NCBI GenBank assembly: GCA_039545335.1
Contig: BCIN01000003.1
Span: forward strand, 744,001-808,000
Length of the DNA: 64,000 bases
Source: Kondoa subrosea
Taxonomy: Eukaryota
Reading direction: 5' to 3'
A program made the translations under genes and the position numbers. Positions 1 through 64,000 of the stretch are shown one piece after another. A model generated the notes under the pieces. The model did no database searches. It saw only the letters and a program-made list of their open reading frames with translations, and was not told where the DNA came from. The stretch's first letter is position 1. Every line of letters begins with the position of its first letter.

Positions 1-480
1 CTTTTTGGCTTCTTCAGTCATTACCGCTAGGTACGGGGTCAATGACATCTATCAGACTAGTACTGATTTTGGTATCATCTCTTGTACAGACAAGGAGGTT
101 CATCTGTATTCCAGGTTCGATTACTGGTCTTGCTTGTTGAGGACAGCAGCTGACATTCTTCTCAAAGATCACACTACACAAGAACGTGAGTCTTATTGTG
201 ACACTTTCGCTGGCCATAACTGAATTCGTTTGAACAGTTAAACGCGTATCACCGAATTCAAGGTGTACCATCACACAGCTCGATCCATATTCCCAAAAAG
301 GAGGGCGTACAGTCAGTAATATCTCGTGCCAGGCTCGTTCATAGCTGAGGATTCTTGATATTCTGACAGGCTCGTTGGACAATCAGTGACATTGTAGATT
401 CAAAACGGATAGAAGTGAAGGCATCAGGGAAACTATAGAGGAGATTAGAGTCGCTTTCGCAAGCACAACAAAAGCATGTC
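1..480 (-). CDS. 5' part of an unidentified multi-exon gene running off the window
   Basis: A series of minus-strand donor/branch/acceptor signals with short exons; product not recognised. Confidence 0.3.
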
Positions 481-578
481 TAATGCAAGCTCGAAGCGCT
501 GAGCGTTTCGTTAAATTTCCACGACACTCTTGATCTGCTACATCCGCTACCCTTAGCTGAATACCTCTTCAAGACAGC

Positions 579-1060
579 ATGAATACCTGCAGAACACTTC
601 GCTCGTTTCCTAAACAGCAATCTCTGCCCCTAGCTTGTCACAGGTCAGTGCATTCTGCAGATAAAGATGTCAAGGCATATCTTACTCGCACGATGCATAT
701 GACAGACCTGCTTCTACTCAAGCTACTCCAATAAGACCGAACGCCGCGCCTCAACCATCGAAGCAGAAGAAGGAGCCTTCAAGGCATAGACTGGTCTACA
801 CGGTCAGTTGATGCAGCTGAGTTCCTGCACTGCGTGCTCAATACACCATGTAGGAATTTGCTCCAGCTATCATCAGCGCTCTAGCAATAGGCAGCATTGT
901 GTATATCGGCCTCGAATTGGCTCAGAACCGCTTAGAACTTCGGTATACCAAACAAGATTACGAAGCTCAAGTCGCTAAGCTGGAGAGTGAATTAAGTTCT
1001 GTACAATCACCTGCTACTCAATCAACATCGCAGAAGAAATCCTCTTGGTGGCCTTTCTAG
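579..1060 (+). CDS. Small mitochondrial inner-membrane protein (Ina17/Ina22-like), 3 exons
   Basis: Manual splicing gives an R/S-rich N-terminus, then KEPSRHRLVYT|EFAPAIISALAIGSIVYIGLELAQNRL, a coiled coil and SSWWPF*. One TM segment. Family assignment is from memory of fungal proteins. Confidence 0.55.
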
Positions 1061-2041
1061 ACAGAAGACCAAACTTGCTGCAATCCGAGTATGGCACTTG
1101 CGAAGCCTGTCAATGCTCTCACAGATTCGCTGCCTCTTCTAATCTCTAACACATCGTATGCTATCAATTCAAACGATCAGAAATTAAGCGATAGAAGGTT
1201 GAATCGACAGACCAGCAAAGATCGTATCACAACCATGCATGATTCTCATCCACCAAACCCTTCTCTCCTTTGCTTTCAGCGCGATCAAATCATTCCTACA
1301 TTTCCTACTCTTCTCTTCCCCTTCTAAATCACCTTTAACAGTATTGACTTGTTCCTCCAACAAAATCCTTCGAATCGCTTTACCCTTCCTTTCCGATACT
1401 TGCAATTCTACATGACAAGAATACAATTTAGTCAAAGAAAGCAACAACCAAGTTGAATCGGAATAGAAATCCGCTCTTCTTCTCCATTGGATCAATTTCT
1501 CATTTTGGATGGGTAAAGTCAAAAGCAAAAAATAAGCATCGTCAGCCAAGGCGTTCAGATATATTAGAGTCAATTGCAAGAGGGAATTAAAGGTGAATAG
1601 TTGAGGCTTGGATGGTGGATGTAGTAAGAAGTAGATGGTTTGATAAAGGGTGTTGGCTTTCCGTGAAAGGGAGAGGAAGGAGACTAGCAGGAGAAGGTTT
1701 GGAGTACGACGACGAGAGGGAGAAGGGTTGAAGTAGATGTAAAGGCGAAGGGAGTATTGAATCGCTCGCTGGTCAAACAGTCAGGCTGGAATTCGAAGTG
1801 AAGAAGGGTTGAAAGGCTTAGCGTACAATGAGCTTTTCTCGACCTCGAGCTTGAGATAACAGCAGCTGTAAGGTTAGATCTGGGCGAGGCGTAGGTCGAG
1901 GCGTAGCTGGAACATACTGTAATGCAATTCAGATTTTATTCGTGCCGCTTTCTACACTTTGGCTCATGGACGGCTCACTGTGCTCCTTATGGACGACGGT
2001 CTCTCTACCACGCTCTCACTGACAGCTTTAGTGTCTAGCAT
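1057..2041 (-). CDS. Peroxin Pex11-family protein, 4 exons
   Basis: Spliced product has GREKLI|RAIQYSLRL (Pex11 GRDK..R..QY motif), LSLSRK, ADDAYFL, RADFYSDSTWLL and a C-terminal hydrophobic helix TGFASAILGLQQVW. Confidence 0.75.
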
Positions 2042-2090
2042 TGCTCGTTGCGAATCAACGCTAAAACTAGGCTTGACCACAAACCATTGA

Positions 2091-2593
2091 ATGTTTCGAG
2101 TCCCTTCTCTACCAGCTCCTCCATCAAATGGTGCTTCCGAGTTGCTCTCACCGAAACTCGAGTCCTCTGCGTCATCAGCAACAGGTTCAAGCGATGGAAA
2201 TCCAATCAGACCTTTTGAAGCTCATTTGCTTCGACCATTCATAGCGAGAACTTTGCAGCAGAAACTAGGAAGCCTAAGACAGTATGAGCCGAGTAGTGTG
2301 AAGACTTTGAGTCAGGAAATATGCAAAGCGGTCAAGGGGAGGTGTATCGAATTGGCACCGAAAGGCTTCAAGTTTGTTGTCCTGGTTAATATACAGCAGA
2401 ACGTATCGTAAGTCGGTCATGCTACTTGGTAAGCATGTGCTTATCCTGTAGATGATGGATTTACAGTCAGGCTGGAAGAGCTGATGCTGCTAGTCATTGG
2501 GACGCGAACTCAGATCAGATGGTCCAGGAATCCTTTCAGAACGACGTGGTTATCGCTTCCTTGACGGCATTGGCAATTCGAGTGGCTTATTAA
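2091..2593 (+). CDS. Dynein light chain, Tctex-1 family
   Basis: YEPSSVKTLSQEIC...FKFVVLVNIQQ, then after one intron GRADAASHWDANSD...FQNDVVIASLTALAI; these are Tctex-1 motifs. Confidence 0.85.
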
Positions 2594-3080
2594 TCAGATC
2601 AAGGTGGACAGGAAGATGTTTACTACTCTGGCTCGATTCTTACTGCACTCAGATCCTTGTTCATCTGTCTATATATCCTCTACAGTATCCTCAGTCTGAA
2701 CCAACGTCGCTTGAACTCCAATACCAAAAGAGCAACATCGAGAAGAGAAAGTCCAGAAGCACATTTAACCGCACTCAACGCGTCGCTTCTGCAAGCCATT
2801 CAAAGGCCTGCTCCGACCAGATGTCTACTCGCAAGCCATCGTCTCAAATTTCGTTGCAAGATTTGGCACAGTTCTCAACTTGATTATTCAGAGCACATGA
2901 AGTCGACGCGATTGCACAGTGAGTATGTAATGTAGGCCGGGAGATTGTGCGTTTGAGCTTTGGCTCATGCATGCTATCTTCTCGCTACAGGATTTGGCAT
3001 GTCAGTGCGGGCGGCCAGGACATGCCACAAGCGGTCCTTGAAATCCGTGCATTTCTCAAGTACCGTTCAGCGCTGGATAA

Positions 3081-3974
3081 CTAGCGTCTACCTTGGTTCA
3101 CTAAGCTATCTACAAACGTTTTGAAGTCTTCAAACACCTCACATTCCCCTTCAACCTTCTGTTCATCGTCTTGTCTGTACTTTCCGGTCTTCACCAAAAC
3201 CTTCTTCATGCCTAAATTCTCTCCACCTAAATCCTGTACTGCATCATCTCCTATCACAGCAACTTCTTCCGCCTGCAGACCCAGTGAAGCCAAACACATT
3301 TCGAAAAACTTCTTGCTCGGTTTACCCACTACTTCCGCTTGCTTGCCACTAGCTTTCTCCAACATATCTACGAACCCTCCTGGACCCAAACTCAATTCAC
3401 CATCTGAAGATCGATAATACATTGCTTTATGAGTTGCGATCAAGCGAGTTCCTGGTTGTAAGAGAAGACGATGGGCTCTGTTGAGATCGGAGTAGGAATA
3501 TTGAGAGAGACCGATCAGGACTGAATCCTTGTTCGAAGAAGGGTAGGAAGGGAAATCCGTTTGAGCAGAAGGAGAAAGTAAAAGCATTGGACTATATATA
3601 AAGGTGAGTCCACGGAGAGGCGATAAGATGAGGAATGGAAAGACTGACTTGAGGTTCTCAGATTCAATTAGGCTCACAGCGGAAGAAAGGGAAGTGAAAA
3701 GGTGATCTGGATTGATTTTGAAGCCTATCCGATTTAAGCGCTCATGTAAAGAAGAACGTGATTCTTTTGAAGTGTTGCTGCAAAGTCGATATGGGATCTT
3801 GTGAGTGTCTAGTAGAGCAAGAGCGGAAATCGCATCACGGGTTGCTGTATCTCCGATATGAAGCGTCTGCCTTAGGTCATTAGTGGATGCTGGATTGCAT
3901 GCAGGAGTTAAGATTACGCCTGATAGATCTATCAGTAGTCCTTTGATTGATGCGAAGTCGAAACTTGAAGTCAT
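3081..3974 (-). CDS. HAD-superfamily subclass IIA hydrolase (HDHD2/LHPP-like)
   Basis: LIDLSG..LHIG, SNTSKES, LGPGGFV, VVGKPS, IGDDAVQDLGG and VKTGKYR motifs; the ORF reads through short in-frame introns. Confidence 0.9.
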   Translation of the reverse strand: MTSSFDFASIKGLLIDLSGVILTPACNPASTNDLRQTLHIGDTATRDAISALALLDTHKIPYRLCSNTSKESRSSLHERLNRIGFKINPDHLFTSLSSAVSLIESENLKSVFPFLILSPLRGLTFIYSPMLLLSPSAQTDFPSYPSSNKDSVLIGLSQYSYSDLNRAHRLLLQPGTRLIATHKAMYYRSSDGELSLGPGGFVDMLEKASGKQAEVVGKPSKKFFEMCLASLGLQAEEVAVIGDDAVQDLGGENLGMKKVLVKTGKYRQDDEQKVEGECEVFEDFKTFVDSLVNQGRR

Positions 3975-4457
3975 TGTTGTTTGTCAACTTGTGTCGGCCA
4001 TTGCAAGGACTGTCATACCGCTACATGCAAGCCTCATGCCCGTATTGATATGCGTGCTCTAGTCAGTCTCTGCTGATGTTGGTCTCCCTGCTATGCTCCC
4101 GCTGTCCGGCCTTTGCGACGCGCTCGAACATACATCAGGGTTTTGATTCCCTTGTCGACCTGGCCTCTTTCACCGTCCTGCTGTCATGATGTCAATAAGT
4201 ATCCTAGCTCTTGTTCTGAACGCGTTAAGTTAGTCTTTGGCTATCGAATTATCTTTTGGATCGGCTTGCAAATACCGTTCGAACATCTCGACTCTTAATG
4301 CGCTTGGCAAAAGGATTAATTCTCGCTTTCTTTTGTGCTACCAAAGGCTATCTTAGTCTTGTTGTTCTGTCCTAGCCATCGTGTTTCGTTCTTGATTGGA
4401 TTCATAGGTTGGTCGATAATGCCCTTTACGCCAATTTCAATACTCTAGATCTTCAAC

Positions 4458-6576
4458 ATGTTGCTACTACTGCAACTGTGGCTTGCTGGCTTCTGTACAG
4501 CTGCTGCAACTTACGCTCGCAAGCAACCTACTGTCAAAATCACCGCCTTATCAGGTACCACATTCTTGTAAGTCTGCGCTTTATTGTCGGTCAGAAGTAA
4601 GGCTAATGTGAGAGGCTGATTAGTGGATTAACAAATACTGAAACCAAGATCGATATCTTTGCTGGCATACCTTTTGCGCAAGCACCAGTTGACGATCTTA
4701 GATTGGTCGAACCGATTCCATTCACTTACAATGGTACAGACGTTCAAGCAACTACCTTCAGTCCAGCTTGTATTTCTCCCGCTGCTCCTTCGACAGATAT
4801 AATGGCTTCCCGGATAGACGAAATGTCAGAAGATTGTTTGACACTCAATATCTTCCGTCCAACCGGTACTCGACCTAGTTCAAAATTAGCAGTCATAGTT
4901 TGGATCTATGGCGGTGGATTTATGGGTGGAAGTTCATATAAATACAACCCCACTCAACTTATCAGATCGTCTATCGCACAAGAGGAACCAATCATTTTCG
5001 TCTCCATCAATTACAGAGTTGGGATTCTAGGCTTTGCTAATGGAAGACAAGCTCAGGAAAACAAAGCCACAAATTTGGGATTGCTGGACCAAGAAATGGC
5101 AACGCAATGGGTGATTGATAACATTCAGGCTTTCGGTGGTGATAAAAAGAGGGTTACATTGGCTGGTCAAAGTGCTGGAAGTGTCAGTGTAGCTTGGCAT
5201 CTTTTGAGGAATAGGTCAGTCGAGATTCGCTGAAGTAGAAATTTCAATGTCTTATGCGCTTTGATTATAATGTAGACTACCTATCGCTGGCGCAATACTT
5301 GAGTCTGGCACAGCAAACACGTGCGTGTCGGAAAGATTGTTCTCTGCATTGAGATCGATCTGACCTTGTGTGCACAGTCTGTCAGCGGTCACTCCTCGAG
5401 ACAGACAATCAGTATATGATGCAGCGGCAAACGTAGCTGGATGCCTCGATCCTGCGACATCTTTTGCCTGTCTTCGCGCTTTGCCATTGAAAGATCTTCT
5501 TGCTGCACAAAAGCAATCGAGATTATCCGCTTTTCCTTATGTTCCTGTACGTCAATTCTTTCCCCTTCATTCAATTCGCATACTAAATTTCCACTAGACA
5601 ATCGACGGACGCTTCTTAAGTCGTACTCCAGATGCTATGATGCGTTCAGGTTCATTTCGTAAAGTGGTCAGTCGACTCGTATTTTCCCGCTTTCTAAGAC
5701 TCACCACAACTCATGCTGTAGCCGATTCTGGCTGGTAGCGTTGTGGATGAAGGAACTGCTTTCTTGCCGCATAATCGACTTTATCTCGACAGAACAGATG
5801 ATCAAATCAGGGCTTATCTGAAGAACTTGGTCTACAAATCTTCGGATTCCACAATCGAGAAATTGGTTGCTTCATATTCTGATGCGCCAGCTGCTGGTTC
5901 ACCGCACGGGACTGGCGATAACCTCTTTCGTCAACCTTTGGGATGTGAGTCTGTGCCTATATGTGGGACGAAAGTCGACTGACGGTGGACTATGCAGACA
6001 AGAAGTTTGCCGCCGTTCTTGGAGATGTACTCATGCACGGTCCTGTACGAAGTCTGCTCAAGAAAACTTTGGATCATGGTGTCCCAGCTTTCGGTTATAT
6101 CGTCAGTGTTCCCTGTATTAACAGCTCCAGCGAAACTGAACAGGAATTATTCAGTTCGACGGTGTTAGAACAGCTAATCCCAGTCGTCGTGGAGGTAAGA
6201 TGATTAGGTCGTTCAGCGTGATCAATCTGACTGCTTTCCCAGTCACACATGGCGCGGAACTCAGCTATCTATTCCCGAGTGAAGATACTCTAGACGACCA
6301 GAGGCTACTAGTGCAGCGAATGCATACCTATTGGATCAATTTCATCAATCATCAAGACCCAAATGTATGCAAGTCATGTAACCGTATGTTAAAGAAAATG
6401 CTTTTGCTTAGGTTAGGGCTGATTGAGTGATGGTAGGTCTGAGAGTATGGCCAGAATACAATAATCAGAAACAGCCGATACTCAATATTACGGCGAGTCT
6501 CTCAATGCCAATCGTTCGCAACACATTTAGAAAACAGTCAATCAATTTGATTGCTCGCAACCCGTTGCTAAAGTGA
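4458..6576 (+). CDS. Secreted type-B carboxylesterase/lipase
   Basis: Signal peptide, GIPFAQAP, SEDCLTLNI, WIYGGGF, nucleophile GQSAG, acid DEG and His THGAEL; multi-exon. Confidence 0.92.
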
Positions 6577-6783
6577 ATATAACACATGAATACGGGTTTC
6601 GGAAGGGTAGTGTACATAGATATCTTTCGTTCTTGTCGTTCTCACTGGTTGTAATCGTTTTCGTAAAGCATATTAGAATGTGTTGTACAGTACGGGAGTT
6701 TGCATGTCAATGATTCACTGTGGGCATGTCTGTTCCGCTTTGTATTGACATTGTACATAGATAGACGTAAGGCCCTTTACAAT

Positions 6784-8002
6784 TTACTTGTATGAAGCCT
6801 CCATCTTCTTGTTTGCCGCTTGCACACTTGGTAGAGCTTCAATTCGGTCGACATACTTTGCCAGGTGTTCGAATTTGCCTAGCATAGCTTGAAGGGAACC
6901 GAAATCCATTAAGCGTTCCTGCACGTAATCAGATTAGTAAGAGATTTGTTGCGAGGCGACAATGACAGCTTACCATTCTCAACCAAACGTGAACAGAGAT
7001 ATCTGCGATGGTCAAGCGATCAAGAGCTAAGAATTGACTGCCTGCTTTTTCTTGGCTGGCTCTATAGAAGAATCTTTTTTAGCCAATAAGATTGAGAGGG
7101 CACCTGAAAGAACTCACAGTTGCTTGTCCAAAACATCATAGCTGTACGAACTTCAGTCAGACAAATGTCATATGCTGCAAGTAGACAAGTATTCACAGTC
7201 TCTCGGTCTCATCGCGGAAACGCTTGACGACGCTCTGATTAGCAGCTTCTCCATGAGTCTTCTCATGCTGTTTACAATCTTAGTCTGCAATGCACCACCG
7301 CGAGTCAGAGAAAGCTTACGTAATGCTAAGCAGATCACGATATTCAGCTTCTTCCATTGTTAATACACAGATTTGAACTTTACCTTGAACCAGTTGACGT
7401 TTCCTTGAACGGGACCCAAACCAGACAATTGTAAACATAACCATTGATCAATGGTCGCTTTCTCTTCAGGTGTTTTCCCACCATATTTACCTGCGGAATC
7501 GTATTTGTTGCAAAGGTAGTGCAAGATGGCTCCACTTTCCCAAACGCAGAAGCCCCTGGATGATGAAAGTCAAAGATTGGCACACGCTAAGGAAGTTCAG
7601 AAAGAGAGATGGACGAACTTGTTGTCTTGGTCAACAATAGCAGGTACTGTTCCGTCAAGTTCAGCCAGAGATGAATCAATAGGTGTAATGTGTAAGCTGA
7701 CCTCTTCCATTGGGGTTCAACTATTTACAATCGCATCAACACATGTTTCATTTTAAGAAATGACGCGTTTGCGCGGATCCTGACCTTCATGAATTCTGGA
7801 CTTTTAACACCTTCTGGACCGAATGGAATAGCTTTAACATTGTAATCCAATTTCAGTTCCTCGAGTAGGATAGCTGGTTTGAGAGGGTTTGGTCCAGGCT
7901 TTTGCGAATCAAAGAGAATGGAGTTTGAGAAATGCGCTCGCTGCTTTAATAGAAGACGAAATGACAACTCACACCGGAATGCGCGTAGAGGAGGATACCC
8001 AT
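6784..8002 (-). CDS. Glutathione S-transferase (Ure2/Gst2-like)
   Basis: PGPNPLKPAILLEEL, NPNGR/VPAIVD, WESGAI, DQWL, RYRDETER and LDRLTIADIS across many short exons. Confidence 0.88.
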
Positions 8003-8654
8003 TTTGATCTATCGAAGTGTGTGTGAGAGAGAGAGGGAAGTGAAAGAGGAATGAGCGAATCCTCAAAATGCTGGAGCAGCGAAAGTGTCCGAAGATCAGG
8101 ACCCAGGTTGTAAATTAATAGCCAGAGGATTAGGCGCGACTAGGGTATTTCTACTGATGCAAGCAGACGGAGTGCAGCAACACACAAAGAGGAGAATTGA
8201 TGGTGATACATGTATTACATAAGCGCGAGAACAAGTACATCGTGAACTGAAGCGCAAGATATTACATGCCTAGTCTCGCCTGAGTGGGCTGGGATGGTCT
8301 TCGGCTTCCTGTCAGGCGATCGAAGGCTGAGGTTGGGCTGACGAGCTATCGCTGTAGCATTTTGCCGACTAAAGAATACACCTTGCGAGAAAGTCTCCTT
8401 CAATGTCGGGTTTTCAACGCTTTGGAATGAGCAAATGGTGCTCAGGTAGTAACGCATCTTCATGCCGATCTCGAGGCTTCTAAGCAGAATAGACAGATTA
8501 TTTTGACATAGGTGTTCTTGAGAGACAGCGGAGCGCTTTTCTGTAGATCTACTGACAGCTCTGAGGTCAGTGCCTGAGATCCGACTAATGTATATCGAAG
8601 AGACATACCCATGACTTTCGTGCATAGCTCGACGAATCGACCCTTTTCAACCTC

Positions 8655-9306
8655 TTATGGCACCACTCGTATGCCTGTGGACAATCAAGAGTTGGCATCA
8701 GCGCGAAGCTGAATAGCCGATTCTTGTTACCCACCCATGCTCTTGCAAGTTCCTACGATACTCTTTGACAGAGCTTCCAATCCAATCCCAGACAAATGAT
8801 CGTCCTTCTGCTTGATTTTGGCAATCTCATATATATGCTTGATCGAGACTACTCCCACTTCACCAGCATTAACCAATTTTCCAGCTGGAGGTTCACCAGA
8901 ACCTTGAGTAATACCAGCTGCTTGTTTCAATAGCCAACCAGTTGGAGGAGTTTTGATTACAAAGGAGAAAGTCCGATCTGGATTAACGGTTATGATTACT
9001 GGTGTTGGAGTGAGAGGTTCTAAATGTGCAGTTCGAGCATTGAATTCTTTACAGAAATCCATAGATTTCACTCCTCGTGCTCCTAAAGCTGGTCCAACTG
9101 GTGGTGAAGGTGAGGCTGTATAGTCGAAAGCATAGAAGAAAGTATAAGAGATCGTATAGCATGAGCTGTGATTCAAAGCAGGACTCGCCTTTCCCAGCTG
9201 GTACTGTCAATCTTAGTGAGAACGCAGAATTCAGTCAACCGCTGTGAAGAGTCGTATATAGAATTGACCTGACTGCTTGCGCTACTGTGCTAGCTACTTT
9301 CGACAT
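8655..9306 (-). CDS. MRPL19: Mitochondrial ribosomal protein uL11m
   Basis: [34 protein letters not shown]...[12 protein letters not shown]...GTCKSMGIRVVP*. Confidence 0.93.
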
Positions 9307-9378
9307 TGCTTCCCCTTGTGCAAGACTGATTGGCCGGAGTAGAACAACTTTGTGTATGAATTTTCTTGAACTCAAACG

Positions 9379-10639
9379 ATGTCCAACTTATTAGCTGGTC
9401 CTAGCAAGCGACTCTTTGTCAGTCTACAACGAGCAGCAGCAACAGGAGAAGCTTGTCCTTGCATTTCGCAGCAAAAGCGACGAATTCACAAGAGACCTGC
9501 ATTGCATTTCGATCCATCTGAAGGACTAGAACCTTTCTTGTCTGCTAAAGCTTTGGAAACAATAGGGAAATATCAGGATGGATGTTTAAGTAGGCTCAAC
9601 GATCAAGTGAGAGGTGAGCTTTCTGTAGCAAATACAGGTGTCGATGAATTGCTGATGTCCAAGGTCACTCATAGGGACGCAATGGGAAGCATCGTCCGTT
9701 GTCCAGACGGTCATTGGGACAGCACCAGATCGAAATCAAATTCTAGCTTTCAACTATGCTTCTGATGCATTGAACACTTCATACTTTCTCTCAAAACTTG
9801 TCAGTCGATATTCCCGTCAGCATACATCTGTGATTGTATTTTGACGTGAATCGGTGTGACAGACGAAATCTCCTCAACGAAATTCGATATCAGGGTCAGC
9901 ACCTTCTTTGGAAGCAGCTCTAAGGAAATCGTTTGGTTCCATTACTCAATTCAAACATGCTTTCTCTTCTTCAGCTCTGGGCATGTCAGGATCGGGTTAC
10001 GTGTGGTTAGTGATGGATGATCAGAGCAGGCTAGGGATAGTAGGCACTTATGGTTCTGGAACGGTCTTGGTGCAAAGTCGACAGCAACGAGGTCAATATT
10101 CTGAATTACCTCAAGAACCAAATCATCCTCCTCCTTCCACATCTTCACCAACAGAAGAAGAAGTGAGCGAGTCAAGTGAGATAAAAGAAGATGCATCACC
10201 TTCTGCAGCGGAAACGACTTCCTATAACCCCGAATCATCAACTCCTGAAAACCCTCTTCTGTCTTCTACTAGATCTACGCTTTCTTCAAATACCACAACA
10301 ACAACAACAGGTCCAACAACTCCAAGTCGATCTTTCAATACTCAAGCAGATATAATTCAAGAATTAGATTCCCCTTCCAATCAACCTTCTCCAAGATCTT
10401 CTTCTTCTTCCTCAGCCTCATGCAACAAAACAACTCAAATGCATCCTCTGTTCTGTGTTAGTATGAGAGAACATGCTTGGCTAACAGATTATGGTGTTTG
10501 GGGTCAAGAACCTTATTTGATCAATTTCTGGAAAGTAATCGATTGGCAAAACGTTGGTTTGGTCTATGAACAATTGAGACCAAAAGAATTGGAGAACCCT
10601 TATTCTTTGATTACGGGTATGAAAACTTCAACCTTTTAA
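9379..10639 (+). CDS. Mitochondrial small-subunit ribosomal protein, Fe/Mn-SOD-like fold (mS42/mS43; Rsm26/Mrp1 family)
   Basis: Presequence; GLEPFLSAKAL, FNYASDALN, SFGSITQFK, GSGYVWLV, PLFCVSMREHAWLTDYG and WKVIDW. SOD metal ligands are degenerate. Confidence 0.8.
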
Positions 10640-10801
10640 ACATCAAGGCAAGGGTATGAATGCATTTTTTTGTATGTTAGGAAGAATACATTAGAGAATG
10701 ATAACACGACTTTTGCGTTATTCCGCTTGCTATTGCTGTTGTGATTTCGCTTGAGCTTCGTCATACTGTACAATCCAATCATGGTTGGGCGCTGAATGTG
10801 C

Positions 10802-11574
10802 CTAGCCGTGATAAGGACGCACCCGATCTCTCCATTCTCGGATAGCTGCTTCAGTCGGTACGACACCAGTAGATCCAAGCTCTGTCGATTGGACGAAGGA
10901 ATATCAACCCTAAGCTGAAGATCCCTGTCATTCCACTGACCTTGCATTGCTTTTGTGCGAATCGAGTTATCATGCACTCGCGTTTGCTTTTCAAAACCTT
11001 GTAGGTATTTTTCTGTAATTGATATGAGCAAATATACTCGAGAGACAGATGTGAGAACTCGCCTGCTGTTGTGCTGTGATTTCCAGGTAGCATTAGACAA
11101 CTGTGTCGTCAAAGAGCTCCGGTCACTCACACCATCTACATGTTATTTCAGCAACATAACGACAGTGACAGGAAGAAGCTTACTCCAAAGATAGTAAACC
11201 AACTCGCTCTGTCACGACAGCATTAGCAAGTCAATATCCTGCTTCCGCCGGATGAACTCACAAGAAAGTCTTGCCTGCTAAAGTCTGCCTTTTGACCAAT
11301 GGGAAGGTCAAGTGCAATCCCCAAACGATCACACCGCCTATAAGAGAACCTTTGAGTGCGCCCTGTTACCAAATCTCATTGAGTTGCAAAGCGGTCGTTA
11401 AGAAGCTTTGGGTTATACTTCTATTGCTCCCTTTTTCTACGAGCGCGCAATGAGAAAAGGCTTGATTGTAGGAAAGATAGAGCGTACTTGTAGCTCATAA
11501 GCTATTTCCCGATGCCTCAGAATCCGAGGACTAAACAAAATTGGGTTCTTAGCAATCAGCGATCTTGTCGGCAT
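10802..11574 (-). CDS. Small two-TM conserved fungal protein, about 7-8 exons including 5-nt and 11-nt micro-exons
   Basis: Manual assembly: GALKGSLIGGVIVWGLHLTFPLVKRQTLAGKTFL|ASWFTIFG|MV|TTA|EKYLQGFEKQTRVHDNSIRTKAMQ|ELGSTGVVPTEAAIREWR. Confidence 0.65.
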
Positions 11575-12020
11575 GGAGACGAGCTGACTCTGTTCCGCTG
11601 TATTCTGATTCGTGTGTGATGGCCATTGTCGAAGAGCCTGGGTAGATTTGCTTTGAAGTTGTCGTCGACTGTTGGTTACCAATTATCTTGCAGACATGAA
11701 CAGCCCTTCAGCGCGTGGCTCCTTCATTTTTTGGATCCTGCTAGCGCATGAGCTTACTGCCTATCGCCCGCGGCATAGCTTTGATCAAATAGAAGTTCTC
11801 CATTCACTTTGTAGCAGGTTTCTTGAAATGTTGGCTTTCTGGTCAGCCGCTACTACGCGATAATGTATCGTTGTGGTATCAGCTATTCTTCTAGCTTAAT
11901 ACGCCATTAATCAAATTTCGAAGCAATGCGCCCAACGCGTTCGATTGAGTTGTGCCAAATACTTTCCCTTTCTTTTCTCTCTTTTTCTCTTGTTGTTCTC
12001 TTCTTGTCAACTGCAAAATC

Positions 12021-12826
12021 ATGGCTGAACGAACCTGTAAGGAATGTTATCTATTCGAAGCTGAATTTTGACAAACTTGACTCACAATGACAGATACGCC
12101 CGCAGATGAAGAAGTCCGAGCTTTCATCAAGCAACACACTGAATTGGGCATCGATAAGCTAGTTGCTCAAGCAAAGCTGCAGAATACTCAATGGTGTTTA
12201 TCCACAAAACGTATGCGTCAACTAAAGAATTCAATCAAATCTCCCACAAGCAAGAAATCGGACAAGCTCGTTGGCATCTTGCACTCGAATGGTACTTACT
12301 ATTGCTCTATCAGAGGAGACCTTGGTTTGCATGAAGTGAGATCCTTTCGTTCGGCAGTCTTCAAAGTTGTTTTTAGGCCGCTGTAATACAGGGCCATACT
12401 CCGGTGGTGTCCTTGAAGATTGATGATCTTCATGGTCACGAAGTCGATTGTATTATCAACATCATGCTTATCCCACCTGGCAAAGAATCTTTTCCCTTCA
12501 AATTGACCAAAAGCAACTGGAGTGACGTTCTTTCATGTGCTCTTACTGAAGTCTTTGACCCTATAACTGGTCTCAATTTGATGGGCAAAACTTTCATGGA
12601 TGAAGCTTGGTGCTGCGTGAGATGTGGGAAGCTGGCTACTACTATGATATGGTCATTTTTGGTACCGTCTAGTTTACCTAAGAAAGGAGCAAAGGAAGAG
12701 ATTTATGTTAGATGTCATGTGGTACCTCACTGTGTCGCAATTGAGGCATGTGAAGACAAAGCTGCGGACGTTCTCAAAGAACTTCTAGATGAAGAGCCTC
12801 AAGATAAATTGCATCACCTCTTGTGA
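12021..12826 (+). CDS. Hypothetical protein with Cys-rich putative Zn site
   Basis: Spliced ORFs 12087-12386 and 12404-12826; N-terminal HTELGIDKL...WCLSTKRM and C-terminal CxxCG...PHC...C. Confidence 0.55.
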
Positions 12827-13479
12827 GTTGTGCAAGCTTCGAAGTATTACTATAGTTCAGATTTTCCGTAGCACATTCGATGAAGGCTTTCCACAGGAGA
12901 TCATGCAAGAGAGAGCTGCTAGATTCAGAAAGTATCCCTGAGCATCAAAGGAGCAGATCAAGTTATTTGAAACAGTAGAACAACTCAAGAAGCTATCTAT
13001 CTTCAAGCAATGAATATGCAATAGATCTTGGGGCTCGATCAATCAGCTTGCGGGCCATTTCGTGAAGTTCCGAAGCCCAGTCTATGAAAGTCGTATGCAA
13101 CCCATGGCAAAGCGCACTGCTAATCGGTATCTATGGATAGACGTATTCTGAAGTTATCTCGCAACTTTTTTGCAAGTGGCATTTCACTTATTCCACGAGT
13201 CCCGGTCTCACACATATATCTTGAACTGCTTTACATTCTTCCCTTCCTGATGGTTGGCATCTTGTTCCCCTCACTTCGAGGCGCATCGAACGCATGCTTC
13301 AGATCTATACCAAGACTATCTGTTCCTCTTCCTGCCGTCTCATGCCGAGATATCGTCATTCCGACCTGGTTTGCTGACATGATCATATCGTCCACTTGCT
13401 TAGCAACCAAACTGTGGGCAATGCCGCTCCCTTTTCCCAGAAACGCTTCTTGATCCTGTGCATACACTTCCTACTCAAG

Positions 13480-14981
<1,502 letters not shown>

Positions 14982-15035
14982 TGAATTCTAGATTTACTGT
15001 TCTAATGATACTGTAATGCAATAGAGAAACAAGAA

Positions 15036-15863
15036 TTAACAGCGCTTTACAATAGGCCCTGTTTCTCTTCCTGCTTTGGTGTCAGCGCCGATTGCTCCCA
15101 TCTGTAAAGGCTGTGACCCGGCAATGGTCTTCTTTACCTGATTCCATTGCTGAGTCGTGATCCCTGCAGCGCTACATAATCTTGTGTCGAAATCAAGACC
15201 CGGCTCGATGATCTTGTGAAGAACGATGAGCCAACCCTTGACGATCGGGCGATGCTGCTCGACAAAGGTAGATCTAGTTTGCGATAGGATTTGGCAAGTT
15301 GTCCAGAAGCAACCTAGGAAGCCATGCCAAAGATCAGGCGAAAGATGTTCTATTCCAGGACTGTAGTAATGGGCTTGCGCAACTAATATAGCTTCGTTGA
15401 TATGGACTTCCAGAGCATTGAACCGTGATTCTTGTAAATTTCGGTATAGCTTTGTAGCTACAGTCCAGCTAGCCATTGGGAGACCGATTGAGACAGCAGG
15501 AAGTATAAATTCCGAAGCGCTTTGACCGAAAGCGATGGCCGCAGCTCTACTTAAGACAACACCGGTTGCCCAAACGCCAGCCACTTTCTGGAAACCCGGT
15601 AGTATACGCTCCATGAGTTTGGCGTCTCCATGTGTCTCTTGAATTCTGGTATGCATGTCAAGAAGATTTCGCCATTGCATTTCCGCTTGGCTAGTTGTCA
15701 AAGGAACGAAATCTGGGTGACCAGACAAGTTCGCGTATTGTTCTTTGCTTATGGGAGTTAACGGTTGTATAGGTATGTCGATAGTCGATGGAAAGAAAGT
15801 GATATGGGAAGAGAAGAGAGAGAAAAAGAAAGCGCCATGTCTGGCGCGAACAAAGGATCGCAT
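15036..15863 (-). CDS. Hypothetical protein with two central hydrophobic segments
   Basis: 275-aa uninterrupted ORF; no recognisable family; start codon uncertain. Confidence 0.5.
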   Translation of the reverse strand: MRSFVRARHGAFFFSLFSSHITFFPSTIDIPIQPLTPISKEQYANLSGHPDFVPLTTSQAEMQWRNLLDMHTRIQETHGDAKLMERILPGFQKVAGVWATGVVLSRAAAIAFGQSASEFILPAVSIGLPMASWTVATKLYRNLQESRFNALEVHINEAILVAQAHYYSPGIEHLSPDLWHGFLGCFWTTCQILSQTRSTFVEQHRPIVKGWLIVLHKIIEPGLDFDTRLCSAAGITTQQWNQVKKTIAGSQPLQMGAIGADTKAGRETGPIVKRC

Positions 15864-16095
15864 GTGAAGGCCGAATTGGGTCTAACGCCTGAAAAGCTTT
15901 CGCTTCACAGTCAAGAGAAACCCCGAGAATTGTATGCCTGTATGATCGATGATCATAGACAGAACAGACACAATAAAGAAAATCTTGATTCATAGCCAGG
16001 TGAACCATGTTGACAAAGGGAATTGACCATCGAAAGCATTGGCGCTCTTTGCGTGGCGGTCCGAGCCATGAGCAATGGCCAGTTGATAAAGAGAT

Positions 16096-17094
16096 TCACG
16101 ACGCTTTTGTAAAACTTCCAGTACTTCCCGCTATTCTCGAGCATAGAGTCTTGTGATCATACTCCTTCCAATCTTTCTTTTGACAGACTTTACTGCAATA
16201 CATCTGTGCGCTGATCAGTAGTAGTCCACGCGTCAAAAGAGGGGCATACCTGCTGACGGCAAGATGAACATCGCTTGAAACCTCGCGCGTCCGTTTTTCG
16301 CTCCTTCTCAAGCTCAGGAGCATAATACTGGCCACAAATACATGTATAATGTCCGTTAGAGGCCCATCTTTGGGTGTCATCGGGATCAATTTCCTCAAAT
16401 TCGCAAAGTGCGCGGACTCTCGCTTTTGCGTCAGCAATCAAAGAAATCCGTCTGTAGCTACTGAATTTGGGTTCATTGATGAAGCATCTGAGAAAGACTC
16501 GTAATTTAGTCGATTCCAGAGCGATGTTTAGGTGTTCGTCAAAGTGATTGGCGAAAGCTCGTAGATCGACAGAATCTTGAGGTCGCCGAGCAACTCGCAA
16601 GGCGACTACAGCTTCAACAATCTGAGTATTGTGGAAAAGAAAAGGTGAAAGACCAAAGAGTTCTCCTTCCAGCAGGTCGGCTCCTTCAGAAGATTTATAC
16701 CAATCCTTGTGGTAGCGAAGAATGCTAGTAATATATTCCGACATTGCTTGGGCTCGTATTTCAAGAGGAGACCCCTTTAGAAAGTCCGACCAGGTCAAGA
16801 CGCGGTGAAGGAATTCTCTTGTCGCTCGGGTAGTTGACGTGATTCGAGTCGACGCAATATGCTGAAGGGCCGCGAGAAAGCGCCTGGATCCGTGGATGTG
16901 ATCATGCGATAAAAGGGTTCAATTCCAATGCATTTATTGTGTCCTTCGTCTGTAATAGTCTTCATGAACTCTTCCGCCGCTTGATTTACTTCATTGAATC
17001 TTCCAGCCTTTGAATCCTCGACCATAGGTCCGCGTTTCTCCCTCATTGTTAACATACACGCATGTGATAGCGTTCCTTCGAATCTTGAGCTCAT
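16096..17094 (-). CDS. MYND zinc-finger protein
   Basis: C-terminal CICG...FKRCSSCRQ|QMYCSKVCQKKDWKEYDHKTLC. Confidence 0.8.
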
Positions 17095-17504
17095 GCCAAT
17101 CCACCTGCCTTCTCCACTTTCATTTGCTGGCTAGAGACGTCTCAAGGGGAAATGAAGTCTTGGTAGGGTAAAAGATCTCGCTTCACTCAACTATCAGATG
17201 ACAGCGCTAGTTCTATGCGAACCTCGTGGTTTTGGAAAACCCTCGATAAACTCGAAATGTCGACGTTCTGCATCATGCAGCCACTCATATCGCTCTGACA
17301 GCACTCGCGCACCCTCCCAGCGTCTTTCTGTCATCTAAGCGCGCGAATACTCGCCTAGACCTTTTATCCTCGAAAACTGGCAGCCGAATGCAGGCAGCCG
17401 AGATATCGATTCCGAGTTTTGTCCTATCATCTGTGCATATATTCTGTCGCTCCACGACTTAGTAGAGTCGCTGCTACAAAGTGACGCAAATAGAAGAGCA
17501 AGAA

Positions 17505-19437
17505 ATGCAGATGTCGAAGCTCGCAGAGTCAGAGGGGCAGCCAGATGCGCTGCATAAAGCCAAATCTTCGCAGTCTTTCATGCAAGATGTAGATTACAAG
17601 ACCATCGATCTCTTCTTTCTGCCTATTCCCAAGCGATTGCGATACAACCGTAACGATCCTGCTTCGCTAACGCTGATATTGAACATCATTTTTGGCTTCT
17701 CGAGCACGCTTACTGTCGCCAACTTATACTGTATGTGCTTTTCGAGTCGCTTTAGATCCTCATTTTACTTTTCTTTTGCAGATGTACAACCCATTCTTCT
17801 GGATCTAGCGAATTCTTTTGGCTTAACCTACTCGGATGTCGCAAATCTGCCGATCCTACTTCAATCTGGCTACGCTGCTGGAATCCTTCTTATATCGCCT
17901 TGCGGAGATTTGGTTCGACGGCGACAACTCATTCTTGGTCTTCTGATACTTTCAACTTCTTTTACTGTTGGTTTGGCTGTCACCAAGAATGTACGGGTTT
18001 TCCAGGCCCTATGCTTTCTTACTGGCTTTACTACCCAATTACCTCAACTCCTTATACCCTTGGCTGCTGACTTGGCTCGACCTGAGCAGAGAGCATCAGC
18101 AATCTCCATAGGTATGCATGAATTCATTCTGTCAGACGTATATGCTCATGTAGTCGATATAGTCATGAGTGGATTGTTGGCAGGAATCTCAGTAGCGCGA
18201 ATTCTATCGGGAATCGTTGCTGAATATGTCTCTTACACCTATGTCGTGAGCCTGAATTCTCGTCTTCATTCATCTTCAGCTAATTGCTTCATTCTCAGTA
18301 CTGGTATGGAGAAAGTATATTAACTTTGCTCCTTTTTGGCTAATGTCTGCACGTAATCAGGATGGCTACAGGAATGCAGGCTACCATCTTTATCTCACTC
18401 TATTTCTTCCTACCCGACTTTCCAGCCAAGGGCAAACACCTCACATTTCGCCATATCTATGGTAGCATGGCTAGATACGCTGTGACCGAACCTTTGCTCA
18501 TACAAGGTTGCATGATTGGCATGTTGATGTCTGCGATCTTTGTTGGGTACTGGAGTGAGAGCAATTTCGATCCAATGCAATGTCTCTTTTGCTGACGTGA
18601 ATACAGTTGTTATGACCTACTTACTGCAAGGACCAATCTACAACTTCAACACGTGAGTTGTTTCGTCTATGGCAGAGATTCCATTACTTACGACGATTGT
18701 CAGGCTCGGAACGGGTCTGTTTGGGCTAATTGGACTTGCTGGCGTGTGTACAGCTCCGGTAGCTGGAAAACTGATCGATCGAGTAAAACCTTGGGTTAGT
18801 TTTGCTCTGCGCTTATGCACAGTCTGGCTAAAGTGTAGTTGCTAGGTCGGTCAACTAATGGGTCTGACACTGTGTCTCGTTTCTCTTATCTTATACGCTA
18901 CGACTGCTGGTCGTCATCTAGCGGCATTGGTCATCATTACTTTCATGCTGGATGTTGGTCAGCCAATGCAGCAAATTGCCAATGCCTCAAGAATAGCTTC
19001 TATCGAGCCTGCTGCTCGTGGTCGCTTCAATTCCGTCTTGTGAGTCATTGCCCGTGTTAGGCGTGGAATACATTTGACCAAGGAAGTAGCGTTATTTCCA
19101 TCTTCATAGGGTCAGCTTCCCTTTACATCGCTCCCATTTCACCTGGTGCTGAATACTTTTCTAAAGGCAAATATGGGGCACTAGAGCTTCTACTTCCATC
19201 TTTCTTCAACACAACTGGTCTATCACTGGAGCTTTCTGGTCCGCTTCAGCAGCAGGAGCGATTCTGATCTTATTTTGTCGTGGACCGAATGAGAAAAGGA
19301 AAACGATAGCTGGTTGGAGAGGAGGAACAAACTTGAGGAAAGAGAAAATTCTACTTGGTGATGAGGAAGCGAAAGCTGGTCAAGCTGGAAAAGAGGAATC
19401 GACTGAAGAACAAAAAGCAGATGAGCCGAAAGTGTGA
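17505..19437 (+). CDS. MFS transporter
   Basis: IPKRLRY, TVANLYY/VQPIL, QSGYAAG...GDLVRRRQL, PLAADLA, SGLLAGISVARILSG, GKLIDR and RGRFNS; includes a 5-nt exon at 18299-18303. Confidence 0.9.
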
Positions 19438-19999
19438 TGCTGTCATTCTTTGCTTGCAAGAGAGCTCTCTGGTCAGTTATGTCCTAGTAAAGGATTGATC
19501 TGGTCTGATCAGTTGCTTATGTAGGAACCCTCTGAAGCCGAACGCTTCCATAACTGAACTGTTTTCGCCTATATCCGAAAGGTGAGTCAGTAGCGATCTC
19601 ACTGCGTACTTCCTGACGCGTTATGCAGAGCATATGTCTTAGCAAGCGCCGTGATCTGAAGCAGATCAGGGGTCATCCATATGCATCGGAAGTCGGGCAG
19701 CAAGCGATGGTATTGAAGCACGACGCGTTTGCATCATATTCTTGTACATATTTTGATGTGCATAGCTGGTCACCGTGTGGGTCCTGAGCGCCAGGGCAGA
19801 AGTCATGCAATTTGACTTTTGTATTGAACCTCGACCTGATTCCTTTCTCTCGCATTCCCAAGTTATAGACTTCAAGCAGAGTCTTTCTCTATATCCTATC
19901 CACCGCAGGCCTCGCAAATCCATTCTTTACCCAAATTTATTCGGTCCTCGCGTGCGCGCATTAAAGTGGTGAAAAAGCGTGTGCCTCAAGAGAAACGGA

Positions 20000-21722
20000 G
20001 TCTCGGGCTACGCTATTCTTCATCTGGACGACCACTCTACCCAATGAGCGATCGCAGCGATCCGGTAGCTTTCTGGTGTTCGTGCTTTGAACCAATCTAG
20101 GCAAGTCATGCAGAATCTGAACACTCGCAATGAATAGGGTATTACGACAATCAGCAGACATATACGGTCCAACAATGCGCAACTATCGACTTGCATGTCA
20201 CCCCTTCTAATGCGACCACACCAGCGTCGCCTCCATATACATTCATTACCTATGCCCGAAATCAACTACCTACTGTCTTGGATGCTGGAGACGGCTTAGA
20301 ACCATTCGAATGGCAAGTACAATATCCTAGTGGAACTCAACTGTTGTTATCAATGGTTGATGCAGAAGGGAGAAGCGGAGGTGTAGGACCTCAAGTATGC
20401 TCTTGTCTAAATGTCGCTATGAAATCAAAGCTAAGATAATGATCTCACGTGTTCAGGTCACAGTCATAGCAGGAAACACTACATCATGTTTGCCAGACCT
20501 ACTTTCAGATCCAGTCATAACAATGGAGCTCGATCCACCGCTGAATCCTGCTCTATGTCAGCCTATAAATGGTATGATTGTTTAATTCCAGCTTAGTGTG
20601 TATCTGATGCCAGAACTGGACAGTTCAAGTCTTCAACGGTCTTCCACCTTATGTCTTGACAATAGCCAAAGCGGGAGATGTGGGCATGAACTTCACCTTT
20701 ACAGATCAAACCAGCTGGCCAAACCCATATCAAGCTGGCTCAGGGTTTATGAGTCAGTTTTGGATTATATTTCACTGCTGTCGAATTGCTCATGCATGTA
20801 CCACCAGTGGCCGTCAGCGACTCAGCAGGTCGCTATGCGTACACGTCAGATCTTATCTTCAGCGCAGGCGGAAGCAATACAACTTGTCTGCCAAACAGTC
20901 AGACGTCACCGAATCAAGTCAATAAAGGGTAAGTCTGCTTGTGACAATACACAAATAAGTGCTTACACCAATTCAAGAGTGTCGAAAAGTTTGGTCATCG
21001 GCGTCGCTGCTGGAGTGGCAGGCACTTTAATCATTCTTTTCGGAGTGTTTTGGTTTTGCAAAAGAAGGCGGCAGAACAAAAATCAGAGACCTTCGAATCG
21101 CAACTCTCTCTATGGCCCAACATCTAAAAGCTCGCATCAAAGACTCAATTCTGTATCTTCTTCAGACCTTCTCACATCATCTCGACGTTCCCCTACCGAT
21201 GCACATTCAGTACACTCTCTACAAGCCTTACATCCTCGAACTTTCTTCGTTGTCAATCCTGATGATACAGCCGATGATGCATCGACCATCAATGGAGAGA
21301 GTCCTTCGTACGAAAGACAATCTTTTACACCTGGACCTTCTTCCGCTTCTTATATGCCACGTCAACAAAGCGACTGGACTTCTTCCGCAATCAATACTCG
21401 CCGAATTTCAGTAGATCATCAAAGTCAAGCAAGATCGAGAAGGAATTCAGGTGGAAATCCTCAATCAAATTGGGGCTCTTCGATAGCTTCTTTCCCAGTT
21501 ACTGATCGAGAAGATGATGATTCTTGGATGGAAGATGATTATTATACTGCTGCTGCACGAAGATCAGCAGGGAACAGCAATAGGTCACCAGTCAGTCCTG
21601 TAGATAGAGTGATACAGCACGAAGATGCCGGTCAGGCAATTGAATTACCGCCATCATATCAAGACCGGCAACAGAGGGAAAAGGAGAGTGGTTTCTTTCC
21701 GATAGAAAAGGGACGATCTTAG
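20000..21722 (+). CDS. Type I membrane protein with repeated extracellular domains and PPxY tail (start uncertain)
   Basis: QQCATI..PPYTF..WQVQYPSGTQLLLSMVDAEGRSGG; TM IGVAAGVAGTLIILFGVFWFC followed by KRRR; tail QHEDAG..IELPPSY. Confidence 0.7.
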
Positions 21723-21827
21723 ACTTGTGTCGTCAATTCACCTATAGCTTTTCAGTATCAGTCGTTAGAAGCTTGTAAAGTGATGTTGTAACGCATAGGT
21801 CTAAATCATACTTTCTATACGCAGACT

Positions 21828-23652
21828 CTACTCCCTTACTTTGCTACTCTTATGCTCTTCCAACCACTTTTCCAACTCTCTCACTATAAACTCATCGGCT
21901 TTCGCATCCTCGATGGGTTTCCGACCTTTTCTTTGACCTTCATCATAAGCTTGCTGAATCAGTTCCGCCCAATTCCCTTCTTCAAAAGTTGTCCTGCTCA
22001 TTTCCACAACCGTTCCACGTTGATGCATCATTCTCTTGAGACCCCATTCTTCAACAAAGAGCGGTCTTGGTACTAATCGGTTCCCCATGATCAGCTTGGG
22101 TTTTGTGGACCAAGAGACAAACGAGCATACCGTATACGAAAGGCAACTGAGCAGTGATACACTCCGAGCAAGTCCCAAACCCAAGTTTACCCAAAAGGCA
22201 ATCGGCCAAAGCGCACAAATCAGGTAAATACACATCTCTCGGACACCCGTAGAAACCAGTGGGCAAATCTTCTTGCTTGTCCTTTTCAGTCAACCCACAA
22301 ACTAGAGCGATCCATCCTGGTGGTAGAAGGTTTTCTTTGATAGGATGTAACTCGGTCGAGGAAGATATTTTGGGTGTTGAGTGAGTTTCAGCTGCTGGTG
22401 CACCTGGAAGATAAAGGTGTTGTTCAGTTACTGTACGAGATAAGTCTGGTCGCAAATGAGCTGTACGGGAAGGAGGTTTAGGCGATGGGATTCGAGAAGG
22501 AGGTTGACTGGAAGAAGGTGTAGACGCAGGTCGCTTGATGTTCTGACCGCCAAAAGATAAGATGAGGATCTTGCTCGCTTGAAGTTCTGTTGGAACACCC
22601 ATCGAGGTAAGCAAAGAACGTTGATAGCCAGGCTTGTATGCATCGACATGAGGTCGACGAGATATGAGAGGAGTATCGATGACCTTTCGATTGCTCTCTG
22701 AATCGGTGTTGCAAGGGATTTCTGAAGTGGGTCGGGAAAGGATATGCTCAACTTCCGGGATTAGGGCATTTGTCTTTCGATCAATCCAGCGAGATGAAGG
22801 CATGGGTACATCGAGATCGAAGCTCGGGAGAGGAATAACGCCAGGTAGCCGAAGAACCAGAGATGCGCAAGTGTAATCTTGAACAGCTTGAGAAACAGGT
22901 ATGTCTAGCTCGGCAGTGTCGAGAGGGACATCTTCGCCGAGATCTTCGTCGGTATATGTAGATTGAGGTGTATCAAGGTAAGAGTAGCAAGAATCAAAGG
23001 TGAAGTTGCTGATGATAGCAGAAGGAATTCCCGCAGCTCTGGCAGCAGCACTACCGAAACAACATGAAGGACACAAGCCTTCTGGTAGAACGGAGCATAC
23101 CAAGGTAAGAAAGGAGCATCAACAATGACTGCATCCACTTTGTTCGCCTTCAACCTAGAGATATGCTCAGACGCATTGCTGCTTCAAGCATAAAAAACTG
23201 ACCATTCAGCTTCTTCTCTCACTCGCTCTTCTCTACGCTCCATGAAGGACTTCAAGCCTTCGAAGGTCTTCTGTCTATCGACATCGTATGCCTTGGGTTG
23301 TGAGATTCCAGCATCAATATCTGCCTTTCTGTATGCTGCGCCTTGATCCTGAACGGTCTGAAAGATATGAGAAGCCGCATTGGTGACGATGAAGACTTCG
23401 TGTCTCGTAAGCAAAGCTTCCGTGACAGCTACAACTCGAGTTGCCTGTCAGATCAACAAGACCCTCAGAATGCAAGCTGGAAATGACAGAAGCCAGCTTA
23501 CATGTCCATAGCCATGGCATAAAAAATGGCATGAAATTAGGCAGGTATCTACCTGGTGCACGGTAGGTACTAACCAGAGCCTGGGCAAAGCTGATTAGTT
23601 GAGTCTATGAGGCAAAAGACCATAAACACAGACAATAATATGCGAAACGCAT
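21828..23652 (-). CDS. GT-B-fold protein resembling the N-terminal domain of plant L-arabinokinase
   Basis: MRFAYYCSGHGYGHATRV, DAPFLPCAAA, SNFTFD, LLRLPG-like, SFGGQ, DCLLGKLGFGTCSEC and PFVYVPRPLFVEE; no kinase domain is present. Confidence 0.8.
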
Positions 23653-23862
23653 GACGAGCGATATAATCAATCAAGAGCCACTGAAGAGGAGTCTTTTTGC
23701 AGAGAGACAGCCAAGTCTAGACAGAGCACATCCCGACTTCAGATGGCAGTCAAGAGCAAGAGCTCGAGCGGAAATATAGAGGGGAGCATTGCGTGGACCT
23801 GTACGACGGGCCGGATGATGGAAGATATCGACTGAGATGCTTCTGGAGTATACCAACCCAGC

Positions 23863-26800
23863 ATGCATACTGTCCTGTCTCCTCGCCTTGTACTCTCGTC
23901 TGTGACAGACAAGGTTGACGCTTTATTGATTCATGGTCAACGTGTCTACCTCGGAGCTGCTACAGGCAAGATCTCTGTTTATCGGGTCCCTGAAGATGGA
24001 GAAAGCGAGGCTACGTTGGAAGCTTCAAGCGAGACTCTGTCTAAGAAATCTATTGAGCAACTCGGCGTGATCAAGGAGACCAACAGTCTTGTCATTTTAT
24101 CAGATGGAATGGTCACTCTGGCGGATTTGCATACGTTGGCTGTACAAATGCTTCTAAAGCAAACCAAATCTCAAGCTAGCATCTTCGAGATTGATAGTTC
24201 CATTCAAGCTCAAGCAAGTTCAGGTCAAGCAGGTACTCCTGGCATACCTTCCGTTCTCACTACACTTGCTGTTGGCTGCAAACGACGTTGTATACTCTTT
24301 TCTTGGCGTGACAGCGAATGGCAGCAACCAAAAGAAGTTCCTCTACCGCACCAGATCCGTTCTTTGACCTTTCCTACACCGAGCACTATCATCTTAGGCT
24401 TTTCTACGTCTTCTTATGGCAAAATTAGTCTGAATCAAGCTGGGAAACTGCAAGCTGGACCGACTCTTGAAGATTTTGTATTGCCGACTGCAGATCTGGC
24501 CCTAGCTGTACCTGCACAAAGTACGGCAACGAATAACGCTACCGAAAAAGGTCTTCCTGGTCTATCTTCTTTAGGAGGATTGGGTAGTTTAGCACTAGGT
24601 CTTGGTGGAATTGGACGCGTTGCAAAGAATGAAGTCCTCAGTACGGGCAAAGGAGAGCTGTTGGTCATGCGAGATAGTAAGGACGATTGAAGTCATTCAG
24701 CATAGTGGCTGATGTGGCTCAATATCTCCTTACAGCCAATGCATTGCTCTTCTCTTCCGATGGTAAAGCACCTGCAACGCGAAGTATCGTCTATCCTGTT
24801 CCACCTGATGAAATCATTATCTCCCCTCCATACATCGTATCTTTGATACCTCAACCGCAACCATCTCAATTTTCTCCTCCTCATTCACGACATTCCCATG
24901 TCGGCACTATGGTTCAGCTGAACTCTATCTCTACCTTAACGCATATTCAATCTTTTCCTCTGCCTCCTCAAGACTCAATCTCACCTACTTCTGCTACCGA
25001 TCACAAGACTTCTCCACCTACCCAAACAGTCCGCCTGCTCACTTCTTCCACTGGCAATAAACCACCTCTAGCCGTCTTACTCTCGCCACCCATCAACACT
25101 ACCGGTCTCTCTTCCGTCTGTTTGCTGACAATGCAAAGTTGGCCTAAACAGATTGATCAAATGGTCAGCAACGGTTCTTACGCCGAAGCACTTTCACTTC
25201 TGGAATCCGTTGAAGATCTCTTCTTACCTGATAAACCTTTACGACGAAAGAAGTTGCAAGCTTTGAACGCGGTAGAAGCTTTCAATAAAGGCAAATTTGA
25301 TGAAAGTGTGGATACGTTCATTGAATTGGAACTCAACCCTGCTAAAGTCGTCACACTTTACCCCAAAGAAATCAGTGGGAAACTTTGGAGAGAAGAAGAA
25401 AAGAGAGAAGAAGTCTTTGGTGGTCGATCAGGCGAAACGGTTTTAGCTCAAAGGCGAGGGAAAGAAGAAGTTAATAGTCCTACTACTGCTACACCAGCTG
25501 GAGAACAATCGACACCTACTACAGGCGGAGGATGGAGATTTGCTAGTATCAGGACCAAGAAAGATGATGATACAGCTAGTATCAAATCTGCTCATTCTGG
25601 AACCGGCCGAACACCTCGAACCAGACAAATCTCTATGGCTGAGTCTATTGATGCGACTACTCCCCACTTGGATGACAAAGGAACGGATTTCAGGCGATCG
25701 GTCGAAGTCCTTTTGCGCTACCTCACTGATCGGAGACAAAAAGTCAATAAAGCATTAGCTAATCTGAGGTCCTCGGTTCGACCAAGTCCTTCTACCTCAA
25801 TCGGATCAGCTACTGCCGACGAATTGCTTTCTTTGCCCGATGGCAACTTATCCAAACTCAGTCCGCAAGAATTGCACAGGGTCGCCCAAATTGTCGATAC
25901 GGCGCTGTTCAAGTGCTATCTAGCTATTCGACCGAGTCTACTAGGTAGTTTGTGTCGTCTAGACAATTGGTGTGAGGTGGAGGAAGTCGAAGAATTGCTC
26001 ACTAATGCTAAGGTCAGCTGTGTTCGAAAGTGCAGTGCATTCTTCCGATGCTGTTCAACAGCGTTATCGGGAACTCCTGGATTTGTACCATGGCAAAGCT
26101 GATCATGAGAAAGCGTTGAAGTTGCTAAAGAGGTAAGCTATTTGCTTTTCTTCTTCGCATGATGATTAAGCGCAATCCTAACAGGATGAGCGAAGACGAA
26201 GACGATGTTCACGAGAAAGTCGATCCTACGGTACAATATCTACATAAACTTGGCCCCGCTCATCTGGAGCTCATCTTTGAAGCTTCGAAATGGGTCTTTG
26301 ATGTCTCGCTCGAAGCCGGTTTAGACGTGAGTACTCTCTTCAAGCCATCTTAAAATACTGAATCTTTCGATAGATCTTCACCGCTGATCTGGAGGAAGTG
26401 GAAAGTCTACCTCGGCATGCAGTCGCTTTGCATCTCGAACATCTCGACAAGGTTGGAAATCAAGTCTGTCAAGTCTATCTAGAACACATCATACAAGTTC
26501 TACATGAAGATGGACCGGAGTTTCACGAGAAACTGATTGAGCTTTATCTCGAAGATGTCAAGCATGGAAGTCCAGAAGGTCAGTGAGAGATCTTGTCGTG
26601 CATTACATGCTGGTTCTGAAACGCTGAGCTGACAGACGCTGAAGACATGTATACAAAGTTGCTCGATTTTCTAGAAACATCATCGCAATATCGGCCAGAT
26701 AGACTTCTCGGTCGATTACCTGCGGATAGCATGTACGAAGCCAGAGCATTACTGTTGGGTCGACTCGGTCAGCATGAAGGCGCTCTACAAATATACGTCA

Positions 26801-27394
26801 ACCGCTTAAAAGATTACGATACAGCGGAAGAGTCCGTTTTCTTTGTCATGCGTGACGTGCTTTACTCATGAAGTCTTCAGGTACTGTCATCGGACTTACG
26901 ACCAGAAACCTGATGACCGCGGCTCAATCTTCCTTACTTTATTACAAATTTACCTCAAACCTCGAACACAAACTGAACCGCTCTTTGAGCCTGCTCTGCA
27001 ACTCTTAGCACGTCAAGGAGCTCGAATTGACGCTTCAGAAGTTCTAGATCTCTTACCGCCTCTGATTACCATACAAAACCTGAATCAATTCCTTACCAAA
27101 GCACTTCGAAGACAGATTGAATCATCTCGAAGTGTGCGAGTGGAAAGAGAGATCTACCGAGCAAGAATGGATCAGTTGCAAAGAGGTCAAGTGTTGTTGG
27201 AAAGCAAACACGTCAAGATCACAGAGAGCAGGTTGTGTCCTGTTTGTCACAAACGACTAGGGAATAGCGTTCTTGCTGTTCATATGCCTCAGTATGTTTT
27301 TTCTTCCAACTTCCGTCGTACTTTTTCTCACACCTTATTCGCCAGCGGTATCACTACCCATTATAGATGTAAAGAGAATTACCAGCATGGTTAG
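23863..27394 (+). CDS. VPS39: Vps39/Vam6 (HOPS subunit; CNH and CHCR domains)
   Basis: IEQLGVIKETNSLVILSDG, QIVDTALFKCYL...LGSLCRLDNWC, FHEKLIELYL, LLGRLGQHEGAL and CPVCHKRLGNSV. Confidence 0.93.
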
Positions 27395-27556
27395 ATATAC
27401 AGATACAAAACTTCAAGTTTAGTATTTCATTAGAAAGCTTTCTATAGAGAAGGAAAATGCTATGCTCAAATGTAAAAAATGTTATGTGTGAATGAATGTG
27501 CATAAGATAATCTAGATCATTGTAAAACCCCAAGTGTCCCCTTCTTAATTTCCCTG

Positions 27557-29020
27557 TTATTCTCGATCCGAAGGATTTGCGATTGCTAGTTTTGGTGCTC
27601 CGTTCAACCCGCCTACGCTCCTCACTGTTCCACTACCTCTTTCTAACAATGCTTGATCTTCAGTAGCTGGAATTCTTGGTGATTGGGTGCGATAATCATC
27701 AAAGACTGAACCAGCAGTAGTTGCTCCGGCTGGTGAGAATGGTCTTGAAATACTTCCTCCACTAGGTGATAAGCTACCAGCTGCACCAGGTGGTAAACCA
27801 TGAGAAGCGTAAGAAAGATTCGAAGCTCTTCTTTCAACCATTCCTCCTCCCGGTCCTCCTGCTCCAATCACTTCTTGGGACATGTAAGGATCATAATACG
27901 ATTGTCTGTTGTCATAGTATTGTTGTTGAGGATGATGAGAAGAATTGCTCGTTGGACCGGAAGCGCCAAACATTAGCGAAGAATTTCGACTGAGATCCGT
28001 CATGGGAGATTTCCTTCCGCCATTCCCATGTGGATCGTGATCTTCGTCTGATCCGAAGTCAATTCCTGCTCCTCCTTGAATTTGTCTAGCACCTTGAGGC
28101 ATAAGAACTTCATCAGTTGAAGTTTTGAGTTCAGGCCATCTGTGCGCCAGTATCTACTTCAGTAACGGGTCCTATATATCGTTTGACCGAGTAAGGAGAC
28201 TCACTTAATGAAATCAGCATCATTGTCCAGGCCGCGATACTTGCTCTTAAACAATCTGAAACCAAGGTAAGCCAAGATCGCCGCTCCCAGCACACCACCA
28301 ATAACGGCAACAGGAATAACCCAAGCTTTAGTACCACTACCCCCTCCACTTCCGTTCGAGTTGTTTTCTAGAGTTCCAGCTAAAGAAGCGCTTGAGATGG
28401 ATGCTTGAACTTGAGATGCTGATGCTGGATCAACGGTCGTTGTTAGACCTTCTACGACTACAATGACTGAACCAGCTTCGTTTGTTTGTACTCTACAAAC
28501 AATCAATCAGCACTGCAGTGTCTGAATGGAATTTGAAGACGCACTGCATAGCAACGGAAGTAGGTTTGGTAGCGGCTCCATTGGAATTTACTTGAGCTAC
28601 AGTAGTTTGTTGCTGAGTGATTGAGCTGACTACAGTGACTGATCCTTGTACGATGGTAGTTTGAGAAGTTGCTGGAATTTGAACAGTTTGAAAACTAGTT
28701 TGAACAGTCTGAGTAGTAGTTTGTCCTCCTCCTCCTTGAGCTTGTGTAGATTCAGCTGGTGCTGCAGTGTTTCCTCCTCCTCCTCCATTTGCAGAACTTT
28801 GTTGTACAGGAGTATTTTCAGTTGGTTGCGCTGTTTGCTGTTGACTTGTTTGACCAGCATTCGCATCAGAGGTAGCAGCTTGAGCTTGAGAAGTTGTCAC
28901 GCCGGCTGCAGTCGTTCCTTGACCAGCGCCATTGCTTGAAACATCTTGAGCTGCAGATAACGTGACATTCCAAAGCAAGATTGCTGCAAGGGCCAGAACC
29001 TTGGAGGTAGACCCTTTCAT
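27557..29020 (-). CDS. Signal-peptide, S/T/Q-rich single-pass membrane protein (Mid2/Wsc-like architecture)
   Basis: Signal peptide, low-complexity ectodomain, TM WVIPVAVIGGVLGAAILAYLGF and a cytoplasmic tail ending LAIANPSDRE*. Confidence 0.75.
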
Positions 29021-29427
29021 TCGTTCGTATTCGCTAGAGGAGGTCTTGAAGCGAGGGTAGGAGAGGGCAACGGAAAACAAGAAAGAAAAATCGACGCTGA
29101 TGACTGTCTGGAAGAAAGGATGTTCTCAAAATGCCATGCCCTTGTCGCGTGCAGAAGCCGGCCTGATTCATGTTACAATACTGACTGTTACAATTACTTT
29201 ACAACAGGAGCCACACCGTCCACGCTCAAAATTACTCAGTGCTATAAAAAGTGCCAGTACGTGACGAAGAGAGACATAAACAAAGACAAAGTTGCAAAGC
29301 TTGCTGTCCGAGGTCCGTGGGCAAGCAACATTGCGCAGCATCACAGCCCATCGAACTGCATTAGTGAGTATTCAGCTGAAATTGACGCGACAGTGAAGTT
29401 TCGCCTTACTTTGATGATAGGTCCAGC

Positions 29428-30173
29428 CTAATTTCCCCTAACCCTAACTCTCTTGCCTTCTGATAAACTTCGTATAGCTTGTTCGACAGTGATGAAGTGA
29501 CTGAAGCCTTTAATATGATGTTCTGACGAAGGAGAGCTCCGAAATTTGATTTTGCCGATAGCGGTGAAGGGAGGAACAAGAACATGCAGATGCTATGGTA
29601 TTGTCAGCTGCTAAGAGGAGAGAAGTAGCAGAGACATACAAGATGATCGACAGAGCTGTGCGATATTAGCTCGATAGGGATAGATCGGCCGACGCGACTC
29701 ACTGAAATGGAGCAATATGAAAGCCCATACTGTTACACATTAGCTTCAGAAAGTATGGCAAATGAATGACTCACATCCTCTGATCCTCGGGTATCCTCTT
29801 TGGTAAATTTTGACTGTCAATCACTTCATGGCCCAAAGCAACCGCACTCTGGATCATCGGTACATCTCTGGCTGAGAGGGTCTTGATATTATCCACGTGC
29901 GCTCTAGGAATAACTAAGTAATGTTGAGCTGCTCCAGGCCAACGATCTCGGAAACAGATCAGATCCGCTGTCTGTGCTCCTCAATTTCAGCTTCTGGACG
30001 ATACTAGACAGAAAGTTGAAGCGACTCACCTCTTGCACTATATCAAACTGATCGCGTGTCACTCGACAGAAAGTGCAACCTGGCGCTTGATCAGCGCTTA
30101 AGTACGATTTCTCATCGTTTCCAGTTGATCCCTTAGGCCAACAATTCAGAGCTCGAGCTAAAGAGAAAGGCAT
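29428..30173 (-). CDS. HIT-family nucleotide hydrolase (HINT3-like)
   Basis: CTFC, HLLVIPRAHVDNIK, GFHIAP and the HIT motif SVDHL|HLHVL. Confidence 0.88.
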
Positions 30174-30295
30174 CGTCGTATCAGGTCATGGCATCATGCC
30201 TCCGAAGAACAACAAGCAGGTGCTTGCTTTGAGAAGAGCTATGAAACTCTCTTCCACTAACAGCCTATACCCACATAGAAACGATACCCTTAAGT

Positions 30296-31256
30296 ATGCA
30301 AGCTACGATAGATCATATCAAATCACAGATTAGAGGGCACCTAGCATTCCTTCACTCTCAGAATTGCCTGTCTTTGGATCTTTCGCTACAATTCGATGTC
30401 TTGCTGGATCAGATCAAGCCGCCTACGGATAATCCTCCTGCGATAGTAGTAATGCAGCCGCAAGCTCCGCAACTTGACAAATACAACGCATTGCTTCGAA
30501 AGGAATTGGTTGAGGCAGAGATGCTTTCAAAGGTTGTCAGCCTGATACCTTTCTTCCCTCAAGCTTGGAGCGAGATAGTAGAAGAAGGTTCCAGAGATTT
30601 AGCTCATGCTCTTACAGTGCGTTGCCCTGTTTCCGGGCAAAAAATATATGCTCAGACGCTTCGAGCAGAATCCAGAATTGCAAAAGAAAGCGATGCAATT
30701 ATCCAAGAAGGCGGCTATATCGACTGGTACGGCTGCTGTAAAGTCATATCGTACTACTTCGAACAAGATCAAAGCTCGGAAACTAGCGCGATCGCTTTCC
30801 TCTCCAAGTACTTCTACACCCATAGCAGCTTCTCCTACGCTCTTACACGCTAGTCAACTCTCTCAGTCGAATATTGAGGAGTCGGAAGAAGAAGAACAAA
30901 GCACCGTGAAGATTCTTACATCGACTTATGAAGCTGCACCAGGACTTCAAGTCTCTTCCGTCATTACTCTAACTTTCTCAGATTCTCTATTCTCTACCTT
31001 TGGTCCGAATTCTGATCCACCAGCATCATCTCTACCTCTATCGACAGAAATACCCAATATCGAAATCGCAGCTTCAGATTCACCATTTTCGATCACGAAG
31101 GAGCAAATTCAAGCAGAATTACCTACTTCTTTCAGACCTAGTAGTCCTTTATTACCACCTCGACATCCCAAATCTTCAGCTTCCTCGCATGAGCCGGGTT
31201 TTATCGTTCCACCGCCTCCATTGCGGAGAAGAACGTCAAACAGTTGTCAAAGCTAA
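30296..31256 (+). CDS. Hypothetical protein with P/S-rich C-terminus
   Basis: Two ORFs joined by a plausible intron at 30536-30617; N-terminal HIKSQIRGHLAFL helix and C-terminal PPPPLRRR. Confidence 0.55.
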
Positions 31257-31605
31257 TGGAGATTTTGAATAAGTGACGTGAAAGATAGACGTCACCCGTA
31301 CGATTCTGCTTGACAAGGTTTCTGCAGGCTGTGCGTATCAACATCTTGTCTGCTTGATAAATGCGATAAGGCTCGCCTCCTGTCAGTGTTGGCAGGCAGC
31401 TACGCTTTGCGCCGTCTTCTGTGATCTGGTCTGTGACTTCTCTTGTTGGCTAGTTCTCTTTCTCTTTTGATACTCGTTTGAGAACAGACCCTTCGATTCT
31501 TCTCTGACTTTCGCTTGTACATACTACCTTTCTGATCTATCTGTTCATCATTCCTCATTCAATTCAAATTCACAGAGCTTTACATCGTGTAGCTTACACT
31601 ACGCA

Positions 31606-33721
31606 ATGACTACAAGACAGCAAGTCGTCTCTACTTCGGTCTGCGTAGCTCTCCTGCTGTCAAGACCATTCGCTCCTCCCGGACGGTACGGATTGCTATG
31701 AAGCAACGCCTAATGTTGTGCAACGGCTCAATCGATTTCTGCAAGAACTACGCAAGTGGGGACCAAAGAGGACGGTCGACTTGGAAGTGAGACAACACAC
31801 CTGATCGTATCGATACCTTCAATTGTCGGAGTAAGCAATCCGGCTGAAGAAGCTCATTCGCTCGACTGCAATAGCTAGAGGCTCGATATAGGCTTAAAGT
31901 CTACGATGCCTCGTGCGCGTTGAAAGGATGATTGAGCCGGTTTATTGATGCCTCAGCCAAGAAGGATAGGTTGGTATATATAGGGCTTGTACAGCGACAT
32001 ATATGACCCCCACAGATCTGTTGACCTTCGTGTCGACCTTGGGTGCACGACCGACCTTGAACTCGAACGCCGACCTGGTCGTCTGACATACTAGCAGCTA
32101 GCTCCTCTGTGGCTCTAAGACCATTAAATCGAAGCGCACAACTGTACCCAACGCTTTTGAATGCTGCCTTACCGTTATGCATTCTAAAACTCATGTAATC
32201 AAGGCTGGCGACAGAGCTATGCGCATTGTAGGCAAGAAATCTGCGGAGCTGCTAGAAAAAGGGATGGAAGGGACACACCAGCCTATAACTGCCTTGCCTC
32301 TTCGTTTCGACGGAGCAGATCCTGTCTCCGGTCGACAGTGCAAAATGCGCGTCTACGCGAGTCTTTCAAAGCCTAGGTGTACCTGTGAGGGTGCAAGAGA
32401 GGATAAGGAAGATTCGAAGCAGTGGATTTTGGATAAGTGCCTTGACTGTGTGTATGACCTTATCTTGGACGAAATGAGGGCTGAGAATTGGGTATTGGTT
32501 TACTGTTTGTTCCGCATGCGCTCGCTCAGACAAATGCGACCTCTGATACTGAAACTTTGCACATAGTCTTTCTCGAACACGTCAAATGCACCACAAAAAA
32601 TGACCATGGCATGAATGGTACGAATTTAGTGCGAGACACGTATGTCTTGCTTCTATGAGCTGCGAGTCTGCTGGGCTACAACTTATGTTTGCAGCGCAAT
32701 GAAGCTCTTCGCAATGGCACCGACAGACTTTGCACAAGCAGCATTGGCTTACAACAAAATCGTGCCAATGGATTCGTCTTTATCGGAGTGGGCCAGTACG
32801 GACGACAGAATCCAATGGGAGAACAACATTGATATGTATGGCTTGCGTGCAGTCTACGAGATCATTGGCTTCTCTTTAGCTTTGCGGAAATTGCCAGATC
32901 ACCTTCTAGAGACACTTTTCTCTGTCATGCTGTCTGGTTTGGATTCTTTGGTGAAGTACAATGCGCGACATCCATTCAATGGCCTTGCGGTTCTTTACAG
33001 TAGCGGGGTGCAATTTCTGAGTCATTTGATTCGCTTCTTTCTCAAGCATCCAGAAGTCTGCCATTCAGCGTGGGATAAGATCCTTGCTTTCTCTCTACCT
33101 CAAGAACCGCTTGTAGCCTACCTAAAATTCCGATCATTATGCCTATCCGCCGATTTGCGCATCATTCGTCTTCCGTCTGGCCACAAAATACCGAATAAGG
33201 CGCCGTACCCAACACAAAAGCAGCTTCAACAACTTTGCGATTCCGTGAAAGCCATGGAGAAGATTATGTGTATTCGAGTCGATTCTCGAGGGCATCTGCA
33301 TCACGCATTACCAAGCGGCAAAACGGCAATTGATCTCACTGACGAGCTTCAAGAGCTTCTGCCCGCGCGTCTGCTATCTACACAGTATATGAGCTGTTTT
33401 GCGCATGGTTGCTGGAAAGAGGCAACGAATGTTGAAGAGGTCAAGAAGTTCAAAGTTAGTGCGCTGTTCTGACAGCAAGCGCGAAGACTCTAACACTCTC
33501 CCCTTGAAGATGTGCTCCGGGTGTCATCTTACTGCATGTTAGTCTAATAATCATAAGCTTGCTTTTCGTTCACGTTGACCTTTGTGCGCCGTCAAGATTG
33601 CTCTCAAGAGTGTCAGATCAACGATTGGGCTGGCAAACACAGGAAAGCCTGCAAGGAGTATGTTCCCGCTTCAAACGGTTATGTAGAGATATTGATTTCG
33701 ACAATCCTAGACTTAGAATGA
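31606..33721 (+). CDS. MYND zinc-finger protein (5' structure uncertain)
   Basis: CFAHGC...KFK|CSGC|YCSQECQINDWAGKHRKAC. Confidence 0.7.
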
Positions 33722-34294
33722 AGGTCTGGACTGATGCTACTGCAGAGAACTGGCGTTCATTATCCTTTTCTAGCTGAAAGAACCAATCATCGCAAGCTCT
33801 CCAGCCAAAACTGAACAAGAAGGGTAATCTCAAGCTTGTCAGTTCGGATTGATCGAGAAGGCCGGCGAGGTTTCGATTTAGGAGAGGGCGAATACCACTG
33901 GTAGGGTTATACCATCAACTACTCAAAACGCACAATTGAAATCCAACATGTCATATATCTCTTGGAAGGCTCCGCTATACAAACCTTTTCCCAGCATCCT
34001 GATATTTGTATTTTCTTTCTTGTCTTCTCTTCTACATTCGCATTGCTCGGTACTTCTTCGCCTTGATGTCATTCCGTTAGCTTTACACTCTCCTTCTGCC
34101 GTCTTGCAATAGATCTTGATGCTATTATTCTCTTTTTAGCGACCGCAGCCAGCCATGTATTGCACCAGACAGCTGACTTTCTGTACAGGAATTGATCTAC
34201 ATTGTAACTAGGCACGAGCAGAAGACAGTTCCCAGCAGGGGTAATCAGGTAAATGCTAGTACAATACTATCTACAAGTGAAACCCCTCCGCGAA

Positions 34295-37200
34295 CTAGAA
34301 TATCAGATCTCCCTTCGGTTCCAGCTCTAGACGCTTCTTGCTCTCCATCTCGACCAAGACGGTCCATTGCAGCTTGCCAATCGCTTCTGCTTTCAATGCT
34401 CTTGCTTCCTTCAAGCTCTCTACTGCCGATCCTTCGCCCAGATTCTCAATAAGCTTGGCCAAGACTTGTAAAGCAGTTCCGAATCTTTTCGCTCGAATGT
34501 GATCTTTTGCAACTTGCAGAGCGAAATCATTGTCAGAAGTCTCATTCTCTACCCATTTTCGGTAAGAGTTCATAAGGGAAGCGTAATCTGGGAAGGGAGC
34601 GGTAGGCGAAGGACTTCTTTCGTTCGTTACCGCCTCATAACTTGCTTCCGTCGACGCGTCCTCTTCCCTTGTTTCGCGGGAGAAGAGAACTTTGGCTTTT
34701 CTGTTGAAAGCAAGCAGAAGTGCAGCCTTTTCATCTGAAACTTTCTTCGCGGCTTTCCGCTCTGCAGCAGTATCTTTGGATTTCTGAGGTAGACCATTCG
34801 CACGAGCCAGAGCGTCCACATCGATGTAAGAAAGAATTGCATCGGCGGCTTGATTGATAAGATCTTCTCGAGAGCGATCGCCAGATTTGTCTTTTAGCGA
34901 TTCGAGCTTTGCGACAAGTAGAGGCAGATGCTGAGGATGTTCTTTGAGGAGTAGGTCCAGATAACTCGACTTCTCCTTGTCATCTTTGATCTTCTTAGCC
35001 ATCTCTATCTGCAGGTCCACAAGCAACTGCTTCTCCTGGTCTTTCTCGTTCTCTTTCTTGTCTTCAGGTGCTTTAGTTGGTAGTGCATAGAAGGCAGGGC
35101 GACCAAGCTTGCTCGCATCTCCCGTCAAGGCGAACTTGCCGACAAGAAGATCTCCCGCTGAAGCATCTTTGTAGAGATCTGAGCTGGCCTCTGAAGGTAT
35201 GCTAGCTTTTACGACAATAGATCGTAGCTAAACTGCAGTGTCAACCAATGGAATGCAGTGATCCTATGACTTACTTCTGACGGCTTGACCTTGACTCCCT
35301 CGAATTTAGCAGGCTTCTCCGCTGTCAAACCATCATACCGATCTCGATAGAAATTGAATGATAATCCTTTTGCTTTTCCGTCGAGTTTTGCGTCGAGAGA
35401 TATTAGAAGTCCTTTGTTGGCTTCCAAAATCTTGACTTCATGGTGTAACAGACTCATCCGCAGAGTATAGTCGCCCTTATCTAGATCAGCTATCTCTTTA
35501 TCGTACATATCAATGTACTTGACAATGCGACCATTCTTGTCTGTTAGAACTCCAAGAACAGCAAATGGACCATCGTAAAGATGATTTGAGACAGCAGAAC
35601 GGAAAGTAATCGACGTCTTTTTGGTGAGCTTGACTTCGTACGAAAGTAGGAGCTGGTATAGCGACTTTTGACTTGGGAGGTCGTTTCTTGTGGACAGACT
35701 GGCGATTTTAGATGACTTTGGTCGCAGCATTTTCCGACGAGATTCTATGAAATTTCATCATCAGCCTTCAAATGGGTCAACAGCCGCATCTGCTTACCAA
35801 ATTTGATAGAAGGCTGCAAATTCTCAGGTCTGACCGATCCTATGACAGGAATTTCCCTCAAGTCATCTTCACCGAGCATTAATGTGTCATAACCCGAATG
35901 CAAGCCATGAAATTCGACAGCTACTTCGATATCTGCTCGTCCAATTGCATTCCAAGCTTGAGTAGCGCAGATTTCAAGCGCTGCACCTCCAGTTACGTTG
36001 AACTTTCTAGTGATTGGTTCTCCAGCATTCGCGAGGGAGAAAACATACGATTGTTCGGTTTGACTTAAGCGTTGCAGAGGCAAGACTTGCACACAATGTA
36101 ACCAAAATTGAATTGGCGTAGGATGATTAGCAGAAGTAATCTTGACTTCAGCATAAGTAGCGCCCTCGGGAACGGCAACAAAGTGTCTCTTCAGGGTGCC
36201 AGAAGTATAAGAATGTTCGAATTTGTAAGAAGGTGAAGAGAGGAGATCAGGCTTAGCTACAGTAACAGGAATGACGAGAAGAGTGCGGTTATCGTGAATG
36301 ACTTTGATCTGAGCTGTATTCAAACCACTTTCAAGCTGAGAGGGATCGACCTTGATAGCGAATGTACGACCATTGCCAGCCAGAGCGAGGAAAGAAGGTA
36401 CTGAAACCCAAGGTTGTGTAGCTGTAATCGAGCATTCAAGATCGACTTCGTACAGCTTCGATGTCTCTTCCTCCTTAAATCTAGGTGTGATTTCGACCTG
36501 AAATTGCTGAATACTCTGAGTATTGTGAGCTTCTCGTAGGTAAACTCCACGCATAGCTTCTCCGCGTCCAACAGGTGTGACCTTGACCTCGAATTCGGAA
36601 TCTTCAACAGCTACATCTTTGTGTTCGAGCAGATAATCATAGGCCTTCTCAATTTGTGAAAGGCCAACGTTGAAGGGATCACCAATATCCTTTGAGGTCA
36701 TTTCAATAGCTTTCTTGACCCGAGCTGGTGTCCAAGCGATCTTGTCTGCCTTCAGAGCCGATAGAAGCAGACTGATTGCACCACATGTATTCGGTGCGCT
36801 CATGCTCGTCCCGTTCATCAATTCTGAACTGGCCTTTAGCAAATCGGAAAACCTCATGCACATAGGCACTTACGCTGCTGATGCAAATTGTACATTGGTA
36901 CACCTGTGATAGCTGCACCCTAAAGCCAGTACATGCATCAGTATATTTCCCATCTATCGGACAGATTACTCACTGGAGAGTAGACAGAGACACCCACGGC
37001 CCCATCGGCTGTAGGACCTCTACTAGACCAAGTATAGGGTGAAGAGGGGACTTTCTCCAGTAACGAGTACATCGCAGCTTGCATAGCTGGACTTTCGTAT
37101 GCTCCAATAGAGAACACTGCATCACCTGCAGCTGGAGCACCGATTGTAGAAAGAGCTGGACCAGCATTGCCTCTGAAGCCCGCTATCAGCCCTCAATCAT

Positions 37201-38573
37201 TGGGTGAAAGAGAAAGGAAAATTACGCAGAGGTGACAAAGATCACATCCCTCTTTCGAATGACTTCGTTGACCAATTGTTCAATGAAAGCGCCTTTCCTT
37301 TCCATCATCCAAGCGCTATCTTCACCGAAAGACATGTTTGCAATATCACAACCTGAATCTAAGATTGTCTTGCTTGCTCTAAGTAGAGCTTGTTGAGTTT
37401 CCATATTGGAGACTCGAGGATCTCCAATGCGCAAAGAAACAATTTCCACGCCTGGAGCCACTCCATTAAGTTCTGGTTTGTCTTTGTGTTCTGATGCGAT
37501 AATGGAAGCGACATGAGATCCATGAGAGCCGGACACTGAAAGGTCCTGCCTTCAACATCAAAGCTGGCCATGTAAGATGAAACTTACACGTTACAATCGA
37601 AAGGATATCGCCATCTTCGTAAAAGTTGAAAGAGTAGCTTAGTAGATCTTGAGTTCCGAATCGTTCATAATGTTTTTCTATCTTGTAATCCGTCATTGGT
37701 TTCTGTTTGCTTAGATCAAGGACATAAGGTGAACCATCTTCATTAAACAGCGGTATGGTTTCTTGTTCTCCTTCACCACCAGCCAGAACAGCTCGATGAT
37801 TCTTTCCATCATGCCATGAAATGACTTCAATCACAGGTCCAGCATCTTCTGTCTGGGTTCGCAGATCTTGTAGAACGGCAATCCGATCTTCCAAATCTTT
37901 CTTGATTAACTTTTCCTGCTCCTTTTCGCTCTCGTCAGGCTCTTTAGGTTCCTCAACATCCTGTTTCTTTGCATCCGGATCGATCCCTTCCTTCTTTTTC
38001 TTTCCCTTTTTTGTTTTCTCTTGTTCAAAAGCCGAAAGATCTCCATAAGCTTTACTCAATAGTCCAGCATACTGTACATCAAACTTCTCTTTCCTCTCTC
38101 CCTTTCTTCGTCTTATCAGATCAGAAGGCCATAATTCCCAAGCTCTTTTGTAACCAGTTTTCCAAATATTGGTGGGATTAGACCAAGATTTCGAAGCAGC
38201 TAGTATTCTTCCAGTAGGGGAAGGCAAGTAGATCAGGTCTTCTGAGGGTTTGGAAGAAGAAGAAGAAGGAGCTGAAGAAAGGGGTTCAACTGTCGAAAGA
38301 GCAACATCCCCTGCTGATGTACAATCTATGAGATCGACTAGACAATGAGACAATCCATATGTAGCAGGATCCACGCCCGTCTGATGCATCGAAATACTTC
38401 ATCAGATCTTGTGAATGCGATAAGACAAACAAACGCACATCTAGGACAGCAACGCGAATGCCTTTGCCATTGTGACCAGTACGAGTGATGAATGTATCTG
38501 CCTGAGTCTCTGCTTTGGGTAACAGACTTGCGGAGGGGAAGGGAGCTAGATTAGAAGTTGATGACGAGGACAT
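34295..38573 (-). CDS. TPP2: Tripeptidyl-peptidase II (S8 subtilase)
   Basis: LLPKAETQA, GKGIRVAVLD|TGVDP, HGSHVAS, LRIGD, ANMSFGE, MNGTSMSAPN and RGVYLRE. Confidence 0.93.
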
Positions 38574-38840
38574 TGCAGTTCTACTGCTGCTCGCGATCAA
38601 GCTCTTGAGCGTCGAAGAAAAGCGAATGGTTGCAGAAGAGCTATAGCGAAGTAGAAATGACCGGACACGCTCGGAGTTATGAACCAGAACAAAGGATGGA
38701 ATCTTCTGAAAGATATGGATCTCGCGATGCCACTGCGATGCCCCAATGCGGGCATAAGAACACAGCGATCAGAAAGACAAATAGTGCATTGAAGCAAATA
38801 AGAGAGAGATACAGGCTATAAACAAGGAAGCAATCTTCTG

Positions 38841-40041
38841 CTACTCCGCATCACCTCGATCAAATTGCCATTTCTGCTTCACTGTAAGCGCTGACATCTC
38901 TTTGCCTGAACCAACAACCCCAACTGTAGACAAACAAAACACAGCATTAGCATCTGGACAGTATAGCAAACAAAAAGATAATTGTAGAACAGAAGAAATA
39001 GCTTAGTAAGGAAGGCAATACAGTTGGTGAGAATATGTAGGCCAGGACACCAACTAGCAGTATATGACACCGTGACTAGATCAGCCTCTGGTTCTAGGTT
39101 ATAGCGAAAGACGTTACGCATGGTTTGCCCTTTCGACACCGCAGCATGAAGTGGTCCAAAACAGAAAAAACTAGGTGCAAGAAGGGACGATTGTAGACAG
39201 GGAAGGAAGTAATGAACGGAATCTTACCTCTACCGTTAAATCCAGAAGGCGAAGCGAATTGAGATGATCCTTGAACACCAGGAATGGATATGCCTGTCAG
39301 TCGAACAATATCAGATATACAGCTATCATGGCGAGGAAGTCGACTGACCCTTCTTTGTGCCTTTGGTAGCGAATTTCTGCCAACTTGCTTTCTTCTCATT
39401 CTGTTCAGCGTTTTTGGCCTGTCTCGTTTCCTGCTTCTTATCATATTTCTTCTTCTTCTTTTCCTTTTCCGCTTCTTCTGCTGTAATCTCCATTGCCCTT
39501 TTCTTGTCCACACTCAATGCTTTCACATCACCCAAACCTAACAATTCCGTTGAATCGTAACCCTTGAAAATGACTGTGTAGATTGGATTGTCTGCTGATC
39601 CACCGATGGAGATTACTCTTGCTGGATAGAATTTGCCATCGCCTGAGTATTTTGCGCTCACTTCCTCTCCTGCACTAATAGCTGGAATCGAGCTGGACGC
39701 AAGAGCAGATGCTTTCCTCTTGTTATTGCTAGAAGAAGTACTCGCAACAGGTGTAGAGGTAGAGGTGGTAGTGATCTTGGGTGAGTCAGTACGTTTGGGT
39801 GCAGGTGCAGGTGTAGGTGCAGCTTGAGCTTGCTGGTATTCCTTAGCCAAGGCAATCAAGTTCTCTAGCTCTTCTTTGAGATTGATCAGTTCCGAATTAG
39901 TAGGATCCGCAGCATAGGCTTGCTTAACAGAATCCAATTCTAAGAAAGCCAAAAACATGAGATTAGCTCGACGATTCGGGGGAAGCGGGCGCTAAAGGGC
40001 AGCATACGGTAGACGTAGGCCTCAATATCTTCTTTTTCCAT
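38841..40041 (-). CDS. SPF30: Splicing factor SPF30/SMNDC1 (Tudor domain)
   Basis: DPTNSELINLKEELENLI, Tudor AKYSGDGKFYPARV, SWQKFA, SQFASP..GR|VGVVGSGK. Confidence 0.88.
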
Positions 40042-40232
40042 CTCTGCAGCGTTGCTACAAGCTAGGTTATGGGTTGAATCCAAGCTAACCAAACGCATCA
40101 AGCCAGAGTGTAAGTGGCGACTTCGAGCTCAACGTGAAGATACTGTATAAATTAACATTTCTAAGACATGAATCATTAGGTATATATTACACCGTGCGCC
40201 TTTCCTTTTCCGATACATTCATCCAAAACCTC

Positions 40233-43200
40233 TCAATTATGTTCCTTTCTCTGCAACACACCATCAATGGGGTACTTCAATGGAGAACCGTGTAGACGCA
40301 CGCTTTCGAAATCATCCGGCTTGTTGTCTTGCAACACGGACATCAAAGCCTCTACACCCTTCAAGCCCAGCGAGTTCTACAGCAAAGAGTAATCAGCAGG
40401 TATTCTATATGTACAGAAACAAGGAAGCAATTCAAATCACCTTAGGGAAGCACACATATTGTGGATCACTCTCAGCACCTATAGAAACATGTCAGAGGTC
40501 GACGAAATGGAAAACAAAGTCTGGCATACCGAATTTCTCCTAAAGGCGGCGGAACAGCGTCAGAGCAATTCAGTGACGATAGAAGAGGACCCTACCTTGA
40601 ATCCCGCTCTATCCAGTAGATTAAATTGCTTGACAATAGCTCCATATGTCTTTGATAGCAGTTTTATCCTCATACCCCTGGATTCTACATAAGCAACGCT
40701 GATGAAGCACTACAGATTACAAACGCACCAGTCTTTACCAATCGGCGTGAGGGCAGGCGGTCTAGGCATGAACATCAGTAAAAGAGTATGAAGTACCAAG
40801 TCACTGCACTCACGCAGCTCCTCCAAAGGTTGCGTTGTTGACACCTGATTTGCCCATTGTGTCAATAGCATGGAACATGATCATTTCAATTGTTCCAGCG
40901 GGTGCATTAGGGAAATCGAGCGAATATTTGACTTGGAAACCATATTGTTTAGCTAATTGCGCAAGTACAACCAGACCAACGAGCTGTATGTGACCGAAAG
41001 AGCAAACATCAGCCAGAGATGATGCTCCTTGCGGTCGACTTACGTTGTCATCCTTATCCGTTGCATAGAAATATCGCCTATGTTCCGGATCATCCCAAGG
41101 TCGCAGCGAAGCAGTGTACATCTGGATGGTACGAAAGAATTAGCAAAGATCGGACTTATCCAAGGTTTACATTACCTGCGTCCCTGTCCTCTTCGACTTC
41201 CAAGCCTTCATCTGTACTTCGAGTTTTTGCTTGAGCTCTTGCGAAAGTTCAGCATCAGCAGTGTGAATCTTGACTCCTTCTCTTTCTGCGCGACTGATCT
41301 TGGCTCGCAACTGCTTCTCGGCTTGATCGAGATTGACTTTTCTAGGATCTATTCGTTGTTCGGCAGCGGCAATCAGACAGCTCCATCCAAGTTCTTCTCC
41401 TACAGCTTTCTGCGTCGCATCATCTACTGAAGCAAAGACGATCTTGAGCTTCTGAGATTTGAGATAATGAGTGAAAGCTTTAACGACTTCAACAAGTTGA
41501 GAATCGTCGCAAAGAGGTCTCCCCCAACATATCGCGTAGCCAGAAGAAGCCTGTTATACTATCAGCTCTGAATCTATCAATAGCTTGAAGACTTACTCTA
41601 TAGCCGCAAATCGCACCAGTCTCGGTGTGTTGCCATGTTGACCAATAAGGATCGAACCAAGATGTCGCAGCAGAGTCACCATAAGCGGGAATGAGATCAG
41701 ACAGTTTAGGTAGAGACGGTCTATCTCCAAGATCTCTCTTCTTGACAAATTCGAGTGTACTGAGAGCAGGTCCACGTAGGGCATCACCATCAGCAGGTCT
41801 GAAGACAACATCTTCAATTTCTTTGTCTGTTCGAGGGAAGGAACGAGGATCTTTAGGATAAAGGGAGGCCCAGCGAATGTTGCCGAGTTTGAGGAAAAGG
41901 AAGACGACTCGTTCTAGACCGATACCTCCGCCTCCATGAGGAGGCATGCCTTGTCTGAAACCGGAAACATAGTCTTGCATGGTGTTTGGATCAATTCCAG
42001 CTTCTTTCATTCTCTTTTCTAGCATTGGCGCATTGTGAATACGCTGACCGCCGGACAGAATCTCTTCACCACGGATGAAGAAATCGCAAGAGTTAGAGAG
42101 CTTAGGATCTTCCGCATCAGGCATGGCTGGACAAGGAAGAAAACACATATTAGCCAAGGCTGCTGAGGATGCTCGTTATGCACTCACTGTAGAAGGGTCG
42201 CGCATCCAGAGGGAATTTATCTATTCACTTATTGTCAGCACGAGTGTACGAGTTGAGGACCAGACTTACCTAGAATGTAATAGTCGGTCCCGTATTTCTC
42301 CTTGACCAGCTGACCCAATTTCCTTTCAGTTGCAGTACTAAAGTCCTCATATTCAGGAATAGGTTCATCGTTTTCTTTCCAGCCAGAATCGTTGAGTAGC
42401 TTCACACCATCCTTGAAATGCAATCGAACAGTCTTTTCAGGGAAGACCAAATCTTCCGAAGGGTAAAACTTCCTAACGGTATCCAATTCTCTTCGGTAAT
42501 CAGACTGCAAGCCTCTGAAGATGGATTTGAGCGCATTATCGAGCATATCGACAACTTCATGGTAATCTTCTTCGATAGTCATTTCGAGATCCAGACCAGT
42601 AAATTCAGTCAAATGACGATGAGTATTCGAGTTCTCAGCACGGAAAACAGGACCAATTTCATACACTCGTTCCAAATCTGCTGCAATAGCCATTTGTTTA
42701 CCCAATTGAGGTGATTGGGCTAAATAAGCTGCTCGACCAAAGTAATCCACTTTGAAGACTGAAGCGCCAGATTCGGTTCCTCCTCCTTGGAATTTACTTG
42801 AATGAATTTCGGTGAACTTTTGCGAGTCGAGATATGCACGGAAGTAGCGACCAACACCAGCTTGAATGCGGAAGATAGCTTGAGAAGCGTCTCCTCGTAG
42901 ATCGATCAGTCGATTTTCAAGTCTTACTTGGTTGGATATCGAAGCAGCTGCATCTCCACCCTGTCGAAGACATGAGCTTAATTACAACATCCATCAAACT
43001 CAGCTTACCGAGTTGGTATGAAGTAAAGCTCGGTCGATATCTTCCACATGAACAGGCAGCGCTTCTGTTACGGTGCCAACAACGAAGATCTGTTGAAACC
43101 GATGATAGTGAGCTATATTACAAAGCACAGAAACATCGAGACCAACCTGATCTATCATGACTTCAACTTGATGTATCGTAGCACTATGTACTTCGTGATC

Positions 43201-44059
43201 CTTGCTCTTTGGAGTTTGCAGGATACCCTTGACGAGAACAGTGGTTTCTCTCGGTAATCGTTCAGTCCATCTAACCATATTTTGCGATACTTTGTCTTCT
43301 CTTACTGTGAGTACACCTTGTACAGTGTTGTAGTGTTGACGGAAGACAATGAAAGCGAGATTAGCGCTCTTTGGCCTGATGTGATGAATTCTAGCTCGGA
43401 AGACTACAACGTCGCCTTCTGATTTCTTGGCCATATCTTCAACATCATCTCTTTGGAATTCTGAAAGCCATGCGTTAAGCTTAACCAAGGCAGATGAAAC
43501 GGATGAGACTAACTTCTAGGCTCGGTCTTGCGAACAACAGCGAATTCACCATAATTGACATTGAGTTTATCCTGCCTTACAATATTAGCACAAACAGGGA
43601 CTAGACGTGGTGTTGACAAACAGAATCGTAAGCTTCCCGATGTTGTCTATCGATTTCAGCAGCTTCTTCACGAGCTTTCTGTCTTCTCTCTTCTTTGGCC
43701 TGTCGCTTAGCCTTTTTCTTCTCTAGAGCCTCATCTGTATGATGACCATTACCGGAGCTAGAATCAGAGGAAGTAGAAGATTTGCGAGAATTGTTCGGTC
43801 TAAGCGGTTGAGGTACAATTCGGTCAATCAGAGACTTGTGATGCTCTTTGTGAGCTCCATGGGTTCCGTGAGCGCCATGAGGAGGAGTAGCATGACCACT
43901 TCTATGCGAGTCGCTCGTGCTGTGCCGCGGGAAAGGATCTTGTCCGTCCATTGAAGTCCGAGGTGACGAGCTTTCGGACTCCTTATGGTGTTTCTTGTCA
44001 TCCTTGCCGCCGTGATGCAGCAGCTTTGAGGCGGCCTTCATGAGAGGATTCGGCGCCAT
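40233..44059 (-). CDS. erdS: Aspartyl-tRNA synthetase-DUF2156 fusion (ErdS-type ergosteryl-aspartate synthase)
   Basis: OB fold (FRARIHHIR), LAQSPQLGKQ, motif 2 FRAENSNTHRHLTEF and motif 3 GGGIGLERV. These are followed in frame by IPAYGDSAATSWFD, ICWGRPLC, QVKYSLDFPNAPAGTIE, ATFG and KFGAESDP, typical of the DUF2156 aminoacyl-transferase. Confidence 0.88.
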
Positions 44060-44315
44060 GGCTGATACAGGTAATTGGTGCAAGAAAAAAGCCTCATTTT
44101 AATATTTTCGAAAGGTTGATTCTTGGAAATCGGCATTAACAACACTAGCTGAGTAAGTCAACCGGGAATGAGCAGAGGTGACAGAGGGGCCTCAAATCAA
44201 TTGTAAGGTGATACCGCTGCCTTTGAGACTGCTCTTCCTTCCTAAAGCGATCAAGCTAGCAAGCAGCGGCCGATGCGTCATTAAAAAACGAAGCGTCCAT
44301 CTAAAGCTCTAGGGA

Positions 44316-46192
44316 TTATTGTGCTACTGCGACAAGAGACCTGAACCAAGGTTCTGCAATTATATGCCAGAAATGCTCTTTGACTCCTCGATTCCCTGAT
44401 CAAACGCTCAGCAATTTAGAGATTGAAAGTACGCTTCAAAGCAACTTACACCATGACACTGTCAAGCAGTCATGCACTCCATCGGGTATTACATAGGCAG
44501 TCGTGTCTACTCCAGCCAACTCTAAAGAGTTCTTCAGTCGAGAAATTTCTTCGCTCAGAACTTCAGCGGATCCCCAAGAAATGAGCTAGCGTTGGCGCAT
44601 TAGCATTGAGAAAGCCCAGGATCAGAGAGCTCTCGGCTTACAGTCCTGGGGAATGAAGCAAACATCTTCGCATCGTGCTGAAACTTCAGGTTAGCAGGTG
44701 ACATGTATTCATTGAGAAAGAGGCTTGGTAGTTCTTCTTTTGTTCGATTACCAGCTAAAGCTGCACGATATAGAGCTACTCGCATCATGAGTAATCACGA
44801 AGCTGTCAAATGTGTGAGGACAAACGAGACATTGCTTTCCGATTCAGGTAATCTGTGATTGTCGGCCCTAACTTGAGTCCAGCTTTGCCGACACTCTCTT
44901 CATCCCAAGAAGCTATGAATCCGTTAGTAGTGACATATGCTTCTTGCACATGACATACCAGCATCGCAGGAAGGCTGTAGTAGTACGTCAGTCAAAGCTC
45001 TGCAAGCGGTCTTACTAACTCACAGATAGGACCATGCATGCTCTTGGTAGTTTATAGCTCGTCTCATCTCTGAGATACCGAAGCAGAGCAAGAACTAAAG
45101 CTCCTCCAGCTGAGTCGCCAACCAGAACTATCCGGTCTGTTTGGCAACATCTCTTCTTGAGCTCAGTATAATGTGAAGGAGCAAGGATTGCCAGACCTGG
45201 AGAGATGCCCATTACATCTACTGCATTGACGTACGATGCAAAACAATCGAGATGACAACCTGGAGCAGGCGAGAAACAGGATAGTCGGTACTCGACTGCT
45301 ATTACTGCTTGAACGCCCGGCATAGTGATTAGATTCTTGGAAATTGCAGCAGGTGTGAAATTCTAATGTCGCTAGATGAGCGAGAGCGAGATAGTATAGC
45401 ACAAAAGATCACCTACCGGTGCGGCACTAAGTAGAAAGCTGGAGTCCGACTTCAGCGAGCGTTAGATCACAAGAGCAGCGGTGTACTTACTATCCGCCCT
45501 ATGAATCGTTTGTGAAAGTATGAGTTGCAATTCGACTTCACCTAACTGAACTCACACCATGAAAGAACAGGCAGACAAGTCCGTCGGTAGTAGCAGCGAC
45601 TTCTTTCAAACTCATTTTCGGATATACATAAACACTATCCCATAGTCAGCATATCATCATAACCAGTGGATATCACTTACGGTATACCAGTTTCTTTCGC
45701 ATAATCAGATTTGAGAAAGCCTTTCAGCAAGGAAGGATCAGCAGGCTCTATTTTCTCCACATAACCTGTTCCTCTTTCATGAGCCGCTGTCTCCGTAGAA
45801 GAAGGAACAAAGGCTCACAGTCTTTCAGCTTGGAATTCTTTGGTAATTTCGTTGGATCTTTGATCGGCATTGGAAGTCTTGTTTTGGATATCAACCACTG
45901 CAAGCGATGTTCTGTAAAGAAGATACTTCATGAAGTCTACTAAATGATTATATGACCTTTCTCTTACCTGTCATAACCAGAACTGTCTCCTTCAAAGACC
46001 ATGATTTCCGCGGCCTAGTCTTCTTGGCTACCGATAACCCTGATCAATATTGATAGCAGGTTGTTTGCGAACGAATTTACGCAGGAAGATGATGCACCAG
46101 TATGGAAAGAAGACCAGCAGGCTTAGAATAGACCAAAGAAAGTAAATTTCTCGCAGAGGATGATGTGTCCAGATCCTGAGTATCAGATCCAT
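44316..46192 (-). CDS. HSL-type alpha/beta hydrolase with N-terminal membrane anchor (candidate steryl-ester/ErdH-like hydrolase)
   Basis: HG|GGY oxyanion motif split by an 8-nt exon, VEYRL, GDSAGG, WGSAEVL and GVHD. A short upstream exon near 46305 is possible. Confidence 0.82.
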
Positions 46193-46694
46193 TAGCTCTT
46201 TTGACCGTGTTAAGCTTGTTAAAGTCTGACCTATACACCGCAGCAGGATCTACCTTTGGTGGATGTAGTCCGTGCTCCGACGTGAAAGCTTACCCAGTTC
46301 TCCATGCTTGTAGTGAATCTACATCCGCGAGACGCTCAGTATCTGCCTAGTGAACAAGGCCGAAAGTTCGGAGATGAGAAGCAAGAAACAAAAAAAGGGA
46401 ATGAAGCCAACCGTTTCTGGCAGCGGTCCTTCATGAGCAGTGATAGCTGCCATGTAATGGAGGCAGACGAGAACGGACAGGAACAGAATCTGAGCTTACC
46501 TCTCATCGAAATATTAATGACATCTCGGAGGTAAACAAGGGACGCGAATAGCAATATACGCAGACAAGAGTAGTCAAGAAGACAGCAGCATACAAGACTC
46601 GTAATCAATGACAGTAATACAACGCGAGCACTTCGCGATACTTTGCAATGCGAATCGATTAATCATACAAACCGTTCTTGCAACTCTTTACCCT

Positions 46695-47580
46695 TTAGAA
46701 GTAGTATACAGAATGAAGCAGCTGATGAGGATGATGAGCTTCTTGTCGTTGTAGTATGCCATCCATTTCCGCATCGACATCTTTAGCGCCTTCGATCTGT
46801 GCGGTTAGACTGACAGATCAGTCGTGGAATCGACTGTCAAGGCCTCCAACGCACAGCAGAACAGAGCTCCAACATGGCTTTACCGGCTATCAGAGCTTCT
46901 TCGACATTATCCTTGATTTCCACATTGATAACATGAACCGGTCGGTTCCCATCGCCGTTTCTCAGCAGCATATCTGTCAGAGTTCCTGCAAATTCAGCAG
47001 GAGAATATGCTGTATCAGAAAGGTACTGACCATCACAGACCGCATCGTAGCATCTTTCCTCGCAAGTAATAATCACATCCGAAGCTTGGACCACGCTACT
47101 ATCCTGCCACCTCTCGGGAGCGCTCTTGATCTTTCTATTCCGATCCAACATTGGTAATAGCCCATTCGCACTATAGAGTCTTTCATCTTGATTTCTCAAA
47201 TCCTCATATATATCGTCGTAAGGTGTACCAAAAGCATAAATGTTTGGTCGATCAGCTGCTGGTCCAGGTAATCGAACTGCTGAACCTGTACCAGCTGAAA
47301 TGACTTTATAATTTGCTCCAGCTAAAACTTTGTGTCCTTCCATTGATCGATTGTTGTTTGAAGCGCAGACGACGCAAAAAGTTAAGCGCTGTTTCTTTTG
47401 AGGTTGTTGTTCAAGTAGAGGTGTAGAAGAAGGTTGGGGTGAAGAAGTAGAAGCGACAGGTACATCTGTCGAAGGGGTTGCTGAACGACCTCTCCTTGGA
47501 TCTGCAACGGCTGCTAGACGCGGATCTGCTGCTTGTCCTTGTGCAGCACGCCGAGGATCTCGTAGACGAGGGTCGGCCAT
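46695..47580 (-). CDS. SSU72: RNA Pol II CTD phosphatase Ssu72
   Basis: [40 protein letters not shown] and NVEIKDN. Confidence 0.95.
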
Positions 47581-47661
47581 GCTGTAGAACAGTAAAGCAC
47601 TGAGTATCACTTCAGGACAACAAAATGCAAAAAAATTTGATGGAAATGGGTAATCAGAAGT

Positions 47662-47822
47662 ATCTGTATAACAAAATCGACATGCAATAACACTCCCTTT
47701 GACAGGAGGTTGCTGTCCGACAGCTCCATAGCGTATGAATTTTTTGTCAAGTCTAATCCTTTCAACGTAGAGGCCTGCGAAGCTGCGAGACCAGACTGGG
47801 TCGCACGCGCAAAGTTGAAGAA
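47662..47822 (-). ncRNA. Probable box H/ACA snoRNA in the SSU72 5'UTR intron
   Basis: Lies in intron 47582-47844. Layout is hairpin (CAAC/GTTG base, TGCGA/TCGCA upper stem), H box AAAGGA, hairpin (TGACAAAA/TTTTGTTA base), then ACA at 47667-47665. Confidence 0.7.
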
Positions 47823-48025
47823 GTTATCTGAGTCGAGCACTTACGCTGTGAGAGGAAGCCGGACAAGAGTGATGCGAATGGTTAGGGACAAAAAGCGAAA
47901 TTTATGCGATGCACTACGGCGCGAAGAGGTCGGGTCAAGAATTCGCAGTTGATACACAAGCAATGTGTGCTATGATAGTCTACATGCAGCTAATCTCTGG
48001 GCTGAGATGATCTCCATCAATCCGC

Positions 48026-48850
48026 TCAATCCAGTTTCTGTACCATTGATGAGCATTTAAAGGTCTGCGAACGCACAGCAACTCACGACTTCAGCTCCTA
48101 CCGCCTCTAGAGCCTTCTTCAACTTCTCAGCTTCTTCCTTGCTGACACCTTCCTTCAACACTTTTGGCAACGACTCGACGAATTTCTTAGCCTGTCGACC
48201 GTGCCGCTACCTCAGCTCTAGTCGAGCAGAAGTGCGACCCACTGACCTCCACTAGATTCATACTGGGCATGACAGCTTTGACTTCTCTAATGGCTTTGGC
48301 CTTTTGAGCAGAATCGATTTTAGTCAAGTTGACATTAAAAGTAGTTTTCTCTTTCGGTTTCTCGGCTTCTGGTTCTGCCGCTGCCGCTGCTGGTGCACCT
48401 GACGATGCTGATGAAGCTGCTGGTGCCGCATACGAGACTTCAGAGATATTCAGGCGTGTCTACAAAACATATCAGCCTCCATCTGCTACAATTTGAAGCC
48501 GAACTTACTTTGAGTGCAGAGACGAGTTCGGATGCTTCGAGTAAAGATAGAGAAGATATTTGATCTACTATTTGCGAGACTTTAGGGCTTGAAGAAGAAG
48601 GACTAGCAGAAGTTGATGGTGTTGCGCTTGTCGATGCTTCCGTTGCTCGTTGAGCAGGAAAAGTGGAGAAGGAGCGGCAGCATCTGTCAGTGGAAGTTCA
48701 CAAGCTTCAGACCTGTAACGATCATAGCCCGCAATATGCCTGACCTTGCTGCATTGCTAAATTGTGAAATTGTTCGTAGCGACCGAGAAGCCTATCGAAC
48801 AAAGCTGGTAAGCGACCATGGTCCGAATTCATTAGCATCCAGCTGACCAT
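48026..48850 (-). CDS. MNP1: Mitochondrial ribosomal protein bL12m (L7/L12)
   Basis: [38 protein letters not shown] and [29 protein letters not shown]; the first coding exon appears to be ATG only. Confidence 0.9.
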
Positions 48851-48951
48851 GATTGCAGCCAAAGAAAGAGAAGACCGTGGTTTGGGAAGATCAAAACCGA
48901 TTGTGCATTTTGGCTGGTGAACTCAAGGCGAACTCAAGGCACACTGAATGA

Positions 48952-50426
48952 ATGCCTGATGCTTCCGCTCTGACTCGTATCAAGCCTATAAATGGTACAG
49001 AGCCTCTGAGCCCGTATGCCCTAGTGATTCGCCTATATCTTTGGTTGATGCGATGCTGTCTGCCAGAGAATACATCCTTCGTGTCCATTCTGCGCAGATT
49101 AATCATCTCTCCTTCTCTGATAATGGTTCCTTCTTAATTTCAAGGTAGTTTTCAACTTTCTTCCGTTTCCCGTTTTCAGCTGAAAATGTCACAGTGACGC
49201 AGATGGCTTCGTTGCTGTATGGAGACTGAATACATTCAGACCTCTACTCTTCTGGAAAGCTCATACTTCTGGTGTTTTATGCACAGAAGTCTGGTCAAAG
49301 AAATTCATCACGTTTGTCTCCCCGCTCTCTTTTCCTCTATTACTTTCCTCTTACCTGAAGATAGGCACGGACGAGACGATCGAATTTATGTCTTCTCTTT
49401 CCCAGAATTGTATACCCCAATCTCTTCAACCGGTATCTCCTCAGGTCCCTCTCATACAAACTTATCGACCGTGGAAGCTCTGTACAGCTTAGAAGTTAAC
49501 TCGCTTTCTTTTTGCAAATGTTCTCTCTTACCTATCAATGAAGAAGAAGCTTTGATAGCTGTTCAATCTATTACTAAAGATGAGGAGATTGATGTGTTTC
49601 ATCTACCTACTCGAAAAAGAGTTTTCAGAGCTATTGGGAGAGATGTCTGGCCAATCAACGATAAGACTGGTTAGTGACTGTCTGCCTTTTGTTTGTAATT
49701 TCCGAAGATCGATGAACAGGAACTGTTATGGCTTTATCTCTCCGAATGCATAAAGATGGGTTGCGCTTGTTAGCGGCATACGAAGATGGTCGAGTAGCTG
49801 TCTTTGATTCGAAGAAGTCTGACACATGGGATGAGATGCGAAAAGAGGAAGGAGAAGGTTGGAAATTGATTTGGTTCGGCAAAGGTCATTCTCAACCGGG
49901 TAAGCCATCTTGAACTTGTCGAAATCCAAGGAGCTGACGAGCGATCAACAGTCATGGGTATGGCTGTGTCTGTCGATTTGAAACTGGCTTGGACGGTAGC
50001 TGCAGATCGATATCTTTGTCGCTGGAACTTAGCAGACCTTGTGAGCTTAATACAATCCCAGCAACATCAGACTAATGTGATGTAGTCGGAGGAAAGCAAA
50101 GAAGAAGAAATATTGACCAAGACTGCTACCAAGACTGTCGGGCGCTCAGCAGTGGCTACTCGTGACGACAATCGGATAGTTGCAACAGGCAATTGGGATG
50201 GCTTGTGCGTCCTGTTATCTCCTCTCTATTCTATGCTGATCTTCTTCCCAGTACACATATCTTCTCCGCCAAAACAGGCAAACAGCTCGCTCAGCTCGAC
50301 TTCCACAGAGATAGCGTTTATGCAGTCGCCTTCTCATCGGTGTTGCATGACAAGGCATGGCTAGCAACAGCGGGCAAAGATCAAAGAATAGCGTTGTGGG
50401 AAGTCTATCCGGTCGAATATGTATAA
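48952..50426 (+). CDS. ASA1: ASTRA-associated WD40 protein Asa1 (GNB1L-like)
   Basis: YILRVHSAQI, HGRDDRIY, LEVNSLSFC, AAYEDGRV, RDDNRIVATGNWDG and AGKDQRIALW. Confidence 0.8.
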
Positions 50427-50596
50427 AAACACTATTGCGATTTGGACAATTCAATTATTATGTAAACGAGAACAAAGTAATAATGCTATAAAAAACCATG
50501 TTATCATGCTCTGTACACACGTGCGTGTTTTTCCGGACTGCTACTTTTACTTGCTTGCTTATAATAGTCCGTTGAAATGTAATGTATCTACTATCT

Positions 50597-52525
50597 CTAG
50601 CAAAGAAGAACGACGATTGCTGATGCAAGTGCGGCAAGTGGTGCGAAGATTGCCAAGGTCGAAGCTGATGAAGCTTTGTCACTTGATTGGCCACTGATTG
50701 GCGAACTGGTCGAGTTCGATCCGATTTGAGCAGCCATACCAACTCGTGGACCGTTGTAATCTTTAGTACAGCGTCAGCAAGTGACTGGATGAGATGACAG
50801 GAGTACTGACCGAAAACAGCCACAATGTTTTTCATGAAGCTATCCCCGACAATTGCAATAGGCTGTCTAGAAGGATCGGTAGTCTTCAACCCCATCAGAA
50901 CATCAGACCTTTTCCAACCAAGAACCAGGAAAACTCACATCAGCACCAACGATAGTCAACATGCACTGGTTGTTTCTTGAGCTGACTCTTCCAGTCGACA
51001 AGTCAGCACCATTGATCGAGAAGAGAGTTCCACCGAATGAGAAGGCAACATTTGCTTTTGAAACTTCGTCGCAATCTAAGGTGTAGTATCCGGAGGAAGA
51101 GGATCCAGCTTGATAAGGTTGAGCACCGAGGCTTGAAGCAATGCTAGAAGCTACTGAGGTTGGTACGTAGATGAGAGAAGTTCCGCTATCGATAGCTGCA
51201 CCAAAGCTTGTTCCAGAGATGATTTGTCCATTGTTTGCTACACCATCGCAAGCGACCTGCCAGTATGCCTTGATAGTAACAGGAGAATAGACGAGATCGC
51301 CAGAGTAGGTTGCAGAGTCAACAGCACCGAAAATGATCATGCCAGATTGATTGTTGAGAACTTGAGCAGAGGAGTAGCTGTTTTGAAGAGTAGCACTTCC
51401 TCTTTCGAGTTGAATGGAAAATAGGTTTGAAGGCATTGCATCCGCTTGAACCAATTGCTCAGGCCAAGTGAGACCATTTGTTTGCGAGATAGTCGAGAAT
51501 GCGATACTATTCAAACACATATGCATCAGCAGTGTTTCCGCCAATAAGCTGACCCGATACTAACCCCATCAAGCCATCAAAGGGAGAATCGATGAAGTCG
51601 GAAGAAACGGTAGTAGCCACTCCAAAGACTTGTTTCTGAACAGTCAGACCATTTAACTCAACCACATCTTGAGAAACGACACCGTCAATGTTTCCGGTGC
51701 CGTAGGTGATATCGAATTGATTGGAAGAGAGAACGTTGGTGGACGAAGAAGAGGGATTGAAAGTTGCATGCTGTTCACTGGTGCCGCCTCCGCCCAAAGG
51801 GTTCCCTTGAGATCCAAATGGATTGCCAGATCCGGTTGAAGAAGAAGAGGATTGAGTAGCTTGATCACTCAGGACCCAAAGATCGGCCTGAGAAAAGTGT
51901 AAGTGAACAGCATTGTTTTGGAAACAAGAGACGAACTGATCCTGTATCGAAACTGCAAATGTTGGTAAGCGCACGAAACTAGCAGGAGAGGAGGGCTACT
52001 CACTCAATGGAGAAGACTTGAGCTGGTGTACCAATGTGAAGATTCTCTGCAAGCACTCAATTAGCAATGCCCCGAAGGTCCGAACAAGAAAAGAAACGGA
52101 CGAGAATAGTAAGAAACGTCGACACCCTGTTCCACGTCGTCTGTCAATGACACAGAAGCTACAGCCGCTCGCTTGTTTCTTCGATGCATCGCAAGATCAT
52201 AAGGTTTGCTCTTCGTGCTTGCCCGTTGAACGAGATCAGAGTGCCGTTTGTGCAAATCAGCTTTGGCGAGATTCTGGCGATATACTTCATTGTGGTGAGA
52301 GTACTTGCTCGTCAGGCGGTCGAAGTCTTTGAAGACTGCATCCAAATTGACATAGTCCTGACCATCAGCTTCATCCCTTCTTATGAGACTATTCTGCTTG
52401 GCCGGTAATTCTCCTACTATCACACGCTTTCTGAGTGATGCGCCAGACGTTGCTTGAGCTGCTGGTGCGGCCAAAGTGAGGGATTCGGATGTGGCCAATA
52501 GAGTCAATAGAGTAGTCAGAAGCAT
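50597..52525 (-). CDS. Secreted A1 aspartic protease, probably GPI-anchored
   Basis: Signal peptide and propeptide, DTGS|ADLWV, FDGLMGL, IDSGTS, IVGDSFMKN; Ser-rich linker and hydrophobic C-terminus. Confidence 0.92.
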
Positions 52526-52964
52526 TGTTTAGATTTTTATTATGCGGAACGAGAGATGCGAAAGGGTGGTATATATGTACTGCTGCAGGAAATGGCTGGG
52601 GGAGTGCGAGCAGGTCAAGGTCCAAGTGAACAACGGAATCGCGCAGTCTGAAAAAAATCGTCACCGGCCTAATTTGGTTCGAAAATAGGCACGGCCTCGA
52701 AGTACAGCCGCTGACGTGCAAAGGTCGGGAGCCAATGGTAGTGAAAAGCCAGCTGGTAGTACAGAGGCAAGGGCTGAACGATTAAAGAGAAGAGCCTGAG
52801 CATATGAAACATAGAAGCGTCATTGCATTGATCTTCTTAGAAACGACAAATGGGAAACTCTCAACACCGCTATATACAGATTAAGGATGATGCTAGAAAG
52901 TAAAGCACAACAACAATTCGTGACCTGCACATTGATACGTCGGAAACACTGGGAGATGTCGAAA

Positions 52965-55890
52965 TCACCGCCTTCGGAACTATTGAAAAGATTAGTTGAA
53001 GCCTAATGCACCAAACACAAGCTTACAGTCTTGTTGAGGAGAGCCATCTAGCTAAAGTATAAGCGAGATCATTTTTACTGAGAACAGGACATACCAATTT
53101 TGAAACACTCAGAGTGACATACTCCAGATCCAGTACTGCAATGTTTTCTTGCTGTTTCTCCAGTAGATCATCGAGCTTGAGGTCCCTGTAGAGATGGATC
53201 TATTGTAAGGACAGCTAATGACCTTAGACATGGTTGCACCTACATTTCCAGAATGGCCTTTTCCCGCCCTTTGTAATGTAACGCAATCACAAATGCACCT
53301 GGAGTAGCACTTGTAATCGAGAAGAAGATGTTTGCACGCCTGTTCAATTGATCAGCGATACCTCAAGGCAAAACGAAAGCAACTTACCTATTCTCCGGGA
53401 CAGTGGTATCGACAATCACACCATCTTTCTCGAAAAGAGCATGCGTAAATTTGTGAGGACCAAGTACTTGGTTCTTCTGCACTTTCTTTTCTTTCCCATC
53501 AACTGTAACTACTCCAACTCCTCCAGTCTTGCCTTTTTGCCCGCCAGAAGTAGTTCGAACATTTTGCAGGTAAGTCTTGTATTGCTCCAACTGAGATCGA
53601 AGGTAAGAATTATGATCGCAGATCGTCTTGTACACAGCGTCCAGACTTCTGGTTTCAAGAACGACTTTTTCTTTCAGATTACCCAAATGAGTTAACTCGT
53701 CCGTTACTTCGTCCGTCAAGATCTTGTAACCATCTTTTCTTTCTACCAGGTTGATTTCTTCTAGTTCTCTTAACATTTCTTTGACTTTGATTCCTTTTCG
53801 AACTAGAGTGGCATCTTTGGCTGTGGCAGCTCTTTCAGCTATGGCAGGTAAATTAACAGGTCTTCGATCTGAGATTTGTGGAATAGAACGAATGAGTTGA
53901 ACAAAGATGGATTTAGCTTCCATGTAGAGAATATCGTTGGAAGTGAGATTGTTTTCTGCCATCAAAGCTGTTGTAATGTCTTGAATAGGCATTTCCCATC
54001 GACTGTATAAAGGCAATTCGATCGTTCGGTTTTCTTTACGAGGCACTTGAGCTGGAGGTGTCCCTAATTCATTGAGTATGATTCGAAGATGTTGTTTATC
54101 GCTCTTTGCCTGTTCTGGTATAAGCTACAGTCAAGCTAAAAGTAATCTGACTTACTAAGGTATCGAGATGCTGCACCAAGAGCGATTGGGTGTTGTAGAT
54201 TTCGTTGAGCGTAATATTGATCTGAAGATCCTTCTTCGACAAGGCCATATATTGATCCATTTCTAGTGTGTCATAGAAATCGCCAACATCGCACAGCTGA
54301 TTCAGGAATTGATTGATACGAGTCTTGTTGTTGTCAACAAAGGGATTAAGAGCCATCATGTACTGTTCTTTCGCATAAGAAGGCTTGTTGGCTAAATTCT
54401 GTAGCATTTTCGCTATGAGTGTTAGAGTTCGACGTGGATGTTTGGCTGAAGGTGGAAGACTGTTGATGAGCATGTAGGCTTGCGGTGTAACAATCGCAGG
54501 GTTGATGAAGCGGAGGAAGAAGAATCCGCCAATAAGGGAACAAATCGCATAGTCAGTCGCGTCAGGATATTTGCGCTGTGAGTGGGGCCAGTAGCTGTCA
54601 GCAACAGTATACAAGCAGCCCTCATCACTCACCCTTGTAAGACTCCTGATCTGCTTGCATATCCACCTAATTCCGTATGGTACAGCATCGAGAGAATCAA
54701 TAATTGTGACCAGGAAACCGTTTGCGATCTCCATGAGCATTGCCAATCTTGGAGCAATCAAGTTCTGAACATCTGGATGCGCAGCTGCTACTTCTGGCGA
54801 AACGCTTCGAGGCATATCATCTGGAATACTGCCAGTTTCCTCTTCAATTTCGGTCACTCTCGCATCGTATACCTGTAAGGCCAAGATGGCATTATATGAG
54901 GGATTGCAGCCACATACAATGACTCGTTCCTACCTTCAAGGGATTGATCTCTAGATTTAGATCTTTATGTTCAATCAGTGAGTTGATTCGTTCTGCCAAA
55001 ACACCTTTGAGATAACTATGGCCTGGTCCTCTTCGCACATAAGAAGTCATCATTCTTGATAGAGGCGTATTTGCTCGCAAAAGGGAGCCAAATTCTGTCG
55101 CACTTTCGAATTGTACTGTAAGAACCGACTACAAGGAAGTAAGCCTTTGCTTCTTTTTGAGCCACTAGAAAGCCGACTCACTTGAAACATGGTCAGAAGA
55201 AGATGCTCTTCTCTACTTTCGTATTGATTTCCATAGAGCGAGAACATGACTGTCTGCAACAGTGTATCGATTTCCGTCAGACTGACTAATCGACATAGTG
55301 AAGCGATATGTCTGGGTTCAGATTGAAGTAAGAAGAAGAGGTTGGCGTATTGCTGCATCCGCCTGTCATCTAGCTTGTCTCCCGTTGTCTCGTCGATTTC
55401 CTCCATGTGTTCTTTCATCTCTTCTCGTTCGTCTAGAGCCATCCTCTGTGCAATGCCAGCTGGTCTTTTAGCTACGATCTAGCTGCGAGATGACTCGCAC
55501 GCACGTTCTGAATCAAGAGAGCAATTCGACTATCCAAATATCGCACATCGCGTTCAAGCACGAAATTCTTCTTTGATTGAGATGAAATCTTGGTCTTGAG
55601 GTCTCTTAACCGTTTCTGACCTATTTGCCCGTCCTCTAACATCAGCATCCGATTGTTATAGCGACGAGATTATTAGGGCACGAACATCGCGCTAACTCAT
55701 CCTCTATTTCTGTATCTTGTTCCGCAGCCATAGAATACAAAGCAGTAACGCTGTACCGTTGAGTTGAGCGTCCATTTGATCCAAAAGAAGCCATTGAACC
55801 TCGTTTCGAAGCTTTCGCACTTGCACTCGAATTGAGACTAAGAGAAGAGGAGTTGTTGCGAAGCAAGTCTGGTGGATTGAGTGTAGACAT
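52965..55890 (-). CDS. Ras GTPase-activating protein (Sar1/Gap1-like, RasGAP plus RasGAP_C)
   Basis: [44 protein letters not shown] and [11 protein letters not shown]. Confidence 0.93.
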
Positions 55891-56212
55891 TGATGAAATA
55901 GTGGAGCACGCTAGGCAAGGCTAGGCAAAGCGAGAACAAAACACGGCTCGTGCTTGAATTGCGCGCTGATCACTTGATAAATCTGAGGAGAGCTCAAACT
56001 GGTATATGGGCTGGTACTTGCTGATGTGCGTGATATCTCTATTGCCTTGTAGACCAGCTGGCACAAAGGGTATCACAAAAGCTTTCGCCGTATCGGGTCA
56101 ACAAAAAGCGAGTCCAAAACGCGAAGGTCAATCCTCGATGTTACAAGAGTACAAGCACCTAAAGAGTCGGAACATACAAGAGTAGCAAGAAATACACGTC
56201 CAATCCCATTCT

Positions 56213-58589
56213 TCATCGGATAGTCTGACTTTTAGCTGCTTTAGACATGACAGCGAAAGCATTCTTTTTCTTGACTTTCGAAGCAGACGATTTTGACTTT
56301 TTCTGCTTCTTTGTACCTTTCGGATTCAAGCAGTCGTCCAAATGTTGATTGAAGATAGCCAAACTGACTCGATCGAATGATTTCTGGCACGAAGGACATT
56401 CGACATCCGTGACCACGTTCGCACAAGTATGAGGGTTGACAGCCGTCTTCGGTTTCTTATTGAGCGGTAGATTGGTCTTGTCAGTGTGTGATTTGCGTTT
56501 GACAGGTTTGGGATCAGATTCATTGTCGAGGCACTCGATCTCGTTGTCGATTTCATCTTGTGCATCAGCAGGGAAATCAGGTTGCGCCTTCTTCGGTGAG
56601 GGTACACGAGTCCACTGTTTTGTGTTATGGCTGTTAGCCTGAAATCAAAGAGCATTGCATGAACCGACCTTGTCTAGACCTTGTACACCCATTGTAGCTC
56701 GCCTCTCCTTCGCAGCCGCACTCTCGTCTCTCAGGTGCGTAGCTCTCAATCCCATCAGTCTCAACTGTAGTTCCCGGCTGCCTTTCGAGCCAGATACCTT
56801 CTTGCCTGCATCAAAAGCAGCATAGCGATTCTGAATTTCTTTCTCCAGTAGTTGTCGACCTATTCGGTACAGGTCATCTGCTGATGAGATATAGGCGGAA
56901 GAAGAAGCAGTGTAAGCTCGAGTGAAGACTTCATAAGTATCGAGCTTGATTTTGAGCGTGATAGTTCGACCTGAAAATTGAGTTCTTGCTAGATCTTCAG
57001 CTAGACTATCTGCGATCTCGCGAAGCTGTTCCGAAGAAAGGGCGATCAGCTGACTAAGCAGCGAACGACCATCTTTCGCGAACCTTTTCATAATGCTCTT
57101 CTTCTTTCGAAATCGTCCTGAATGTACTTTCCGTACCAACAGATTTCCGATCCTCTCTTTTGCCAGGAGCTACACTTGCGCTACCCATACCCAAATATGC
57201 TCGCACCAAAGACGAAAGACCAACTTCTTTAGCAACTAGATTGAGTTTGCCTCGCTGGGTCCAAATATCTTCTACTTTGAACACGCCTAACGCTTCCAGC
57301 CATCGTTCCGTCACACGACCAATACCTGGTATCTTTCGAACTGGTAAGGGATGCATAAAAGCTTGTAAACCTTCTTTCGTTGGCTCGACAACACATTGTC
57401 CGTTAGGTTTGTTGAAGTCCGCTGCGATCTGCCATACGAAATTATGAATATTATAAGATCAACGCATCACAAGCATACCTTGGCTACCATCTTGTTCGGA
57501 CCGATACCAACTGATATAGTTAAGCCAGTTTCAGCTTTCACAGCAGCTCGCATCTCTTCAGCTACTTCAGCTCCAGTCTTTCCGCTTGTCTTGAGATAAG
57601 CGGTGACATTCATGTACGCCTCACTGTACGCTTTCAATTCATCAGTATCTGATTAGACAGAACCATGACTGGATTACGCACTCTAAAGAAGCAGGAGCCA
57701 TAGTAGGATCATAACGACGCAAGATATCCATAATAAGTTTACTAGCAGCCGAATACTTGCTGAAATCGGGCTTGACAAAGATCAAGTGTGGACAGAGTTT
57801 CTTTGCTACGAATCCTGCCATGCCAGACCGACAGCCAAATTTGCGAGCTTCGTATGAAGCAGTCGTTAGTACTCCGCTGCCAACACCAAATGCCTACAGA
57901 GAACTCAGGCATGGGAACTAGGCGGAATACGCGAGACATACTTTGCCTTTAAGATCAGGATTATCCAATTCCTCAACTGAAGCATAGAATGCATCTGCAT
58001 CGGCAACCATGACTGTTTGATCCAGATGATCATAGCCATCCAATTCTAAAGCAGCTCGCATAACTTGCACATCCTTTTCTTCCGCCGAAAGATCTCCATG
58101 CCGTTCCGCAATCATCGCTTTCAACCTCACGAGCAATTTTTGGACTTGCACTTCAGTCTCCTCTGATTTCTTTTGCTCATTCAGGTAGAAAGCTGAGCCT
58201 TTGGAAGCTTCGACAATCTTGCGAGCGACTTCATCTCGGTCTGCAGCTACTAAACCACTTTTCATGGCAGACTGTCCCATCATACGTCGTGCTAGGTGTG
58301 GGTCTGGAGCTTCTGTAGCTCGTTCCTTCCCCTTTATACTTGGTTGTGCCTTGTTCATGCCAGTGACAGCTTCCACCGCTCGTTCTTTGCCTTTGATTTT
58401 TGTAGGAGACGTAGGACGAGAGACGACTTGAGCGAGCAAAGAAGGTTTGGCAGGAGCAGATTGAGGAGCTGGCGGAACAACATAGCGAAACTTGGATTTC
58501 GTGGTAGACGCGATTTCTAAGTCATCCTTGCTGCCTTCTTTGGCTAGAGGCCGTTTAGATGGGCCTGCTGTGGGTATATGAGCTGTCAT
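56213..58589 (-). CDS. POLK: DNA polymerase kappa (Y family, DinB-like)
   Basis: DADAFYASVE, TTASYEARKFG, SLDEAY, PNKMVAK, IPGIGRVT, RKSVGTEST and a C-terminal UBZ CPSC..HLDDC. Confidence 0.92.
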
Positions 58590-58894
58590 TGCATGCTACA
58601 GGTATCTAGATGATTGTTTTGGTTTAAGCTTGTTTTTCGTAAGACACCGAGACTCCAAGGCTACTCTTTGGAGTCTCTTTGGCAAATTGGCTCCTTGATC
58701 CGCCTGAGCTTGCAGAATTCTGCGCCTTGTCATTGCTTGTCGTCGCATCTGTTGTTCTTCTTCGTGTGAACGTGGAAATTCTTTGTCGGAAGACTGCGCT
58801 GACTTCGAAGTGCTCCCTTCGATTGCAAGTTTGGAGCTCAGCAAGTACAGCACATCTGTTCTCGTAATACTTGGATAATCGAAGTTTATTGAGT

Positions 58895-60495
58895 ATGGCT
58901 TCAAATACTCCGCAAGCCAAACAGCCTGCAGAAGCTGAAAAGGGTTTTATTCTTCTTGAGAAGCTGCCCGGGCAGACGGAAATCAGGAGAGATCCCCAGA
59001 CGGTACACCGTGAAGATACAGCATATGTGCCATGTTTATTCGCTTGGCTTGCACAGATTTCCGCTACATGGATCACAGACCTACTCTGGACTGAGTACAG
59101 CACTTGGAATAAACCTTACTCGTCTTCGATAATGGGTCAGTGGACAGTATGTGCTATTGAAAAGCTCAGATTGAGCGCTGACAGGAACTACGACACGTTA
59201 CAGCAGCTCATTCTTCACTACAACATCAAATGCGCGAATCCGTTCTTCAGCCTTCATATCTGGACGTGTCCATCAAAACTGCTGAGCATTCTGTTGTCCC
59301 TTTGGTTGGTCGCTATGCGATAGAAATTGCTGTAAGTGCGCTCAATTCATGAGATGAATTGATCACATGCGATCCCTAGGTATATCTGGGAGCGACGCTG
59401 CTTCAACTCCGCGAAAAGGAGACCTTTGACATCGGCGGTGGCTTAGAGGTCAAACTCAGGATTCGCCGAGATACTGTTGTGAATGTTCCAGAGGGCGACG
59501 TAGTAGGTCGTGCCCTATATGATCTTCTTACATTACTTATACTTCAGCGACAGCCTTTGACGGTAAATTTCACTATTTCGAAAATTACCGATCAGCAAGT
59601 CATCGAAGCTTCGCGATCCGCTTTTCATCGCCTGGGCATTCTTTTCAACAATCCAAACGTCTCTGATGTCGAATTTGTCTTCCCGCAAAGGGACGGTCAA
59701 AGGAGATCGCTTTTTGCCAGCCGAGATTTGCTCAAAGACAGTTCAAGCTACTTCAAGACCAGTAAGGCTCGGTGCACATTGCACGATTGACGCTCAGGTA
59801 CCCTCTCGCAGTGTTCGAATCCGGTTTTGCTGAAAGTGGTATAAACGCCGATGAGAACAAGCCTCCATCGTATGACGCCAACGCATATGCTCAAGACGAT
59901 TCGGATTTCGAAACACAAGTTGCAACTGATCCAAATGATCCACCGCAGGCCAACAATCCTGATGATCGACCCAACGAAGAAGCAGCCAACCGCAAAGCCC
60001 GAGTATTCATCACAGATTTCACTTATAATACATACTATTCAATGTTACGCTTCATATACTTGGACAGCATTTCTTTTGCACCGCTTCGATCAAAATCCAA
60101 ACTCAAATCCAGCCCATTGCCCACTAGACATCACAACGAAACAGGATTTGAGTGTTTCTTAAGCTCTCCCAAATCTATCTATCGCTTAGCTCATAGTACG
60201 TTTGCCCGCAATCAAATTCAATCATAGTATAGCTGACGCGAGTCCAGAGCTGGAAATGATGCAATTCCAAAAATTGGCAAAGGCAAGTATCATGGGAGAC
60301 ATTGATACTTCGAATGCCCTACTCGAAGCTAGTTCTCCATTTTCTGCCACCTTCGAAGATATACGCCTTGCTCAGGTCAGCTACATCAGATCGAGATGGG
60401 GTGTCGTCAGCGTAGCTCCAGCTACGAAAGCCCTTTGGGAACAAACATCGGACAACAGGCTGTGGTTTGTTATCATGACGTGTCTTCGCAAATGA
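58895..60495 (+). CDS. BTB/POZ-domain protein
   Basis: SDVEFVF..LFASRDLLKDSSSYFKT|VFESGFAE, ITDFTYNTYYSMLRFIY and SPKSIYRLAH; 5' exons uncertain. Confidence 0.75.
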
Positions 60496-60589
60496 AAGTG
60501 GTATGATTACCATATGCATGCATAGAACATTTGAATACACTGCATCTATGATATTTTATACCCTGTGTTCACACGATCTAACGATATAT

Positions 60590-61993
60590 CTACTCTGCTT
60601 CTGCCAATTCTGGATTCCTTTTCAGCACCGATCGGCGCAATTCCCATAGCATACTGAACCTAATGTCAGCCGTGATCAATTCGCCAAAATCCGAAGCTCA
60701 CATGTCGGCCCAAAGTTTTCCTCCAGGCAATTGAGCCGGATGCAATCCATCATCAGCCAAGAACCTTTGTAGACCATCCAACAGCTTCCCGCTCCAATCC
60801 AATCTTAGTCTCCCTGCTAGATTCTGTTGTTTGGCATCTTCCTTGATCGTAGCGCGAGTTTCTGAATTCGCCCACCAGGGTACCCATTCATTCGGTTCCT
60901 TTAGGTCCTCGACCACAGCTTGTCCTACTTCATCAAGCTGGCGTACTACATCTTGAGGTATATTCAGATTGAATTTGTCCCTTGGCAGTTGACCTGTTCG
61001 GAAGAGAATAACCGGCGTGTCTGGTACTAAAGAGCTGACGGCGCGGATTGTATGCGAAAGTTCATCGGCATACCGAAGGATTAGTCGATTGTCGTAGGCA
61101 AAAGAAGTGTTTGCGACATTAACATGTAAGGTTTTGTATTGTATTGTGTGTAGCGCCTGGGCGTCCCAATATGATGCTGAAATCGATACAATATCCAGAG
61201 ATGATCTATTCATACTCTTCTGCAGGGGTTTGAGGATATGCTGAACGCGCAAAGGTGTAGCGTAAGGTGGATAATAATGCATTTCATATTTATATCTGGC
61301 ATATACATCAGAGACGGTTATATACGAGCAGCATGACGTGTCTCACCTCTCTTCATCCCAGTCTGTAGCATCGCCTACCCCATAAGTAAAGAGATTGTAG
61401 ATTGTGAAGTTCCACTTGGGTAGATGACAAACCCAAGGTCGAGCAAGCCAGTCGGACAACGGTTTACTGCCTTCTGCTGGCTTCAAAAACTCGTCTCTTC
61501 CATTCGTAAACGGGGGAGGATTCCAAGGATGGTCTCGATTGATGGATGTCAATTCGCCATTGGTTAGCCAGCAGAAGTGATAGACATGATCTCTATCGAC
61601 TGAGGATCCGACTACGGCAATTGTCCTATTCACAAGCCAAGGTAGATCTTTTTCCGCGACAAGCGATTCGACCAATGTTGATACTGGACACCTTGGATCG
61701 AAGGGCTGCCAGAAATTGTCTTTGCGCTCAAGTTGGTTAACGGAGAGAACGCCTGCTTTGGCAAATGGGTTACAGCTCTCTTCATGCTTCGCCATACTGA
61801 GCTTATTCAGCAAAGCCTGATGGGGCCAACTCCAAAGCGATAATATGGCCAAAAGACAGATAGCAGCCGCTACGATCGATCCATATAACTTGGTCTGTGG
61901 TGACCGTTTACCTTGCGCCCATTGAGGAAGCTTGCTACTGGTGCCCCATTCCGCTAGCTCGTGATCGGCTCCATTGGGCGTATCGCTGCTCAT
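60590..61993 (-). CDS. Cap64/Cas3-like type II membrane protein (SGNH/PC-esterase-like)
   Basis: N-terminal TM, CNPF..G, WQPFDPRC, NRTIAVVGSSVDR..FC, SYWD and DGLHP. Confidence 0.7.
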
Positions 61994-62258
61994 TGTCAAG
62001 GTATAAGATCCAATAGAGCAGCCCGGAGATCAGCTTGTACGGGCATTCAGGCCAATTTCAGGTGAATTGAAGAAACCAGCTTCCTGTCCAGAAGCAGCGA
62101 CAATCCTGCACGGACGGCTGATCTTGTGCAACTCTGTGCTAGATTCTTTTGCGACGAGCGGTGTTCAGGTAGGGCGTGAGGTGGCTGTAGCTGACAGACA
62201 AGCAAAGCAGAAGAATGGCCAAATTTGGAAGAAGTGGATTAGCATGATCCAACTTGTA

Positions 62259-63705
62259 CTACGCTCTTCTACTGCGTCTTATGATTGTCTGCCTACTCCA
62301 TCTTATCTTATCTCTTGTGTCTTCGTCTTTTTGTCGAAATTTCGGACCCATATACAGTAGAGAAAGGCGATATCTCGGAGAACGGCCTACTTCCGCAGTC
62401 TTCCAACAAGGCGAGATCTCTGCTTGACCTGCACGATAACCGTCCAGAAGTCTTGTGACTTCAAACATCATACTTCGGCCGGATTGAATCTCAGTTGCAA
62501 TCTGGGAAATGGAGTACCCGACTTATCAGGCAGTCAATTGTGTTTCTCTTTCAATTTATCGTAGAAATGCTGAAGAAAATATTCAAGCCTTTCTCCTCGC
62601 AATGACATCTAAAGAAATCCCGCTATCACTCAGAAATGACTGAAGCTTGCGAGGAAGAACTGTAGACACGGCAGCTATAGAATGCCCTCGTTCAACATCG
62701 AGCCAGACATGAGATCTGATGTCGGACAAAGCTGAATTGTAGCAAGCCATGACAAACAACTTGAGGTCTTCTTCTACCTGCGTAGCTGCAGTAATTAGGT
62801 TTTGAAGGCCGCTCTTACGTAGAGTACGATAGAAACACATCTGGCCTGTCTAGATGAGGCGTCAGCGTGGTATGATTGCACGATGCGAAAACATACGCTC
62901 ATCATCCAAATATAAGATCCCAGGCATCTTAAATCTGCCTCGAATTCACCCTGACTCAAGGTTGGTGCTTGCCCAAAATCAGACAAGCGGACAGAAAAAT
63001 CATTCATGATGAGAAGATTGCCCAAATTGATATCGCCATGCATCACATCCTGCTCTGCGAGATATTCGATAGCTGAGAGACAGCTTCGCGCTATATGCTT
63101 GACCAAATTAATATCGAAAGAGCTAATGGTAGATAAGTCCTGCTGTTAGGCTGAGCTTGATGCTTACAATTCGGCGCGCGAAGGACAGTGTATTTTCAAT
63201 TGAGCTTGCTCTTCAGTTTCATACGGTTCCGCAATTTCAATCCATTTGAGCTGTATGAAGATATTAGATGCGTTCTTCAGCAAGCTGACAACTCACATCG
63301 CTCGACGGATAATCTGCTGACCAGATATGATACAGTTGCTGAACACTCAGACAGGCTGGCTCCAATACCAGCACATCTTCCAGATCGGGCAGGATCTCAA
63401 GAAAAGCACGGATGATGAATGGGTGTTGCAGTCTGCCTAGATGATACCGTTCATTTTTCAGGCAAGCCAAGTTCCGATCTTGAGAGAAGAGCTTCATTTC
63501 ATAGCCTCTTACATAGAGAATAAGCTCCAGCATCAGCAAAGGGTAGTCGGACGAACCGATTATTTCTGTTCCGCAGTGCAAATTTGACAGCATAGACCTT
63601 GCTATGATCATTGACATCTTTGGCTGAGTACACATCCGCCGCCGCTCCTTCTCCGATGATCTTCAGCAACTCGATGTTCCTGTTTTTGTTCGTCGTTAAG
63701 TTCAT
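62259..63705 (-). CDS. Divergent protein kinase (ends approximate)
   Basis: IGEGAAADVY, YAVK, NER, HPFII, HGDINLGNLL and LSDFG. Confidence 0.72.
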
Positions 63706-64000
63706 GATTCGCACAGTCAGCAAATAGAGCTTACTCGATAACGCAAGGAATTTCATCGATCCTATCTGTTCCTATCTTCTCTTCACATTCCACTATCGGA
63801 TCGGCATCGTTCGCTTGCATTAGTAAAAAGGAAGAGCAGGGTACGAGCAAGAATTAGATAAAGCGAGTGAGTAAGCTGACAAATTGCATAGCCAATTCGC
63901 TTATGTCTTCCCGGCAGCGAATCAAATCGTAAGCTTCTTACATAGCCCAAAACATAACTGAAAGACAAGAGGGACATTCTGTCGCACAGCCGGGGGCCAA

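What the first reader, a model, noticed from the sequence alone, without database searches (positions are those of the whole stretch)
40233..46192. tRNA-dependent sterol aminoacylation module: ErdS-type AspRS-DUF2156 fusion with an adjacent alpha/beta hydrolase
Seen: a complete class II AspRS continues in frame into a DUF2156-like transferase. An HGGGY/GDSAGG hydrolase with an N-terminal membrane anchor ends only 256 bp upstream on the same strand. Known: in Aspergillus, ErdS makes ergosteryl-aspartate from Asp-tRNA, and a neighbouring alpha/beta hydrolase, ErdH, removes it; as I recall, that pair is divergently oriented. Inference: this could be a basidiomycete writer/eraser pair in tandem orientation. 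The hydrolase may be an independently recruited Say1-like enzyme rather than an ErdH orthologue.
Basis: partly seen in the sequence, partly recalled or inferred. Interest (0 to 1): 0.78.

Follow-up and report, generated by a model that had tools for sequence, protein, structure and literature searches.

The report
Fungal ErdS gene with neighbouring esterase
A fungal gene for the enzyme that attaches aspartate to ergosterol lies directly behind a membrane-anchored esterase gene that is not the known remover enzyme (ErdH) but might do the same job, which remains untested.

Summary
On the minus strand, 44059-40233 encodes an intron-rich ErdS, an AspRS fused in frame to a DUF2156/aminoacyl-tRNA-transferase domain of about 1007 aa. 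It is 91% identical to an unnamed JGI protein. That near-identical protein matches the solved A. fumigatus ErdS (PDB 9W9F) at E 5e-251. A 401-aa esterase gene (46192-44316) ends 256 bp upstream on the same strand. It has HGGG, GDSAGG, a His motif and an N-terminal hydrophobic anchor.

ErdS in Basidiomycota and the erdS-erdH cluster are already published (PNAS 2020). I recovered real ErdH genes by synteny: 16 of 80 metagenome ErdS loci carry a divergent upstream PF07859 gene. Against these, the window's esterase is not an ErdH orthologue.
- It falls in a separate, well-supported clade of anchored fungal esterases that also score for Say1_Mug180 (PF10340).
- The ErdH proteins form their own clade, have no anchor and give no PF10340 hit.

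So "Say1-like, not ErdH" is supported. The "eraser" role rests only on adjacency and chemistry. Linkage is not seen in Agaricomycetes: 0 of 8 loci show it, and in 8 of 8 species the two genes lie on different contigs. No close relative's genome, own genome or RNA data could be examined. I put a functional writer/eraser pair at about 0.5 and a chance neighbour at about 0.4.

The parts
40233..44059 (-). ErdS gene (ergosteryl-3beta-O-L-aspartate synthase type). 16 exons: 44059-43622, 43571-43514, 43460-43147, 43089-43009, 42960-42270, 42220-42188, 42126-41597, 41550-41176, 41121-41044, 40983-40814, 40761-40729, 40677-40596, 40539-40530 (10-nt micro-exon), 40478-40441, 40376-40302, 40250-40233 (includes the stop).
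   Evidence: Splice model. Colinear with P0001 and 91.3% identical to it. P0001 matches 9w9f at E 4.8e-251.
43622..44059 (-). ErdS N-terminal extension, with a Lys/Arg-rich helix (EKKKAKRQAKEERRQKAREE...).
   Evidence: P0001 residues 97 onward align to 9w9f from residue 46. The role of the N-terminal helix in clamping the tRNA elbow comes from PMC13219428 (abstract and discussion passages).
43147..43460 (-). Anticodon-binding OB fold of the AspRS part.
   Evidence: PF01336 at 7.5e-06, 26.2 bits, just under the cut-off of 27. The region is covered by the alignment to 9w9f.
41840..42960 (-). Class II AspRS catalytic core (exons 5 to 7), with FRAENSNTHRHLTEF and GGGGIGLER motifs.
   Evidence: PF00152 at 2.6e-37 and 7e-23. 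Sequence shown.
40233..41700 (-). DUF2156 / aminoacyl-tRNA transferase (ATT) domain. It starts near LIPAYGDSAATSW; the Tyr codon at 41683-41681 corresponds to Afm Y637.
   Evidence: PF09924 at 1.8e-11. Matches 9w9f residues 668-793 at 1.2e-15. Residue mapping through P0001.
44060..44315 (.). 256-nt spacer between the hydrolase stop and the ErdS ATG. It must hold the hydrolase 3' end and the ErdS promoter and 5'UTR.
   Evidence: Coordinates. The ErdS record of relative P0001 sits on a 3185-nt contig for a 3024-nt coding region, so if that contig is a transcript the UTRs are short. This is an inference.
44316..46192 (-). Esterase gene of the Abhydrolase_3 / Say1_Mug180 type, 401 aa. 14 exons: 46192-46081, 46039-45968, 45911-45819, 45765-45681, 45634-45556, 45498-45491 (8-nt micro-exon), 45438-45417, 45362-45197, 45136-45024, 44974-44959, 44912-44826, 44778-44642, 44585-44450, 44395-44316.
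   Evidence: Model B: 13 GT..AG introns of 41-60 nt. The 60-nt in-frame intron is supported by P0121, which lacks those 20 residues. The N-terminal exons are supported by the family alignment. blastp to P0144 gives 33% identity at 5e-53 over residues 11-377.
46081..46192 (-). Hydrolase exon 1: a short N-terminus and a hydrophobic anchor (residues 19-37), followed in exon 2 by the basic RLSVAKKTRPRKSWSL motif.
   Evidence: Kyte-Doolittle 2.17 over 19 residues. There are 7 K/R and 1 D/E in the 20 residues after the anchor, against 2 and 2 in the 15 residues before it. The motif is shared with P0144, P0139, P0122 and P0151.
45024..45136 (-). Exon with the nucleophile elbow GDSAGG (Ser221 codon at 45113-45111) and RYLRDE.
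   Evidence: PF10340 at 24.6 bits (cut-off 21) and PF07859 at 24.7 bits (cut-off 25) on this 37-aa exon.
44450..44585 (-). Exon with the putative acid residue (Glu338 in GSAEVL, codon 44564-44562) and the catalytic His368 (GVHD, codon 44474-44472).
   Evidence: Family alignment A3: the column holding the E of (A/K/R)E, and the HD motif, are shared by P0144, P0139, P0128, P0142 and P0159. The assignment as a triad is an inference.

Best explanation
The locus holds a working ErdS and, directly upstream in tandem, an intact membrane-anchored esterase from a different branch of the hormone-sensitive-lipase family than ErdH.

ErdS (shown by homology). The AspRS half charges tRNA-Asp. The fused DUF2156/ATT half moves the aspartyl group onto the 3beta-OH of ergosterol, giving ergosteryl-aspartate.

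Esterase (shown). It has the HGGG oxyanion motif, a GDSAGG nucleophile and a His motif. It belongs to a fungal clade that scores for both Abhydrolase_3 and Say1_Mug180. It is not an ErdH orthologue.

Esterase (inferred). Its basic stretch after the anchor predicts a catalytic domain on the cytosolic membrane face. Its kin relate to an enzyme that cleaves sterol 3-O-esters. I therefore take it as the most likely local Erg-Asp remover: a non-orthologous stand-in for ErdH that came to lie next to erdS independently.

The ErdS part I hold at about 0.95 and "not an ErdH orthologue" at about 0.9. The eraser role, which is what the confidence value refers to, I hold at about 0.5.
For: ErdS identity:
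- Pfam domains on the exons.
- One open frame spans the AspRS/ATT junction.
- 9w9f matches.
- 91.3% identity to P0001, which carries PF00152 at 231 bits and PF09924 at 80.9 bits.
- Over 100 listed fungal AspRS-DUF2156 fusions, many from Agaricomycetes.
- Of the 8 CCA-pocket positions whose mutation hurt A. fumigatus ErdS, 6 are kept (W785, R789, G791, Q793, F913, K916). S644, W645, D647, Q836 and K838 of the sterol cavity are also kept (residue list from PMC13219428 passages; mapping).

The hydrolase is intact: 13 canonical introns, an open 401-aa frame and its motifs.

The hydrolase is not ErdH:
- blastp of the hydrolase to 9 synteny-defined ErdH proteins gives 22-31% identity at E 1e-5 to 1e-2. 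To P0144 and P0139 it gives 31-33% at E 5e-53 and 7e-50.
- All 5 syntenic ErdH proteins scanned lack a PF10340 hit. Of 6 longer relatives of the window's esterase (P0144, P0139, P0128, P0134, P0122, P0142), 5 pass the PF10340 cut-off. The 116-aa fragment P0121 gave none.
- In the tree, the ErdH clade has SH-aLRT 100 and the anchored fungal clade that includes the window protein has 99. The two are separate.
- A hydrophobic N-terminal peak above 1.6 is found in 0 of 9 ErdH proteins, in the window protein, and in 8 of 14 family members.

Plausibility of the eraser role:
- ErdH itself is a PF07859 enzyme clustered with erdS (PMC7334510). It is upstream and divergent in 15 of 21 ascomycete-like loci with at least 2.5 kb of upstream flank.
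- Say1 deacetylates sterols, and the ErdS authors themselves liken Atf2/Say1 to ErdS/ErdH (PMC7334510 discussion passage; PMC8953178 passage).
- Named species show only 1-3 genes of this clade each. Immediate adjacency by chance should therefore be well under 1% per genome. This is my estimate, not a computed result.
- The 30 Atlas clusters nearest to ErdH are all commonest in Ascomycota.
Against: There is no evidence of conserved linkage.
- Of the Agaricomycete-like ErdS loci with 5-8 kb of upstream flank (L003, L007, L009, L010, L012, L020, L021, L023), 0 of 8 hold either hydrolase type anywhere in the locus. The tblastn queries were 10, 9 and 46 proteins.
- In 8 of 8 named species that have both an ErdS and a listed member of this esterase clade, the two lie on contigs of different length. 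The species are Trametes cingulata, T. meyenii, T. versicolor, T. polyzona, Postia placenta, Epithele typhae, Mycena capillaripes and Gloeophyllum trabeum.
- The best named full-length homologues come from Mixia, Meredithblackwellia and a Microbotryomycetes sp.. No ErdS from these appeared among the 120 listed of 1956 hits. The clade therefore exists without ErdS, and its ancestral job is something else.

Other points:
- The orientation is tandem, so there is no shared divergent promoter.
- No locus among the 80 is close to the window (at most 49% identity).
- Two CCA-pocket positions differ (K790T, H795Y). Mutations at those positions (K790E, H795A) lowered activity in A. fumigatus. The changes are shared with P0001, and P0002 has H and Y there.
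- PMC7334510 implies that Cryptococcus has an ErdH.
Confidence: 0.5

Rival explanations
1. Chance neighbour. ErdS is real, but the upstream gene is an ordinary ER or membrane esterase of the Say1_Mug180 / Abhydrolase_3 clade. It would act on steryl acetate or another ester, and its position next to erdS would have no functional meaning.
For: - The clade is widespread in Asco- and Basidiomycota regardless of ErdS.
- It is unlinked to ErdS in 8 of 8 species and 0 of 8 loci checked.
- The surrounding genes are unrelated housekeeping genes: TPPII, Ssu72, an aspartyl protease, a RasGAP.
- The genome is compact, so gaps of a few hundred bases between unrelated genes are normal here.
Against: With 1-3 clade members per genome, a chance hit on one of the two flanking positions is rare. 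This is my estimate. The neighbour also belongs to the one Pfam family that holds ErdH, and to the sub-type tied to sterol 3-O-ester cleavage.
Confidence: 0.4
2. The hydrolase is a diverged true orthologue of ErdH whose orientation flipped by a local inversion.
For: It has the same Pfam superfamily (PF07859) and sits next to erdS.
Against: - It sits in a separate clade with support 99 and 100.
- Three metagenome proteins of unnamed origin branch between the two clades.
- Ascomycetes have members of both clades: P0205 and P0212 beside ErdH. The split therefore predates the phyla.
- Different elbow: GDSAGG here against GFSAGG/GFSAGA in ErdH.
- Different C-terminal His motif: HDC here against HGWDK/HAWDK in ErdH.
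- An anchor is present here and absent in 9 of 9 ErdH proteins.
Confidence: 0.03
3. One of the two genes is a decaying pseudogene or an artefact of my splice model.
For: There is no RNA evidence for this genome. The hydrolase needs a 41-nt intron and an 8-nt exon. ErdS carries K790T and H795Y.
Against: Both frames are open across 13 and 15 canonical introns. The ErdS model matches P0001 end to end. The hydrolase exons match family motifs from the N-terminal QP(F/L)(K/R) motif to the C-terminal HD. K790T and H795Y are shared with P0001, so they are a lineage trait.
Confidence: 0.03

Closest known systems
ErdS, ergosteryl-3beta-O-L-aspartate synthase (A. fumigatus; PDB 9W9E/9W9F/9W9G; PMC7334510, PMC13219428)
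   Same: The architecture is the same: a basic N-terminal extension, an OB fold, a class II AspRS core, a linker and a DUF2156/ATT domain in one frame. The near-identical P0001 matches at E 4.8e-251. Most functionally tested residues are kept.
   Different: About 45% identity to ascomycete ErdS loci. It has 15 short introns, including a 10-nt exon. Changed positions are K790T, H795Y, R649Y and E798S. The alpha(+) helix reads LRAKISRAERE, where A. fumigatus has IARKIRRAENE.
ErdH, Erg-Asp hydrolase (A. fumigatus AFUA_1g02580, N. crassa; KEGG K24279; PMC7334510, PMC8913301)
   Same: It is a PF07859 alpha/beta hydrolase with HGGG and a Ser nucleophile, encoded immediately next to erdS.
   Different: - It lies in a different clade and is 22-31% identical.
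- Elbow GDSAGG instead of GFSAGG.
- It has an N-terminal anchor, whereas the authors predicted none for ErdH, and 0 of 9 syntenic ErdH proteins have one.
- The likely acid residue is Glu in GSAE rather than the Asp of ErdH.
- Orientation is tandem rather than divergent.
Say1 / Mug180 family (Pfam PF10340; S. cerevisiae steryl acetate deacetylase)
   Same: PF10340 is passed by the GDSAGG exon (24.6 bits against 21) and by 5 of 6 longer relatives (37-52 bits). The protein has an N-terminal membrane anchor. Some family members are annotated 'endoplasmic reticulum protein'. The family's chemistry is cleavage of an ester on the sterol 3-OH.
   Different: PF07859 scores higher than PF10340 in every relative, and PF10340 matches cover only part of the model. 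I had no yeast Say1 sequence, so orthology is untested. Say1's lumenal active site is something I recall, not something I read here. The charge pattern in the window protein suggests the opposite, cytosolic, orientation (an inference).
Bacterial MprF/aaPGS with their aminoacyl-lipid hydrolases (e.g. P. aeruginosa PA0919, E. faecium AhyD, A. tumefaciens AcvB; cited in PMC7334510)
   Same: They follow the same logic: a tRNA-dependent DUF2156 writer with a hydrolase gene next to it.
   Different: The lipid is a glycerolipid rather than a sterol. The bacterial writers lack a fused aaRS. The bacterial hydrolases are secreted or periplasmic and belong to other families.

Membership tests
ErdS (AspRS-DUF2156 sterol aspartyl synthase) | Class II AspRS catalytic core with motifs 2 and 3 | tested here: met
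   PF00152 at 2.6e-37 and 7e-23 on two exons. FRAENSNTHRHLTEF and GGGGIGLER appear in the model.
ErdS (AspRS-DUF2156 sterol aspartyl synthase) | DUF2156/LPG_synthase_C (ATT) domain fused in frame to the C-terminus of the AspRS | tested here: met
   The open frame 41489-42175 spans the junction. PF09924 at 44.1 bits against a cut-off of 27.5. 9w9f residues 668-793 at 1.2e-15.
ErdS (AspRS-DUF2156 sterol aspartyl synthase) | Residues shown by mutagenesis to matter in A. fumigatus ErdS (CCA pocket, alpha(+) helix, sterol cavity) | tested here: inconclusive
   Six of 8 CCA-pocket positions are kept; K790T and H795Y differ. Q836, K838, S644, W645 and D647 are kept. The alpha(+) helix keeps 4-5 basic residues.
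ErdS (AspRS-DUF2156 sterol aspartyl synthase) | A separate canonical AspRS elsewhere in the genome | not testable with these tools
   No genome is held for this window. There is none in the 64-kb window.
ErdS (AspRS-DUF2156 sterol aspartyl synthase) | Makes ergosteryl-3beta-O-L-aspartate | not testable with these tools
   This needs a lipid TLC or LC-MS assay.
ErdH (Erg-Asp hydrolase) | PF07859 alpha/beta hydrolase with a Ser/acid/His triad | tested here: met
   The exon scores PF07859 at 43.8 bits with the intron read through and 24.7 bits on the clean 37-aa exon. Relatives score 85-111 bits. S221, E338 and H368 come from the alignment. The acid is probably Glu rather than Asp.
ErdH (Erg-Asp hydrolase) | Belongs to the clade of the characterised or syntenic ErdH proteins | tested here: not met
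   The tree separates the clades with support 100 and 99. blastp gives E 1e-5 to 1e-2. The Pfam profile differs.
ErdH (Erg-Asp hydrolase) | Encoded next to erdS as a divergent unit | tested here: not met
   It is adjacent (256 nt) but on the same strand, upstream. The 16 syntenic ErdH genes are all divergent.
ErdH (Erg-Asp hydrolase) | Hydrolyses Erg-Asp | not testable with these tools
   This needs an enzyme assay.
Say1_Mug180 (PF10340) | Passes Pfam's gathering score for PF10340 | tested here: met
   The window exon 45024-45134 scores 24.6 bits against 21. P0144 scores 48.2, P0139 42.5, P0128 37.5, P0122 52.0 and P0142 39.2. P0134 scores 17.4, below the cut-off. The whole spliced protein could not be scanned.
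Say1_Mug180 (PF10340) | N-terminal membrane anchor | tested here: met
   Kyte-Doolittle 2.17 at residues 19-37. The motif is shared across the family.
Say1_Mug180 (PF10340) | Orthology to S. cerevisiae Say1 and steryl acetate deacetylase activity | not tested
   No Say1 sequence was returned by any search. The activity needs an assay.

The most novel reading that the evidence does not exclude
A basidiomycete lineage that lacks the ascomycete-type ErdH has independently placed a membrane-anchored, Say1-type sterol-ester hydrolase directly upstream of erdS. This would create a second, convergent writer/eraser gene pair for ergosteryl-aspartate. The eraser would be tethered to the membrane with its active site facing the cytosolic leaflet, where ErdS works.
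Probability: 0.45. Interest if true: 0.6.

Novelty: new variant of a known kind. Interest (0 to 1): 0.4.

Why it matters
Ergosteryl-aspartate is a recently found fungal lipid, and its turnover is thought to need a paired remover. Published work defines that remover (ErdH) mainly in Ascomycota. Suppose a different esterase branch does the job here. That would show that the pairing of writer and eraser, and even their clustering, evolved more than once. It would also give a membrane-anchored eraser to compare with ErdH, for which the authors predicted no membrane helix. And it would warn that presence or absence of ErdH judged by homology misses functional equivalents in Basidiomycota. If the neighbour is a coincidence, the locus is simply one more ErdS gene.

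Tried and rejected
- a protein search with the hydrolase open frame (which I later found includes an intron) against longer proteins returned nothing.
- no whole genome is held. A second ErdH, a canonical AspRS and family copy number in this organism could therefore not be checked.
- only two DNA rows were listed, both possibly the source sample. No RNA holder was listed, and I did not lay reads.
- the supplementary files of PMC7334510 were closed. Its Fig. 6A and SI, which show ErdH presence and locus layout in Basidiomycota, may bear on the claim.
- Tiwari et al. 2007 on Say1 is not held.
- there were no earlier notes on ErdS/ErdH or on this genome. The DUF2156 notes concerned phages and bacteria.
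- the first seven-row alignment was too diverse for a scan. A four-row one worked.
- a weak ErdH-like tblastn hit at window 4775-5180 (+) turned out to be a COesterase (PF00135, 1.2e-61), not an ErdH.
- Hydrolase model A, with a 154-nt intron, was dropped for model B, with two ~55-nt introns and a 93-nt exon. Model B restores family motifs.
- My first ErdS exon 11/12 junction was corrected against P0001.
- I looked for a hydrolase fragment on the same 6422-nt contig as the ErdS fragments of the P0002 cluster. None of the 10 clusters looked up matched.
- the extra alpha/beta-hydrolase domain of P0107 lies C-terminal of ErdS and belongs to another family (PF00561/PF12697), so it is not comparable.

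Full report
**What is there.** The region is eukaryotic, with short GT..AG introns, and both genes lie on the minus strand.

The downstream gene runs from the ATG at 44059 to a TGA ending at 40233. I built a 15-intron model. It is colinear with P0001, an unnamed 1007-aa JGI protein, and 917 of 1004 aligned residues are identical. That comparison corrected my exon 11/12 junction. It also exposed a last in-frame 51-nt intron (40301-40251), which gives about 1007 aa.

Pfam on single exons finds these domains:
- the OB fold (PF01336, 26.2 bits, just under the cut-off of 27);
- the class II AspRS core (PF00152, 2.6e-37 and 7e-23);
- LPG_synthase_C/DUF2156 (PF09924, 1.8e-11).

The fusion can be read directly in the DNA. 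The open frame 41489-42175 carries the end of the AspRS model and continues into sequence that aligns to residues 496-664 of the solved A. fumigatus ErdS (E 3e-44). The next exon aligns to residues 668-793. P0001 as a whole matches 9w9f at E 4.8e-251.

**Is ErdS likely active?** PMC13219428 (passages) lists residues whose mutation lowered Erg-Asp synthesis. I mapped them through P0001.
- Kept: W785, R789, G791, Q793, F913 and K916 (CCA pocket); Y637, T643, S644, W645, D647, E731, W802, Q836 and K838 (sterol cavity).
- Changed: K790T, H795Y, R649Y, E798S, T641A, S642A, N677R, E712A and C728A.
- The positively charged helix keeps four to five basic residues (LRAKISRAERE).

K790T and H795Y are shared with P0001, and P0002 has H and Y at those positions. 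They are a lineage trait rather than decay. The paper notes that K790E occurs naturally in M. oryzae, where activity is low.

**The upstream gene.** It runs from the ATG at 46192 to a TAA ending at 44316, which is 256 nt before the ErdS ATG. My final model has 14 exons and 401 aa.

A search of 1.84 billion representatives with the longest open frame gave only 46 hits. One reason is that the frame contains a 60-nt in-frame intron. P0121, a 75%-identical fragment from a relative, lacks those 20 residues.

The protein has these features:
- an N-terminal hydrophobic segment (residues 19-37, Kyte-Doolittle 2.17);
- a basic RPRKSWSL motif after it;
- HGGG+Y, GDSAGG (Ser221), GSAE (Glu338) and GVHD (His368).

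The 20 residues after the anchor hold 7 K/R and 1 D/E. The 15 before it hold 2 and 2. By the positive-inside rule the catalytic domain would face the cytosol. That is an inference.

**ErdH or not?** PMC7334510 (passages and section 10) describes ErdH as follows:
- it is a PF07859 hydrolase with an S153/D277/H307 triad;
- it has no predicted membrane helix;
- it is almost always next to erdS in divergent orientation;
- ErdS occurs in both Ascomycota and Basidiomycota.

To get real ErdH sequences I scanned metagenome contigs with a DUF2156-domain alignment. That returned 80 ErdS loci. By best named match, 50 are ascomycete-like and 30 Agaricomycete-like. None is close to the window (at most 49% identity).

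Sixteen of the 80 loci carry an upstream, opposite-strand PF07859 gene. That is 15 of the 21 ascomycete-like loci with at least 2.5 kb of upstream flank, plus L040. These genes have GFSAGG/GFSAGA elbows and HGWDK/HAWDK motifs.

Compared with them, the window's esterase is a stranger.
- blastp gives 22-31% identity at E 1e-5 to 1e-2. Against P0144 (Mixia) and P0139 (Meredithblackwellia) it gives 31-33% at E 5e-53 and 7e-50.
- Five of 5 ErdH proteins scanned score 123-162 bits on PF07859 and nothing on PF10340. Five of 6 longer relatives of the window protein pass PF10340 Say1_Mug180, and so does the window's GDSAGG exon.
- A 38-row tree puts the 9 ErdH proteins in one clade (SH-aLRT 100). The window protein sits with 20 anchored fungal esterases in another (99). 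That clade includes two ascomycete members, so the two families are old paralogues.
- No ErdH protein has the hydrophobic N-terminus (0 of 9), against 8 of 14 family members.
- The Atlas look-ups agree. The neighbours of P0144 are PF07859+PF10340 clusters from both phyla. The neighbours of ErdH are PF07859/BD-FAE/COesterase clusters, commonest in Ascomycota.

**Is the pairing functional?**

For:
- ErdH is itself a PF07859 enzyme clustered with erdS.
- The Say1 type acts on esters of the sterol 3-OH.
- Named genomes show only one to three genes of this clade, so chance adjacency should be rare. This is my estimate.

Against:
- None of the 8 Agaricomycete-like loci with 5-8 kb upstream holds either kind of hydrolase. 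I tested with 65 query proteins in all.
- In 8 of 8 named species listed with both genes, the genes lie on contigs of different length.
- The best named homologues come from species for which no ErdS was among the 120 listed of 1956 hits.
- The window's other genes are unrelated housekeeping genes.

The window's own lineage could not be tested.

**Verdict.** ErdS here is a new member of a published family. That it erases Erg-Asp is a reasonable but untested hypothesis, at about 0.5. Two full-text searches found no paper that links a Say1-type hydrolase to erdS, beyond the analogy drawn by the ErdS authors.

Noticed in passing
window 45137-45196 (-) and 40251-40301 (-): Two introns of 60 and 51 nt keep the reading frame open. 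Stop-to-stop reading therefore adds 20 and 17 false residues. The first of these weakened the searches made with that open frame.
   Followed up: yes
window 40530-40539 (-) and 45491-45498 (-): There are micro-exons of 10 nt (ErdS) and 8 nt (hydrolase). The ErdS one is supported by the P0001 alignment. The hydrolase one rests only on the HGGGY motif and the frame.
   Followed up: partly
window 4607-5233 (+): A carboxylesterase type B gene fragment (PF00135, 1.2e-61) lies about 35 kb from erdS. It gave the only ErdH-like tblastn signal elsewhere in the window and is not an ErdH.
   Followed up: yes
ErdS residues aligned to Afm K790 and H795 (exons 41550-41176 and 41121-41044): The window and P0001 have Thr and Tyr, and P0002 has His and Tyr, at two CCA-pocket positions. 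K790E and H795A lowered activity in A. fumigatus. This may mean low or altered activity in this lineage.
   Followed up: partly
L030, L042, L054, L058, L059, L074: Six of 21 ascomycete-like ErdS loci with at least 2.5 kb of upstream flank have no ErdH-type gene anywhere in the fetched 14-21 kb. The cluster is therefore not universal in that group either. L058 and L059 are near-duplicates.
   Followed up: partly
L040:144-1610 (-): A long (about 465 aa) ErdH-type gene lies divergent to an ErdS whose best named match is only 47% identical (Tulasnella). It may be an ErdS/ErdH pair from a lineage that is neither typical ascomycete nor Agaricomycete.
   Followed up: no
P0041 and P0284 (Gloeophyllum trabeum): This species has two ErdS-type proteins (878 and 950 aa) on different contigs, that is, an ErdS duplication in an Agaricomycete.
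   Followed up: no
P0107 (1380 aa, filed under Quercus suber): This gene model has ErdS followed by a C-terminal Abhydrolase_1/6 domain (residues 1101-1363). It is either a fused annotation of two neighbours or a real fusion of ErdS with another kind of alpha/beta hydrolase, probably from a fungus in the plant sample.
   Followed up: partly
window 34298-38398 (-), 46837-47823 (-): The flanking genes are a tripeptidyl-peptidase II (PF12580, PF21223, PF00082) and an Ssu72 phosphatase (7.2e-67). There are no sterol-pathway genes nearby.
   Followed up: yes
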